Shown here: piece by piece, positions 1 through 64,000 of the stretch
Layout of the letters: every line of letters starts with the position of its first letter
Position numbering within the stretch: position 1 is the stretch's first letter
Assembly: GCA_002104945.1 (NCBI GenBank)
Contig: MCFH01000015.1
Coordinates: 248,001 to 312,000, forward strand
Direction of reading: 5' to 3'
Length of the DNA stretch: 64,000 bases
Source: Piromyces finnis finn
Lineage: Eukaryota > Fungi > Neocallimastigomycota
Translations under genes and position numbers: made by a program
The notes under the pieces: generated by a model
What the model was told of the DNA's origin: nothing
Databases searched by the model: none
The model's input: the letters and a program-made list of their open reading frames with translations, nothing else

Positions 1-1718
1 AAAAAAAAAAAAAAAAAAAAAAAGAAAGAAAAGATTAATATTATACATTAATCTATAATTAAATTAGAAAATTGAAAATATATCAAAAAAAATCAAACAT
101 CTTAATGCTCATAAAAAATAACTTTTAATAATGAAATAATGATAAAATAATTAAATAAATAAATTATAAAAATAATGATATACTTCAGTAAGTTTAAAAG
201 AAAAAGAGAATAAAAATAATACAATAATATAATATATTATTAAGGAAAAGTAACATTTAATAGTAGTTCATCTTTTTTTGACTTTAAAAGAATGATATTT
301 ATTTTTAAATATATATACATTTAATTACATTGTTTTTGGAAAATAGATTATAATGTAATATAATGTAATATCACTTATTTATCATTCTAACCCTTTAAAT
401 TAATTATTTTTTGAATATTTTTAAAATTAAAAAAAAAAAGCAAAGAAATCAAATTGGGCTATAACTTTAAGGGAAAAGTAAAATGATTAATCAAAGTTTA
501 ATAATAAACTTTATTTGGAATAGCATTCCATGCTTTTGTTAATCATTCTTTGTTACTAATTTGTTGATAATTTCTTTCTATCATAAATAATAAATATTTT
601 ATTTCTTTATATTTGACAAGTTAATAAGATTTTATTTAATTCATTAGTAGCTTAAATCTATCATTAAAAGTTGTTACAAAAACATTTTTATTTATATATC
701 AATTAAAAAAAGTAAAAAATACTCTTTCTAATAAATATTAATTATAGTATATACTAATTTTACATCAAATTAGACAATTACTAGTTGCTACTTAAAAATT
801 ATTTAAAGAGCAGTCATTTTAAAATTTTACTCTAACCCTAATATTTTAATTTCTGTATTGATAATAATTAAAGTTTCCTTTTTTAATTTATTATAAATTT
901 ATTGTATTACATTAATTTATATTATAATTATGATTATACCATATATTAATAATACATTAAATATAATAAAGTTTAGTATTATCAAATAGAATTCTCTATA
1001 ATAAATATAAATGAATTGAATTATAGTATATTTGAATAAATACTAAAATATTATTGTTTTGAAATGGTATTTTACATTTTACATCTTTAATTAATTCATA
1101 TTAAATTAAATAATATATTGTTAATAAATTAAAACTATTTATTTATAATAAATTCTACTGTATATTATTATCAAAATAATATATTAATTTGAAATTTTTA
1201 ATAAAAATGCCGAAATCTTTTTTTCTTTTTTTTCTTTTTTTTATTTATTTTATTTGTAATTTCGATAAAATAAAGAATTATATTTTTTTGTATTCAAAAC
1301 TTTATTTTCATTATAAATACTGAAAAAAAGTAAGAAAAAAATAAAAATTAAAAAAAAAAAAAAAATTAATTTTACTAAATAATAAATAGAAAAGAAGAGG
1401 AAATTGTATGAAATAAAATGAAATAAATTTAATATAAAAATTGATATAATTAATAACGACAATAATAATATTAGTAATACTAGTAGTAGAAGTAGTAGTA
1501 GTAGTAGTAGAAGTAGTATTAGTATTAGTATTAGTAATATTAGTAGTAGAAGTAGTAGAAGTAGTAGTAGTAGTATTAATGATAATAGCAGTAGCTTTAA
1601 TTTTATTCATTTTAAATAAAAAAAAAAGATAACTATTAATATGTATTAATTGTATTTTATTATTATATATTATATATATATATATATATAAATTAAAACT
1701 TTGAATAGTATAATCAAC

Positions 1719-2067
1719 ATGAAGACCTTAAATTTAATTTTCATTATTGCCACTTGTTTAATGGCTATTAGCCGTGTTTCTGGTACTTTCTATATCGTTA
1801 AGACTTTTGAAAATTATGGAAAGAAGAGTACCGAAGGTGCCGAAGGTCATCTTACTGCAGATGGTGAAAAGAGAGTTGAATGTTTTGCTGGTTTAGTTGG
1901 TAACAAAATTAACCAACCAGACCATATTTACTACAAGGGTGACGGTACTGATAAGCAAGGAAATGTTAAGGTTAACCCAAGAAAGTTCACTGCTGAGGCT
2001 GTAAGTAAAATTGTTTTAAATATTTTTTTTATACTACTAGTTTAACAACAACAACAACAACAACAAC

Positions 2068-2135
<68 letters not shown>

Positions 2136-2691
2136 GCTTGCTGCAAAATTCGGAGGAATTCCAGTTGATGCTATTAGTAAGGAAGAACAATTAAGTAATC
2201 TCTTAGAACGTACTCATGCGTAAGTAGTATTTTAAAAAAAGTAATATTATAAAAAAATAAAAAGCAATTATATTAATATATTTAATAAATATAAATAGTG
2301 ATGGAAGTCAAAACTCTGTTTTCGTTTGGTCTGATCAAGACAAGGCTAAGGAAGTTGCCAAGTATGTATTTTTATTTTTTTATTTGCAAAAAATAATTTA
2401 TAGAAAAGAGGGAAAAATAAAAATGATTAAATTATAATATTAATAATTATATATATATATATTAATAAAACTAAATAATATAGTGCTTTAGGTGCTGCTT
2501 CTACTCCAGCTGAATTCAACAAGGATAACTATGGTGGTATTTGGATTCTTGAAGGTAGTCAACTTACTGAAGCTACTATGGATTGTCCAGGTCTTTCCAA
2601 TATTAAAACTTCTGGTAGTTTAGCTAATATTCGTTTCTCTGTTATGTCACTTGCTGTTGCTGTTATAGCTTCCCTTTACTTTTTCTTTTAA
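1719..2691 (+). CDS. Secreted, probably GPI-anchored histidine-phosphatase (phosphoglycerate mutase-like) fold protein lacking catalytic residues; 4 exons
   Basis: Exons 1719-2000, 2137-2219, 2299-2361 and 2484-2691 join in frame through GT-AG introns. Signal peptide MKTLNLIFIIATCLMAISRVSG; hydrophobic tail FSVMSLAVAVIASLYFFF. Segments HLTADGEKRVECF, NSVFVWSD, VANALG, YGGIW and MDCPGL track the recalled pattern of small secreted fungal PGM-family proteins. Confidence 0.7.
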
Positions 2692-3174
2692 ATAAATTTA
2701 GATTACTATTACTATTGAAAGGATACTTTTCCTCACTATTATAAAAAGAGAGGAATGTAATTAATATTTTATAAATATATAAAAGAAAATAAGCAAAACA
2801 AAAAAATGAAAAAAAAAAAGAAAATTAATTTTTTTTTCATTTTGCTTATTTTTTTTACTCCAAAAACATTTTTTTTAAATAGAAAAAAAAAAAAAAATAA
2901 AATAAAAAATAGAAAAATAAAATATTTTTTTTTAAAAAAAAGTATAAAAAAGATGTGAATTTCAAAGAACATTTTGATGGGGTGTAAAAATCAATGACGC
3001 ATATTAACATGATAAAACTTTTTTTATAAACAATTGATAAAGTTGTTTATTGAATGGTATGATTTAAAAGTAGATTATAAAGAAAGAAGTATATATATAA
3101 AATTGTTTTACATTTCTTTTTTAATAGTGAAAATTATTATTATATAAATTGTATTTTTTTTTTTTTAATGGTTA

Positions 3175-4663
3175 TTAATCCTTTAAGAAATAATTTGGAT
3201 TAGTTTTAACCTTTCGTAGAGTATTGTTATGCCAATCTTGTATAACTTTTAATGGGAAGAATTGTTCTCCTCGTTCGTTGGTTAGGAGAGAAGAAGAAAA
3301 ACTGGAACAATAGTTATATAAGTTTTCAATAATTTTAGTTGTAATTTTTTCAGCATTGGCCATAGTAGAAGCTTTAGATGAAGCAATGACAGCTTCACTT
3401 GATTGAATTTGTGCTATGACTTGATCTATTGGTTCAATTGAAATACCTAATTCAGCTGAAACACCACCCATCATTGGTCCACCAAATGGTGAATCTGATG
3501 GTATTGATTTAGCATTGGCTAATTTGAAGATAGCACTTGGTTTATCATTACTATTATTATCAATATTAAAATATAAAGTATACATATTATTATTATTATT
3601 ATCATTATCATCCATATTATCATCATTCTAATTAATATATTGAAATATATATGCTTATTTTTGTAGATTTTTTTAATTACAAAACCATTTACCTTAACAT
3701 TCCTAATAATCTCCAATCTGGAATTGGTTGTGGCCTTGATTTATTATTTTGGTTTAATAAAATAAAATAAAATAAAAAAAATTTATTAGCATAGTAGTGG
3801 AAAAAAAAAAAAAAAGAGACAGAGTAAAATATTTAAAATTTTCCATTATTAATATATACCAATAAAAATGTACAGTGGCAGCATAACCATCTGGGAACTA
3901 TTTATTCATAATAATAAAAATATTCATTATTATTAATATATTATTACTTTTTATATACTATTACTTTATTTTTACAATACTTACTGGCATTGTACCGGTC
4001 ATAAATACGACAATATGGTTAATATCTTGAGCTTGTGGAAGTTCAAAGACATACTAATTATTTTATAGAAATATTTAGAATTCATTCGTAATTCAATTGT
4101 CAAATATCAAAAAAATTTTATATCTAATAACTACCTTGTTTGAATCAACTTTTTTATTTAATAAATTTATAAAAAATGTATTATTATCAATTGTTAAATA
4201 GGAATAAATATTAATTTGTTGAATATATATATATATATATACATGTATATAAATATTTATTGAAATTTTTATTATATACCTTGCTTAACGTCGGTTTGAA
4301 TCTAAGATTATTTCCAATTTTTTTTATTTTATTTTTTTTTTTTTTGAAATCATTTTATTGAGATGATTTTTTTTAAATTATAAAATATTAATATATAATA
4401 ATTTTTATTTGAAATTCGAATATATATATATATATTATATTTAATATTATAGCTTTTTTTTTTTTTTTTTTTTTTTGAAGAAATTTCATTTTTTGATAAA
4501 ACTTACAAGTCTTCCAGCTTTATTAGTTGAAATAATTAAATTTTTTTTTATTATTTTTAGAAATTTTAGAGTATAGGTTAAATTTCTATCCATAATATTA
4601 CTTTTTAAAGAAATATTAATATTTTATTTCTCCAAGATAATTACCAACAATACAGCCAAACAT
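3175..4663 (-). CDS. OPI10: Hikeshi/OPI10 family Hsp70 nuclear import carrier; 7 exons
   Basis: Spliced: MFGCIVAGRL IQTDVKQVDSNK YVFELPQAQDINHIVVFMTGTMP FPDGYAATVHFYWPQPIPDWRLLGMLSNDKPSAIFKL...ELGISIEP...IQDWHNNTLRKVKTNPNYFLKD. Exons 4663-4645, 4517-4507, 4301-4280, 4148-4135, 4053-3985, 3897-3860, 3734-3693, then 3550-3175 (8 coding segments in total); all GT-AG and in phase. Confidence 0.92.
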
Positions 4664-5036
4664 TTTTAGGATGAATATAAATTAAAAATTGAATTTATGG
4701 AAAAGATTCGAGTAAAGGTAAATAAAAAAAGTGTATAATACTATTATGACAGTGGTATATATTGTTTTTTCCCAGAAGAAAAATTTTAAAGGTTTTGTTT
4801 TACTGTAGTATAGATAAAGAAGTTAAGATTAGTTAGATTATTATTATTATCATTTTTAAAAAAATATTTTATTACAAATAGATGGTGTTCTTAAAACACA
4901 TAATAAACTTGTAGTAAAAAACATTTTTATGTACTATTTTCTTTATCTATTTTTTCTTCTTCTTTTGTTTATTTAATATATATATATTTCCCTTCCAACA
5001 ACATTCTTATTATAGGCAAGTTGAAATGAGTTGAAA

Positions 5037-5074
<38 letters not shown>

Positions 5075-6881
5075 ATTATTTTTTTTTTAATAAATAAAAA
5101 AAAAGTTGATTATTTAAACTCAAATTTTATAAATAATTTTCTTGATTTCTTATAGTCGATACCTTTTTTTTTTTTTATTCAACTCTTTTTTATTTAAATT
5201 GCTAATGAAACTTTAAGATATTTAACTTTTTTTTAATACTTTTAATTACGAGATTTTTTTTTTAAAAATTAATAAAAGTTTATGTGTCATTTTCGATAAT
5301 CAACTTTGTATTTTATAGTTTAAGGAATATATATAATATATATATATATATTTAATTATCATTATTACCACTTTTTTTTTAAATTACCTTTTTTTATTAC
5401 TTTGTCTTCTTTTATAAATGTTGAATTTTAAAAAAAAAAATAAAATTTTAGTTTAAAAAAAAAAAACTTTTTAAATATAAAAAAAAATCTTTTTTCTTTT
5501 TAATAATAATTAAAGTTTAATAGAAAAAAGAAATTTATCGAACATTTTTAGGATTAATTATGGGAAGATTCTTTGTAGGTGAAGGCTACATTTCTGCCAA
5601 AAAAAAAATCTTAATTTTTAATAAAATTTTATTTCTATTCATTTAATTTATTTGATTATATTATTAATATATTATGTTCATATATTATTTAATAAAGTTG
5701 CATCTGCTGCTGAAATTAAAAATGGTGTCTTTTACATTTTATGATGAAAACTAAAGAAAAATATTAGGAACATAGAAGAAGAGGTTATTAATAAGGAATA
5801 ATAACAACAAATAGTAATACTTTATTTAATGATAATAAGGAATAATAGAAAATAGAAAACAATAATAAATAATAATATAACTATATAATAATAATAATCA
5901 TAGTTATTCATTAACATTGATACTATATTTAATTAATTATATTAGAAAAAAAAAAAAAGAAAGAGTCCTTTAAATGAAATTTCTTATTGAATTTTTCTTT
6001 TTAATTTCATTATAGTTAGTTTGTTATTATATTCATGTTCATTATTGATTAATTATTAATTTTTTTATAGGATTCTTTTTTATTTGAAATGAGCTTTATT
6101 TAAAAGTTATAAAAATTCATCTTTTAAAAATTGAATGTTTTACTTTCTTTTTAATGGTTGTAAATTTAAAATGCTTTTAGCGTTTGAATTTAAAATTATA
6201 ACTAACTTTTTTTTTATTTTATTTGAATAATGACTTTATTTCATTTTTATAAAAAAAAAAATAAGAATTAGAATTATTTATATATCATGTTTGCTTGTAA
6301 AACAGGAAATAAAAAATTAAAGTTTTTACAGTTTAATAAAAAAAAAAAAAAAACAATTTATATATTTAACATTTTGATAAAAAAAATAACAATATGTTTT
6401 ATGAGTTTATCGTTAAAGTTATAGTATTACAAGAATAGCAACTATATATTATTATTGTGAAAATTTAATTTTTTAAACATTTCAAAAGAGTACTTCAGAA
6501 ATACATTATCATTCTTTTATCAATTAATTAACTATTACTTTCTTGGAGGATTTATATCTGAATATCATTATTATTTTTTTTTTTTTTAAAAAAAAAACAG
6601 GACATCAAAAAATTAATATTATATGATTAAAAAAGAAAGAGAGAACTAATATTGAAATAAAAAGATTTTTTAATAAAATTTATATTATTTCAATAATAAT
6701 AAAAATAAAAAAGACTTTTTTTTTTTAACCAAATAAAAATATATATATATATATTTGGATATCAAGCAGTAGAAAATATCATAAAAAATTAATAAAAAAA
6801 TAAATAATAGTTAAATAATTATTATATTACAATTACTTCTACTACCACTACCACTTTTACTATTAATAATAAAATAATAAA

Positions 6882-9800
6882 ATGGTTGTTAAGAAAAAGG
6901 ATAAAGGTCATAAGAAAACTAAAAATGGTAAATCCAAAAAAGAACCAAAAATTGATCCAAAAATTGAAGTAGAATATATGAGAAATCCTGCTATGGAAAA
7001 ATTGTATGGATCATTATTATTTTAAGTAATTCTAATATTAATAAATTTTTAATTTTCTAAAACCTCTTTTTTTTTTTTTTTTTTAAATGTATATTATTAA
7101 TTAATAATAAATTGACAATAGATTTGAAAATGCTTCCAGGGAAAATGAACAGTATAAAGTAAGAATCGAAACTTTAATTAAAACTATTGATAATTTACAA
7201 GAAACATGTCGTACCCAAGATCATGATGCTGTAAGTTATTCACAAATATATATATAGATTGAATAAAATTAGTGTTATTATAGTAAATATATATCTACAT
7301 ACTGTGTTAAAAAATGATTTTATTGAAATCTATTCTTTCCTATTATTTTTTCTTTTTAATTTATTTTTAATTAGTTGGAAATCATATCATCACTTCAAAA
7401 AGAATCTGAATCTAAAGATACAAAAATAAAATTATTAGAAGGTCAAATGGATAATGAACGTGAAACAGCAAGATTAGAAAAAGAATCTATAATAAGAGAT
7501 TATGAAAATCAAATTTCAGGTAATATTTTATTTATATATATATATATATATAAATATCAAAATTATAAAAATAAATAGAATAATAAATATTATTATATTA
7601 GGTTAAATTAGGAATTCATTAATAAATACTATTCTTATATATAAATAATCTTATTAATTATTTTTTTTCATATAATTATGCAATAATAGATTTAAAAGAG
7701 GTTTTAAGAGAAAAAGAAACTTCTCTAAAAGTTATTAAAGATGAATTTAATGTTTTAAAAGATTTTAGAGTAGGCAACCTATTATTCCTGTTATTTTTTT
7801 TTTATAATAATTTTTATTAAATATGGATACAATATTTTCTTTTAAAGAAAAAATTAAACTTGATAGTGAAACTAGATTTTATGATAAAAAAAAAAAACCC
7901 AAATTTTAATAATTATATCTATATGTTATATGGTATTTAATTTATAATTTTTTATAATGGAATTAGAGGAAAAGGCGTGAATTGATGCAAGAATTGGAAA
8001 GGAAAAATAATGATATGATTGAGATAGAAAAGACGAATAAAGATAAAATAGATCGATTAGAAAAGAAATTTTTTGAAGAAAAAGTTAGACTTCAAAAGGA
8101 AACAAATAAAAAATTATCTGAATTAGCATCTAAAGCTCATGAGGTAGGAATAAATAAATATTGTTAATAAATCCTGCTATTATTATTATTATCGTTTTTT
8201 TAAAAGTTTATACAAACTAAATATATATATATAAATATATAATATTTAAATATTTAAAAAAAAGGAAGCAATTTTAAATTTAAAACAAACAACCAAAGAA
8301 GTGTATAAAGAAAATTTACGTATGGCAGATGCTTTAAGATATCATGTTATGGAAGGAGAAGGACTTCAAAAATTAAATAATCAATTATCTGTTACAAATA
8401 AACAACTTTTAGAAGAAAAAGATCTTAATTCTATTATTGTAAAAGAAAAAATTATGCAATCAAAAAAACAAAATGATCAAGTATGTATTATATATATTTT
8501 ATGTATTATATGTATTACATATTATTCATTAAAATAATCTATATAATCTATATGAAAATAAATAGTTAAAAATTACCTTTTTTTTTTTCATCACATCCTA
8601 CCTTTATATATTTTTATATTATTTCTGTAGATTAAGGAATTACAAAATAAAGTGATATCCATGGAATATACCTTGAGTCATATTGTTAGAGAATTCGATC
8701 AAGAAAAAGAAATGATAAGCAAATTAGCAAAACAAGAAATTGATAAAGTTAGATGTACAGTCGATACCTTGAAAAGTGAATTAGACATAAGAATTAAACA
8801 AATGAAACAAATAAGAGTAAAATTATATAGTGATTTATATTTTAAAAAATAACTATTTTTTGTTTTTATATAATGTATATTTGATATGATCTTTTTTTTT
8901 TTTTTTTTTTTTAAAATTCAATATGTCGGATTGACTACTTTTTTTTCTTTATATATTATTTATTTATATTATTATAAGTATCATAGATTCATTTATAACT
9001 GATTATATTATTATTATTAATATTATTATTGTAAATAAAGAGAATAGCACAACATATTTTAGATCAAAGAACAGATTTAGAAACATTTTTTATGGATGCC
9101 TTGGATCATGTTAAAATTGAAATATGTCATGAACGAGAAGAAAGACGTAGACGTGAAGCCGAAGAATATAATCGAAAAATTAAAAATGTTAGTAATGCTA
9201 ATTTTATTCTTTTTAATTAAAAAAAAAGAGAAAAATTACATATTATATTAATACATGTATATTCATTAAAAAAAAAGAAAAACATTTAAAATAATATATT
9301 AAACATTAATCTATATATCCATTGGTGATTCATTATTACTAATAACAATAATAATATTGATATTAATAATAATAATTTCTATCTATCTATATGCGACTAC
9401 AAAATTTATTAGGTATTAAAATCTCATGACACAAATGATGCTGAAAGTTTAAATAAGGAAGTTGAGGAACAAAAATTACGAGTGAAAAAGAATGCAAATA
9501 AGATTGATATTACTCAATTATCATGGAAGGATAAAGAGAGAGTATTACGTATTTTATTTGCAAAAATGAATGGTATAGCAATGCAAGGCAGTGATGGTAA
9601 TGAAGAGAATAAAATTAGTAGTGGTGATTATCAAATGGATGAAAATTCGAAAAAACAAAAAGATGATGATGAAGAAGGTAGTGAATATACAGAAAATAGT
9701 GAGGAAGAAAAAGAAGGAGGAGAAGAAGAAGATGTTGCTTATGATTCAAATATTGAATATATTTCTGATATTGAATCCATTGATATGATAGAAGAAATGA

Positions 9801-10423
9801 GAAAACAAGAAAAGGAAAAAGATTCCGATCAATTAATTCTTGATAGTATACGGAATCAACAACTGCAAAAAAATGTACATGAATCTAATATTATTAGTAT
9901 TGGAGATAGAGATAGTAAAGAAAATATTGTTAATGAATTTCCAAGTCCACATCCACCATTAAATGAACCTCAAAATAAAGATATTATCAGTAGAAATAAA
10001 AAGAGAAGTAACAGTAGTTTAAGTCATTCAAATTCAAGACTACTAATGCAATTAAATAATAATGATACTAATATCATTACAACCACCACCAATAATAGTG
10101 ATAATAACAATAATATGGATTCAAATGAAGCAACATCGCCTATACCACCACAAGAAGTCAATAATAGTGGTTCTATAAAGGCAACAACAAAAGAAATCAT
10201 GAAATCAGATGAAAGTTTGAATAAATTTATAGAAGATGGAATTAAAGATTGTCATAAATCAGAAGAAGAGTTAAAAGCTCAGTCAATGGAAACTTTTGAT
10301 GAGTTTTTGAAAAGAAGTATGAGTAAGGTTAATGAGGGGGATGTTGATGAAAAAAATGAAGATCACAAAACTACTGAATATGATACAAGTAATATAACTG
10401 AAGCACAATTAATTGATGATTAA
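6882..10423 (+). CDS. BBOF1: Basal body-orientation factor 1 (CCDC176) coiled-coil flagellar protein; multi-exon
   Basis: Basic N-terminus MVVKKKDKGHKK. Exons give RLEKKFFEEKVRLQKETNKKLSELASKAHE, VYKENLRMADALRYH, LNSIIVKEKIMQ, FLDQRTDLETFFMDALDHVK and DITQLSWKDKERVLRILFAKMNG, matching recalled BBOF1 motifs. ORF-track pieces at 7375, 7982, 8301, 8652 and 9482 are exons of this gene. Confidence 0.88.
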
Positions 10424-12481
10424 TATATAAATATGGAACAGCATAAATGATGCTTTTTTTTTTTTAAATAAAAAAAGAAAAAACATTAATGAAAGAATAA
10501 TAGTTATTCTCATCCTTTCTCTTTTCACATAAAATAAATAATAATCAGTTCAGTATATAGGATGAAAAAAAATAACAACAACAACAGCAACAACAAAATT
10601 TAATACTTTAATATCATTTTTCATAATATTTTTTTTGTATATTTTATTCTTTATTTAAAACAAAAAAGAATAAATATATACATCTTTTTTCATTATTAAA
10701 TAATCAAAATAGTAAAATAAAAAGTTTTTATTTCATACTATTATTATCATTATAAATATTTTATTATATATTTCCCCCTTGATATTAATACAAGCAATAC
10801 AACATCATTATTTATTAAATTATATTTTTAAATAGTTAAAAGTAAAAAAAAAATACATTTTTTTATTTATATATTTTAATGACGATACCATATAATTTTT
10901 CTTTTATTATTAAAATAAAATATACATTGAAATGTATTTTGTTAAAATTATATAAAAAAAAAAAAAAAAAAAATAAAAGCTATTTATTATAAATTAAAAA
11001 AAAAAAAATAATTTTATATATTTTGTTAATGTCATATCGTTAATAACATTTGAAAGGAAAAACTAAATGAGACATTTTAAAATTGATAGGAATATATTCT
11101 TTTTTTTTTTTTTTATTAATTTCATGATTCATTCTCTAAGAAAATTAATAATAAACCAAACTAAACTTTTTTTAAAAAAAGTTAGGTCATTCAATACATA
11201 TTTAATATTAGAATTTTTTAATTACATATTTAAATCATTATAAAAGTTTATCTTTTAGTTTTTTTTTGGCAGTAGATAACGTAGATAACAACAACAGAAA
11301 TAACAATACATAATAATATACCAATTAAAAAAGAATATTAAATTTTATTTTTTTTTTCTATAATGTTTATTACCATTTCATTTAAATTGTAGAAATATAT
11401 CTTTTAAAGAAAAAAGATATATATAAATTATTAGTAAAGTATTTATTAATATTGAAATAAATTATTTTAATGTTAACCTTTTTTTATAAATATAAAAAAA
11501 ATAAAAACATATATAATTTATATTAATAATGATATAGATAATATACCTATTTATTACAACTATGATATTTTCTTTTATTTTTTGATATATATAATATTAT
11601 AGTAGGATAAAAGCCTACAATTTATTTTTTTTTCATATAAATAATTAGAGTTTTTAATGCATTTACTAATGAAAAATTAAAGTTTTCCGTAACCTTAATT
11701 TCGCAAAAGAACATCATACGAAAAAAAAAAAAAAAAACCTTAAAAAAAAAGAGAAAAATCTATCATGATTAATGTTATTAAAAACTTAAAATTATAACAT
11801 ACTAAATAACTATTGATTGATTCATTTATTTTTTTTTATACCTCTAAATAATTTTCAAAATACTATCAGTACTGTAAGGTTAAGCTATCTATATAGTTTT
11901 ATTTTTTTGTTGTTTGAATTGTTGTTTCAATTGAATAAAATAATTCCGTTATTTAATATATTTTCCATATATAGTATAATTAATGAATAATATTGTTTGT
12001 TATCAATTTGGTAATATTAATAATAAAAATGTATCTTTGTATTTTTTTTTTATGCGTGTTACTAACATTGTAAAAAAAAGGTCATCTTTCATTGCCTATA
12101 AAGTTCTGCTTACATTTTTCAAGTTTTTGGTATTTTTTATGCTAAAACCTTTTAACTTTTCTTGTTTAAAATTTTAATTAAAAACTTTAATTCTTAACCA
12201 AAAAAGGAAAAATTTAATTAATTTTTTTTTAAAAAATCTACGAACTTTAATCCTAAAAATGTTTACATCCTACAAAAAAAAAAGATCTTCACCACTAAAA
12301 ATTAAAAAATTCTGGCTGCAAAGGATTAAATAATAAAAAAAAAATTTTTTTTTTACTATTAAAAAATCTTTAAATAAAAAATAAATAAAAATAAAAATTC
12401 CCATCTTTTATAAAAATTATTTTTAATTCACCAATTTCTCATTTTTTTTTTTTTATATTTCTTTGAAACTCTCAAAGTAAA

Positions 12482-13834
12482 ATGTTAAAGTATATAGGAG
12501 TATGTATATTTATAATATTACCTTTTTTTTTTATACTATATTCTATTTAAAAAAAAAAAAAATTTAAAGAATTAGATGATGATATAAAAAATATTAGAAA
12601 TTAAATGATATAAATATATATAAATATTACTTTATTAAAAATATCATATTACTAATGATTCTTTTATTTTTTTAAAAATACAAAAAAAGAGTATTTTTCA
12701 ATGTACCTCTTTCCAACATAAAGGAAAAAAGAATCTTGTAAAGAGTGAAGATGACTTTTTACAAAAGATTATGACTAATAACAAAAAAGTTATTAAAACC
12801 AAAACTAGAAATAATCCAAAATTTTATAAGGATTTAGCCAAGGGTCAACATCCAAGAGTTCTTTTTATTGGTAATTATTATAATTTTATAATAAACAATT
12901 ATGTATTGATTGAAAATAGAGTTATTAAAATCATGAATTAAATTTATTCTAGGTTGTTCTGATTCTAGAGTTCCAGTTTCTATTACTGGTCTTGATGCTG
13001 GTGAAATCTTTGTTCACCGTAATATTGCCAATGTTATTTCCAAAAATGATTTAAATAGTGGTAGTGTTATTCAATATGCTGTTGAACATTTAAAGGTTGA
13101 ATATATTATTGTCTGTGGTAAATATCTTGATTTATTAGAAAATTCTAAAAAGATAAACCTTTTTTTTTTTTTTAGCAAGAATTTTAAATTATTAAAACAT
13201 AATGTATATTATTATTCCAAAAAATAATTTTTATTAAGGTCACACTAACTGTGGTGGTGTTGCTGCAAGTCTTGTAAATATATAAAAAAACTATTTTTAA
13301 AAATTTAAATGATTTTTATAGAATTTTATAAAATTTTTATTTTATATTATAGTATTAACGGTTTATTATTTCTTTTAATATTTGATAAACCAACAACAGG
13401 AACATGAAGATTTAGGTTTCATGGGTGGATGGATCAATAATATTAAGAATACTTATAATCAACATAAACATGAACTTATAAGTAAATATTTCTCTCTTTT
13501 TCAACTTTTTTTTTTTTTTTTCATATATAAATATTTATTTAATGAAAAATAAATAATAAATATAAAATTATTATTATATAAAAATAATATTCTGTTTTTA
13601 GAATTACCTGAAAATGAAATGAAAACAGCTCTTAGTGAATTAAATACTGTTCAATCTGTTTACAATATTGTTTCTAATCCAGCTGTTACTAATGCTTGGT
13701 CTAATGGTCAAAAATTAACTGTTGTTGGTTGGATGTATGAAATTGAACATGGTAAATTACGTGAATTAGATTGCACCTTTAGTAAATTAGAAGATCTTAA
13801 AAAAATTAATAATGGAGTAAGCAGTCATCTTTAA
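12482..13834 (+). CDS. Beta-class carbonic anhydrase; 6 exons
   Basis: Spliced motifs [50 protein letters not shown] (Zn ligands Cys, His, Cys plus Asp-Arg dyad) and terminal exon [11 protein letters not shown]...[13 protein letters not shown]. First exon ATG TTA AAG TAT ATA GGA|gtatgt at 12482 is inferred. Confidence 0.93.
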
Positions 13835-14206
13835 GTATAAAAGTTTTTCTATGACAACTTTTATAATTAAGGTGACAGGACCATAATTTTTTGTCGCTTA
13901 TGATATTTATTAAAAGTGAAAATGAGATAATTAAAAATAATGATTATTTAAAAAAAAAAAAACATTTTATAAAAGAATTAAAAATACAAATTAAAAATAA
14001 CAACTAATTAAAAAAAAAAAAATTCAAAAATCAAAATAAAACAAAATAAAATACAAAAAGAAAGAAACAAACAAACAAACAAAAAAAAAAAAAACAAAAA
14101 TAGAAATAGAAATAGAAATTGATAATTAAATAACAATTATCTTTCTAAAATAATATTTAACAATGACAAATAAAAACAAAAAAAAAAAAAAAAAAAAAAA
14201 AGAAAA

Positions 14207-14342
14207 AGAAAAAGAAATTAGATAATTTAAATTTCAAGTTATCTAAAATATACAACAAGAAAAAGAAATTAGATAATTTAAATTTCAATTTATCTAAAAT
14301 ATATAACAAGAAAAAGAAATTAGATAACCAAGATTATCTAAG
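14207..14342. repeat. 51-bp tandem repeat (about 2.6 copies); each unit has an inverted repeat TTAGATAA...TTATCTAA
   Basis: TTAGATAA starts at 14218, 14269 and 14320; each is followed by TTATCTAA after 13, 13 and 6 nt. Confidence 0.85.
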
Positions 14343-16631
14343 ACATTTTACAAAGTTTAAAAAAAAAAAACAATAATATTTAAAATTGCAATTTAATAAA
14401 GACATATAATAAAAAGACACATAACAAAAGCAAAATCGAAAACCAAAACGAAAACTAAAACAAATAAAAAATGTAAAAATATATAATTAACAATTATAAT
14501 TTATTAAAGACATATATAAAAATATAAAAAAAAAACATATTGCAATTTAGTATAAAGACACATTACAAAAAGGAATAATTAAAAATTTCCAAATAATCAA
14601 AAGACACATTACAAAATAATAATAAAAAAAAAAAACGAAAAAAATTCAATCTATCTAAAACATTTTTCAAAATAATAAATATAAGAATAATAGAATTTAT
14701 TAATATTTAGTTAATTTATTTATTTAAACACAATTAAAATAATAAAAGGTTAATGAAAATTGAAAAATTGAATTAACTAAATATAGTATAACATTAAATA
14801 ATATTTACTATGATATTTATTATTAATGTTTTAATATAACAAAAAAAAAATAATTATAATAACATTTATAAATGGGAAAAAAAAAACGAAAAAAAAAACT
14901 AAACATTTATAGAATTGTTATACTTGACTAATAATATTTTGTTTAGATTTTTTTTTTATAATAGAATTAAATTAAACAAATAAAGATTATAATTTATAAA
15001 AAAAAACCCTTTTTTTTTCTTTCTTTTTTATTATTGAAAAACATTTCGTCTTTCTTGTGTTGAATTTATTTTATAATTCATTAATTATTATTCATCTAGA
15101 AGCAAAGGTGTTCATTTACCTTTTTAAAGAAAGGAATGAAAAATGTTTTTGCCTCTCCTTCACTCCTATTTTTAATTTAATATTTGGAGCATGTGAAATA
15201 AAAAAAAAAAAAAAAGAAAATTTTAAAACTGGTAAAAATGAACCAATAATATTAAAAAGTCCTCCATTTTTTTTTTAAACTATGAAAGGAAATGAAAATG
15301 GCATTAATGATAACTAATAAACAAACAAATAACAAATACCATTTATATTTATAAACTTTTTTTTTAAAAGTATATCAAATATCAAATTTCATTATATTCA
15401 TTATTTTAATGATGTGTATATCTTTTTTTTTTTTATAATATTACTATAATTTTTTATATTTTAATTTCTATAAAGGACTTTAATTTTTTTTTTTTTTTTT
15501 TTAAAAAAAAAGCTTCTTGAAAAAAATTAAAATGGATTTTTTTTTGTACCTTCCTTTTATTTTCAATACTTTTTATGTGTAGGAAGATCTTTATAAAAAG
15601 AAAAAAATTAATCACTGGTTCATTTGAATGCCTTTTTTTTTTTTTTTTTTTTACCTTTTGCTTATTATAAAAAATGATTCACTTTTTTTTTTTTTTGGTT
15701 TCATTCATTACCCAATCATGAAAATGAAGATCATTAACAAAATAAATAGGGAAATATCCTTTTTTTTTTAAAGAAAAAACAATATAAATAATAATATTAA
15801 TATTAATAAGAAATATAAATAATATTAAATATCATGATGAAAAAGGATGAAAAAGTATTGTATTAGATTGTATTAGTGTATATTTAAAATTTTTTTTAAT
15901 ACAATAGGGTAAATAACTTTAAAGAAGTATTAAAAAATATTATTATGAATAGATTATTTGTAGATCTTTTACTAAAGGATAAAAAGTTTAATGAATATGG
16001 AATATTTGGTTAACCGCCGATGTGTTAAATACTTTGTCATTTTTTGTAATATGAACAATAGCTTGTACTTGCTTTATTTTACTTTCAATCGTTAGTTAAA
16101 ATACTATGAAAATTTTAAAATTGCTTCTTAATATTATTATAATAAAATTATATCTTTATATTCAAATTTATTATTATAGTAAGATTTGTTTAAACTATAA
16201 ACTTAATACAAACTTTTTTTTAAATACAATAATAAGAGTAGAAAGTTTTTTTTTTTCTTTTTTTTTTTTTTTTTTAAATTGTAATAAATAAAAAATATTA
16301 TTATTATTTACATCTTTTAGAGTTTATGATTAAAACTAATTAAATAGTTAATATATTAATTAAATAATTAGAAATAATAGTATAAGGAAAATATATATAC
16401 TGTTTTTTTTTTATATATTCTATATAATACCAAGATAATCTCAAATTTTAATTTTTTTTTCTTTTTTTACACATTCTTTTTTCCATATATATTTATATAC
16501 ATATTTTTTAGTATTTGAGTAAAAAAAAAAAAAGAATATTTATGCATATATACTAATTATTTTCAATAAAATTAATTTTAATAGACAATTATTCTTTATT
16601 GATAGTATGACTTTTTTTTTTATTTTAGAGT

Positions 16632-18458
16632 TTATTCTTCACATTTAGTTAAATAATTTATAATATTTATGTTACCATATTTATGTGAAATTTTTAAAGG
16701 TGTATCCCCCATTTTATTTTCTTTATTAATTATAGCACCGTGTTCAATTAAAAATTTTATCATATTTATATTTCCAATTTTACAGGCTGCCATTAATGGT
16801 GTTTCATCATTATTATTGGTAATGTTAACATCTGCTCCATATTCCACTAAACATCTTACAATCATTTCATTTCTATTTTTGCAATAATAGATTAAAAGAG
16901 GTTCAGCACCATCACCGATTTTAATGTTATTAATATTGGCTCCATGTTGAATTAAAAATTTTATCATATTAATATTTCTATTTTTACAAAAAAGTACTAA
17001 AGGCGTTTCACCATTCTTACTTTTAATATGAAGATTAGCACCATGGTCAATTAAAAATTTAACCATTGATTCATTCCTTTTTCTACAATAATGAATAAGT
17101 AGTGGTTCATCATCTATTGTAATGGATGGGTTGGCTCCACGATCAATTAAATATTTTACAATATTTTCATTTCCATAGGTGTAGGCAATTTTTAGAGGAG
17201 CATTACCGTGGATTGGATTAACAACTGCATTATTATCCACTAAGCATTTTACAATAAATTCATTTTTTTGTCGACAATAATGGTTTAGGATAGGTTCATT
17301 TCTTAGGACAATATTAATATTTGCACCATGTTCAATTAAATATTTTATTATTGTTTGTTTATCATTAATACAAACAATTTCTAAAGGAGTTCGACCCAAT
17401 TTATCTTTAGCATTAATATCGGCTCCATTTTCAATTAAACATCTAATCATTTGTTCATCACTCTTTTCACAAAAAGAAGTTAAAAGTGTTTTGTTATTCA
17501 TATATCTTTTATTAATGTCAGCACCATTCTCAACTAAATATTTTATAATGGTTTTATGACAACTTTTATTGGCAACTATTAATAATGGTGTTTCTCCCCT
17601 GCAATTCGTTCTATTCACATCTGCTCCATTTTCAACCAAGATCTTTATAATATTTAGTTCTTCCATGGAACATGCAACAATCAAAGGTGTGTCTCCATAA
17701 ATATTTGGTTCATCGACATCTACACCATGTTCAACTAACAACTGAACCATTTTCTCATTTCTTTTGATACAATAATGCATTAAAATGGATTCATTATTCA
17801 TTTTTATATTATTAATATTAGCCCCATGTTTCATGAAGGCTTCAAAAATAGGTTCATATTCATTGCCGTTATAACAATGAACCATTAATTTTTTCAATAT
17901 ATTGACACTGCTATTAACGTCTGCGCCATATTTAATTAACAAATCTATCATTTTTATATTTTTGTCTTTACAAGCAATAGATAAAGCAGTTTCATTTTTT
18001 TTATTTTTAATATTAATATCCGCACCATGTTCAATTAAAACTTTAACCATACTTTCCCTTTTTTTTATACTATAATGAACGAGTAAGGGATTACCATTAA
18101 TATTGACATTTGTTGCAGATCCATGTTCAATGAGATATTTTACAATAGTATCATAATTATTTATACATGCAATATAGGTTGACCTTCCATTAACATCTAT
18201 TCCACGTTCAACTAAATATTGTACTACTTTTGTGTGTCCATGGCTACAAGCAGTATCTAAATAGCCTTCAAAATTTGTATTATTTTTATATTGCCATTGT
18301 ATTTTCTTAGGTTTTGAAAGTATATTATCATTATTAGATAAACATTTTTTATTTTTGTATAAATGAAGAAGATCTATTATTAATTGATTATCAAAAATGC
18401 TATCATCAATTAATTTTAAAAGTATCTTTTTTGAATAGTCATTCAATTTAAAGGCCAT
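16632..18458 (-). CDS. Intronless ankyrin-repeat protein (608 aa)
   Basis: Many ankyrin consensus units, e.g. GETPLLIVANK...IIKYLVENGADIN, GDTPLIVAC and NDETPLMAACKIGNINMIKFLIEHGAIIN. Confidence 0.95.
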   Translation of the reverse strand: MAFKLNDYSKKILLKLIDDSIFDNQLIIDLLHLYKNKKCLSNNDNILSKPKKIQWQYKNNTNFEGYLDTACSHGHTKVVQYLVERGIDVNGRSTYIACINNYDTIVKYLIEHGSATNVNINGNPLLVHYSIKKRESMVKVLIEHGADINIKNKKNETALSIACKDKNIKMIDLLIKYGADVNSSVNILKKLMVHCYNGNEYEPIFEAFMKHGANINNIKMNNESILMHYCIKRNEKMVQLLVEHGVDVDEPNIYGDTPLIVACSMEELNIIKILVENGADVNRTNCRGETPLLIVANKSCHKTIIKYLVENGADINKRYMNNKTLLTSFCEKSDEQMIRCLIENGADINAKDKLGRTPLEIVCINDKQTIIKYLIEHGANINIVLRNEPILNHYCRQKNEFIVKCLVDNNAVVNPIHGNAPLKIAYTYGNENIVKYLIDRGANPSITIDDEPLLIHYCRKRNESMVKFLIDHGANLHIKSKNGETPLVLFCKNRNINMIKFLIQHGANINNIKIGDGAEPLLIYYCKNRNEMIVRCLVEYGADVNITNNNDETPLMAACKIGNINMIKFLIEHGAIINKENKMGDTPLKISHKYGNINIINYLTKCEE

Positions 18459-19425
18459 TTTTTATAAAATAGAATTTTTTTTTTATTGTAATACCTTATA
18501 TAAAAAAAAAAAGTTATATAAAAGACTTTATATGAAAATCAAATATCTAATATTTCACATTCGAACATTAATTAAAACTTTAAAAAGTTTATTTTAAATG
18601 AATTTCTTTTCAAGATATATTAATGAAACTATAGTACATTTCAACATTAAGAAAAAGATATTGTTTTTTTATTTTAAATGGATATTAATACTATTTTATA
18701 TTATATCATTTATTGAGATATAAAAAGATTAAAATAATTAAATTCCTTTCTTTCTTTCTTTCTTTTTTTTTTTTTTACTACATATATATTTATTAAATCA
18801 AGAAAAAAAAATTGTTATGAAATACAAGGTTATCAACATAAAATGTAGTACTTTTTAAAATAATCTCAATAGATAAAAGTCATATAATATTTAATCAAAA
18901 AGTGTGAATATAAAAAATTCAATTTGATAAAGAAAAAAATGTTTAATTTAAAATATATATATATATATAAAGTTAACATTACTTCATTCTCTAACTTTAA
19001 TTACCAAAGAAGATCTTTTTATTCCTATTATCATTATTTACAAAAAATTTTCTAGTATGAAATCTGGTTAGGATCAATTTTGTCTGACTAAAAAGTCTGG
19101 TTAAAATCCAAAAAAAAACTAGGATAAATATTAATTCATCTATTTTTTATCCATAATTAAAACACAACTTTTTTAATTAATTATTTCTTTTTTTAAAAAA
19201 GGTATAATAAATTAATTTTTAAAAAATTAATTTAATCTATTTTAGATATTATTAGTTGTATAGTGTCTATTCCCAAAGACGATATTTGGAATCTGTGATT
19301 TACCTTTTCAACAATAACAATGATGACATTTGATTATAGGATTAAACGTTAGAAGCAAACAAATAATTAATCAAACACAATATAAACTAAATATATAACA
19401 AATTTAGATTTTATTTGGTGTAATA

Positions 19426-19457
<32 letters not shown>

Positions 19458-19626
19458 TTAATTCTTAATATATACATGATTATTTGTATCATAAAAAAAT
19501 AACAACATTTATATTACATATTTTAATATAGATATATATATATATATAACCATTTATAACATTATGTATATTTTTATATATATATAATAATTTATAATAT
19601 TATATATATTTTAAATTAAAATAATA

Positions 19627-19658
<32 letters not shown>

Positions 19659-19880
19659 TTTTTTTTGTTATAATATTAAATATAATAAAGTGTATATATA
19701 TATATATTTTGGTTGAAATAGATACTATGATACTATATACTATAATACTGTGTATTACTTTTTTCCCCTCTTTTTTTTTTTTTTTTTATTAATATATTCT
19801 AATACAATGATAATAATCCTATTGAGAATTGTATCATCATTTTCAATAGAATATATTATATTGGTTAACTATTAATTATA

Positions 19881-20972
19881 TCAAATATATCTTGCCAGTG
19901 TAATAGAATATTCTTGTTGTTTTTGAATTTCTATAATCTTTTTAATTTCTTGATTATATGAGTACATTACAAGATAAAAATAAAACTAGATATAATTTTT
20001 TTTTGTAAAGTAATACATTGTTAATATTCATATTCGAAAAATAGAGCATAAAAAATATTTATAAAATTCCACTTACATATAATGCTAACATAAATAAAGC
20101 AATTGTTGTATATGAACATTGATATATTTTTATATAATTTTCCTTTGTATCTTGTGCTAGTACTTTTCCTTTTAATAATTCATTTATTCCACTATTAATT
20201 ATATCATAACTTTCCTTTTTAAATACAAATATAATATGTTGTATTGCATTATAAATCGAAAATATCAAGTAAATAAAATAAATGTACTGACATTGTTTTA
20301 ATAAAAATAGTTTATTCTATTATATTGGGATAGAGTATGTAAAAATGGTTTTTAATTATTATTATTTTATTAGATAGAAAAATAAAATAAAATAAAAAAA
20401 AAAAAAATATTAATGATTTCAATATGATATTTAAAAGTTTTCTATGAATGTACTTTTTTTAATTTTATATAAAAACAGTATAATTCTTTGGATTATATTG
20501 TTTTTTAATACTAAAAATTTTGTATGAATACAACAATATATATATTTTACTAAAGATATATAGATAATATTGGTATCATGTCAAAAAATTACCTTAATGG
20601 TGCCAATTAAGAATATTATTAGTGATATTACAACTATTAAATATGCAGTCGTTGTTATGAAGGATATTTCTTCATATGTCAAATAGGAATGACATATACT
20701 TAGAATCAAATACCAAGTCTATAAAAAATTCATTTTTTTTTCATAATAATAAGGTGGTATTAAGTTATTTGAAATCATTTAACTTATATCCAACTATTAA
20801 AAAAAAAAAAAAAAAAAAATTTAAATTAAAAAAAACTTACAATTAAAGCTATAGAAAATATTCTAACAGCATATTTTAAATTAATAGTATAACAACAGCA
20901 ACAACATTTGCTAACTGTTGGTAATGAAAATTTTCTTTTTTCATCTTCTTGGATAGAGATAGAGTAATTCAT
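19881..20972 (-). pseudogene. Multi-pass membrane protein family, paralog 1; 4 exons, apparent +1 frameshift
   Basis: Exon 1 MNYSISIQEDEKRKFSLPTVSKCCCCCYTINLKYAVRIFSIALI|gtaagt. Exon 2 (20718-20593) TWYLILSICHSYL...IIFLIGTIK. Exon 3 NKLFLLK, then an extra A at about 20296-20300, then QCQYIYFIYLIFS...ALFMLALY|gtaagt. Exon 4 FYFYLVMYSYNQEIKK...ARYI*. Confidence 0.65.
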
Positions 20973-22646
20973 TTTCAATTTTCAATTGATATAAAAAATT
21001 TAAAATTAAACTGAAATGTTCAACTTTTTTTTTTGAAATATAAATCAATTTCTAAATAATATATTTCCTATATAATTCAATTAATTTATAATTTTCTCTT
21101 CTCTTTCGTATTATTTCTTTTTTAATTTTAAATTACTTTTTACATTTTATTTTTTTTTTTTTTTATTTTTTATTTTTCTATCATTACTCATCCTTTTTTT
21201 TATTTTTACTTTTAAAAAAAGGAAAAATATTAAAATTTAAAATTTTCCTTTTTTTTTTTATAAAAAAATTGAAAATACTTACTATAGTTATGTGCCACAA
21301 ATTTAAAAATAATTTCTATTAAATTAAAAAATAATAAAAAGATTATGAGTTCTAAAGCCACTAAATAAAGTCGATTGTAATATTTTTAAATTAAAAAGTT
21401 TCCATTGAAATGAATATATTGTAATAAATGTTAAAATATAATAACTTTAAATTAAAAATTTTGTTGTGTGATTAGTGCAACAATGAAGAATGAAGGAAAT
21501 AGCCAAAACTTTCTTTGGTATTGTTCAAAAAGTATCATTTTATAAAGTAAAAAAAAAAAAAGAGAGAGAGAATTAGTTTAGAAATTGAATAAAATGATAA
21601 AAAAAGACCAATTAAATAAACGACCATTTCTAATTAATAAAAATTAATCTTTTTTTTTTTATATATATTTAAATCTAAAAAAAAAAAAATATTTTTCTTT
21701 CAAATTTTTAAATTAATTTTTTTTAATTAATTTTTTAGGTGACACAAATTTTGATGATATAAAAAAGTTTAATAAATATAAAAATAGACAACAATATTAA
21801 TATTTCATTTTTTAGCCCATCCATTTGAATGAATCATAAAAGCATCCAACACATCATGAAAGGAATAGATATTCTTTTTTGTTATGAAGAAAGAGGTAAT
21901 ATTTTTTCAATGATACCGCAACAACAACAACAACAGCAATAACAACAACAACAATAACAACAACTATATCTTTATAATTTTTTATATTATAAAAAATAAT
22001 AATAAAAAAAACAGGAATTATTATTTAACTTTTTATTATAATAAAAAATTAAAAAAAAAAAAATTGTGGATGTTTAGGGTTATCATGGTCTTAATGACCA
22101 TATGGAATTTTGTACGACTTTTCTTTACATTATTGCATTTATTCATATATGAAAATAACAACAACAAACAGCACTAACAACAATCATTATCATGACTAAT
22201 AATAAAGATATAAATTAAAAAAATAAACTTTGTAAATTAAAATAACATTTTTTATAATTAATCAATATATATGTCAGTGTATTGATATATATGAATGTAT
22301 GTATGTGTGTATGTATGTATAGAAAATGGTTTAATAAAAGGGATACTTTTTTTTAAAATAATAATGAAAAAGAAATAGAAAGCAAAATAAAAGTAATAAT
22401 ACATATCGTATTATATCGTATTATATTATATTATATTATTATAAATATATTTTTATTTATTTATTTAAATACTATAAAAAAAATAATGCTTAATTCTTCT
22501 ATTTTGTTATAATATATTTGTTTTTTTTTTTATTTATTTATATCTAATAAAATAATTGCTTTTGAATGTAAAAAATGATAATTATGCTAATAGGAAAAGG
22601 ATAATTCATTCATTAATTATTATTTGATTTTTTTTTTTTAATGTTT

Positions 22647-22826
22647 TTATTTTTTCTTTTCAATTTTTAGAATTTGTCCTATATAAACTTCATGAAATTC
22701 ATCTAATGGTATATTTTTCTTTATTAATTCTTTATGAAGTTCATCTGGTCCTCTTTCAATTTCATCTACACCAAGATTCTCTAGTGTACCTATTTTTTAT
22801 AAATAATAATAATAATAATAATAATA

Positions 22827-22884
<58 letters not shown>

Positions 22885-25307
22885 TGATAGATATACCAAT
22901 ATAGTTAATATGAATATTCTTTTTTGATTAGAGAATAATTATTGTGCAAATACATATAAATCTATATAAAAAATATATTATTATGTATAGTATTATAATT
23001 TTTTTTATTACCCCAATGCATAAGAATAGAATGTTTAGATTTACAATCAGTATGTAAATTAACGGCATCCTATTTAAATTAGTTCATGTAAAAAATTTAT
23101 AAAATTAATATATAATAGGAAAAAAGAAAATTACTATTATGATCCTACTAGATATTTAATATATTAATTTACTTACATTTGCATTTGTATGAATTCTACT
23201 CATTCGGTTTACTGGTGTAAATGGACCAATTGGTATGGATGCCATATCAAATGGACCATAAATATTTCCAATTTGTTTGAAAACCGGACAATAAGGATAT
23301 TTTTCAATATCTTCTTTAGGACAATCATCTGGTAATGAGCGATAACCTGTATCCCTATTATTATTTCGGAATAATTAAAAATTTATTTTGGAAATAGATA
23401 AAAATCATTTTGGAGTTGTTATTAAAAATTTTATTTTGGAAATAGAAAAAAATTATTTTAGAATGATTATTCATTACTATTATTTATTTATATTTTGAAG
23501 GAGTGATTTTTTTTTAAAAAAAGAAAATAATATGTAATATTGAATTTATTTACCCAGCAAAATAATAGGATGCCTCCTGACTTTTAACAACCCAACCTGC
23601 CCATAATGTTTCATTAAAATCAAACCCAGTACGACCACTAAAATGTTGTGAAGGTACTGCTGAAATAATAATTTTTCTATTAGAAGGTGAGGTTAAACTC
23701 TCTTGAAGTGCTTTTTCATCATTGACATCAATGGATTCTGGTATACGAGTAACTTCTATATCATCCCACCAATCACACTCAATAATTTGATTTTCAGGTA
23801 TCCCAAGGCTTAAGAACATAGGTTTTAAATCCAACGGACATAATACTTTTGCCTTTTTATTTTTTTCTTCGGCATAAATTTCTTGGATGGTCCATTTATC
23901 TAAATGGTCATAACTAGATGTAAAATAGGGATAGGATTTTTTTTTTTTAAAAAAAAAAATTAAAAGAAATATAATGCATTAATACCTTTTTTTTTTTAAT
24001 ATATATACATTTTTTAATTCTTATTTATAATAGCTTACTGATTATGACTTAGTATAACAAAATCAATAGGTGGTAATTGGGAAAATTTTTGAAAACCTCT
24101 ATTTCTACAACGATAAGGTCCAATGAAATTTAATGGTGAAGCTCTATACAAAAAAATAAAGAATTATATATAAAAAAAATAATGAAAAATATGTGTAATA
24201 TATGTATATATATATACATATCATATAGTGAATATATATAATATTAGCAATTATACAACTATTTATATACAATTTTATTACCTTTTTGATAGCATTGGAT
24301 CAAATAAAATGGTAAAGGAATTAACTATACGATTAATTTTTTTTTTTTTTTTAAAAAAAAATAGTTTAATATTAATATTCCAAATAAATAAAAAAAAAAA
24401 AGTTAAAGGATATTAATAATGAGTATATTTTAAAAAAAAATACATAGTTAAAAAAATAGATTATCGTATTACTTTGTAATAAAAAGGCTGCATGACCTAA
24501 CCATATTAATTGCATTGCTATATTCTTATCATCATTATGATAGTTATTAATGGCTTCAAAATCAAGGTCGACTTTTAATTGTTGATTTTTTTCTCTTCCA
24601 AAGATAGAAGAAGTAAAGTAACCATATATTCTTCTAGCAAGTAAACCTTTATAGGTAGATTTTCTCCATGTTGCTGAAGGCCACTTTTTTTAAATAGAGT
24701 TATATATATATTTTAATAAAAGAAAATAGTACCAATATTAATTATTGTGCTATGTAGTTTTATAATAAATTTGTTTTTTGATATTCTGTTATTATTATAA
24801 TTATCACCACTACTATTTTATTATATATAATTTTTTCTTTTTATATACTATATTTTATTATAAAAACTCTTTATTTTTTTTTTTCCTTTTACATCCAACT
24901 AATTTTAAATTACTAATATAAGAATGCATATATATATTGGCAACAAGTCTATATTATTGTTTGAGTATTGCTGAAGAATGAAAAATTATATTTTTATTAT
25001 TTTTATTATTTTGTTATCTATTAAATTAGATTTCAAAATTAGATTTCATTAAAATTTTCATAATTTCAGAAATTTATAATTTTAAAAAATTTTAACAAAC
25101 ATTTATATTTAAATTTATTTCTTTCATTGTAATATTAGTATTCAAACATTTATTATCCTTATTTATTATGGAATATATATGTATAGTTTATTTAACCATT
25201 TCACCTACAGGATTTTTATAAATTTTCCCTTCTTTAACGGAAGGACAACAAGTTTCGGGATTTTTTTCTCTTTCAGGCAATTTCCTTGTATAATTCATCT
25301 TTTTCAT
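22647..25307 (-). CDS. NAPEPLD: N-acyl-phosphatidylethanolamine-hydrolysing phospholipase D (metallo-beta-lactamase fold); multi-exon
   Basis: Exons encode LIWLGHAAFLLQ, LSHNH|YDHLDKWTIQE, IIECDWWD, PSQHFSGRTGFDFNETLWAGW, YYFAGDTGY, GPFDMASIPIG and SILMHWGT. The 5' exons (ATG at 25307) are less certain. Confidence 0.88.
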
Positions 25308-25576
25308 TATTAAAAATATAAATTATGTATATATTATTAAAACATATATTTAGATATACATAAAAATAAAGGAATAATAATTTTTTTTTTTTTTTTTTTT
25401 GAAATGTCATTTGTAAAGGATATACCTTTTTAAATGGATAGAATGTATTTTTTATTCTTTTATTATTTAAATATATATTTAATTCTAAAATATTTAAAAT
25501 ATTGAAATTGCTTAATAATAGATAATATTTATTTTTTACCAGTTAATAATCCTTTTTATTGTTATTATTATTAGTT

Positions 25577-25613
<37 letters not shown>

Positions 25614-26425
25614 AAAACAATGGAGATAACAAATATTAAACTTTTTTTTTTTTTTTTTTCATTTTTTATTTTATTTTGGATTGCCTTTTTTTAATAATTT
25701 TAAAAATTTTAAAATTATATTAATTTTTTTTTTCTTTAAAATAGCCTGATTTTCAAACATAATGAAAATAACATTTTAGGCGAAAGATTATATATAAAAA
25801 GATTATACATTTTCCATCTTATTTTATTAATATATATTTTAATAAATAACTATTATGAAAAGGAAAATTTAAAGAGTTCACCTTTATATTAATAATAATG
25901 AAAAAAGGGATGTTAAAAAAAAAAAAATACATATATTATCTTTTGACAACAACAATATGACATACGAAGTTTAAAAATTTTAAAATCTTAACAAGTTAAT
26001 TTTATAAAAACACTCCACCACCACCATCACTTCTAAATGACATATTATCTTTGAAAAATTTACTGTTTTTTTTTTTTTTTTTTATTACAGTTACCCATTA
26101 TTAATTATGGTATGGTGTGGTAATAATGTATATTTTATATATTTTAAATTTATACCTTTACAACTTATTATTATTGACAACATACAGTACACAAAATGAA
26201 TGTTTTTTTTTGAGTGTTTTTTAATAATCAAAAAAAAAAAAAAAAAATTAAACTATATATTGATTTATATTTATATTATATTTAAGATGTTGTATTTATT
26301 TTATTAATAATTATAAAAAGATATATATAAATATATATATACCTATATTATTTTTTTTTCTTTATTTTTACCTTTAAAAAACAGAGATAAATAAATTAAA
26401 AATATGTTTATATTTAATATATTTT

Positions 26426-26469
<44 letters not shown>

Positions 26470-26937
26470 AGGATAAAAAAAGGAATATGATATTAAATAC
26501 GTATTAATGATTCTATTAAATCTATATATCTATTCTATAGGTAAATCATATTTCTTTTTTATCAAATATATTATATATATTGTTTGAATACTTTTACATA
26601 TTTATAATAACTACCTTTTATATATATATTAAAAGTATTTTTCGTTTTTTTTTCTCGAAATATTTTGTTAACATATTTAATTTATATTGAATATAATTAT
26701 TTTTTTTTTTGTTTTATTGTTGGGTGTAAACTATTTCAATAAGTTTCATATGATTTTAATTTTTTTTTTTTTGTTTGTTTGTTAAACTCAATTTTTTTAA
26801 GTATTAACTACTTCATTAGAGTTTTTACTTGTATTATTTATTCAATTTATTCATTGTTATTTTTTTTTTTTTTTTTTTGTTTTCTAATATTAATATATTA
26901 ATAATACTGTTGTTTTTAGTTTTTTTTTTTTATTTAT

Positions 26938-28150
<1,213 letters not shown>

Positions 28151-28994
28151 TTTAAAGTATTGTTATTATATTATTAATTATTTTTTAATTTTTATTTTTA
28201 TTTTTTTCTTTTTATTTTTATCTACAATTATTTAGTTTTTATTATATTATTAAAAAGAAAAAGCATTATTTTCTTTTATCGCTCTTTTTTTCTTAACTCT
28301 TTTCCTTTTCCTTTTCCTTTTTTTTTTTTTTTTAAAAAGAAAAAAGTTTCTTTAAAAAAATTTTTTTATTAATATTCTTTATTTTAAAATAAAACGCCAC
28401 AAATCTTAACTTTTATAAATTAAAGTTTAATATAATAATTAATTTTATGTTGAAAAAGCCATAAAAAGAAATTAATCAAAAAAATTAATCATCATTTGAT
28501 TTTCCAAATTTTTTTTTTTTTTCAACATTCTAAATAGTTAAATAACAACAAAACTTTAAAATATCAATTATAAAGTCTGAATACATTATTCTTTACTTTT
28601 ATTATTTCTTTTTTTTTTATTTTTTTATTTTACTTTATTTTTTTTTATTTTACCCAAAAAGTCTTTAAGTCAATAATTATAAATATGGATTTTTATTTTT
28701 TTTTTTTAAATTAATTAATTAATTTTATGTTACACGAATCTAAGGATATAAAAATCCTAATAATTAATAAAAAGAAATAAGATTTAAAATTAAAGTTTAT
28801 CCTATAAAATTCTAGGTAGTACAAACTTAATCTGGTGAGTTTTTAGTAAAGAAGAAAAATAAAAAAAAATGACCAGAATCTTGGTTATAAAAAAAAAAGT
28901 GTGCCTAAATTACAATACAATTATATTCTTTTATTGTTATATATATGTTAAAAAATATAAATAAATATCTTAAAATGTAAGATAACAAAATATA

Positions 28995-29206
28995 ATGATG
29001 GTAGTATACTCTGGTGATATACATATTATAGGACAAAGAGGAGATATAGATGTAACTTTAATTGGAAAAAAAAGGAGAAGAACTAAGCATTAAAAACTTG
29101 GAAGATATTAAAAAACATTAAGGATGATAAGTGGTGTAGTACTAGAATTCATTTTCTCTTTTTCAAGGATTCTGATTCTGATTCTGAATTAATGTATTTA
29201 TCGTAA
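28995..29206 (+). pseudogene. Possible decayed coding fragment, unidentified
   Basis: Reads MMVVYSGDIHIIGQRGDIDVTLIGKK/GEELSIKNLEDIK/NIKDDKWCSTRIHFLFFKDSDSDSELMYLS* only if one A is removed from each of two A-runs. Richer in G than its flanks. Confidence 0.3.
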
Positions 29207-29572
29207 TAAAACAATAAAATGTAGTTTCAAAAATCGTTTTATTTTTGATAATGTCAAAATTATTTGTTTACTCTTTAAATCGCAATATTTCAAGAACCAT
29301 TTTTTTTTTTAATTCCAAGAGAACAAAATATATGTAAAGTAGTAAAAAAAAAAAAATATTAATCTTGTTGTAGTGTATAATAAAAAATGAAAATTTAACT
29401 TATCAATGTCATAATTTTACAATGCCAATAGAGAAAAAAAAAAAAAAAAAGATTTTAATGGTTTATAATTTAATATTTTTTTTTTTTTTTTATTTTTTAA
29501 ATTCTTTATTATCTCAAGATGATTAGAATATTTCACAATAAGATTTATATTCTATCTTCATTGAGAGATGGT

Positions 29573-29615
<43 letters not shown>

Positions 29616-29639
29616 GTTAAAACTTAATTTAATTCTTTC

Positions 29640-29670
<31 letters not shown>

Positions 29671-30275
29671 GTATTATTTCAATAATACTTTTATTTGCTT
29701 TATTCAAACTTTTGATTTTAAGTTTATAAACTAAAAAATTATGATAGTAAAAGTTTTTTTTTTAATTATTCTAAAAAACATATGATATATATAACTTTTT
29801 ACATGCTTGAATTCAGCCTATATCTATAATTTATTGTTATTGAAATAATACGTGTTTTTTTTTTTTTTTTTTTTTTTTTTTCTTTATATATAAGAAAGAT
29901 TAAAACTGGCAAAAAAAAAAAAAAAAAAAAACCATTTAAAAAATTCCTTATAGGCATGCATATATATATTAAAATTAAAATATATATATTTCAATTTATT
30001 CTTTTTTTTCAATTTTTTGTTGTTATTATTATTATATATATATATATATATTTTTTTTTGGTATTTTTTTATTAAATAAGGATAATAAGGAAATTCAATG
30101 CATATATACAATTTTTTATTATTAAAATAGTAAAATATTGAAATCTTGATGTTAATGCTTATTTAAATAAAAGAAAAAGTGTATTTTTTTCTTCATTTTA
30201 TTTATCTATATCATTTTATTCATTTATTTATTGGTGCAGTAAACTTTTTTTTTTTTAATATAATTTTACTATTGA

Positions 30276-32055
30276 TTATTTTCTATGTTCTTCATTATGT
30301 TCTTCTACTGGAATAGCAGAAAATATTTTTGGTTCAACTGGCTTTGCCGTTATAACGGTGTTTGTTGAGTTAGTTGGATTAACTAAATTAACTTGGTTAA
30401 CCGGATTAATTGGATCAATTAAATTGGTTGAATTAACCGGAGTAGCTTGATTCATTGAAATAGTTGGCTTAGCTAGATTAGTTGAATCAAATAAAGCTTT
30501 TGGTGTAATTGAAATGGATGGACTAGTTGAATTACCTGGCATAGTTGGTGCAACTGAAATGGATGAACTTGCTGGTGTAGTAGTTGAAGTAATTGGAGTG
30601 GTTGATGCAATTGAAATGGATGAACTAGCTGGTGTAGTAGTTGAAGTAATTGGAGTGGTTGATGCAATTGAAATGGATGAACTAGCTGGTGTAGTAGTTG
30701 AAGTAATTGGAGTGGTTGATGCAATTGAAATGGATGAACTAGCTGGTGTAGTAGTTGAAGTAATTGGAGTGGTTGATGCAATAGAGTTAGCTGGAATAGC
30801 TTGAGTAGCTGGATTGATTGAATTCATTGCATTAGTTGTAATTACTGGGCTATATGAATAAGCTAAATTTGTTGGGCTTATGACATAATAGAAAGGTACT
30901 CCTGTATTTCCTGGGTATACTGGATACATAGGCTGACTTCCTGGATTTAATATATATAGTGGTTGTGCAGAATTACCAAGATTTGAAGGATCAATTGTTG
31001 CTGCTGTTGTTGTTTGATTAACCGTATTTAGCGGTGTCTCTGGATTTATTACTATATTTGGATTATTATTATTACTATCATCATTATTATCATTATTATT
31101 ATCATTGTTGTTGTTGTTGTTCCTGTTGTTATTTCTAATTTTTTTTTTTATTCTTTTTATTATTATTATCTGATATTTCTGTATACACTGTATCCTTAAA
31201 CTTTTTTATATAAGAACGAATTATGAAATAACATAAAGCCTAATTATTTATTTCAATAATTATAATAACAAAACAAAACAAAAAAAAAAAAAAAAACAAA
31301 AAAAAAACAGGTATAAATAATAAAATCTTTAGACATATTTAATATTAAATAGTAATACTTACATATAATAATAAACGAACACTACAAACAATAAAATAAT
31401 ATTTAATCAGGGATTCGTTTTCTTTAAGGTCTGTTACATATTTTAATGTGAGTTCATCCAAGTTATCAGTTGGGGTAATAGTAGTAATAAAATTAGCAAA
31501 AAAACAAGAAAATATACAAAATACTTCAATACATAGAGCAAATATTCCCACAACTTTAAATTGTTTCATACATGAATATTTTTTCTTTTTTTTATTTTAT
31601 TTTTTTTTTCCAATAATAATAGTAATGGAGGATAAATAGTAGTAATGTTTATATGTTTATATATAATATATGTTATTGTAAATATATATTTTTAAATATA
31701 TTTAATTCATAATATATATAATGAAAAGAGGTTTATATACGTACATTTTTCAATCCATGTATTAATACTGATACTGAAATTATATAACAAACATTATAAA
31801 ATACTGAACCAAATGATATTGATTTAATTATAATTTCAGCTATTATTCCCGATATAACTGTAACCTTTTTAATATATTAAAAGGTATATATATATAAATG
31901 AAATTAAAATTATTAATTAATATTAAAACTTCTTTTTTTTTTTTTTCAAAGTATTATTTTATATTTATTAGCTAATTATAATTCAACCATACCAAAAATA
32001 TATATGAAAAATATATGGATCTTTTGCATTGAGCGATCAGACTGGATTCTTTCAT
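30276..32055 (-). pseudogene. Multi-pass membrane protein family, paralog 3, with a long N/P/S/T-rich tail; 4 exons, apparent frameshifts
   Basis: Exon 1 MKESSLIAQCKRSIYFSYIFL|gtatgg. Exon 2 VTVISGII...VLIHGLKN|gtacgt. Exon 3 KN, then a 1-nt gap, then SCMKQFKVV...VRLLLY|gtaagt. Exon 4 ALCYFIIRSYIKKFK; a TAG at 31137-31135 follows an A11 run, and a one-base shift continues through IRNNN... into ORF 30276-30929. Confidence 0.6.
30549..30780 (-). repeat. 57-bp coding tandem repeat, about 4 copies (ASTTPITSTTTPASSSISI)
   Basis: Near-identical 57-nt units visible in the DNA and in the 217-aa ORF; they also explain overlapping ORFs 30473-30781 and 30514-30804. Confidence 0.95.
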
Positions 32056-33329
32056 ATTTTTATATTTTTATATATTAATTGAGAGTTAAATTTGATTGCT
32101 TTTTTTTTTTTTTTTTTTTTAAAAAAAATATATTGCTTTTGTTTATTATTATTATTTTTTATTTATTCATTTATTGTTTTGTTTTAATTATTTTTGTTTT
32201 ATCTTTTCTATTTCTTTTCTATTTTGATTCCTTTTTAATATTCCTTTTTCTTTCTTTAAAAACTTTTTGAAAATAAAAAAAATAATATTGAAATGTGGTA
32301 CAAAAAGATTTTTATTATTATTAATATATATAAATATATTTTTTTTTTGGTGATTGGATTTTTTCTAATTAATAAAGTTTCACAACTTTTATAATGAAAT
32401 TGATTCTTGAAAAAAAAGAAAAGTTTTTTTTTTTTTTTTTTTTACCTAATTTTAAGGTTTATTTATTTTTGTGTGTGCTTATCTATAATAAAATAGTTAT
32501 TCTTACTCTATATATTCTTTTCAATAATAAAACTATTTAACAAACCAAACAATTAATTTTTATAAATAATAAATGTTGTTAAGAGACGATATTTATTATC
32601 TTTCCTAATATTACTTTTTATTCATTATTAAATATAACTTTATTTTTTTTTTTTTTAAAGGTTTCATTACTATTATTAAATAAAAAGAATAAAATAAAAT
32701 AAAAATATAAAAATATATATTTTATTACTTTATTCTTATTGACTTTAAGTAAAGAATTGCTTTATTAAAATTGAAAATGAACCATGAAATTATCCTTTGA
32801 ATCAAAACTATGTTAATACTTTTATTATGTTTTACTATTTTATTAATAATCATTAAAGGGATAAATTAGCTTACAAAATTAATATATAAAATAAATAAGT
32901 ATATATTATTTCATATTATCTTTATGTTTGTTAGCAAAGTGCTTTTTATTGTGTAGTAAATTACAAATAAATTAAAGGGTATATATATATAATTGGTTTG
33001 GATTTTTTAAGAAAACATAATAATGAAATAATAGCTACTTTAATCTTGAATTTTTTTTTTTTTTTTCACCACTTTTAACTCTAAATTGTTGCATTCAATT
33101 TATAAAATAAAATAAAAAAAAAACAATTTATGAAATACCATTATGTATACATGGAGTATAAATGATAATATTAAGTTTTACTATTTTTATTAAATATTAT
33201 AAAAAAAAAAAAAAAAGCATTTTTATCTTTTTATCTTTTTATACAAAGGTATATAATTCTTTTATTGAATAGATACTACTAATAAAAAAAAAGTGCAGAA
33301 ATAATAAAAAAAAAATTTGTTCTTTTTTA

Positions 33330-33827
33330 TTAATATAATTTTTCAGATTTAGATTCTTCACAATAAATAATATTTGGCAATTGTTCCACTTGTTTAACAA
33401 TAGTATCTGAAAGATAGGCCTTTATAGTATAATAGTTCAACACTGGACAAACATATTTAACTAATTTTGAATTAATTGAAATATAATTAATTCTTGAATT
33501 AGGATTTGGTTTAAAATTTGATTTCGGTCTATTGTTATTAATAAATAAAAATTTAGAGTCTTTAGGAAGAGGTAAAGTTTCATAGAGTTCCTTTATGATA
33601 GCATCCTTTTCCCCATAGCTAACGACATTCTTACTAATAATGTCATATATCGTATTCATTCTATCATTCACTAATTCAACAATGGATTGTTGTACATCAT
33701 AAGTTTCTTGATCAAAATCTTTGTCTTGTTCACTTCTTTTTATACCAATGATATAAAAACTATTTCGTGCATGGACCATGTTAATTATAAAACAAAGAAT
33801 ACTTGTTATTAATAATAAAAACTGCAT
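33330..33827 (-). CDS. Secreted stand-alone subtilisin propeptide (I9-like), candidate protease inhibitor
   Basis: Signal peptide, then blocks homologous to the adjacent S8 prodomain: NSFYIIGIKR/NSYYIISIRR, VNDRMNTIYDIIS/VNERMNDIYDAIS, CPVLNYYTIKAYLS/CPVLNYYTVKAYLS, LPNIIYCE/MPNVISCE. Stops after KLY with no catalytic domain. Confidence 0.8.
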   Translation of the reverse strand: MQFLLLITSILCFIINMVHARNSFYIIGIKRSEQDKDFDQETYDVQQSIVELVNDRMNTIYDIISKNVVSYGEKDAIIKELYETLPLPKDSKFLFINNNRPKSNFKPNPNSRINYISINSKLVKYVCPVLNYYTIKAYLSDTIVKQVEQLPNIIYCEESKSEKLY

Positions 33828-34135
33828 ATATATATGTATAAATTATTTTTGTTTTTAATTTTAAATATTGAAATGTTGATATATATAATAATTATAAATA
33901 ATAGATAAATATATTTATTATATAAATTACTTTTTTTATTTATTTATTTTTTCTTAATTTTTTGGTGAAAAATGTCTTTTTTACACATTATTAATGTTGT
34001 TAATTGTAATTTTTTTTAATTAAAGAAGATTTAAAGTTGATAAATTTAAACTTTAATAATTTTATTATTTTATTAAAAATATAATTAATTTAGAAGAAAA
34101 AGTTAAAAGATATTTCCTTTATAAAAGTAGTAATT

Positions 34136-34169
<34 letters not shown>

Positions 34170-34457
34170 TAAAAACATAAAATCATATATATTATAAATA
34201 TGGGTTGAAAAGGATACTACCGTAATATAAAAAGTTTATATGATAGAAATAAAAAGTTTTGAATTAAAATTAATTGTAATAAAAATAAAATATAATAATA
34301 TTTATATGAAGGTATCAATAAAATAATAGATTATTTAAAAATAATATTCAATAATAATAAAAAAAATAATAGATTTTTAAATGATATATATTGGCATTAA
34401 ATTAAATTAAATTAGTCTTTTTTTTTTTTTTTTTTGGTTTAAAGTTTATAAACTATT

Positions 34458-36377
34458 TTATAAGTTATTGATGAAAGCATGATTGATATTAATAGATTTT
34501 ATTATGGTATCCAAGGATATACCATAAGCATCGACAGGGTCAATCATCATGACGTCACAAGAACCAAAATTACTTTGACATCCATTATTTATTTGGCATA
34601 ATCCATTTTTATCGTTCATTGGATTAACACAAACATTATCTTTGGAACAACAACCATTGGAACATTGAGTATTACCGGCGAGCGTACCACAACCTGAATA
34701 TTTATTATCTGAAGAATAAACAATATGTTTACCATTATTAACAAATCGATTAGGAGTAGTTTTTGAACCCATTTTCTTAACAATATTTTTAATAGACATA
34801 TTGATTAAGGTTTCTCTCATGGTTTTATAGGTGTATTTAGTATTTGGATGTTCACTCATGATTAAAGCAGCTAAACCAGCAACAATAGGAGAAGCAAAGG
34901 ATGTTCCTTCCACATAATCGAATTCTGAACAGGTTGTCGAAGAAGTACGGGAACAACCAGTGAAATCAGCTGTGGTAACAAAACCTGGAGCATGAAAATC
35001 AATACATTCTCCGTAATTTGAATAATAGGCTTCAGTGTAAATTCCACTTAATGAGCTTTCATCATTAAAGGTAGAAGCTACCCCAATAACATTATCATAG
35101 CCAACAAATTTATTTCTATAGGTTTTATCACAGGCATCTTGACCATCATTACCAGCAGAAGCAAAAATAAGGAAACCGGCATTTACAACTTCATTAATTT
35201 TATTTTGAATGTTTTTCTGGAAAGTGTCAATACCATTACGAGAGACATTAATGATACTTTTGTAGGGTTTTCCGTGGGTTTTAATGTAATCAAGAGCAAC
35301 AAGGAAATCATAGTCATAAAAATCAGTAGCAATCATATGAATATTTGCTCTTTTAGCAACACCATATTTATAACCAGCAGCAACAGAAGCAGAGGATGTA
35401 CCATGGAATTGATCACTTGATGTAATATCACAATTCCTTTTTTTCTCTTCGGTCATGATACCTAATTCTCCGTATTCAACAGTCATATCACAAGATACTG
35501 TACGTTCAAAAGTTTTTCCTTTGTAGGTTTTAAAATCAATATGATTTACAGAAATACCTTCATCGATAAAATACATATCAATAAATTGACCACCAGAGGT
35601 TGGATAGTAGTAGTTGTCATCATAACTTTTTACAAGGGTACTATTATAATTATATTGAGATAATACAGATAAATGTCTTGAAGCATTAGCCTGTACACCA
35701 ACAGAGGACCAACCAGTTTCTTTCTTTATATCATTAATATTATAATAGGTAGAAGAAGTGGTGTCTCTTTTGAACTTATTTGTCGTTGCTTTTGTTGCTT
35801 TTGCCGTATGAATATTATATTTTTTGTATTTTGGTTTTTCAAGTTTACCAGCTATTTCACAGCTAATAACATTTGGCATAAGTCTAACCTTTTCAGCAAC
35901 TTTTTTTGAAAGATAGGCTTTTACAGTATAATAATTTAATACAGGACAGAGATGACTTACCAGTTGAGATTCAAATGGAATATATTCAACATTTGAATTA
36001 CTTAAACCTTGACTTGTAGTTTTACTTTTTCTATTTTTGTTTTGAAATAAAAATTTTGTTTTTACATTACTATTTTTGCCACGTTTTCTCAAGGAAGAAG
36101 TTTCAATTTCATTTAATTTTTCGTCTATTTTTCCATCTTCTAATTTAAAAGTGTCTTTATTATCACTAATAGCATCATAGATATCATTCATTCTTTCATT
36201 AACCATAGTGTCAATGGAAATTTGGGTAGATGTTGTAGCATCATCATAATTAACATCAGTACTTTCACGTCTAATAGAAATAATATAATAACTATTTTTT
36301 GCAAATGATTTGTTTATAAAACATGATATTATAAATGTTATTAATAAAAGTTTATATAATGTCATTTTCTTTTTCAT
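34458..36377 (-). CDS. Secreted subtilisin-like S8 serine protease with propeptide and C-terminal CBM18 (hevein-type chitin-binding) module; intronless
   Basis: Catalytic motifs DMYFIDEG (Asp), FHGTSSASVAAG (His), ASAGNDG (oxyanion Asn) and EGTSFASPIVAG (Ser). Cys-rich tail CGTLAGNTQCSNGCCSKDNVC...CQINNGCQSNFGSC. Confidence 0.93.
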   Translation of the reverse strand: MKKKMTLYKLLLITFIISCFINKSFAKNSYYIISIRRESTDVNYDDATTSTQISIDTMVNERMNDIYDAISDNKDTFKLEDGKIDEKLNEIETSSLRKRGKNSNVKTKFLFQNKNRKSKTTSQGLSNSNVEYIPFESQLVSHLCPVLNYYTVKAYLSKKVAEKVRLMPNVISCEIAGKLEKPKYKKYNIHTAKATKATTNKFKRDTTSSTYYNINDIKKETGWSSVGVQANASRHLSVLSQYNYNSTLVKSYDDNYYYPTSGGQFIDMYFIDEGISVNHIDFKTYKGKTFERTVSCDMTVEYGELGIMTEEKKRNCDITSSDQFHGTSSASVAAGYKYGVAKRANIHMIATDFYDYDFLVALDYIKTHGKPYKSIINVSRNGIDTFQKNIQNKINEVVNAGFLIFASAGNDGQDACDKTYRNKFVGYDNVIGVASTFNDESSLSGIYTEAYYSNYGECIDFHAPGFVTTADFTGCSRTSSTTCSEFDYVEGTSFASPIVAGLAALIMSEHPNTKYTYKTMRETLINMSIKNIVKKMGSKTTPNRFVNNGKHIVYSSDNKYSGCGTLAGNTQCSNGCCSKDNVCVNPMNDKNGLCQINNGCQSNFGSCDVMMIDPVDAYGISLDTIIKSININHAFINNL

Positions 36378-37235
36378 TTTTTTCTTTCTTTCTTCTTATT
36401 ACTTTATAATAAATTAATAGTTTCTAAGAAAGTAAATTCATTCTATTTTTTAAATAAATAAATAAAAAAAAAAAAAATAAAAAATAAAATAAAAATCAAT
36501 TTTATATTAAATGGGTATAATACATTTTAACAAAAAAAATTAAATGGATTTATATTGATTCATATATTATTACATATAATGAATTGCTTAGATAAAAAAA
36601 AAAAAAAAAAAAGATAATTAAAAAGATCAATTTAATTATTATTATATTAAATATAATAATTTAATAAGAATATAATGTATTTATATATATAAAAACTCTA
36701 TTAATGCTATTTCAATGATAAAAAAAGTATCTTTGAAAAAAAGGAAAAAGTTCTTATTATTATAATATAAATAATACTATTTTAATCTCTTTTATATATA
36801 TAAATAGTTTTTTTTTTTAAAAAAAAAAAGAAATATTCAATACACTTTTTATCATTATTATCATACTATGCTTTAAAGGAAGTGGTAAAAGACTTTACCC
36901 TATTAAATTTACCTTGGTATTGATAGATTAAAAAATTTTCTTTGCACCAACCAAAATTATTAAAAAATTTTTTTTTTGTTACACAATTTGCATATTATTA
37001 TTAATATTGAATAACGTCGTAAACCACAACCACAACCACAACCACAACCACAACCACAACCACAGCAACAGCAACAGCAACAACAACTACTGGAACAACA
37101 ACAACAACAATAACTACTACTACTACTACTACTGGAACAACAACAACTAGAACAATAACAACACCAAAAAAAAAACTTTATGTTTTAACAGGCATTTATA
37201 ACTCAAAGTATAATGAAACTAGTATACAATAAGTT

Positions 37236-39051
37236 TTTTTTTCTTTTGTCGATTAATAATAAAATAATACATTTTTTATGGTAAAAAAAAAAAAAACTAA
37301 TATTTTAAATGGATTTTGATAGTATAATAATATATGTATATTAGGTATATAATGTATATAATATGTATAAACTATTTTAGTATTATTTCAAAATAGTTGA
37401 AATATTCTTAATTTTATAGTTTTATATATATATATATATTATTATCTTTCTCTATATAATAATTCTTTTTATTATCAACCCTAGTTTTCTAAATTATCTT
37501 TGACTATTTTTTTTATTAAAATCGTTAAAAAAGTTCATATATTTAAAGATAAAAAAAATTCATATAATGCATATATATCATGCAAAATCGACAAATAGAA
37601 ATTTTAATTATTTTATTAATATTTGGATTGAAATCTTTAAAAATAAATATATATAAAATATATAATATTATATAATATTATATAATATATAGGTTAAGAT
37701 AGATACAAATATTATTTTCTAATATTTTTACTTTAAAATCATATATAAATCTGTAATAGATAATGAAAGAAAGAAAGAAAGAAAAAAAAACTTGGGTTTA
37801 TAATAAAAATTTACATTTATTACTATTATTTAAAATATTGATATTGACTGTAATGAACGTCTATTTATATATAATAAATATATTAAAAAAAAAATAAAAG
37901 ATTGTTACTATTATTTCTAATTATTATTGTTATTACTGTTATTATTTGTCATTACTTTTGTGTATGGGTGTATATTTTGAGGTAAAATGAAAATTTCAAC
38001 TTACTTTTTTTTTTTTTTATTATTTTTATCCTTATTTATTTGAATAATATTCTGATTTGAATTTTATGGTAGTTCTTAATTTATATAATATGGTTTCAAT
38101 TTCGGGTTTTTTATCGGTGATTAAAACATCTAAAATGGTATACATATGTAAAATACGGTGTAATCGATGAATATAATCATTATATTGAACATTTGTATCA
38201 TTTTGAGTAGAAAATGGATTAATAATTTCATTTAATCTAGCTGTAATAGGAATAATAGTTATATCTCTATACATTCTTAGTGTTAATTCGATAATATCTA
38301 TATTTTCTGAATATGGATATTGTTTCAAAGGAACAAACATTGCTCGAAGATAAGGAATAATTCTACTGTATAATAAAATCCATTGATCGACAACACAGGC
38401 CATAACATCATCACTTTTTTCCATGGAATTAATTCGATTACTAATGGTATTCATTCCTGTAATTAAACTATCCGAAACATTACGAACAAAAACCTCTTCT
38501 ACAAAATTTGGATCTTGAATCAAATGTTTGACTTCATCATTAATTTCTTCAATCGAGTATTTTAACTGTTTATCTTCGAATAAAATACGAATGGCAGCTT
38601 GAACAGATTTCCAAACTCTGGCATAACTCATTTCATTGTTAATAATTTCACTGGTCTTAAAAAAATTTGATGAAGGAGAGGATGAAAATTTTTGAGAAAT
38701 TCGACGAGTAACATTATTTAAATTTATGGATGATAAACTAGTTGGAATTCCAGGAGTAATGGACATAGAAGAACTAATTGGTAAATTAACTGAAGATATT
38801 TTTTCTTTTGTCTATTCATCATATAATAATACATTTTTTTTTATGGTATGGTAAAAAAAAAAAAAAAAATTAATATTTTAAATGAGTTTTAATAGTATCA
38901 TATTAGGTATATCAGGTATATAATGAATATGTATAAACTATTTTAGTATTATTTCAAAATAGTTGAAATATTCTTAATTTTATAATTTTTTTTCATATAT
39001 ATTTCATATATATTATTATCTTTCTCTATATAATAATTCTTTTTATTATTA
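37236..39051. repeat. Diverged direct repeats of about 240 bp (37236-37475 and 38799-39051) bracketing an HbrB gene
   Basis: Shared blocks TTTTCTTTTGTC, ATAATACATTTTTT.ATGGT, AATATGTATAAACTATTTTAGTATTATTTCAAAATAGTTGAAATATTCTTAATTTTATA and ATTATCTTTCTCTATATA occur in the same order in both copies. Confidence 0.8.
38032..38766 (-). CDS. HbrB-like domain protein (Bit61/PRR5 TORC2-subunit family), divergent paralog
   Basis: RVWKSVQAAIRILFE...SIEEINDEVK...LITGM...VVDQWILLYSRIIPYLRAMFVPL...LRMYRDITIIP aligns with the neighbouring 305-aa ORF and the recalled HbrB pattern. Confidence 0.7.
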   Translation of the reverse strand: MSITPGIPTSLSSINLNNVTRRISQKFSSSPSSNFFKTSEIINNEMSYARVWKSVQAAIRILFEDKQLKYSIEEINDEVKHLIQDPNFVEEVFVRNVSDSLITGMNTISNRINSMEKSDDVMACVVDQWILLYSRIIPYLRAMFVPLKQYPYSENIDIIELTLRMYRDITIIPITARLNEIINPFSTQNDTNVQYNDYIHRLHRILHMYTILDVLITDKKPEIETILYKLRTTIKFKSEYYSNK

Positions 39052-40155
39052 CTCAACTGTCTATAATTAAATTTCAATATATAAATTAAGGTTGATATGT
39101 TACATATTTCTTTTTTGTTGATAGCTTCAATGAGGACATTTTTGAACTTCTCTTTAAAAGTTTTTTTTTTTTTTTTTTTAAAGATGGAACTGGTAATACT
39201 AAATCTTTATTAATAATTATTTCTTTAATTGAAAAAATAAAAATAATTCACTTTTTTTTTTTAAAGACAAAAAAATAATAGGAAAAAAATTAAAAAATAA
39301 AATAAAATAAAAAATAACCTATTGGGGAAAACTTTTTTTTTTTCTAAAAAAATTATTTTTCATTTTCTTTATACGATCTATAAATATTTCTAAAAACTTA
39401 AAGGTCTATACAATCTTATTTCTATTAAATTATATTTAATAAAATATTTTTTTAAAGACAAAGTATATACATATATAAAAAACATGGAAACAATAATTAA
39501 TAGTTCTTTAATACCTATTGATGTATACTAATTCACCGACCAATGATGAATTTATACAATAATGAACCATAGTCTTAAATAATTATAACAATAGTTTAAA
39601 ATTTTCATACTTTGTTTATTTTCAAAGTTATAAGAAAGTAAAAAAAAAAAAAAAATAAAATACACTTTTTAATTATATTTTGAAAAAACGATTAATTTTT
39701 ATTTCTTTTTATCTTTTGTTGTTTTATTTCCCTTTTTATATTTATATTATTTTTGTAAAGGTTAAAACCTTTGGTAAAAAAAAAAAAAATTGTATTTTGA
39801 CTTTTTTTTTATAGTTTATTTCTTTAGTTCATTGTGTAAAAGAAATAAAAAAAAATACATATATGGGTGGTATAAAGAATGAAGTAAAAAAAAAAAATTG
39901 TTTTTTTACTCATTCTTAATTATTTTTTAATAGAAATTTAGTAATTATTATGATGATACAATATATAAATATATAGATAATTTTTTATTAAAAAAAAAAA
40001 AGAGTGTTTATAGTATACTTTTAAACTATAATACTTATTTATTCCTTTGTTATTTTTTTTTTTTTGGTGGGAATAAAAAAAATTATGAATAACTATTTAT
40101 ATATTCTTTTTTATTTTATTGTTATGACTACATTATATCATAATATAGGGTATTT

Positions 40156-41073
40156 TTAATATTGTAATTCAGTTAATGGATATTTTTTGGTCTTTTTTAG
40201 TGAAATATAAGACATACGGTTATTACCATTGGTATTAGCTCTTAATATCTTTAATACATTATAGATAGATTGTTGTTTTTCATCCAAAATACCGTATAAA
40301 ATAGATAACATTTGTATGAATCGTCCTGAAATCGTATTAAATTGCGGGTCTATTGGAATTTTTCCTGTAAATTGCATATTTAATACTTCTTCAATACGAT
40401 CAATATTTGGTAATATAACAAAATCTCTGAAACAAGTAAATGCCATTCTTGGTATATCAAGAATACTGTATCTTGGGTCGAAAGAAAGAGGTAAAAAAAT
40501 ACCTTTAATGTAAGGCATAATAGAATCAAAGAAAAATGTCCATATTTCCACTAGACGTGAAATTAAAGAATTATCCGTCACTTCTATAAGCTTTGTATTA
40601 ATAGTGTAAATACCATTTTTTAATAATTCATTAATGTTGTAAGCAAGTGTTTTAGGAGTTTTTACTTCCATGCAACGTTTAACCAAATCATTTAAATCTT
40701 CGATAAAGTCTTGTAAACCTTGACCGTTAAATAACGGTAATACTTTAATACATATAATATGCCAGTTATCTTTAATGTTTGTTTCTGAATAGTTAATATC
40801 TTTGTTTAAACTTGCTGAATCAAGTTCACTAATACTTTTTAATATATTTGCTGAAGAGGCTACAGTACCGTGATCCATTATATTATTAAATGACGATAAA
40901 TTTGGTATACTTCTTTTCGATATTTTTCTTACTGGTCCAAATAAAGGAGAAGAAGAAAATGTTGTACTATTTTTAGAACTTAACGAATTCATTGAGTTTG
41001 CTGTTTGAAGTTGACCGGAAGGTCTTCTCAATAACTGAGTTGACGGTTTTAGATTTAATATTTTTTTTTCCAT
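40156..41073 (-). CDS. HbrB-like domain protein (Bit61/PRR5 TORC2-subunit family)
   Basis: DNWHIICIKVLPLFNGQGLQDFIEDLNDLV...LLKNGI...LISRLVEIWTFFFDSIMPYIKGIFLPL...AFTCFRDFVILP...GRFIQMLSIL, after a Ser-rich N-terminus. Confidence 0.82.
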   Translation of the reverse strand: MEKKILNLKPSTQLLRRPSGQLQTANSMNSLSSKNSTTFSSSPLFGPVRKISKRSIPNLSSFNNIMDHGTVASSANILKSISELDSASLNKDINYSETNIKDNWHIICIKVLPLFNGQGLQDFIEDLNDLVKRCMEVKTPKTLAYNINELLKNGIYTINTKLIEVTDNSLISRLVEIWTFFFDSIMPYIKGIFLPLSFDPRYSILDIPRMAFTCFRDFVILPNIDRIEEVLNMQFTGKIPIDPQFNTISGRFIQMLSILYGILDEKQQSIYNVLKILRANTNGNNRMSYISLKKTKKYPLTELQY

Positions 41074-42305
41074 TTTATAATAATAATATTATTGTTAGTG
41101 GTAGTATAGTTGTTGTTGTTGTTGTTGGTATGGTTTAATCTAAGCTTTGATAATAAATCTTTATTTTGGAATTTTGTTTTTTTTTTTTATTCTACAAATA
41201 TACTCTCTTCTGAATATACATTAAAAACAGTTTTCGTTGCTAATTATCTTTCTTTTTTTTTTTTTTTTTTGTTTTTAATTTATATTTTTTAATATTTTCT
41301 TTTTTTTTTTTTTAAAAAAAAAAATAAATAAATAATAATATAAATGAAAAGATTTTTATTATTTTTTTTTAAAAAAAAAAATTTATTCAACCTATAATTA
41401 CAATAACCATCTATTATAATAAATAAATAAATAAATAAAAGAATCTAAAATACAATAATTACTTTCTTGTCTTTCTTTCTTTTATATAACTACCGCCGTT
41501 TTTTATTATTTATTTATTATTTTTTATTAAAAAAAAAAAAAGTTTTTTATTTATTTATTTGATTTATTCATTTATATTATTAAAAATTTTATATTAAAAA
41601 TAAAATTCAAATTTTATTTATTTTTGGATTATTTCTATTTAATTAAAAAAAAAAGGTAACATACACCCAAAGTAAAGTAAAAAAGAATAGAGAAAATATG
41701 GGTTTAATTTTTTCTTTCATTTACATTTACATGTATAGACAATGAATAATAACACACAAAGAATTGTTTATATATATATTAATATATTTTATTTATTTAA
41801 TTGCTTGTTTAATAGTAATATAATATGAAGAAAAAAAAAAAAAAGGAATTAAAAATAAAGAAATTTTTTTTTTTTAAAAAAAAAGAGCATGAAAAGAATC
41901 ATATCGTTATAATATTATCTTTTTTTTTTTTTCTTCCATCATCATTACTATTACTCTTTTTTTTTTTTTTTTTTTTTTTTTTTATCTTTTCATTAATACA
42001 ATTGAATATAATTTAAATGTCTTTTTTTTTTATCCTTTATTTTTTAGATCCTTTCAACTTTTTTTTTTTTTTTTTTTTTATAATAAAAACCATATTTGAT
42101 TAAAAATAATATAAAAAATGGGAAATAGATATTAAAATAGATCAATAATATATTTATAAGCATATTATTGAACTGAAAATGATATTATAATACTTTTTTT
42201 TTTTTTTGTTTGTTTTCCATTGGTAATACACATATTATATACATATATATGCGTACATATATATATATTTTCCTTACTAAATATGTCTTGTTAAAAAAAA
42301 AATGC

Positions 42306-44150
42306 CTATTTTCTTGATCTACTTCTTGTTCTGCTTCTGGATCTGGAATAGCTTCTTGCGCGAGTTTTTCTTTTTGGTGAATAGCTACGTCTTCTTGATC
42401 TACTTCTGGTGAGACTTCTAGATCTACTTCTACTACTGCTTCTAGAGGATCGGCTGAAACTACGTGATAAACTACGAGAATAGCTTCTTCTACGGCTTCT
42501 GCTTCTACTTAAACTTCTGCTAAAGCTTCTACTACTTCTGCTACTAATACTACTGCTACGTCCTCTTCTTCTAGTATTAGCGCTATTATTTAATGGACGA
42601 GCGCGTGGTCTTGATCTTGATCTACGACCCTTGCTACGACTTCTAGAGTATGAAGAAATAGATGAGTAGGATGAAGATCTACTTCTTCTTCTACTATATC
42701 TTCTTCTATTACGTGAAATTGATCTAGATCTAGTACGAGATCTTCCTCTTCTTCTTATTGGACTCTTTCTTCTAATTGGTCTACGATTATCATAATTTGG
42801 TCTGTAATGATCACTTGATGTTGCTGGTCTTCTTCTAGTAATAGATGGAGATCTACGAGTAACAGCTGGTGCTCTTCTTTCTATAGCATAACTACATGAA
42901 ATAACAGAACCATCAATTTGAGCTTCATTCATATAACGAATACTGTTCTTTGCAGCATCAGACGTTTCAAAGGATATAAATGCATATCCTCTAGAGCAAC
43001 CCACTAATTATGTTGAAATTAAATTTTAAAATTATAATAAAAAGAAGAATAAAAAATAGAGAGAGTTTGGTTAATCATATGGATAATACATATAGTATTT
43101 GATATTTATAAAAAGAAAATAAAATATTTATGAATTAGGATAACAGTTAATTTGTTTTAGTGCTGAGTAATAAACTCAAAATTTATATATATAAAATGGT
43201 GATTTAATCTATATAGATAATAAAAAATAATGAATAGATAGTGACATTATTCTTTATGAGTAGATTATAAAAATTCTAAATATTGACATGATAATAACTA
43301 TATACTATAATTTTGTTAAAAGTATTCCTGTTTAATATTCCTGTTTTTTCATTATTATACTCTATTAAATCCTTTTTTTTTTTTTAGTGAATTTCAAAAA
43401 AAAAAAAAAAAAAAAAACTGATATTATTCATTTATAAAAAGATCAAATAATCATCCATGTTTAATTCATATTTTTTTTTTAATTTCAAATTTCATTATAT
43501 TTACATTTTCTATCAATTGGAAGATCTAAGCTTGTAATTGTTCCATAGACTCCAAATATTTCTCTTAAATGGTCTACATTAACATTTTTTGTTAGTTTCT
43601 TTACAATAATTCTTGTATTTCTTGATCTTGAATCACTTCTACTTCTTTTTCTGGAATTGGAACGAGATGAATTTCTAGTTTTTGAAAAAGATTTTGAACG
43701 AGATCTTGATGATCTTAAAGAACGAGAGCGGGAGCGGGAACGGGAACGTGTGCGGGAACGTGTGCGAGAACGTGAACGTGAAATAGAGACTGAACGTGAC
43801 ATTGATAAGCTACGATTTCTGGAAACAGATCTTGATTTTGACCTCGATCTTTTTTACATGAACAAATATATTATATATTATTTTTATTATTTTTTTGTTG
43901 TTGTTGTTGAAAAGATGTGAAATTTTTTGAAAATTGTAAAAACGTTTAAATTATTATGGTGTAACAAAAATAGGCATGTATTTTAAGATAATGAAACATA
44001 ATAAACACATTGAAAAACAATATAAAATTAATATTTTATCTCACTTTAGTAACATTTTAGAATAATTAATAAATTACGTTAACCAATTTTTATAATTTAC
44101 CTAGATTCCTTTTTAGTTTTTTCACCTGCTGAGGTACTTTTTTTATCCAT
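42306..44150 (-). CDS. RNPS1: RNPS1-like RS-RRM-RS splicing / exon-junction-complex protein; 3 exons
   Basis: Exon 1 MDKKSTSAGEKTKKES|gt. Exon 2 RS repeats plus TRIIVKKLTKNVNVDHLREIFGVYG...LDLPIDRK. Exon 3 SRGYAFISFETSDAAKNSIRYMNEAQIDG plus a long RS tail. Confidence 0.8.
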
Positions 44151-45147
44151 TATTAAAAAAAATCTATTGAATATCAATACAATTTATTAAAAAATAAAAA
44201 AAAAAATACATTAATAAATTTCACTTTTTTTTAAAAAAAAAAAAATAAAAAAAAAAAAAAAAAAGAAAAAGAAACTGGAAATATTTAAATTGTATTTTAT
44301 GATTAATAATATTTTCATTAATGGTGTTGTCACTGGTTTAAACTACATCTTATTTTTTTTCATTGCTTTGAACATAGATATAGAAATAAGTGAGATCAAT
44401 AAATAAATTGTTGGTAACAATTTCTTTGTTTTCATTTTATTTTAACATTTATATTATCATTTATATTTCTTTTTATATATACATATATAATTATCATTTT
44501 TATTATAAAATTTGAATTTATTTCACTATCAAGGTATAATACATTGAAATACTTTTTTTTTTTTTTTTTCAATATACCAAGTATTGATGTAAAAAAAAAA
44601 AAAAAGTATTTTTCAAATTATTAATTATACCTTTAAAATTATTCTTTCCTGTTTTTACTAATATCAAAATAAATAAATGTTTATAGGATTAACATGGAGA
44701 ATACCTTATATCATTAAAAAACCTTTTTATATATGCATAAAGAAAAAAGAGGTAGAATAAAAATGAAAAAAAAAAAAATACTTTTATCAAGAATGATAAA
44801 AATGTGTCAATCCACCTTTTTCTTTTTTTTCTTTTTTTTTTTTTTTTTTTTTTTTATTTTATGGATAAATTTTATTAAAATAAAATTTAATTTTTTTTAA
44901 TTAATTAATAAATAAATTTTAATATTTTTTAATTTAATAAATTATTTTTTATTGGTGAAAAAGACGTTTACAATTACAATTTTCTTTTTCTTTTTTTAAA
45001 AAGGGAAAGGTTTAAAACCTTTATGTAAAAAAAAAAAAAAAAAAAAATACTTTGAAAGATATCAAGTAAATACTTTTGCGTTTACATACTTATTAAAAGC
45101 GATAGATAAAAAGGAAGGAAAAGAAAAAAAAAAAAAAAGAGTGAAAA

Positions 45148-47241
45148 ATGCTTGAATATATTATTGTACTTTTAATTTTTTCTTATTTTTACATAAAAAG
45201 AATACTTAAAAATAAGCAAGAAAAAAAGAATTGTTTGAGTATATTAATAGCTTCAGATGTTCACTTATCCTTTGAAAATATAAAAAAATTAGAAAAATGG
45301 ACAAAAAAGAATAACAGAAAGTAATATTTAAAAAATAAACATTTATTAAAAAAAAAAAAAAAAAATACTATCTGAACTTTTAAATTAAAAATATATCCTA
45401 TTATTATTATAAAAAAAAAAAAGATTTGATTTAATTTTAAATCCAGGAGATTTTTGTAATTTAAATGAGGAACAAGCACTTGCAGGAGATGAAGGAGTAA
45501 ATATATTGATATGATAATATCTATTTCTATTCAAATATAAATGTTATATTATTTTATAAACAATAAAATTAAATGATAAAATAAAATAAAAAAAGTATTT
45601 AGTTGTTTTAGAAGAATTAAAAAAAATATCAAAGAATGTATTATACATTCCAGGTAAATTAATAATTCATATTATAAAGAATTTAAATTTAATTATTATG
45701 CTTTCAAGGAATTAATTCTTTTCTATTATATTTAAATTTTTTAAACAACAACAAACGAATATACCAAATTTATATAATGATAATATTATAACAAACTATT
45801 TATTTATTCAATATTATTGTTTTAATAATAATAATGCAAATAATATTACGTTAAATTGTAAAAAATAATAATAATAATAATAATGTCGCTTTAAATATTC
45901 AGGAAATCACGATTCCAAATATTTATTCGATTCTGTTCCACAAGATTGTGAAAATCCAGAAGAATGGCAACCATTACCAGTACAAGCTTTAACTGAATAC
46001 AACTCCAGACTTTCAGATAGAAATATTCATAATAAATATGTAAAAATTCATGGTATGGAATATTTAAATTTTTTATATTATATTTATATAGAGTAACCTA
46101 TTTATGTTAATGTTTTAGAGTCTTAAAAAAATGATACTTTTTTTTTTATCTATTATAATCAACTTTTTTTGTCGTATTTTTTTTTTTTTTTTTTTTTTTT
46201 TCAGATTTTTGTAACTCACATGAATTAATATTTTATAAATTTTATAAATCCTATGACTTTATCTATAGAAAAGAACTTATATATTGCAGGTTTTGGTGGT
46301 TCTATTGATGCTTACTTGTATAGTGATAAAGATAAGATTGAATGGCCAGGTATATATATTGAAATTACATTACTAAAATGATTACAGCCCAACATCTATC
46401 ATTCCTATTAATAATAATTGTTGGAGATGATATTTATATATAATCACGTTTTAATACTTTTATTATTATTATTAATAATAACGTAATTTCCAGGTTTCCC
46501 ATTCAGTGAACAACAATATGGTATGGGATTTTCTCATTTAATGAATGCATGGGATAAAATTAAAAAGAATAGTAATGATGCTTTAATTATTTTAACTCAT
46601 ATTGGACCAGCTTGGATTGGTAAGTTTTATATAAAAAAAAGTTTTATCTTTTTCTTTTAAATATATATATATATATATTAATTTTTTTTTTATCAAAATG
46701 AACTATTTTTATTAAAAGGTACCACTGCTAAACACGAAAAACCATATAATGAAAATGAAAAAATTCAATCTGGATCCGAAATAGCCTATAACATGATGAA
46801 AACCATAAAATATCAAGTAATTAATAATGATATAAATGAAAAAAAAAAAAAGATAAAAAGAGTAAATTAAAAAAAAATATTAATTAATGATATATATATA
46901 TATATATCATCATTATTATTAGGAAAAGGATACACCATTATTATGGATTCATGGTCATACTCATGCAGGAAAAGGTATTTATATCTAGATAAAAAAAAAA
47001 AAAAAAAAGATTATTTACTTTTTAAAATGAAATAAATAAAACTTTCCTTTATTTATATATATTATATTTATTAATTTACAATTAAACTAAATATGGCATT
47101 GATCAAGGTATGACTGATTTTGGTACTATTCCAGTTGTCAACCCAGGAGGTCTTTGTTATGGTCGTTTCTCTGTATTAAATTTAAAATATAGTAATGATC
47201 AATGGAATATTGAAAATGTTGAATTCCACAGTTTAAAATGA
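45148..47241 (+). CDS. Signal-anchored calcineurin-like metallophosphoesterase (Icc-related type); about 9 exons
   Basis: Hydrophobic start MLEYIIVLLIFSYFYI. All five MPP motifs appear across the exons: ILIASDVH, NPGDFCN, IPGNHD, ILTHIGP and WIHGHTH, then VVNPGGL; stop TGA at 47239-47241. Confidence 0.85.
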
Positions 47242-47641
47242 AATGTTGAAAAAGAAAAAAGGATAAAATACAAAGTTTTTTTTTTTAATGCTTAAACATT
47301 ATAAACAAAAAAAAAATTGTAATCAATTATTAAAATACATATATAAATCAAATAAGAAATAAAAAATAAGTATTTGTATTATAAAAAATCAAAATATATT
47401 TTTTTTTTATTTTTTATTTTTTTTTTTTTTAATAAATTTATTTCTTTTAAATTTAATTTACAAGATTAATACATGTCTTTTTTTTTAAAATATATATATA
47501 TATATAATAGTAGTTTAATAAAGTAACTATTATTTAGAATGATTTTATTATTAATTATTTCTTAATTATATATATTTTATTTTTGTTTGTTTGCTTTTTT
47601 CGTTTTTTTTTTAAGGGGAAAATTGTAAAAAAAAAAAAAGT

Positions 47642-48637
47642 TTATTCTTTTTTATAATTTTCCAAGATTTCAATAATATCAATTAATTGTTCTTGTTTCG
47701 CCACGTCCAAAGCGGTAAGTTGACAATCATCTTTTAAATTAGGATCAGCACCATGATCAAGTAATAACTTGACCACATCTGCATGATCAAAATAACTTGC
47801 AAAATGAAGAGGTGTCATTAAATGATGTGTGATAGCATTTACATCAGCTTTTTTCTCCAATAAATATTTAGCAATTTCAAAACAACCTTGATGACAAGCA
47901 ATATGAAGAGGTGTCCAACCATCATCTGTAACATAATTAATATTGGCATTAAATGATATAAGAAGTTTTACGATAGGTAAACATTTATCATCTTCACACA
48001 TTAAATGTAAAGCGGTATAGTTACATCTTGTTGTATAATTAACTTTAACTCCAGATTCTAAAAGTTCTTTAATTTTTTGCATATTCATTCGTTTGATTTC
48101 GTATATAAAAAGCATTGCTTTTTGAAGTTCTGTTTGAATATTTTGTAAAGGATAACCTAAACTTAAGAAAAGTTCCACACCTTCAATATTATGTCTAAAA
48201 CAAAGAACTCTGAAAGGATCATAATCATAATTTGTTTTTGAATATAAATCTGCTTTATGATTTATTAATACTTCAATAATATCATTTCTACCGGTGGAAC
48301 AAGCCACGTATAATGGAGTTTCCCCATTTTTATTTTTAATATTAATATCTGCACCATGACTTAATAAACTTTCTACAATATGTGTATTATTCTGGGTACA
48401 AGCAATGTGTAAGGCGGTTTCCCCTTCTTCATTTTGATTATTAATATTAATGCAAGGTTCGGAAAGTAAAAAATCAACAACATCAGTTCTTTCTCTACTA
48501 CATGCATATTCTAATCCGGTTTTTCCTTTCTTATCTCTTCGATTAATATTAACCTTATTTTTATTGACAACGGTTTTAACCTTTTCAATATAACCTTCTC
48601 TACAATTTTCTAAAAATTTATTGTAGGTTCTAGCCAT
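47642..48637 (-). CDS. Intronless ankyrin-repeat protein (331 aa)
   Basis: GETALHIAC, GETPLYVAC, GWTPLHIACHQG and TPLHFASYFDHADVVKLLLDHGAD. Confidence 0.95.
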   Translation of the reverse strand: MARTYNKFLENCREGYIEKVKTVVNKNKVNINRRDKKGKTGLEYACSRERTDVVDFLLSEPCININNQNEEGETALHIACTQNNTHIVESLLSHGADINIKNKNGETPLYVACSTGRNDIIEVLINHKADLYSKTNYDYDPFRVLCFRHNIEGVELFLSLGYPLQNIQTELQKAMLFIYEIKRMNMQKIKELLESGVKVNYTTRCNYTALHLMCEDDKCLPIVKLLISFNANINYVTDDGWTPLHIACHQGCFEIAKYLLEKKADVNAITHHLMTPLHFASYFDHADVVKLLLDHGADPNLKDDCQLTALDVAKQEQLIDIIEILENYKKE

Positions 48638-51113
48638 TTTTTTTTTTAAAAAAAAATAATAATAATAAACTTTGATAGATAGATAGACAGATAGATAGAT
48701 TTTTTTATAAAGATATTTGAAATATTTAACTTTTTTTTTTTATTATTATTATGTTGTAATAATTATATATATATTTGACTTTTAATATTAAAATATTTAA
48801 TTATTTTTTTTTTCTTGTTATTGTTGAGAGGTATAGTTACAATTAAGAATTAACTTTTTTTTTTTACTTCTTTATATATTTATTATTTATGACTATATAT
48901 CAAAATTGAGATAACAGATAGAAAAGAGCTTTCTTTTTTTTTTTTTTTTTGATATTGAATATTTAACAATAGAATATAATGAATAATTATAAAACAGATA
49001 GAAAATGGAAATTCCTTGATTTTGTATTTAATATTAAGAATAGTATTGAAATATTTTTGTTTTTATTTTTTTTTTTTAAATAATAATTATAATAATAATT
49101 TTTAAATAAATTGATAATACTCCAAAAAGGTAATATATGATACGACTCCTTTTATATCTATTTTATAAAAATTATCTAATTGTATAATTGAGGATTTTTT
49201 TTATTTTTATTTTACAATATATAGAGCTATTATTTCATATTAATTGTTGTATTGAATAGCATTTTAATAATACTTTATTTTTTAGTGTTGTTATAAAAGA
49301 AGATAAGAATTTAAATAGATTTTTACACACCTTTTTTTTTTCCATAAAAATAAGGATATAATATACTAAAATATCAATTAAATAATTATATAGATTTATA
49401 TATATTTTAATATTTTTTTTTCTTAATATATTATTTTAAAAAAAAAATATTTGTATTTTTAAAATTGATAATTCTTTTATGGAATAATAAAAAAATATTA
49501 TTTATTTAGTTATTCATTTTAGAACAAGTTTTTTTTTTTTTAAAATTTCAAAAAAAGTCAAAAAACATCTTTCAGTTCTTAAAATTTAATTTTTATTATT
49601 TATATTAAAATTAATTTTTTAAAGTTTTTTAATATAAAAAAAAATATTATAAAAAATAAAAAAATAAAAATAATTAATAGCATAGTCACACACACTTCAT
49701 TTCTTATGGTATATTGGGGTAGGTAGCATCTTATGATAAATTCATTACATAAGCAAGTGATGAAACGATAATAATAAAAGATTAGGATCCTTTCCTTTAT
49801 ATGGAATAAAATTAAATACATTAAAATTATATTTTTTTTTTCTTTAATTTCTTTAATGAAAAAATGTTTTAAAATTCGATTTCATTTTTACATCATTTCT
49901 TTTTTTTCTTTCCTTTAAATAACATTTTCAATAAAAAAAAAAACTTTTTTTTCCTTCGCTTTAAATTACAAAAACTTTTCTAAAATATTTTTTTTTATTT
50001 TTTTTTTAAATTTTAAAAATAAAAATTAATTTATTTTTTATTAATTTAATATGATTTTTTAATTTATTATTTTTTATTTAAAAAAAATCACAATTTCAAA
50101 ATTAATAATTAAAATTTTAATTTTGTACCACCTGAAAAAAAAAAGGGAATTTTTACCACAAATCCTGGGAAGAAAAAAAAGGTCACTTGAATAATTATTT
50201 TTAAACTAGTTTAATATTTTTTATTTTATAAAGAAAGGATTTAATATTTCAAATAATAAATATATATATTTATATTCATTTATTTATTTTATTTTATTCA
50301 TGAGATTTAAAAAAAACAATTAATAAAAAATGGTTAAAAATTAAATAATTAAAGGTTTTAAAAAAAAAATAATGCCACATGATCCAGTAATAATCCAATA
50401 CCACCTACAGGAAGTAAAAAAAATATTATAATATGAATTAATAATTATAGAAAAAAAACAGATTACTTTTCAATAAGTATATTAAATTGTAATGTATTAA
50501 ATACTAAATTTTATAATAAAAATAAATATGTTCCTTTTTATTATTATTAAAATTATTAAGTTATTATTAATGTTTAAAGTAATGCATTTAAATTTTTTGT
50601 TTAATTAATTAATTAATTAATTATTTATTTATTTATTTATTTATTTATAATTTAAATTATATAAATTTTGTAATTGCTATAGTAATTACAATTATAATTA
50701 TAATTATAATTATATAATTAATAAGAAATAATGAAATTTATTATTCTTTAATTATAATTGAAAGGACACAAAAAAAAAATAACTATGTTAAATTAGATCG
50801 AAAGGAAATCATTTTTTTGTTAATTAGAACATAAAAAAAAAATAATTATGTTCATTAAAATTTTATATGCTTTTAATTATATAATCTATAATCTTTATAT
50901 GGTAATTATATAATTCATTTGTAATTATTAAATTAGCTGTATAATTAAACATCAACCCTTCCTAGGAAGTAATTGAATTTTTTTTTTTAAAAAAAAAAAG
51001 AATATATAAAAGGAAGGAAGTTGTTTTTAAATTTTTTTTCTATATTCTTTATTTTTAATATCAAAAAGAAAATATACACATAAATAATATACTATTAATC
51101 AAATAAAAAAAAA

Positions 51114-51521
51114 ATGAATCTTAAAAATTTATTCCTTTATACTTTAACTTTAGCTGCCACTGCTTCCTCTCTTCCATTAGAAGTAGAACCAAATGAAAGT
51201 GATGTTATTTTGATTGAACCTCAGGTTGAAGAAACTGCTGTTATAAATGAAATTGAACCACCATTAAAAAGAGATTTTGATCATTCTAAAATTTTCCCCA
51301 TTGAATTCGAAGATAAGGTTAAGGATGAATTAAGATCAGAGGAAGAAAATATTGAAAAAAGAGGTATTAGAAAATCAAAAACAAAATCTATTATTGAAAG
51401 AAGAGCTGCTAAGAAAGCAAAAAAGCAAAGACGTAATTTTGAAAGAAGAATTGCCAAAAAAGCCAAAAAACAAAGACGTCTTCAAAGAAGAGCTGCTAAG
51501 AAAGCTGCTAAAAAATATTAA
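51114..51521 (+). CDS. Secreted precursor with acidic pro-region, dibasic (Kex2-type) sites and a highly cationic repetitive C-terminus
   Basis: Signal MNLKNLFLYTLTLAATASS; PLKR and IEKR sites; tail GIRKSKTKSIIERR-AAKKAKKQRR-NFERR-IAKKAKKQRR-LQRR-AAKKAAKKY. TATAAA-like box near 51005. Confidence 0.8.
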   Translation: MNLKNLFLYTLTLAATASSLPLEVEPNESDVILIEPQVEETAVINEIEPPLKRDFDHSKIFPIEFEDKVKDELRSEEENIEKRGIRKSKTKSIIERRAAKKAKKQRRNFERRIAKKAKKQRRLQRRAAKKAAKKY

Positions 51522-51974
51522 AATGTAAATATAGAATTAAATAAAAAAAAATCCAGTTTCATAAAATATAAAAATTAAAAAAAAAAAATTAAAAAAAAAA
51601 ATAAAAAAACATATCTATAAATAAATAAATAATATATTAAAAAAAGGTTTAAAATATTATAGTTTAAAAAAATGAAAAAATGAAATTAAAGTGTATGTGT
51701 ACTTTATCTTTTAACAAAACAATTTTTATTTTTTTAAAAATATTTATATAAAGTTTTACGAAAAAAATGATATAGATACATATAATAATTCTAAAAACAT
51801 TTTAAAAAAGTTTTTATACACTATATTAGTAATTTAGGTATGTTAAATTATTACTTTTAATATGAATCGTAAAACATAATAAGGAATAACTTTACATTTT
51901 AAAAAAATAATTTTAAATGTATTCCATTGAAATATATTTAGGATCATCTTTTTTCTTTAAATTAATTCTTATTC

Positions 51975-52024
<50 letters not shown>

Positions 52025-52478
52025 TTGTAAATTTTAAAAATAGCATTTAATATTGAATACACTTAAATATTTATAATTCCTTCAATATGAAATAAATCTC
52101 TTTTTTTTTTTTTAAATTAGAAATAGTTCAATAAATCCTATATATAATCTTCAGTAAAAAATATCATTCCATATTTTTTTTTCCTTTTTCTTATCATCCA
52201 TATTAAATTTAATATACTTCTATATAATATATAATATTTCTTTTTAGACCTTTTAAACTTGTTTTTATTTATAAAAAAAAAAGGAAAGAAAAAAGAAAAT
52301 CAAATGATTCTTTTTCTATTCATTCATATTTCATTAGAATTATTCCTATTCAATAAAAAAAATAGATTTTTTAGTATATTTAGAACTATTAAAAATATTA
52401 TATTACAAATATACCATTTTTCATTTATTTTTTTTAACCTTTTTTTTTTTTTTCTTTTCGAATAATTATAGGATCACT

Positions 52479-52608
52479 TAGTCAATATTTCAAATAAATA
52501 AAATAAAATAAAAAAAAAGTAATTATTAAATAAAATAAATGTAGTCAATATTTCAAATAAATAAAATAAAATAAAAAAAAAAAGTAATTATTAAATAAAA
52601 TAAATGTA
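52479..52608. repeat. 63-bp tandem duplication between the two precursor genes
   Basis: TAGTCAATATTTCAAATAAATAAAATAAAATAAAAAAAA..GTAATTATTAAATAAAATAAATG starts at 52479 and 52542. Confidence 0.85.
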
Positions 52609-53065
52609 AATTAAATGTTCTAATATGCCAATATTAGATGCACTGGTTACACTATCAACATTATAATTAATGATTTAATCAGTTAAATATAGTAACTTTT
52701 ATTTTTTTTTTAATAATTGAAAAATCATTAGAACAAATCATTTTTTTAAACTTTAATCAATTATTAATGATAATGAAACTTGTACTTGTTGCTTTTTTTT
52801 TTTTATAATTATTAAAACCTACTAAATATAACTTTAATAAAAAATATTATTAATATAGATTATTATTATTAATACTTTTTTTTATATACTATATTAAACT
52901 TTATATTTTTTTTTTTCCATTAATTCTTTTAATAAAAAAAAACATATAAAAGAAAGGAATCTTTTCTTTTTTTTTAGAATTATAATTAAAAATATTAATT
53001 TTTTAATTATTTATTTTTTTTTATATAAAAAAAATATACCCATTAAAGCATTAAAACAACAAAAA

Positions 53066-53821
53066 ATGAACTTTAAGAATATTAGTTTATTTCTTTTTGC
53101 TTTAAATTTAGCTTCAGCTCATTTTCATTCATTAGAAAATGAACCAAATAGTATTGTTTTTAGTGATACCCATATTGAATTACTATCCAAAAGAAATCCT
53201 CTCTTATTAAATACTTTTAAAACTGAATTAAATAGTATTTTTATTGAAAATGAAAAAGATATTGAATCCAATGATGCTCTTGAAAAAAGAGCTGTTAGGA
53301 AGTTAAAGCCAATCAAAAGTCAAGGCCGCAGTATTGAACCAAGAGGTATGAAAGTTACTACTAAAAAGGCAGCTAAAAAGCAAAAACGTAATATTGAATC
53401 CGATTCCTCAAGTAAATTAAATGACAATCACATTTTTAATGAGAATGAAATCGGTTTACCCTCCAAAAAAAGTTTACTCTTATTAAATACTTTTAAAACT
53501 GAATTAAATGGTATTTCAACTGAAGAAAAAGAAATTGAATCCATTGATATTCTTGAAAAAAGAGCTGTTGCTAAAAAGGCTGCTAAAGCAGCTAAAAAGC
53601 AAAGACGCAGCGAAGTTGAATTATTATCAAAAAGAAGCCCTCTTTTATTAAATACTTTTAAAACTGAATTAAATGAAATTTCAACTGAAGATGAAGAAAT
53701 TGAATCCATTGATACTCTTGAAAAAAGAGCTGTTAGGAAGTTAAAGCCAATCAAAAGTCAAGGCCGCAGTATTGAACCAAGAGCTATGAAAGCTGCTAAG
53801 AAAGCTGAAAAAAAAAATTAG
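53066..53821 (+). CDS. Secreted multi-repeat Kex2-type precursor: three acidic spacer plus cationic segment units
   Basis: Signal MNFKNISLFLFALNLASA; three copies of LLLNTFKTELN...IES.D.LEKR, each followed by a basic segment. TATAAAAG near 52945. Confidence 0.82.
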   Translation: MNFKNISLFLFALNLASAHFHSLENEPNSIVFSDTHIELLSKRNPLLLNTFKTELNSIFIENEKDIESNDALEKRAVRKLKPIKSQGRSIEPRGMKVTTKKAAKKQKRNIESDSSSKLNDNHIFNENEIGLPSKKSLLLLNTFKTELNGISTEEKEIESIDILEKRAVAKKAAKAAKKQRRSEVELLSKRSPLLLNTFKTELNEISTEDEEIESIDTLEKRAVRKLKPIKSQGRSIEPRAMKAAKKAEKKN

Positions 53822-54143
53822 AAAAAAAATAAAAAAAAAAAAATTTCAAAATATAGATTTAAAATAAAAGTTGTTTAGTATTTAAGTAAAATATATATAT
53901 ATATATATAATAAAATACCATAATTTAAAGTGTACGTAAATATTATTAAAAAAATAAAAGTTAGAAAAAACAAAAATTTTAAAAGCGTCATGTTAATATT
54001 TCAAAAAAAAACAAAAATTTAAAAGTGTCATGTTAATATTTCAAAAAAATTAAAGTGTTTTAATAGTTCATTTACATATTTTTATGTTTTTTATTATTTT
54101 TAATAAAAGTTTCAACAAAGTCATTTAGATATATTTTATACAA

Positions 54144-54160
54144 TGATTAAATAATAAGTA

Positions 54161-54197
<37 letters not shown>

Positions 54198-57100
54198 TAA
54201 TCTCTCTTTAAAAAAAAATATTAATATTAAATATAGTATTTATTATATATATTATTAATATTATAATAAATAGTATATATTTTTTAACAAGTATTTTATT
54301 TTTTTTTTTTTTTTAACGGCATCAAATATTTTAAACTTTATTATTAATTTAATTAAAATTATAATACATGTAATAAAAAAATTAAAATTAAAATAAAAAT
54401 AAAAAAAAATATGTTTAAATAAACACAAATGAATAAAAATTGGGTATAATGTATTCTAGTAATTTTAATTAAAGTAAGAAAGCCACTATCATACTAAAGT
54501 ATAATAATTGTATTTGACTTGCAATGGGACATCGAGTCAAAGATCAAAATTTTATCATGGGACAAAATTATGATCTCCATTGGTTGCGCTGCGCCCTCCT
54601 GTCTTACTGTTTCTTCAGCATTGACGCTCTTGGATGTTGCTTCAAACCTTTTGAACATTGACCATTGCTGGCCAATAGCAAAAGGCATGATTTTGGTTAG
54701 AAGTTCCGCGGTTACCGTCAAGAATGGTGCTCCTTCATTAGTACCAGATTGAATCTGACGCTTACAAAGTTCTTTCCATTCCCTTGAATTGTAATTAATA
54801 TTGTTAAAACTTCTTCCCCCAAGAAGGAATTTAAATATTTTACTGCACACACTAGAATAATCATACACATTAATATTCACCGGATTATTAGAACTATTAC
54901 TATCATTAACTAAATTACTATCTAAATTAGAATTATTATCTTCACTATTGCTATCATTATTAATATTATTATTTCTATTACTACTATTGTTATTATTACT
55001 ATTTCTATTATTACTATTACTACTATTGTTATTATTACTATTGTTATTATTATTATTGTTACTATTACTATTACTGTTATTGCTATCTCTACTGACATTA
55101 TCAATTTCATTATTATTGATAGGACTATTGGAATTACGTTGACTGAAAAAATTTAATAGCTGGACTATGGAATCATAATGTTTAATACGGATATCTCTAA
55201 ATGTTGGACAATCTAATAACCAATGTTTAATACTTTGATCTCCACACTTGCAACATGGACAGTAGTTAGGACAAACTGGATCAACAAATTTAGCAGCTTT
55301 GGCAACTCTAGCATCCAACTTGTATCCGCTTCTTTCTTTCAATAGCCAGTAGAAGCCATAGGCAAACTCTGGGTACTCATAACATAATTTAATAAAATAT
55401 TTAGTTTCAATAAATTTATTATCATCATAATATTGCGCTTTGATTGAATTCCCTTTGAGATCTTTCCAATAAAAGTTTTTAACTGCTTTAACATCTCCAT
55501 GCTTCTTTAGTTTTTTTTCAAGTGTCCTACTTGATTTGCACCACGTGTATTTTCTAAATTTAGGAATGTAATTGACAAGGTGTGAGATAATACAATTTGA
55601 GTTTTTCCATTTGTTAAAACATCTAACCTGAGCTAACGCACATTTGGCTGACAATGGAGGAATATTCAAATCTTTTGAGATAGAGTATAAAGATATAAAC
55701 GATACAGCTTTATGAACTCCGGCAACCCATCGTATTCCTTTGTTAACATGCTTCTGAGCAATCCTAGACCTAGCTTTGTTGGATCCAAGTAATGGTGCAA
55801 AGTATGAAACTCTGCTAATCACTTGTGAGTTAAGTACTAGTTTTTTGAAAGGAATAGGAATATTAGGATTTCTTAAGAATTTACTGACTGAGAAAAGTCC
55901 TTTCAAAACCTTGTTATTAAGAACTTTAATTACTGGTTTAAGGGACAAATTCTTATCAAATGGAACACCAAGATAAGTGTAGCAGTCAGTAGTTGGAATG
56001 GGTTGTCCTGCTAAGTAAAATGTTGGATCTCTCTTGTTCTGATTTTCTATTGATTCAGGACGAATCACCATCGTTGAACATTTCTGGATACCAAATTCCA
56101 TTTCATTATACAAGGCCCATTCATTAACTCTTCTAAGCATCTTTTTTAAGCATCCTCTTGTTGGAGCACAAATAACTATATCATCTGCAAAAAGTCCACC
56201 ACAGCATCGAGTGTCACCTAAACTGACTCCTAGATCTTCGCACTCTCTAAATATATCATTAATAAAGAGATTAAAGAGAATAGGAGAAAGAGGGCAACCT
56301 TGACGGACTCCTTTCTTCACATCAAAAGATTTCGAGAATTGTCCATCTAATTTGACATTAGCCTTAGATGTTAAATATAAATTTTTGATAAATTGTAGAC
56401 TCTTACCTCGGATTCCTAAACAATCTAATTTATAGAGAATATTACCGATTGGGACTGAATCGTATGCTTTCCTGAGATCTAAAAAGGCCAAATATGTCTC
56501 TTTATTATCTAATTGACGTCTACGGCATATTTCTTGGATTGAAATGAAAAGACTGATACTTTCTTCCTTTTTTCGAAAACCAAATTGTTCAGGTCTAATG
56601 AAATTATTCTTTAGACCATATTCTGAGATTCTAGTGGTGACAATTTTGGAAATCAACTTAATGCCATTATTGATAAGTGATATACCTCGATAGTTATCAC
56701 AATCTGTCAAATCTCCCTTCTTAGGAATAGAAACAATACTGGATTCATTCCATGAGTTGGGGAAATCTCCATCCCAAATACGGTTGAATAATTTAAGAAT
56801 AAAATTTAAACCATGAGCATCATTATCTGAAGTGGTATTACCGGAAGAATTATTATCTGTAGCATTATTAGAATCATTACTTGATGGAATTAATGCTTTG
56901 TAAAATTCAATTGGAATACCATCCGGACCTGATGCTTTATAATTTGGAGTAGTGAGGATAGCTGACTTGACTTCATCAATACTAATATCTTGGTTGATAT
57001 CCCACTCATCAAGCATAGGAAGTGAAAAACGTTTATTCGTTGGTTCTTCATACCAATGCTCCAAATCAAGACTTACACCACTTGGATCTGATGCAAGGTT

Positions 57101-59089
57101 TTCGAAATGATCATGCCACACTTCAAGTTGTTCTTCCGTAGCAACAACTAATTCTCCATTTTTATTTTTAATTAGTTGAGCAATAAAGAAGGAATCTTTT
57201 CCAATTTTTGCAGTTTTCTTGATCCATTTCCAGGCCTTCTTAGGATTATGACTCTTCATATACTCACATCCTGTTTTAATCCAATGAAGATATTCTTGCT
57301 TCCTAAATTCATTACATCTTTTGTGGATGTAATCAATGAGCTTACGGTAGATTTTAATTCTTTTAATAAATTCATCTATATCATAAATTCTTTCTTTTTT
57401 AAATCTCTTATACAACTTCATTTTGATTTTTTGAAGATTAAAAATTTGTTGTGAAATATGAAATGAAGACTTTATAACATTATTAGCTGAGGTAATACTG
57501 AGCTCGTCTGCAATTGAAAAAGCAGTTGAAGTAAACTCTTTGGAAAGTTCATCTGTAGAAACATTAGGATCGTTGAATTTTGCTGAAAGAATTTGGAATT
57601 TATTATGACTGAGAATAGATTCCTTTTCCTCAATACATTTTAATCTATTCCATTTCAGAATTTTCTTAGGAACATTAAAGTCATTAGAAAAATCTTCCAT
57701 AGGAATAATTTTACCATTAATAAGAAGTGGCTTATGGTCTGATACAGGATAAAAATTATTTATAAATGATCCTGAGTGAATAAGATCTTTCATCTTCAAA
57801 TTGATAAGAGCATGGTCAATGTCGGAAGATTGTTCACCTCGAGTCCAAGAGATAGTCGACCCTCTAAGCGGAAGAATTTCCCAATCTCCTAATCCATTAG
57901 TTGATAACCAATTGGATAATTTTACTTTAGACATATTAAAATCACCAACAAGAATCGATGGATGGGATGAATTAGTTTGCAACCACAAGCGAACTTCTAA
58001 CTTTGCATGATCAACATAGATGTTGTGATGACTATGAGGCATATAAACATTTCCAATCGAGCATTTGAATCTATTCCAAAGACTAAAAGTATAAATAGAA
58101 ATAATATACTTTCCAGAGAAGTTTTCAAGTGAGGCTTGACACGAATTGTGAAAACCTAAATATAAACCTCTCATTCCCGGAACTGATTCGTCAGCTTTCT
58201 TGAAAAAGTGTCTATAGTTTCGCAAAGTAACACGACAAGGATAATCTGTATTCGATCCAGAACCATTACCAGTTTCTTGGAAACATAAAAATAATGGTTT
58301 GAAAATAGCTGTGAAATAGCTAATACTATCTCTCTTTTCGTGATTCCACCCATTGGTGTTCCAACTAAGACAAAAAGAAAAGTTATCAGGCTTGTTGGAT
58401 GAGGAAGAATCGTTGCTATTATTATTATTATTAAAGTCATCGTTATTAATGGATGATGCATCAGAGGAATAAGTAGAACTATTACTAGATGGCTGTGAAA
58501 CTGAAGAACTATCAACTATTGAACTGTTATCAGAGTTGATAGAGCTATTAGAATTAATTGTTGAATGTTGAGATTGAAATTGTGTTTGCTGTAGATCTGG
58601 AATATTTTCATGATTGGAAACTTGTTGAAGATCTTGTTGAAGATCTAGTTGAAGATCGGATTGTTGATGAGATTGTTGAACTGATTGTTGAAATGATTGT
58701 TGAATAGAATGTTGATGTTTATTAGAAACTAAAATTTTACGTTTGAGAGTGGAAAAAGTGTATTTGTGATTCCTTCTACTACGAGCTGAAAAGGAAATTG
58801 AGGTAACTGAAAGTTTCTTCTTTAACATGTGTAAGATTTTAATACAATCTTTCGATGAACCATGAACCTTGACTAAGAAAAAGTGATCATTGAAAGTCTG
58901 AAAATATTTAACACTAATAACTGAATTAAATTTATCTTCTAGAATAACCTCGAGTTTTTCCTATAGCATATTTACTGACCATGATCGAATACCACGGATA
59001 AAGAAGGAGCGAATATCATCTAAGGGGATACCATAAGACCGGGTACCACGTCTGATATAATTCTTATCTTTAATATAAAGGACTGACAT
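54144..59089 (-). mobile_element. Non-LTR retrotransposon (LINE): single long frame with N-terminal extension, APE endonuclease, reverse transcriptase and C-terminal CCHC motif, plus about 350 bp of 3' UTR
   Basis: APE motifs CLSWNTNG, LCFQET, ILVGDFN, SDIDHALI, SDHKPL; RT motifs YRGISL, AFLDLRKAYDSV, GVRQGCPLSPILF, LFADD, YTYLG; zinc knuckle CPCCKCGDQSIKHWLLDCP. Frame 59089-54494 is open except for one TAG at 58963-58961. Confidence 0.95.
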
Positions 59090-59699
59090 GATAATAAATT
59101 CTAATTAAAAAATATTGAATATAAAATAAATACTAATAAAAATTACAAATATAACGTATATGGAAAAAAATCTGTCTCTCTCTCTCTTCTTAAAAGTACT
59201 GGATAGAACAAAAATTGTTACGATGCTTTGTTTAAAGTTTCTTTTTTTTTTTTTGAATTCTAGTTGTAAATTTTCTTTAAAAATTCTAGTTTTGGTTTGT
59301 TGTTAGTAAATTCGATTCGCTTTTTGACACTAAAATTGTTTGACTTTACTTTTCATTAAATATTTAAATTGGTAAAAAATTTGAATCAAGAATGTTGACA
59401 CCAGAAAGCTTGTGAATAGTATTTTTACATGATGTAGAGTGAATCAGTCTCTTACAAGAAACAATACAACAATAGCTACATGAATATAAAAATACAATGC
59501 AAATGCAAATGCTAAAGTTGACTACATTGGATTCTTACAAGAGAAGAGTAGTACTACATGAATACATGAATAAAAGAAAAAAATACAGCAACAAAATGTA
59601 TTGCTCTTCTAATTAAATACTATACAAACTTACCTGAGTATCAAACATTCAACTTATTCATCAAATACTTAAATTCGATGAATAAAATGTTTTTTAATC

Positions 59700-60060
59700 G
59701 CTCAGTACCATGAGCTTAGTCCTAATAATTTTCCCTTAAAGACTAACCAAGCATCCATTGCGCAATGCTTGGATTTAATTCTTTCTACTCTCTCAGTACC
59801 ATGAGCATGAGTAGACCCCCTTGATAAACTCCATTATTAAATAAATGAAGGCACGTTCCTAAGAGGGCACCAAGCATCCATTGCGCAATACTTGGATTTA
59901 ATTCTTTCTACTCTCTCAGTACCATGAGCATGAGTAGACCCCCTTGAGAAACTACATTTATTAAATAAATGAAGGCACGTTCCCAAGAGGGGATGAGCAT
60001 GAGTAGACCCCCTTGAGAAACTACATTTATTAAATAAATGAAGGCACGTTCCCAAGAGGG
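59700..60060 (-). repeat. GC-enriched tandem monomers of about 123 bp (2 full plus partials) upstream of the LINE ORF, rich in inverted repeats
   Basis: Units at 59746-59868 and 59869-59992, a partial unit at 59993-60060 and a remnant at 59700-59715. Confidence 0.9.
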
Positions 60061-60062
60061 AT

Positions 60063-60616
60063 TGATTAAATAATAAGTAATAAAAAAAAAAAAAAAAATC
60101 CCATAATCTCTCTTTAAAAAAAAATATTAATATTAAATATAGTATTTATTATATATATTATTAATATTATAATAAATAGTATATATTTTTTAACAAGTAT
60201 TTTATTTTTTTTTTTTTTTTTAACGGCATCAAATATTTTAAACTTTATTATTAATTTAATTAAAATTATAATACATGTAATAAAAAAATTAAAATTAAAA
60301 TAAAAATAAAAAAAAATATGTTTAAATAAACACAAATGAATAAAAATTGGGTATAATGTATTCTAGTAATTTTAATTAAAGTAAGAAAGCCACTATCATA
60401 CTAAAGTATAATAATTGTATTTGACTTCCAATGGGACACCGAGCCAAAGATCAAAATTTTATCATGGGACAAAATTATGATCTCCATTGGTTGCGCTGGC
60501 CCTCCTGGCCTGTCTTACTGTTTCTTCAGCATGGACGCTCTTGGATGTTGCTTCAAACCTTTTGAATATTGACCATTGCTGACCAATAGCAAAAGGCATG
60601 ATTTTGGTTAGAAGTT
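60063..60616 (-). mobile_element. 5'-truncated second copy of the same LINE (last about 210 bp of ORF plus 3' UTR)
   Basis: Colinear with 54144-54705, from TGATTAAATAATAAGTAATAAAA to ATTTTGGTTAGAAGTT. Confidence 0.92.
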
Positions 60617-61043
60617 TTGAATGTTAAATATAAATTTTTAATAAATTGTAAACTCTTACACCCTAATGGGAGAATATTACCAATTGGGACAATGATTCCT
60701 CTACACATCATTAAAACTCCAAACTTTTACCAAAATTTTTTAATCCCTCAAAAACATCATTAAAATAAAAAATGTTATTTTAAAATATATATATATTTAT
60801 TTTTATTTTTTTGTTTGTTTGTTTAATTTTTATATTTAAACCTGTACAGATAATTTTATATTTATAAAGTAATACAGCGATATGTATACTTTTTTTTTTT
60901 AATTTTTTATTTTTTTTTCTTTTGTTTTATATATTAATAATTTATTTCATTGGCAAAAAAATTATTAAGAAAAGTTTTTAATATAAAAAGATTTTATGGT
61001 TTTTATATTATTTATAGTAAAAACAAATTGTAAAAAAAATAAT

Positions 61044-62225
61044 CTAGAACTTGTTAATGAATTCCCAAGTAGCTTGTGGAACCCAAGATTGGTATTGACC
61101 TGGGTCCTTGTGATCCCAAAGGTGACCACCAGATTGAGTACACCAACGAACTGGGAAACGTTGGTCAACAGTCTTGTAATCGTAACACTTGTGTGGACCT
61201 CCTGGAGTAGCTTCTTCAGCTCTTTCCTTAACGGCAGCACCGTTTTCGGAGTTGTGTTCTAAGATGATATCACGAGCGTGACGACCCATTTCTGGAGTAC
61301 AGAGACCATCATCGAAACCAAGAACACCCATCCAACCAATTGGTTCACCAGTGTGCTTTGGAAGCCAGATGTTACGTTCAGCAGTTTCGTAAACGGCAAC
61401 ACCACGGAGAACCTTTTGGTGGTTCCAGGAAAGACCGTTAGAGAACATAGAACCGTAACTGAAACCAGTAGAGAAGACACGGGATTCATCAATACAGAGA
61501 TCACCCTTTAACTTGGCAAGAAGTTCATCGAACATGTAGTAATCAGCTTCACCCCATGGGAGTTGTTGACCGTTACCTTCTGGAGCAACGAAAATGGTAG
61601 TCTTACCAGTATCTAATGGCTTTAAACCATAGTAACCTTCTTGTTGGACACCTCCGGCCCAACCGCCCATACAGTGCATACCGAAGACTAAACGGTATGG
61701 CTTGCTCTTATCATAGTTATCTGGGATATCAATACGGACAGTACGCTTGTTGTTACCCCATTTGAATTCAAAGGAACCAGTCTTTGGAAGACTTAAGTTC
61801 TTACCACAACCAGATGATGGAACTGGAGTGTTCTTTAAAGCGTAACCGAAACTGTAAGTTGGTTCTTGTGGTTGTTGTTGTTGTTGGTTGTTGTTGTTGT
61901 TGTTACCAGAGCTGGAGCTGGAGTTAATACCACACCATTCATTATTTTCAATACCCCACTTACCATCATTATCAGTTAAAACAACTTCAGTGGTGGTCTT
62001 ACAACATGGGTAATTTAAGGCATTGGCCCAGCAAGAAGTAGCGGCTTGACCATTTGGCATACCACACCATTGACCATTTTCAACACCCCACTTACCATCG
62101 CTATCAGTGTAAACGACTATATTACCATTACAGCATGGATAACCAAGCTTTTGGGAGAAACAAGAGGCAGCAGAAGCCTTGGCTGCGACAGCAGCAATTG
62201 CAGTTAAAACGACAGCGAATTTCAT
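61044..62225 (-). CDS. Cellulosomal carbohydrate esterase (CE1, feruloyl/acetylxylan esterase-like) with two N-terminal fungal dockerin (CBM10-like) domains; intronless
   Basis: Signal peptide; dockerins [11 protein letters not shown]...[10 protein letters not shown] and [11 protein letters not shown]...[10 protein letters not shown]; S/N/Q linker; catalytic domain PSSGCGK...RLVFGMH...IFVAPEG...[15 protein letters not shown] (GxSxG)...GGHLW...TWEFINKF. Confidence 0.92.
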
Positions 62226-63546
62226 TTTTGAATTACTATTTATATATTTTTTAATTATAGGAATAATTTTATTTATTTACAATTAATTTATTTATTTTAA
62301 TAAGTTTATATAAATATAAATATATATATTACTATTATTATTTTATCTATTTTTTTTACAAAATAAAAAAAAAATTAATTTGTTTCTTTACTTTTTTTTT
62401 TAATTTTCTGCCAGAGAAAACTATTTTTATTGTTATCAATAAAATATTGATTTATTAATAATAATGAATAAAAAAAGAAAATAAAAGTTCAAAAAAATTT
62501 TTTCCCTTTATATATGATTTGAAAATGATTTGCAATTAACGGTATTTTAATATATGTAATAATTAACTTTATTATTAAATAATAGTATTTTTAATTAAAA
62601 TTTAATGTAAATCACTTTTTATTAATTTCTTTTATGTTTTTGAAATTACAAATTTTAATAATTAATAATAAATAAGGTTTGGTTAATATAATTTATATAT
62701 TAATATATTATTTTAATTTAAAGTGAGAATTATTTAATTTATCCTAATAATTTAATTTTAAAAAATAATACAATACATACAATTGAATAATTATTAATAC
62801 ATCATAAATAACATTAATACTTTTAATATTTCATTTAATACTATTATTATTTTAATAATACGAGTACATTTTCAATATTCCAATACTTATTAAATAATAC
62901 TATTATTATTTTAATACTACCTTTTTTTAATACTACTATTTTTATTTACAATTTTTTAATTAGTTCTAAAAAAAAAAAAATAAATTATAAAATTAATTAA
63001 AAAAGTAATTCTCATCATAATTAAATTAATTTATAAAAAATACAAACATTTTTTGTCAAGATTACTCAAATTATTTGGTATAATTTAATAATAAAACTTT
63101 TTTTTTATTCTATTTTTATTTTGATGTTATCTTACCATTTTATTATTGATGTCATTGACAGAATATTAAAATAGTCTTTCAATTTGAATGAGTAATGTTG
63201 AATGAATATTAAAAGGCTTATACTTTTTTTTAATAAAAGGAACAATTATAAAAAAAAAATAGGAAAAATTATAAACAATACACAAATAAACAAAAAATAA
63301 AAAGAAAGAAAATGATGGTGATTGTTTTCTCTTTACACTCAATCTCCTTACTATAGAACTAACTTTTTAATTTAAAATAAAAAAAAAATGAACTTTAAAT
63401 GAATTGGTAATAGTAAATTGTCAATGATTAAATTTTTATTGGATCTTTTGTTATAAAGAAATGATGTAATACAAATAGTTAAACTATTGTATACAATGAA
63501 ATATTAGTGACAAAGGAATAAATTCTTCATTATAACCTGGTATAAT

Positions 63547-63660
63547 AATACAGCCTATTCAATAGTTGAATATCTAGTAATATAATATTCCAATTTATAT
63601 TCAATAGTTGAATATCTAGGAATATAATAATACAGCCTATTCAATAGTTGATTATCTATG
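63547..63660. repeat. Three copies of a palindromic core TATTCAATAGTTGAATATCTAG about 41 bp apart
   Basis: Cores at about 63556, 63598 and 63638 (third has TTGATTATCT). ATAATACAGCC precedes copies 1 and 3. Confidence 0.75.
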
Positions 63661-64000
63661 AATATTATATATTTGATTATTTATAACTTTTTATTATTTC
63701 TATGTCTTAATCATCCTTTTTTTTTATATTATAATTAATATTATCTTGAACATTATGTGGTGATCCCTTTATTTTTTATGTTTAAATTTTCAATTTTCTA
63801 ATATTAATATAAATCACAATAGATTAAAAAAAAAAAAAGTACAATAAACTATTAATTTTATATTAAATTTTGAAAAAACAAGGTTTAATTTGTTGATATT
63901 GTATTATTTTGTTACACAAAGATAATATTACTACAGAATGAATAAACTTTATTATTTATAATTTCATATTTTTATCCATTAAAAAAAAGGAAGATCCCTA

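Follow-up and report, generated by a model that had tools for sequence, protein, structure and literature searches.

The small gene downstream of a subtilisin-like (S8) protease gene in Piromyces finnis probably encodes a free, I9-like propeptide-type inhibitor that would bind mature S8 enzymes in trans and that derives from an old partial duplication, a reading to which we give a probability of roughly 60%. Within the window (the whole 64-kb stretch of DNA analysed), two intact open reading frames (ORFs) lie 630 bp apart on the minus strand, as do all features given below: the S8 gene (34458..36377, 639 aa) and, downstream of it, the small gene (33330..33827, 165 aa). As an earlier note on this DNA had claimed, the small gene is homologous to the prodomain only, with its product aligning by BLASTP to residues 10-174 of the S8 protein and to no other part (45% identity, E = 5e-37). 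A tblastn search of the whole 64-kb window with the S8 protein as query found no other S8 pieces, bearing out the claim that no catalytic remnant follows the small gene, and no S8 similarity was found downstream of the free copies at orthologous loci. The stop codon of the small gene falls inside colinear transcript contigs, marking it as a separate gene that lacks a peptidase unit, and its product keeps all 21 invariant pro-region residues (alignment A1).

The S8 protein is composed of a leader, a ~150-aa pro-region, a long linker, a proteinase K-like catalytic domain and a Cys-rich C-terminal motif. The pro-region (aa 27-184, 35826..36299) is the segment to which the small gene is related, by BLASTP and in the family alignments A1 and A2. 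The protein matches Peptidase_S8 in Pfam (PF00082, E = 1e-25), and in its catalytic domain (aa 222-550, 34728..35714) the D272/H325/S493 triad and N410 are invariant columns of alignment A2. PDB sequence matches of this domain include aqualysin, keratinase, proteinase K and PCSK9, and the structural model aligns with proteinase K, aqualysin and keratinase at Z 35-38 (residues 227-550, ~270 residues). Profile match, Asp-His-Ser order with an oxyanion Asn, and proteinase K-like fold together place the enzyme in the proteinase K subfamily of S8A. Transcript contigs are colinear with the gene over 34449-36355 in two runs; a splice at its 5' end, where the contigs stop (36355), was rejected because there is no AG at that position and low-complexity stretches were masked in the transcript search. 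The linker between pro-region and catalytic domain exceeds that of canonical enzymes by ~40 residues and includes a second dibasic site, K203-R204 (35766..35771), within a disordered segment (residues 190-210, pLDDT 36-37) that follows a short strand at 185-187; KR sites resembling this one were found in close homologues. The chitin-binding module (CBM18) that had been attributed to the protease did not hold up, as PF00187 reaches 13.3 bits where Pfam requires 27.8 (E = 0.1) and spans only profile positions 2-23 of 38. What is present is a hevein-like motif (34548..34700) with visible eight-Cys spacing and with CCSKDNVC where relatives with a true CBM18 show CCS-aromatic-G-aromatic-C.

A word search of proteins with the 165-aa product as query returned only the window's own model, and the free copies emerged only from an exhaustive profile search. 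This second search found 104 proteins, all in gut-fungus-type sequences; in most of them the region heads a long protein of S8 length, and the twelve homologues examined carry PF00082. Eleven shorter matches (P0021, P0028, P0038, P0043-45, P0048, P0057, P0073, P0077 and P0088) were set aside as fragments or broken models: their sequences break off within the domain or read on into YYN..IKKET.W, the beginning of the catalytic part. Two possible free copies, P0017 and P0068, fall among full-length enzymes on the tree. In GCA_002157105.1 and GCA_002104895.1, the gene orthologous to the S8 gene of the window has a free copy downstream of it on the same strand, so that the S8-adjacent position of propeptide-only genes recurs in two other gut-fungus assemblies and in several genera. 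On the tree the free copies cluster with one another and not with the S8 genes that they adjoin. The partial duplication behind the free lineage predates the species splits, and the proposal in the earlier note that the small gene copies its neighbour's 'own' prodomain has to be given up.

The small gene also appears to be under constraint. For the same species pair, its NG86 dN/dS is 0.27 compared with 0.36 for the neighbour's working pro-region, values that are rough because dS is ~1, near saturation, but similar to each other. These data bear on the possibility that the small gene is what a partial duplication has left over, non-functional and open by chance, for which it can be said that the word search returned a single database protein of similar length and that the small gene has a long branch on the tree (0.63, compared with 0.13 for its ortholog). 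Against it, at least three other sources contain intact orthologs, no frame breaks have arisen although the duplication goes back beyond the species splits, dN/dS is low and the gene is transcribed, being covered by transcript-like contigs in four runs from three studies. We regard the leftover reading as close to refuted. Expression, whose absence the earlier note had held to count against its proposal, a conserved position in other genera and constraint like that of a real pro-region instead support a functional, free-standing pro-region derivative.

Sequence profiles did not connect the small protein to known propeptides. Pfam Inhibitor_I9 (PF05922) matched neither it nor the S8 precursor, even at E ≤ 1, and the pro-region family profile found no propeptide relative among PDB sequences, returning a chance match only. 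The structural model of the small protein (pLDDT 81.6) adopts a ferredoxin-like fold in which strand 1 starts at residue 22 and a strand at 153-158 is followed by an unstructured tail. Among 48,161 chains, the best match of this model was the Aspergillus Alp1 propeptide (8gko_A; Z 7.0, rmsd 3.0, 84 aligned residues), followed by the PCSK9 prodomain (Z 6.1), POIA1 (1v5i_B; Z 5.7 over 70 residues) and the BPN' prosegment (Z 5.2), although Z 5-7 is a common range for ferredoxin-like folds and ribosomal S6 and ACT domains score alike. The best Foldseek rows were pro-subtilisin E and the Alp1 propeptide, and PF05922 is carried by language-model and Atlas structure neighbours of the small protein. 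Its predicted membership of I9 rests on fold and context, not on Pfam, and Pfam-based surveys will have missed this whole pro-domain family.

The same structural matches leave some room for a different role, in which an I9-like fold has been reused apart from proteases, for instance to bind a wall or surface ligand, in the manner of the plant MORF/DAG proteins. MORF proteins are among the structural matches at similar scores, and PMC5515838 reports plant DAG-like genes to be similar to inhibitor I9. In related free copies the domain is joined to CBM18, CBM1 or Pro-rich repeats, and both the variable tail described below and the long branch of the small gene would suit a changed function. We nevertheless consider such reuse quite unlikely, given that all pro-region invariants are retained, constraint resembles that on a working pro-region and synteny with S8 genes is kept across genera.

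If the small protein acts as an inhibitor, its C-terminal tail (S159-Y165, 33333..33353), which follows the last strand in the model, is the candidate active-site-binding segment. The ORF ends in PNIIYCEESKSEKLY and the BPN' prosegment (PDB 1spb_P) in DPSVAYVEEDHVAHAY, and 14 residues follow the conserved Pro in the small protein, in the free copies P0078 and P0094, and in the BPN' prosegment; in the small protein and BPN' the last of the 14 is a Tyr. This spacing agrees with the C-terminal register with BPN' that the earlier note proposed, but it does not extend to the free lineage as a whole. Among orthologs the tail after the conserved Pro comprises 14, 18 or 25 residues (4 and 11 more in the two closest), one free copy bears a long C-terminal extension and the tail sequence is not conserved. 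Stop positions, whose variability had been named in advance as evidence against the proposal, are thus not constant. Tyr165 may be the P1-equivalent residue, judging from this spacing, with the longer linker of the neighbouring S8 protein counting against it. An aromatic residue 10 positions past the last strand in five close homologues was considered as its counterpart; the match needs two one-residue gaps, and we do not rely on it because in the homologue with the shortest linker this residue coincides with the conserved YYN motif.

A second feature separates the free copies from enzyme-linked pro-regions. In the S8 pro-region, a loop carries the dibasic motif R97-K98-R99 (36081..36089), and [KR]R occurs at this loop in 63 of 71 S8-linked pro-regions compared with 0 of 6 free copies, a contrast that represents few independent events because the six free copies fall in about two lineages. 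In the small protein, the L-x-K-R motif of the linked copies is replaced by the loop L85-P-L-P-K-D90 (33558..33575; alignment A1 and column survey). Convertases of the kexin/furin type have a second, internal prodomain site, cleavage at which releases inhibition. The S8-linked pro-regions resemble these prodomains in carrying a conserved internal dibasic motif, whereas the catalytic domain here is proteinase K-like, not kexin-like, and the motif is a candidate cleavage site. From the sequence pattern we infer that the loop motif may be a kexin-type site whose cleavage would release inhibition. The contrast suggests a simple rule by which a propeptide inhibitor would be transient with the dibasic motif and durable without it.

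Transcript evidence changes the picture of the 5' end of the small gene. Contigs cover 33306-33821 (X1) and 33259-33821 (X2) with 0-1 mismatches, and both genes of the pair are represented in all four runs. Past 33821, the X1 contig continues with 23 letters identical to 33931-33953, a 23-mer that is unique in the window, and thereby joins 33931 to 33821 across a 109-nt GT-AG intron (33822..33930, gtaatt...atgcag). The gene had been described as intronless and as having its own signal peptide, and neither description fits this transcript. The intron contains the proposed start codon (ATG 33825-33827), the 3' end of the upstream exon (33931..33953) is non-coding, an in-frame TAA lying four codons ahead of the splice, and the first in-frame start of the spliced form is the ATG of codon 17 (33777..33779). 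The product from there (MVHARNSF..., 149 aa) has no leader, with a maximum 10-residue hydropathy of 0.76 compared with 2.94 for the full ORF. Because the 5' intron removes the proposed ATG in the only transcript form assembled, secretion is uncertain in this genome, and a product without a leader may never meet a secreted protease. The database model of the protein, P0001, also begins at Met17, but models starting at Met17 and Met58 were not taken as evidence for a start site, as an ortholog model is likewise cut short despite a longer ORF with an upstream ATG.

These observations raise the possibility that the main product is the leaderless one and that it acts inside the cell, like PBI2, guarding the cytosol or early secretory pathway against premature S8 activity. 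PBI2 and PoIA1 are not known to have leaders. The only assembled 5' form splices out ATG 33827, 33822-33870 has no contig coverage in any of the four runs, and the Met17 product retains the complete domain, whose strand 1 begins at residue 22. PBI2 is, moreover, reported to inhibit vacuolar proteinase B (bioRxiv 10.64898/2026.05.05.722857). On the other hand, the hydrophobic leader is in frame, intact and like that of the neighbouring gene, and an upstream ATG with a hydrophobic core is likewise present in orthologs from three other sources. In three runs, contigs either end at 33821 or span it at exactly this position, those of two runs breaking there, as if spliced and unspliced or later-starting forms coexisted; assemblers may also drop short 5' tips. 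We consider a mainly intracellular role possible but not probable.

Our preferred reading, that of a trans-acting inhibitor, would work as follows at either site, secreted or cytosolic. The free protein would bind mature S8 enzymes of the family much as a cleaved propeptide does, its folded core docking beside the substrate cleft and its short tail, ending at Tyr165, occupying the non-prime subsites. Docking would block the enzyme and might also aid S8 folding. The free lineage, kept beside an S8 gene in several genera, has lost the dibasic loop motif that is near-universal in enzyme-linked pro-regions, and with the putative kexin site absent the free protein would persist longer as an inhibitor. 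On a rival reading, the free domain would be mainly an intermolecular folding chaperone for S8 enzymes with a kexin-cut or defective pro-region, with durable inhibition in second place. Chaperone activity alongside inhibition is reported for subtilase propeptides and for the free inhibitors of yeast and P. ostreatus (bioRxiv 10.64898/2026.05.05.722857), the small gene adjoins an S8 gene in several genomes and contigs of both genes occur in all four runs. However, the neighbouring S8 protein and almost all of its relatives retain a complete pro-region of their own, so that a chaperone acting in trans looks redundant, and we think it unlikely that this is the main role.

Among known systems, the trans-acting inhibitor that we favour most resembles S. 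cerevisiae PBI2, Pleurotus ostreatus PoIA1 and PoIA2, and Trichoderma reesei TrI9, each an independent gene for a subtilase-propeptide-type domain alone, with a ferredoxin-like fold; the short C-terminal tail of the small protein would sit where those inhibitors enter the active site. Free I9 inhibitors ending at P1 are established in fungi by PBI2, PoIA1/2 and TrI9, the last of which is described as ending there (bioRxiv 10.64898/2026.05.05.722857). Unlike them, the small protein has a domain about twice as long (~145 aa) that includes additional strands and a variable loop, has no Pfam I9 match and comes from a pro-region family seen here only in gut-fungus-type sequences. Its ORF and orthologs also encode a secretory leader, it stands in tandem with an S8 gene and its relatives include fusions to carbohydrate-binding modules. 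The best structural matches, the subtilisin BPN'/E prosegment (1spb, 1scj, 3whi) and the Alp1 propeptide (8gko), are parts of protease precursors that are degraded after activation, whereas the small protein has a gene of its own and lacks the dibasic site found in the loop of its enzyme-linked relatives. A further parallel is the plant subtilisin propeptide-like inhibitor (bioRxiv 10.64898/2026.05.05.722857). We take it to be SPI-1, a secreted protein, for which we know of no tandem arrangement with its protease. Like the small protein as we read it, the plant inhibitor is a free protein of the I9 type, and its targets are extracellular subtilases, but the two share no sequence relationship and come from different kingdoms. 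Most likely, the small gene represents the known kind of free inhibitor, here in a new fungal lineage.

The small protein may also have a role in protecting the wall or the cellulosome. More broadly, anaerobic gut fungi might maintain a dedicated set of free pro-domains that resist kexin, either soluble or anchored through CBM18 or CBM1, as a long-lived extracellular shield that would restrain their own proteinase K-type proteases at the wall or cellulosome, with secreted and leaderless forms produced from the one gene here by alternative 5' splicing or start choice; taken as a whole, this scheme is speculative and we hold it to be improbable. Free I9 inhibitors already protect recombinant proteins in Trichoderma (bioRxiv 10.64898/2026.05.05.722857), and a divergent, naturally secreted version could serve the same use. 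How anaerobic gut fungi control their proteases has hardly been studied, and our literature search on this topic and on subtilisin inhibitors in these fungi found nothing. The large enzyme complexes that they secrete have to withstand both the fungi's own and foreign proteases, and a conserved, expressed free pro-domain beside a protease gene is a concrete and easily cloned candidate regulator.

The window, which is very AT-rich (G+C of 20.6%), contains an intact 639-aa S8 ORF (34458..36377, minus strand) and, separated from it by 630 bp, an intact 165-aa ORF on the same strand (33330..33827). The large ORF matched Pfam Peptidase_S8 (E = 1e-25), its residues D272, H325, N410 and S493 occupy invariant columns in an alignment with 13 homologues, and its model aligned structurally, across some 270 residues at Z 35-38, with proteinase K, aqualysin and keratinase, structure types for which the PDB also yielded sequence matches. 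The small ORF aligned only to residues 10-174 of the S8 protein (45% identity, E = 5e-37). A tblastn search with the S8 protein revealed no further similarity in the 64 kb; the core observation of the earlier note, an intact S8 gene adjoined by a pro-region-only gene without catalytic remnant, therefore holds. The label 'chitin-binding' is unproven for the protease, as its C-terminus scored 13.3 bits against PF00187 (CBM18), below the cut-off of 27.8. Public protein models of both genes begin at internal Met codons, Met17 of the small gene (33777-33779; 149-aa model) and Met58 of the S8 gene (about 36204-36206; 582-aa model), and the model of an ortholog is likewise cut short. Such internal starts are unreliable in this AT-rich genome.

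Neither protein matched Pfam Inhibitor_I9, and a family profile found no solved relative among PDB sequences. Despite the missing I9 match, the N-terminal pro-region is a conserved module. A search with this region retrieved 12 longer homologues, each of which has an S8 domain, joined in some by CBM18; one is labelled Anaeromyces robustus and one, P0013, Piromyces finnis. When 1.84 billion representatives were searched exhaustively with a profile, 104 proteins emerged (97 at E ≤ 1e-10), the majority of full S8 length. None of the module's 21 invariant residues has been lost from the small protein. Its AlphaFold model (pLDDT 81.6, pTM 0.77) has a beta-alpha-beta core with extra strands and, among 48,161 PDB representatives, best matched the Aspergillus fumigatus Alp1 propeptide (8gko_A; Z 7.0, rmsd 3.0, 84 residues), followed by the PCSK9 prodomain (Z 6.1), POIA1 (1v5i_B) and pro-subtilisin E (both Z 5.7), and the BPN' prosegment (Z 5.2). 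The top Foldseek matches were the same kinds of chain, yet with E above 0.1. Neighbours in the Atlas, whether ranked by language-model features (0.90) or by structure, included carriers of PF05922. Ribosomal S6, ACT and MORF domains gave similar structural scores, so the fold by itself is unspecific; the I9-like reading is secure through the position of the pro-region at the head of S8 enzymes.

Short proteins from the profile search were mostly fragments, ending mid-domain or running into the catalytic part. Four types of copy proved complete and protease-less. In GCA_002157105.1, a 183-aa ORF lies 1.8 kb downstream of a 644-aa S8 protease (63% identity to the window S8), and in GCA_002104895.1 an S8 gene is followed downstream, after 3.6 kb, by the 172-aa P0065, in each case on the strand of the protease; the synteny that the earlier note had proposed to check is thus found in both genomes. 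The third type, the 170-aa P0078, occurs on 21 contigs from metagenomes, and the 6 kb upstream of it contain no S8 gene. The fourth comprises fusions from gut-fungus-type metagenome sequences: P0094 (L008 2291-3109; leader, CBM18 and pro-domain, then a stop), P0084 (leader, pro-domain and Pro-rich repeats) and P0113 (pro-domain and CBM1).

A maximum-likelihood tree built from 77 pro-regions grouped the small protein with the 183-aa copy (SH-aLRT 85) and then P0065 (87), and the window S8 pro-region with P0003, P0004 and the S8 protease of GCA_002157105.1 (99). Because free copies and their S8 neighbours fall into separate groups, the duplication is older than these species splits. Between the small gene and the GCA_002157105.1 copy, dN/dS by the Nei-Gojobori method was 0.27 (dS 1.05); in the same genome pair the S8 pro-region gave 0.36 and the catalytic domain 0.21. 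All three values are rough, since dS is near saturation. Constraint on the free copy roughly equals that on a working pro-region. That the small gene is a leftover of local duplication is contradicted by the tree grouping, the orthologs and dN/dS; it is an old, maintained gene. Its longer branch (0.63 versus 0.13 for the ortholog) suggests faster change of the free copy in the Piromyces finnis lineage.

Contigs from four public runs (three studies), placed on 32900-36700, covered both genes and left the spacers uncovered. The small gene was spanned at 33306-33821 and 33259-33821, with 0-1 mismatches, and more briefly by two further pieces; for the S8 gene, two contigs ran over 34449-36355, one over 34454-36300 and one over 34477-36299. 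The RNA nature of these runs was a guess that one spliced contig decides: beyond 33821 it carries 23 letters unlike the adjoining DNA and identical to 33931-33953 on the minus strand, a 23-mer unique in the window, so the runs contain RNA. Lack of expression, an outcome the earlier note had allowed for, is contradicted by transcript contigs over the small gene in all four. The skipped 109 nt (starting gtaatt, ending atgcag) are a spliced GT-AG intron, and the gene is not intronless as had been claimed. This intron holds the ATG at 33827 previously assumed as the start, and four codons ahead of the junction the exon upstream of it contains a TAA in frame; the spliced form can therefore start only at Met17, and its product (MVHARNSF...) has no hydrophobic leader. 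The proposed signal peptide is thus missing from the spliced form, but the leader-coding codons are still open and similar to the S8 leader, and an ATG farther upstream, together with a hydrophobic core, is present in each of the three orthologs. In two other runs, contigs end exactly at 33821, breaks that would fit a branch between two 5' forms. Because transcript and genome stay colinear across the stop codon and for at least 71 nt past it, a concealed exon further downstream is excluded. If the upstream exon reaches into 33954-34000, it includes a short ORF (ATG TGT AAA ... TAA) ahead of the small gene. Other contigs of 440-1907 nt from three runs match both genes in 18-22-nt words at conserved motifs (33471-33492 and 36274-36291); they could stem from expressed paralogous S8 genes or reflect chance matches in AT-rich sequence.

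The small protein ends PNIIYCEESKSEKLY and the BPN' prosegment (PDB chain 1spb_P) DPSVAYVEEDHVAHAY; in each, 14 residues follow the Pro preceding the last strand, and the two tails share a Tyr, Glu-Glu and the terminal Tyr at matching positions. The tails of P0078 and P0094 also extend 14 residues past the conserved Pro, ending in Ser and Asp, and those of the two closest orthologs extend 18 and 25. The match to BPN' is suggestive, though unconserved, and such variable stop positions (14, 18 and 25 residues) count, in the terms of the earlier note, against a strict register.

A [KR]R motif, typically L-x-K-R, lies in the loop behind the second helical region in 63 of 71 enzyme-linked pro-regions (R97-K98-R99 in the S8 protein, 36081-36089) and in none of six free copies, which represent about two lineages and hence few independent events. 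At this position the free copies show [LF]P[LI]P-x-[ND] or something like it (LPLPKD in the small protein, 33558-33575). The motif is a candidate kexin-type site at which a cut would help to release the enzyme, and its loss would make free pro-domain proteins durable. The stretch of about 40 residues that links pro-region and catalytic domain is disordered and carries a second KR (K203-R204, 35766-35771), which close homologues of the S8 protein share; the model shows a short strand at 185-187, disorder at 190-210 around K203-R204, and a helix at 214-221, ahead of the canonical mature start near 220-227. For its maturation the protease may rely on kexin instead of autoprocessing alone.

Independent I9 propeptide-like inhibitor genes include S. 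cerevisiae PBI2, P. ostreatus PoIA1/2, T. reesei TrI9, modelled as ending at P1, and plant genes (bioRxiv 10.64898/2026.05.05.722857). On present evidence, the small gene probably belongs to this kind, on the strength of fold, homology and stand-alone form in place of a Pfam sequence match, and would work like PBI2, PoIA1/2 and TrI9. Collectively, our results identify a real, conserved and expressed gene for a free I9-like pro-domain, with a likely role as inhibitor or chaperone (probability roughly 0.6). More speculatively, as the CBM-fused relatives P0094 and P0113 hint, such free pro-domains might protect walls or cellulosomes.

Follow-up and report, generated by a model that had tools for sequence, protein, structure and literature searches.

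In the 64,000-nucleotide stretch of Piromyces finnis DNA analysed here (the window), we found a small gene, gene A, that we read as a real gene, restricted to the lineage of this anaerobic gut fungus, that encodes a secretory pre-pro-protein of the Kex2-processed repeat protein (KEP) type, a reading to which we give an even chance of being right. The gene is present with a modular layout and a tandem paralogue (gene B), and the relevant protease families are encoded in the genome; the protein itself would be secreted and cleaved, and its products would be active. The two genes and their putative promoter elements are located as follows.

51114..51521, + strand: gene A, a complete single-exon CDS of 135 codons plus TAA, recognised from its ORF, GC content, codon-position signature and codon log-odds
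53066..53821, + strand: gene B, the tandem paralogue, 251 aa, with three acidic/cationic cassettes and KR/RR boundaries
51004..51019, + strand: TATA-like 16-mer ATATAAAAGGAAGGAA, putative core promoter, 95 nt 5' of the gene A ATG
52944..52959, + strand: TATA-like 16-mer of gene B, ATATAAAAGAAAGGAA, at the same relative position as that of gene A

Gene A and its tandem paralogue

The GC content of gene A was 29.7% against 13% in both flanks (window overall, 15-33%), and reached 43, 34 and 12.5% at the first, second and third codon positions, respectively. For codon usage, a log-odds model was trained on seven long window ORFs, all but one with a Pfam domain (ankyrin twice, HbrB twice, CBM_10 and Peptidase_S8). 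With this model, gene A scored +0.97 bit/codon in frame; scores were -0.36 and -0.78 in the other two sense frames, no higher than +0.29 on the opposite strand, and 0.52-1.66 bit/codon for the training ORFs. Since the ORF is isolated, with more than 1 kb of 13%-GC DNA on each side, we read the gene as single-exon. The neighbouring ORFs contain ankyrin, LINE reverse-transcriptase and CBM_10 (fungal dockerin) domains according to Pfam; the flanking ankyrin gene spans 47645-48637 and the dockerin gene 61047-62225. Upstream of the genes, the exact ATATAAAAGRAAGGAA pattern was found at two sites in the whole window, each about 100 nt 5' of the ATG of gene A or gene B, and a third match with one mismatch lies at 41472. 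For this pattern, 0.10 matches are expected per window, and none of 100 shuffles reached three. A downstream motif common to both genes, TTAAAGTGTAYGT, was discarded as not significant, two matches being obtained in 8 of 100 shuffles.

Genes A and B were aligned by BLASTP at 33% identity over 129 aa (E = 0.004, composition-adjusted). The alignment runs from a common MN(L/F)KN..LFL start through LE.EPN and EKR-(G/A)-(I/V)-RK to KKA.KKQ(R/K)RN(F/I)E. Each of the three gene B cassettes combines an acidic 31-mer, closed by LEKR, with a cationic module downstream; gene A has one cassette, which can be aligned with these three. Despite such a low identity, the site positions SKR/LKR, EKR, EPR/ERR and QKR/QRR are kept between the two genes. 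The best-conserved stretches are EKR-G/A-I/V-RK and AAKK.KKQ-R/K-R-N-F/I-E, and the acidic module is poorly conserved. At the DNA level, gene B contains a copy, 78% identical, of a 40-nt unit from gene A (repeat family D5), the 3' ends of the genes are homologous (family D4), and the three copies of the gene B acidic 31-mer share 63-85% identity (family D1).

A search for homologues, proposed in the preliminary description of this sequence, brought back genes A and B alone from proteins, metagenomes and the fungus's own genome. A word-indexed search of 5.8 billion proteins with A and with B gave nothing beyond the queries themselves, an exhaustive HMMER search with A among 1.84 billion representatives returned the query alone, and the queries were also all that came out of JGI metagenome contigs, scanned once with A and once with the A/B alignment. 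The own genome comprises 56,455,805 bases in 232 contigs; neither A, nor B, nor a degenerate AKKAKKQRR DNA pattern led to any further gene when searched against it, and a profile made from the four cassettes matched genes A and B exclusively over the 56 Mb. An E = 1.4 match to A on contig C157 of this genome was taken as noise. Scanning Pfam with gene A at E values up to 10 gave a sub-threshold and uninformative match to Birna_VP3, and the Pfam scan of gene B gave no match. The single match from the PDB sequence search, Mdv1 (E = 0.29), was dismissed as chance. In the ESM Atlas, no feature matches were returned, and the structure matches were generic long helices (TonB, DivIVA, coiled coils) that are uninformative. 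With the queries alone recovered by the homologue searches and nothing usable from Pfam, the PDB or the ESM Atlas, the A/B pair is lineage-restricted as far as public protein space shows.

Precursor layout and predicted processing

The first 83 residues of the gene A protein are divided into a signal-like start and two acidic segments.

51114..51170, + strand: predicted signal peptide, residues 1-19 (MNLKN / LFLYTLTLAAT / ASS), with n/h/c layout and putative cleavage after S19
51171..51272, + strand: acidic Pro/Glu-rich pro-segment, residues 20-53, ending at KR53 (PLKR before D), predicted to be without regular structure
51273..51362, + strand: acidic module of 30 aa (residues 54-83, net charge -5) lying between KR53 and KR83 (IEKR before G), with a predicted helix at 63-83

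By rule, the N-terminus combines K4, a hydrophobic core of 12-15 residues (from 6 to 16-20) and A17/S19 at positions -3/-1. Its maximal 10-residue Kyte-Doolittle value, 1.89, is moderate, being lower than in three clearly secreted proteins of the window (2.7-2.9) and higher than in five window ORFs that have no signal-like N-terminus (0.1-1.3). The start MNxKN...LFL...LA.A is common to genes A and B. A KEP is defined by three layout features, namely a signal peptide, three or more repeats inside the protein, and KR/RR(/KK) separating them (PMC6339444). For the first of these, the rule-based prediction leans positive in gene A. Residues 20-83 contain 15 E and 5 D against 8 K/R, giving a net charge of -12. 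Within this region, module 54-83 aligns with the three acidic 31-mers of gene B, and EKR is invariant in four of four cassettes. The KR site at 52-53, by which the acidic 30-aa piece 54-83 is KR-bracketed, is absent from the preliminary description.

Downstream of KR83, the protein is composed of short cationic pieces separated by paired Arg.

51363..51404, + strand: first cationic piece GIRKSKTKSIIE plus RR97, residues 84-97, aligning with AVRKLKPIKSQGRSIEPR of gene B
51405..51434, + strand: Lys/Ala repeat 1, AAKKAKKQ (98-105), plus RR107, residues 98-107, a member of the 40-nt DNA repeat family D5
51435..51449, + strand: linker NFE plus RR112, residues 108-112, F109 being P4 of the RR112 site
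51450..51479, + strand: Lys/Ala repeat 2, IAKKAKKQ (113-120), plus RR122, residues 113-122, delimited by KR/RR cutting and DNA repeat analysis
51480..51491, + strand: linker LQ plus RR126, residues 123-126, L123 being P4 of the RR126 site
51492..51518, + strand: Lys/Ala repeat 3, AAKKAAKKY, residues 127-135, the C-terminus, with DNA homologous to the gene B 3' end (family D4)

The EKR motif occupies residues 81-83, and the next 52 residues comprise 15 K, 11 R, 9 Ala and 2 E for a net charge of +24. The preliminary description, which counted 26 K/R and 2 E by hand and reported EKR followed by RR-delimited AAKKAKKQ, IAKKAKKQ and AAKKAAKKY, was exact; the GIRKSKTKSIIE-RR piece and the mini-linkers NFE-RR and LQ-RR between the repeats were missed. 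This tail has the highest K/R density among 8,724 stop-free 52-aa windows drawn from the six frames of the whole 64-kb window, ahead of poly-A tracts and of the RS domain in an SR-type splicing factor. The three internal repeats called for in KEPs are thus AAKKAKKQ, IAKKAKKQ and AAKKAAKKY, and RR97, RR107, RR112, RR122 and RR126 flank all of them, with KR53 and KR83 further upstream. KK occurs inside the repeats themselves, which is relevant where KK is also accepted as a site. At the DNA level, the 40-nt unit is present in three copies inside gene A, copies 2 and 3 showing 85% and 70% identity to copy 1. Between repeats 1 and 2, four codons have changed synonymously and one non-synonymously, and this excess of synonymous change may be a hint of purifying selection.

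Arg and Lys are not used interchangeably in this protein. In total, 12 of the 14 Arg belong to dibasic sites, as P1 or P2, and the peptide interiors are filled with Lys. When K/R labels were shuffled over the 26 basic positions of the tail, at least five RR were obtained in 0.15% of trials (p ~0.0015), and at most one mixed KR/RK pair in 0.26%. Yeast Kex2 has a dual preference, aliphatic or basic, at P4. Six of the seven gene A sites have an aliphatic/aromatic residue or Lys at this position (I, I, K, F, K and L), and the three non-basic P4 residues of the tail are all bulky hydrophobics, out of only seven such residues in the tail (p ~0.013, post hoc). Since the three repeats share descent from one duplication, few independent events stand behind the K/R, P4 and codon statistics. 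Kex2 accepts almost exclusively Arg at P1 and recognises an extended LxxR motif (PMC8528282). Arg at the sites and Lys inside the peptides therefore fit a kexin, P1 being nearly always Arg, whereas a purely electrostatic tail would be indifferent to K versus R. The P4 pattern likewise fits the extended motif and the dual preference, which gives the otherwise odd linkers NFE and LQ a plausible use as P4 donors.

We looked at the own genome for the enzymes of such a pathway. The P-domain PF01483 was found at three loci, one of which is an ORF that also carries Peptidase_S8 and is thus kexin-like, and the genome also encodes S10 carboxypeptidases and a DPPIV_N-family protein. Altogether, the Arg partition, the conservation of the sites in gene B and the kexin-like gene support the layout put forward in the preliminary description, namely a signal, an acidic pro-piece, dibasic sites and cationic repeats. 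UstYa/DUF3328 (PF11807) was not found in the own genome by a search run without a positive control, and on that basis cyclised RiPP chemistry is not indicated. An ustiloxin-type (dikaritin) RiPP precursor was accordingly set aside, the sole Tyr of the core being also its C-terminal residue and the neighbouring ORFs being of ankyrin, LINE and CBM_10 type.

A further feature concerns the start of each peptide. Once Kex2 has cut, Ste13 takes off X-Ala and X-Pro dipeptides (PMC6339444). In gene A, an X-Ala dipeptide opens each Lys/Ala repeat right after RR (AA, IA and AA); the sole amino-acid difference between repeats 1 and 2 falls within this leading dipeptide, and the trimmed form of both would be KKAKKQ. 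In gene B, X-Pro after SKR opens two of the three acidic 31-mers. We regard this apparent Ste13-type trimming signature in both genes as a lead, not a result.

The processing that we propose would proceed as follows. The signal peptide (1-19) would take the protein into the ER, and a late-Golgi kexin-like convertase would cut it after KR53, KR83, RR97, RR107, RR112, RR122 and RR126. A Kex1-like carboxypeptidase would then trim the C-terminal basic residues, and a Ste13-like dipeptidyl aminopeptidase may take off the X-Ala that starts each repeat. The expected products comprise GIRKSKTKSIIE, in addition to an acidic peptide about 28 residues long, and the near-identical AAKKAKKQ, IAKKAKKQ and AAKKAAKKY, or, after Ste13-type trimming, two copies of KKAKKQ and one KKAAKKY. 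AlphaFold2, run on the single sequence, predicted helices at 63-83 and 87-134, the second with block-mean pLDDT values of 78-97 and spanning the RR sites. If real in solution, a helix continuing over these sites would not favour cleavage.

Nature of the products and alternative readings

In amphipathic helical antimicrobial peptides (AMPs), bulky hydrophobics make up about one third of the residues or more, and the chain is long enough to act on a bilayer. Reference amphipathic peptides, scored with the same script, had 29-52% bulky residues. After Kex2/Kex1-type processing, the repeat peptides of gene A would be 8-9 aa long, with a net charge of +4 each, 0-12% bulky hydrophobics and a mean Eisenberg hydrophobicity of -0.36 to -0.62. 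Because they are so short, so poor in bulky residues and so low in hydrophobicity, they lack a defining feature of membrane-active helical AMPs. The whole 52-aa tail has 13% bulky hydrophobics, a mean hydrophobicity of -0.80, a net charge of +24 and a hydrophobic moment of 0.43 at 100 degrees, with Ala residues striping one face. The role of the protein hence pivots on whether the tail is cut, since the 8-9-mers look too polar to be AMPs and the uncut tail is predicted as one helix, with a composition like that of antimicrobial histone H1 C-terminal fragments. For the released peptides, electrostatic binding to polyanions (microbial envelopes, nucleic acids or pectin) or signalling would be the most likely function, rather than membrane lysis, and linear Lys/Arg peptides would probably be short-lived in a protease-rich gut.

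These properties bear on the functions suggested in the preliminary description for the Lys/Ala peptides. An antibacterial or anti-archaeal action is not borne out by peptides of this size and composition, and polyanion binding stands as physically plausible. The idea that the acidic piece masks the cationic one finds no support in the charges, which are unbalanced (-12 versus +24), and a complex prediction of the acidic piece 54-83 with the tail 84-135 scored 0.02, giving no verdict. The rumen setting was also inexact, as P. finnis was isolated from horse faeces (PMC8106346).

Several other readings of the protein have to be weighed against a chopped KEP precursor. It may be that the protein is secreted with its tail left whole, with at most the acidic pro-piece removed at KR83. 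As a long polycationic helix, Ala-striped and similar to a C-terminal fragment of histone H1, the tail would then cover polyanions (for example extracellular DNA, plant pectin or the envelopes of bacteria or archaea) and could be antimicrobial or adhesive. The uninterrupted helix predicted at 87-134 and its Ala face agree with this, and long Lys/Ala-rich C-terminal fragments of H1 such as oncorhyncin II are antimicrobial (PMC9720293), while the 8-mers look too small and polar. Against it, an electrostatic tail would not need paired-site Arg preceded by a hydrophobic residue or Lys at P4, NFE and LQ are sensible as P4 donors, the module boundaries are kept in gene B, and a helix predicted from the single sequence of a +24 peptide may not exist in solution; we consider an uncut tail unlikely. 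That the tail is cut and the Lys/Ala peptides act as classical membrane-active AMPs on gut bacteria or methanogens, held harmless by the acidic pro-piece, we judge very unlikely. The precursor plan does match that of AMP polyproteins such as Ib-AMP (PMC10136942) and each peptide carries +4, but 8-9 residues with so few bulky side chains fall well short of the reference peptides, the acidic and basic charges do not neutralise each other, and a survey of natural products in anaerobic fungi contains only bacteriocin-like AMP genes, all in other species and none in P. finnis (PMC8106346). According to its authors, those genes were perhaps acquired from rumen bacteria or protozoa (PMC8106346).

The cargo might also be the acidic 30-mer at 54-83, for instance as a signalling peptide, with the cationic modules serving as spacers or charge-balancing chaperones. 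The corresponding 31-mer is triplicated in gene B, where two of three copies have X-Pro after SKR, and the gene A piece has KR on both sides; yet the acidic module is the poorly conserved part between A and B, and the unit triplicated in gene A is the cationic one, which makes acidic cargo highly improbable in our view. A more sceptical reading would have gene A as a young lineage-specific ORF, perhaps derived from A-rich low-complexity DNA and then duplicated, carrying no selected function and owing its dibasic pattern to duplication; such an ORF would be weakly or not expressed, or not secreted. The failure to find any homologue beyond the tandem pair in protein, metagenome and own-genome searches is in line with this, as are the moderate strength of the signal peptide (1.89) and the ease with which A-rich DNA gives Lys-rich peptides, the other K-rich open windows being poly-A tracts. 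We hold this to be quite unlikely, in that A and B, at 33% identity, have both kept an open frame, a signal-like start, cassettes, a TATA-like motif and normal codon usage, synonymous differences outnumber non-synonymous ones between repeats 1 and 2, and the Ala codons GCT/GCC are costly where non-coding DNA has 13% GC.

In the herbivore gut, bacteria and archaea are more numerous than anaerobic fungi, and the means by which the fungi persist there are poorly known. In the most far-reaching interpretation, the A/B pair would be the first case in Neocallimastigomycota of a polycationic peptide system that is ribosomally made and kexin-processed. It would be a species-specific and fast-evolving secreted weapon or adhesive, consisting of Lys/Ala peptides or of the uncut H1-like tail, with which the fungus competes against bacteria and methanogens on plant particles or organises them there. 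We regard this interpretation as a long shot. Under it, the peptides would form a sequence class unlike any catalogued antimicrobial peptide, which may have arisen de novo from A-rich DNA. If true, a home-grown Kex2-processed cationic peptide family would be a new class of interaction molecule, available as a simple, synthesisable set. If gene A is merely an orphan KEP, it adds one more data point for the diverse, mostly genus-specific cores of this class (PMC7329392). It is in addition a clean example of a partition between Arg for cleavage and Lys for cargo.

Comparison with known precursor systems

In Impatiens balsamina, the Ib-AMP polyprotein made from one transcript comprises a signal peptide together with several basic peptides that are set apart by acidic propeptides of 16-35 residues (PMC10136942), and the alternation of acidic and basic modules is also found in gene A. 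The plant peptides are Cys-stabilised loops of 20 residues, whereas gene A would give Cys-free Lys/Ala 8-9-mers and has one acidic module, and the two share no homology. Candidalysin differs in another way: about half of its residues are bulky hydrophobics (scored at 52%) against 0-12% in the gene A peptides, again with no homology. Like gene A as we read it, its parent, Candida albicans Ece1, is a secreted precursor; it is cut by Kex2 at KR, and one of its peptides acts on foreign membranes (PMC7329392).

The uncut gene A tail resembles the C-terminal fragments of histone H1, such as oncorhyncin II, which are Lys/Ala-rich and polycationic (PMC9720293). Those fragments come from a nuclear protein with a globular domain, whereas gene A has a signal-like start, paired Arg and no Pro. 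We therefore rejected a linker histone H1 identity, the Pfam Linker_histone domain being undetected in gene A at E values up to 10 and the N-terminus being signal-like. Rep1 of Ustilago maydis, likewise a repeat protein processed by Kex2, gives rise to peptides that remain at the surface of the fungus and do not act as pheromones (PMC7329392). A surface-bound role is also possible for the gene A peptides, although those of Rep1 are water-repellent and those of gene A would be extremely hydrophilic.

The closest comparison is with the fungal KEPs, an extremely diverse and widespread class whose members are mostly genus-specific (PMC7329392, Umemura 2020). Seven KEPs were counted in P. finnis in that survey (PMC7329392), and the gene A peptide strings do not appear among the KEP entries searched from the two surveys (PMC6339444, PMC7329392). 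Of the catalogued KEPs that were compared, none is homologous in sequence to gene A. Gene A differs from these precursors in its core, which is almost pure Lys/Ala without an aromatic or hydrophobic recognition motif, in its alternating acidic and basic modules, and in having only three repeats. With the KEPs, whose prototype is S. cerevisiae MF-alpha-1, it shares a pro-region and at least three near-identical short peptides with KR/RR between them, and its start is signal-like (PMC6339444, Le Marquer 2019; PMC7329392). It also shares X-Ala after the dibasic sites, the presence of kexin, S10 and DPPIV-type families in the genome, and a narrow lineage range.

Gene B: internal duplication and gene model

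We compared the cassettes of gene B (53066-53821, forward strand), the tandem paralogue of the putative secreted-precursor gene A, and found that cassettes 1 and 3 have a 138-nt stretch in common with 85% identity. Within this stretch, a run coding AVRKLKPIKSQGRSIEPR reads identically in both cassettes, suggesting at the sequence level that a recent intragenic duplication or conversion took place in gene B. The public-collection model of this gene (P0002) has 247 aa and spans 98% of the 251-aa ORF, indicating that the deposited model is slightly different at one end. Small repeats were also detected around the gene.

Repeats in and around gene B
53256-53393 / 53694-53831, 138-nt shared stretch, cassettes 1 / 3
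51962-52027, (ATT)n microsatellite between genes A and B
52479-52608, tandem duplication upstream of gene B (63-nt unit, two copies)
53965-54044, tandem duplication downstream of gene B (40-nt unit, two copies)

Other genes and shared motifs

Elsewhere in the window, two neighbouring HbrB-like ORFs form an apparent tandem duplication. A single RRM domain was found split in two halves over ORFs 43488-43802 and 42309-43004 (reverse strand), each adjoining a long Arg/Ser-rich run; this is a predicted SR-type splicing-factor gene whose RRM is interrupted by an intron.

Genes and motifs in the window
38035-38766, reverse, HbrB-like ORF (PF08539, E = 6e-19)
40159-41073, reverse, HbrB-like ORF (PF08539, E = 2e-37)
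42309-43853, reverse, predicted SR-type splicing-factor gene, split RRM with Arg/Ser-rich runs
41472-41487, reverse, one-mismatch copy of the TATA-like 16-mer
51686-51698 and 53925-53937, forward, TTAAAGTGTAYGT, 3' of genes A and B

The 16-mer copy, about 400 nt upstream of HbrB-like ORF 40159-41073, is the third match besides those of genes A and B. This putative core-promoter motif may be a general word of the fungus rather than specific to the two genes. As for TTAAAGTGTAYGT, located 165 nt (gene A) and 104 nt (gene B) past the stop codon, it could be a 3'-end signal; the pair is not above chance, two matches being also obtained in 8 of 100 shuffles.

Dipeptides at the predicted peptide starts

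All three Lys/Ala repeats of gene A carry X-Ala directly behind RR (AA, IA, and AA), and the sole residue change between repeats 1 and 2 falls within this dipeptide. In gene B, X-Pro follows SKR in two acidic 31-mers.

Dipeptides
51405-51410, 51450-51455, 51492-51497, X-Ala, gene A repeats 1, 2, and 3
53195-53200 (NP), 53636-53641 (SP), X-Pro, gene B

A DPPIV_N-family gene is present in the same genome. Taken as a lead, the X-Ala and X-Pro starts would be the signature of a Ste13-type dipeptidyl aminopeptidase, which may act after the proposed Kex2 cut.

Follow-up and report, generated by a model that had tools for sequence, protein, structure and literature searches.

The gene pair and its genomic setting

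The DNA analysed here, hereafter the window, comprises 64,000 nucleotides of the genome of Piromyces finnis, a fungus of the horse gut, on contig MCFH01000015.1 of assembly GCA_002104945.1, where the record position equals the window position plus 248,000. On its forward strand, positions 53066–53821 hold an uninterrupted ORF of 251 aa, running from an ATG start to a TAG stop, that is a candidate pre-pro-polypeptide of the type known as Kex2-processed repeat proteins (KEPs) and is referred to as g53066. A second forward-strand ORF, g51114 (51114–51521; 135 aa), is located 1.5 kb upstream. It encodes an acidic pro-region behind a signal-like N-terminus and, after a single EKR junction, three Lys/Ala-rich 9–10-mers that are separated by RR and arise from a 42–45-nt tandem repeat.

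Several lines of evidence indicate that both are real coding genes. At the base composition of the window, the probability of a stop is 0.095 per codon, giving a chance of about 1e-11 for the 251 open codons of g53066 and of about 1e-6 for the 135 of g51114. Both ORFs are islands of 29–30 % GC (29 % for g53066) in flanks of 10–12 %; the base composition of the window is extreme, with a GC content of 10–14 % between genes and 24–44 % within them. Both have the order GC1 > GC2 > GC3, as do the genes in the window for the ankyrin, HbrB and subtilase proteins. Gene models for the two have, moreover, been deposited on MCFH01000015.1. A chance ORF is excluded as an explanation of g53066. The deposited g53066 model encodes 247 aa over 53066–53923, a range that exceeds the plain ORF by 102 nt, and differs from the 251-aa reading solely by dropping its final four residues; the plain ORF requires no intron, and no GT donor was seen at the point where model and ORF diverge. 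Exact products of the pair were absent from run assemblies, used as a transcript proxy, and occur on the genome contig only. Codon bias in the pair is weak, with AAG accounting for 24–28 % of Lys codons versus 92 % in a nearby CBM10 gene, and, as a rough proxy, it does not suggest very high expression.

The neighbourhood was surveyed by Pfam scans of fifteen ORFs, i.e. nine of at least 150 aa from the 30–62 kb half of the window plus six shorter ones, and the domains found were ankyrin, HbrB, RRM, S8, CBM10 and RVT_1 only. Closest to the pair on its upstream side is an ankyrin-repeat ORF of 331 aa on the reverse strand (47642–48637). Farther upstream and also on the reverse strand are two ORFs (42306–43004 and 43485–43802) that match RRM_1 profile positions 38–69 and 1–33, respectively, and are evidently a single gene with an intron within the RRM, and two HbrB-like ORFs 1.4 kb apart (38032–38766 and 40156–41073) that represent a tandem pair or else belong to a single gene as two of its exons. 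The sole S8 peptidase of the window, a reverse-strand Peptidase_S8 ORF of 639 aa (34458–36377), has proteinase K, aqualysin, keratinase and PCSK9 as its best solved relatives and is therefore a proteinase-K-type subtilase and no kexin; being of that type, 17 kb upstream and many genes away, it was rejected as a dedicated processing enzyme. Downstream of g53066 by 673 nt sits an uninterrupted reverse-strand ORF of 1444 aa (54494–58828; RVT_1, E 1.6e-35), with long Asn/Ser-rich runs and a GC content of 27–36 % versus 12–18 % in its flanks, that looks like a non-LTR retrotransposon. Beyond it, also on the reverse strand, a CBM_10 ORF of 393 aa (61044–62225) carries two fungal dockerin repeats; its GC content of 42–44 % and its strong codon bias (Lys AAG 22/24, Arg CGN 10/11), to which no other gene checked was alike, suggest high expression, and hence a highly expressed cellulosome component. 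The intergenic DNA on either side of g53066 also contains tandem duplications, at 52479–52608 (two copies of 65 nt, 97 % identical) and 53965–54049 (2.1 copies of 40 nt, 95 %).

Repeat and cassette architecture of g53066

The 251-aa protein can be divided into ten segments, all read from the forward strand. Its signal-peptide-like N-terminus (residues 1–18; 53066–53119), recognized by rule of thumb as was that of g51114, has Lys4, an 11-residue hydrophobic core (residues 6–16, mean KD 1.98) and A-S-A at −3/−1, immediately before residue 19. A pro-piece follows (residues 19–43; 53120–53194) that contains L-E-N-E-P-N and ends in KR. Acidic unit 1 (residues 44–75; 53195–53290; net −3) begins N-P and ends in EKR, and basic unit 1 (residues 76–108; 53291–53389; net +12) consists of an 18-mer ending in P-R and then a Lys/Ala-rich tail up to KR. 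A unique acidic/polar linker (residues 109–135; 53390–53470), which ends in KK in place of the KR of the other copies, precedes acidic unit 2 (residues 136–166; 53471–53563), again closed by EKR, and basic unit 2 (residues 167–181; 53564–53608; net +7), a Lys/Ala-rich 15-mer that ends in RR and is without the 18-mer. After a nine-residue spacer (residues 182–190; 53609–53635) with a KR end come acidic unit 3 (residues 191–221; 53636–53728; net −6), which starts S-P and ends in EKR, and basic unit 3 (residues 222–251; 53729–53818; net +9), composed of the same 18-mer and a Lys/Ala-rich C-terminus.

At the DNA level, a 123-nt unit is present in three in-frame copies starting at 53171, 53447 and 53612, which are 63–85 % identical without gaps, and a longer repeat of 138 nt relates 53256–53393 to 53694–53831 at 85 % identity. 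Within the latter, 69 nt spanning the EKR junction and the 18-mer are exactly repeated on the forward strand (53277–53345 and 53715–53783), such that residues 76–93 are identical to residues 222–239. Since these 69 identical nucleotides lie beside acidic units 1 and 3 that are only 67 % identical in an ungapped comparison, in which an indel of one residue in unit 1 depresses the value, they speak for a patch of recent duplication or conversion; the exact repeat carries no information on selection.

When g53066 is cut in silico after each KR or RR, eight fragments result with net charges of −1, −3, +12, −5, +7, 0, −6 and +9, and a KR or RR stands at each change of charge. Across the pair there are four cassettes, and every one has the same EKR junction; the junctions upstream of the acidic units are KR in two cases and KK in one. 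Lys and Arg together make up 20–26 % of both proteins, and the mature part of g53066 has 7 [KR]R sites versus 2.9 expected (2.4-fold), a number reached by 70 of 5000 shuffles (p ~0.014). For g51114, the corresponding values are 7 sites versus 4.0 expected, reached in 315 of 5000 shuffles (p ~0.06). The enrichment is real, yet moderate. Half of the 14 Arg residues of g53066 fall within KR/RR, and 2 more are in P-R.

Beyond its signal-like start, g53066 has no later hydrophobic stretch: the maximum KD(19) past residue 22 is 0.47, and by this measure of hydropathy a further transmembrane segment is absent. Cys is lacking from both proteins and Tyr and Trp from g53066 as well, and the sole N-X-S/T sequon of g53066 falls within the signal region. 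No Pfam family reached its curated cut-off against either protein. The rows below cut-off, namely the small subunit of a poxvirus capping enzyme (15.5 bits vs 25), birnavirus VP3 (16.6 vs 22), PH_22 and INTS1_R4, were taken as noise. Among PDB sequences, g53066 had no match at E up to 1. AF2, run without an alignment, returned helices only for g53066, with a mean pLDDT of 63 and a pTM of 0.20; one helix covers residues 3–22, the best-scored helices are the acidic units, and a single continuous helix (residues 134–190) crosses a junction. The quality of this model is too low for a search by fold. Because of the lack of Pfam and PDB matches and the low-pTM, all-helical model, g53066 is predicted to be no folded domain protein.

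The paralogue g51114

The smaller gene is collinear with residues 1–108 of g53066. Common to the two are an M-N-x-K-N start, a hydrophobic core, L-E-x-E-P-N, an acidic stretch, EKR, a basic stretch and K-K-Q-[KR]-R, and the N-terminus of g51114 has the same signal-like layout, comprising an N-terminal Lys, a core of 11–12 residues across the pair and small residues at −3/−1. Composition-adjusted BLASTP aligned them at 33 % identity over 123 aa, with an E value for the pair of 9e-7. Their raw local score of 82 is 7.6 sd over shuffles of the whole sequence and still 4.4–4.9 sd over shuffles that keep the signal/acidic/basic layout, of which 1 in 2000 reached it. Given the E value and the scores above layout-preserving shuffles, g51114 is a credible diverged paralogue of g53066. 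Between the genes, the acidic units share little but charge and the Lys/Ala motif is nearly identical.

The DNA flanking the two genes shows no similarity beyond that of AT-rich stretches drawn at random from the window (z 0.2–2.2). Two forward-strand motifs are nonetheless shared upstream: a TATA-like motif 122 nt before the ATG of g53066 (52944–52959) and 110 nt before that of g51114 (51004–51019), and another at 35 nt (53031–53046) and 45 nt (51069–51084), respectively. Both are found nowhere else on the forward strand of the window; as the patterns were picked after seeing the pair, they are a hint only.

Much of what the first-pass annotation had noted at this locus was borne out by these analyses. 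The ORF with its three repeats is present as 251 uninterrupted codons with three in-frame 123-nt copies, the 18-mer is exactly duplicated, and the alternation of acidic and cationic segments is recovered as eight KR/RR fragments of alternating charge. All of the features that were said to be shared with the upstream gene (strand, M-N-x-K-N, L-E-x-E-P-N, EKR and K-K-Q-[KR]-R) appear in the pairwise alignment, and the proposed paralogy agrees with the 33 % identity over 123 aa and the outcome of the shuffles. The suggested multi-cassette architecture of Kex2 type is likewise upheld as a prediction, from the signal-like N-terminus, the pro-piece, the KR/RR-bounded repeats and the invariant EKR.

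Search for relatives elsewhere

Relatives were sought among clustered proteins, JGI metagenome contigs and the PDB, with unannotated anaerobic-fungus genomes lying outside this scope. A word-indexed search of 5.8 billion clustered proteins, using the 251-aa and 135-aa sequences and a two-sequence profile, returned the window's own products only, and a search of JGI metagenome contigs gave no relative. In an exhaustive phmmer search of 1.84 billion representatives, the sole non-self match was P0002, a protein of 903 aa from outside the window (E 2e-12) in which a 52-aa repeat that bears an F-x-T-E-L-N-E motif occurs in eleven or more identical copies. P0002 was rejected as a relative, being one weak 32-bit match at F-x-T-E-L-N-E multiplied by 11 identical repeats, and it is unlike the pair in having no dibasic junctions and no signal-like start and in being rich in Pro, Gly and Ser; the match is judged to be due to chance, amplified by the repeats. 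By eye, the C-terminus of P0002 resembles dynein light chain. The exhaustive search missed the paralogue g51114, and therefore equally diverged relatives elsewhere would escape it. The two genes are best read as lineage-specific genes of Piromyces finnis.

Proposed membership in the KEP class

KEPs are defined by a signal peptide and at least three similar peptides situated between KR, RR or KK sites (PMC6339444, PMC7329392). The survey of Le Marquer et al. 2019 asked that repeats cover at least 15 % of the chain (PMC6339444), that of Umemura 2020 set the repeat length at 8–100 aa (PMC7329392), and both called signal peptides by SignalP (PMC6339444, PMC7329392). As described above, g53066 has a signal peptide by rule of thumb, three acidic units closed by EKR plus three Lys/Ala-rich pieces, and, with a maximum KD(19) of 0.47, no further transmembrane segment; the acidic units are 31–32 aa each and cover 37 % of the chain (3 × 31/251). 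Its predicted features therefore agree with every sequence criterion of the class, that for the signal peptide by rule of thumb. The likeness extends to the pro-region, to the bounding of at least three peptides by KR/RR and to the presence of two repeated kinds, as two motif types occur in 77 of 1193 KEPs (PMC6339444). Being without homologues is also usual, as this is the case for 2560 of 7878 KEPs, about a third (PMC7329392).

The phylum, too, is already known for KEPs. Counts given in the two surveys are 15 for Orpinomyces, 7 for P. finnis, 21 for A. robustus and 35 for N. californiae (PMC6339444, PMC7329392), and Supplementary Table S1 of the second survey names GCA_002104945.1, the assembly with the 7 KEPs, as Piromyces finnis (PMC7329392). 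Within the portion of the PMC6339444 supplement that is accessible, Orpinomyces appears in the species and KEP-rich tables only, and no mention there would fit a list of fungi lacking KEX1, KEX2 or STE13. What differs in g53066 is the regular alternation of an acidic 31-mer and a cationic Lys/Ala-rich piece, a feature unnamed in the KEP surveys (PMC6339444, PMC7329392). Because g53066 fits the published criteria and the class has been surveyed kingdom-wide, with anaerobic gut fungi and the P. finnis assembly included, the initial description of the locus as an undescribed system is unsupported, and the best reading is that a known, highly diverse class has here a new member, an orphan.

Comparison with other precursor systems

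The Saccharomyces alpha-factor precursors MF(alpha)1 and MF(alpha)2 are like g53066 in having a signal, a pro-piece and KR sites. In alpha-factor-like KEPs, X-Pro after KR is a signature of Ste13-type trimming (PMC6339444), and comparable dipeptides are present in both genes, with N-P and S-P heading two of the three acidic units of g53066 and, in g51114, A-A following two RR sites and I-A a third. However, there is no sequence relation, neither MF_alpha nor MF_alpha_N of Pfam matched g53066 at E up to 1, and the units of g53066 are far longer, acidic and interleaved with basic pieces. The Ece1/candidalysin precursor of Candida albicans is a secreted polyprotein that is cut at KR into several peptides, and g53066, as predicted, has a similar secreted-polyprotein layout with KR-bounded peptides. 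Searches of Pfam and the PDB and by phmmer gave no named match to Ece1/candidalysin for g53066, which differs also in having no hydrophobic, amphipathic membrane piece, its own pieces being either of net −3 to −6 or Lys/Ala-rich.

Precursors of ustiloxin-type RiPPs combine a signal peptide with Kex2-bounded repeats (PMC7329392), and this arrangement of the ustiloxin, phomopsin and asperipin-type (dikaritin) precursors is also that of g53066. Yet the dikaritin repeats are 8–14 aa long versus 29–33 aa for the g53066 units, and g53066 has neither of two further dikaritin marks, a UstYa gene nearby and Tyr in the repeated core. Among the fifteen ORFs scanned with Pfam, a survey that short exons may escape, none near the pair matched DUF3328/UstYa, tyrosinase or methyltransferase. 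From the lack of a nearby modifying enzyme and of Tyr it follows that g53066 is distinct from ustiloxin-type RiPPs, and linear peptides are indicated.

The precursors of magainin (Xenopus), apidaecin (honeybee) and Ib-AMP (Impatiens) alternate cationic peptides with acidic pro-pieces and release them at basic sites. They are the closest match to the acidic/cationic alternation itself, in logic only; they belong to other kingdoms and have no sequence relation to g53066, whose cationic pieces are shorter and much less hydrophobic.

Interpretation and alternative readings

The interpretation favoured, at slightly better than even confidence, is that g53066 and g51114 are a Kex2-type precursor pair of which the cationic motif is the likelier conserved product. 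The first-pass annotation had taken the basic half of each cassette as the cargo, a choice that the sequence does not decide. The reverse assignment, in which a KEP-type precursor would yield the acidic, hydrophobic-faced 29–32-mers as signalling or pheromone-like products and the Lys/Ala stretches would be spacers, is rather unlikely. The acidic unit occurs thrice in g53066 and is its best-conserved part, two of the three copies begin with X-Pro directly after KR in the manner of the Ste13-type signature, and these units form the highest-confidence AF2 helices; the conservation is expressed by 78 % aa identity between units 2 and 3 and a pN of 0.12 versus a pS of 0.27, values based on about 19 differences. 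However, little more than charge and a few residues of the acidic unit is conserved in g51114, whereas the Lys/Ala motif is almost letter-for-letter the same in both genes and is triplicated in g51114. Another reading would leave the protein intact, as a secreted or wall-associated disordered polyampholyte that serves as a coating, adhesive or matrix and has dibasic sites as a by-product of its Lys/Arg-richness. Its standing is that of an unlikely, if conceivable, explanation: the only moderate excess of [KR]R and the long AF2 helices that cross junctions, like charged single helices, speak for it, but KR or RR lies exactly at each charge change, EKR is invariant in four cassettes, and 7 of 14 g53066 Arg residues are in KR/RR with 2 more in P-R.

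Lys/Ala-rich runs resemble H1-type tails, and by this analogy the proteins might be unsecreted, intracellular nucleic-acid binders with a histone-H1-like tail. This is highly improbable, as both paralogues have a hydrophobic, signal-like N-terminus, Pfam finds no linker-histone or nuclear domain in them, and the acidic cassettes and dibasic junctions would be left unexplained. Improbable as well is that the pair consists of young ORFs in AT-rich DNA that are non-functional or barely functional, were locally duplicated and have no biological role. Consistent with such an origin are the orphan status of both genes in every database searched, the very recent rearrangement marked by the exact 69-nt repeat, the weak codon bias compared with the CBM10 gene, and the retrotransposon just downstream; against it stand the retention, by two diverged paralogues, of open frames, a signal-like start and junctions, together with the GC islands, the gene-like GC at codon positions and odds of about 1e-11 for a chance ORF. 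For the favoured precursor reading, the element that the two genes share and that is amplified in both is the Lys/Ala motif ending in K-K-Q-[KR]-R, and on this ground the conserved product is more likely to be the cationic pieces.

Proposed products and function

The sequence of g53066 has three cassettes, each an acidic, helix-prone 31–32-mer followed by a Lys/Ala-rich basic piece, and under the precursor reading the products of both genes would be small, cysteine-free, non-globular secreted pre-pro-polypeptides. After removal of the signal peptide, a Golgi kexin would cut past KR and RR, with cutting at the single KK and the two P-R sites less sure, a Kex1-type carboxypeptidase would trim the basic ends, and linear, unmodified peptides would exit the cell. 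Within the precursor, the charge of the basic pieces may be balanced in part by the acidic ones.

The cationic pieces are 8–18 aa long and of net +3 to +5, with 0–25 % large hydrophobics and a negative mean hydrophobicity. To judge from their composition, they resemble binders of polyanions more than they do membrane-active helices, and their candidate roles are polyanion binding and action on competing microbes. The earlier proposal that the pair yields a library of cationic, antimicrobial peptides is unsupported, because the pieces are rich in Lys and Ala, of little length and with few large hydrophobics, unlike classical membrane-active peptides; an antimicrobial role is possible but weakly founded. 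The genes that Swift et al. 2021 reported were bacteriocin-like only and came from two anaerobic fungi other than P. finnis, for which they reported none (PMC8106346).

In the gut, anaerobic fungi are greatly outnumbered by bacteria, little is known of how they compete, and ribosomal secreted peptides would be for them a cheap and barely explored option. A rather doubtful extension of the precursor reading is that the pair belongs to a family, private to Piromyces or a narrow clade, of short polycations that are masked by acidic helical pro-pieces, freed by kexin and directed against rumen or hindgut competitors. If true, no ribosomal system of antimicrobial peptides that is endogenous, i.e. 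not horizontally acquired, would have been described for Neocallimastigomycota before such a family, which would also mean that the polyprecursor design of amphibian and insect host defence had been reached independently in an early-branching fungus. At present, the pair adds one more stand-alone KEP candidate to a class with thousands of predicted members, for very few of which a role is known. If expressed and processed, it would give a concrete, easily detected set of peptides, the masses of which follow from the junctions, and would be an example, among fungal KEPs, of the design that pairs acidic spacers with cationic peptides.
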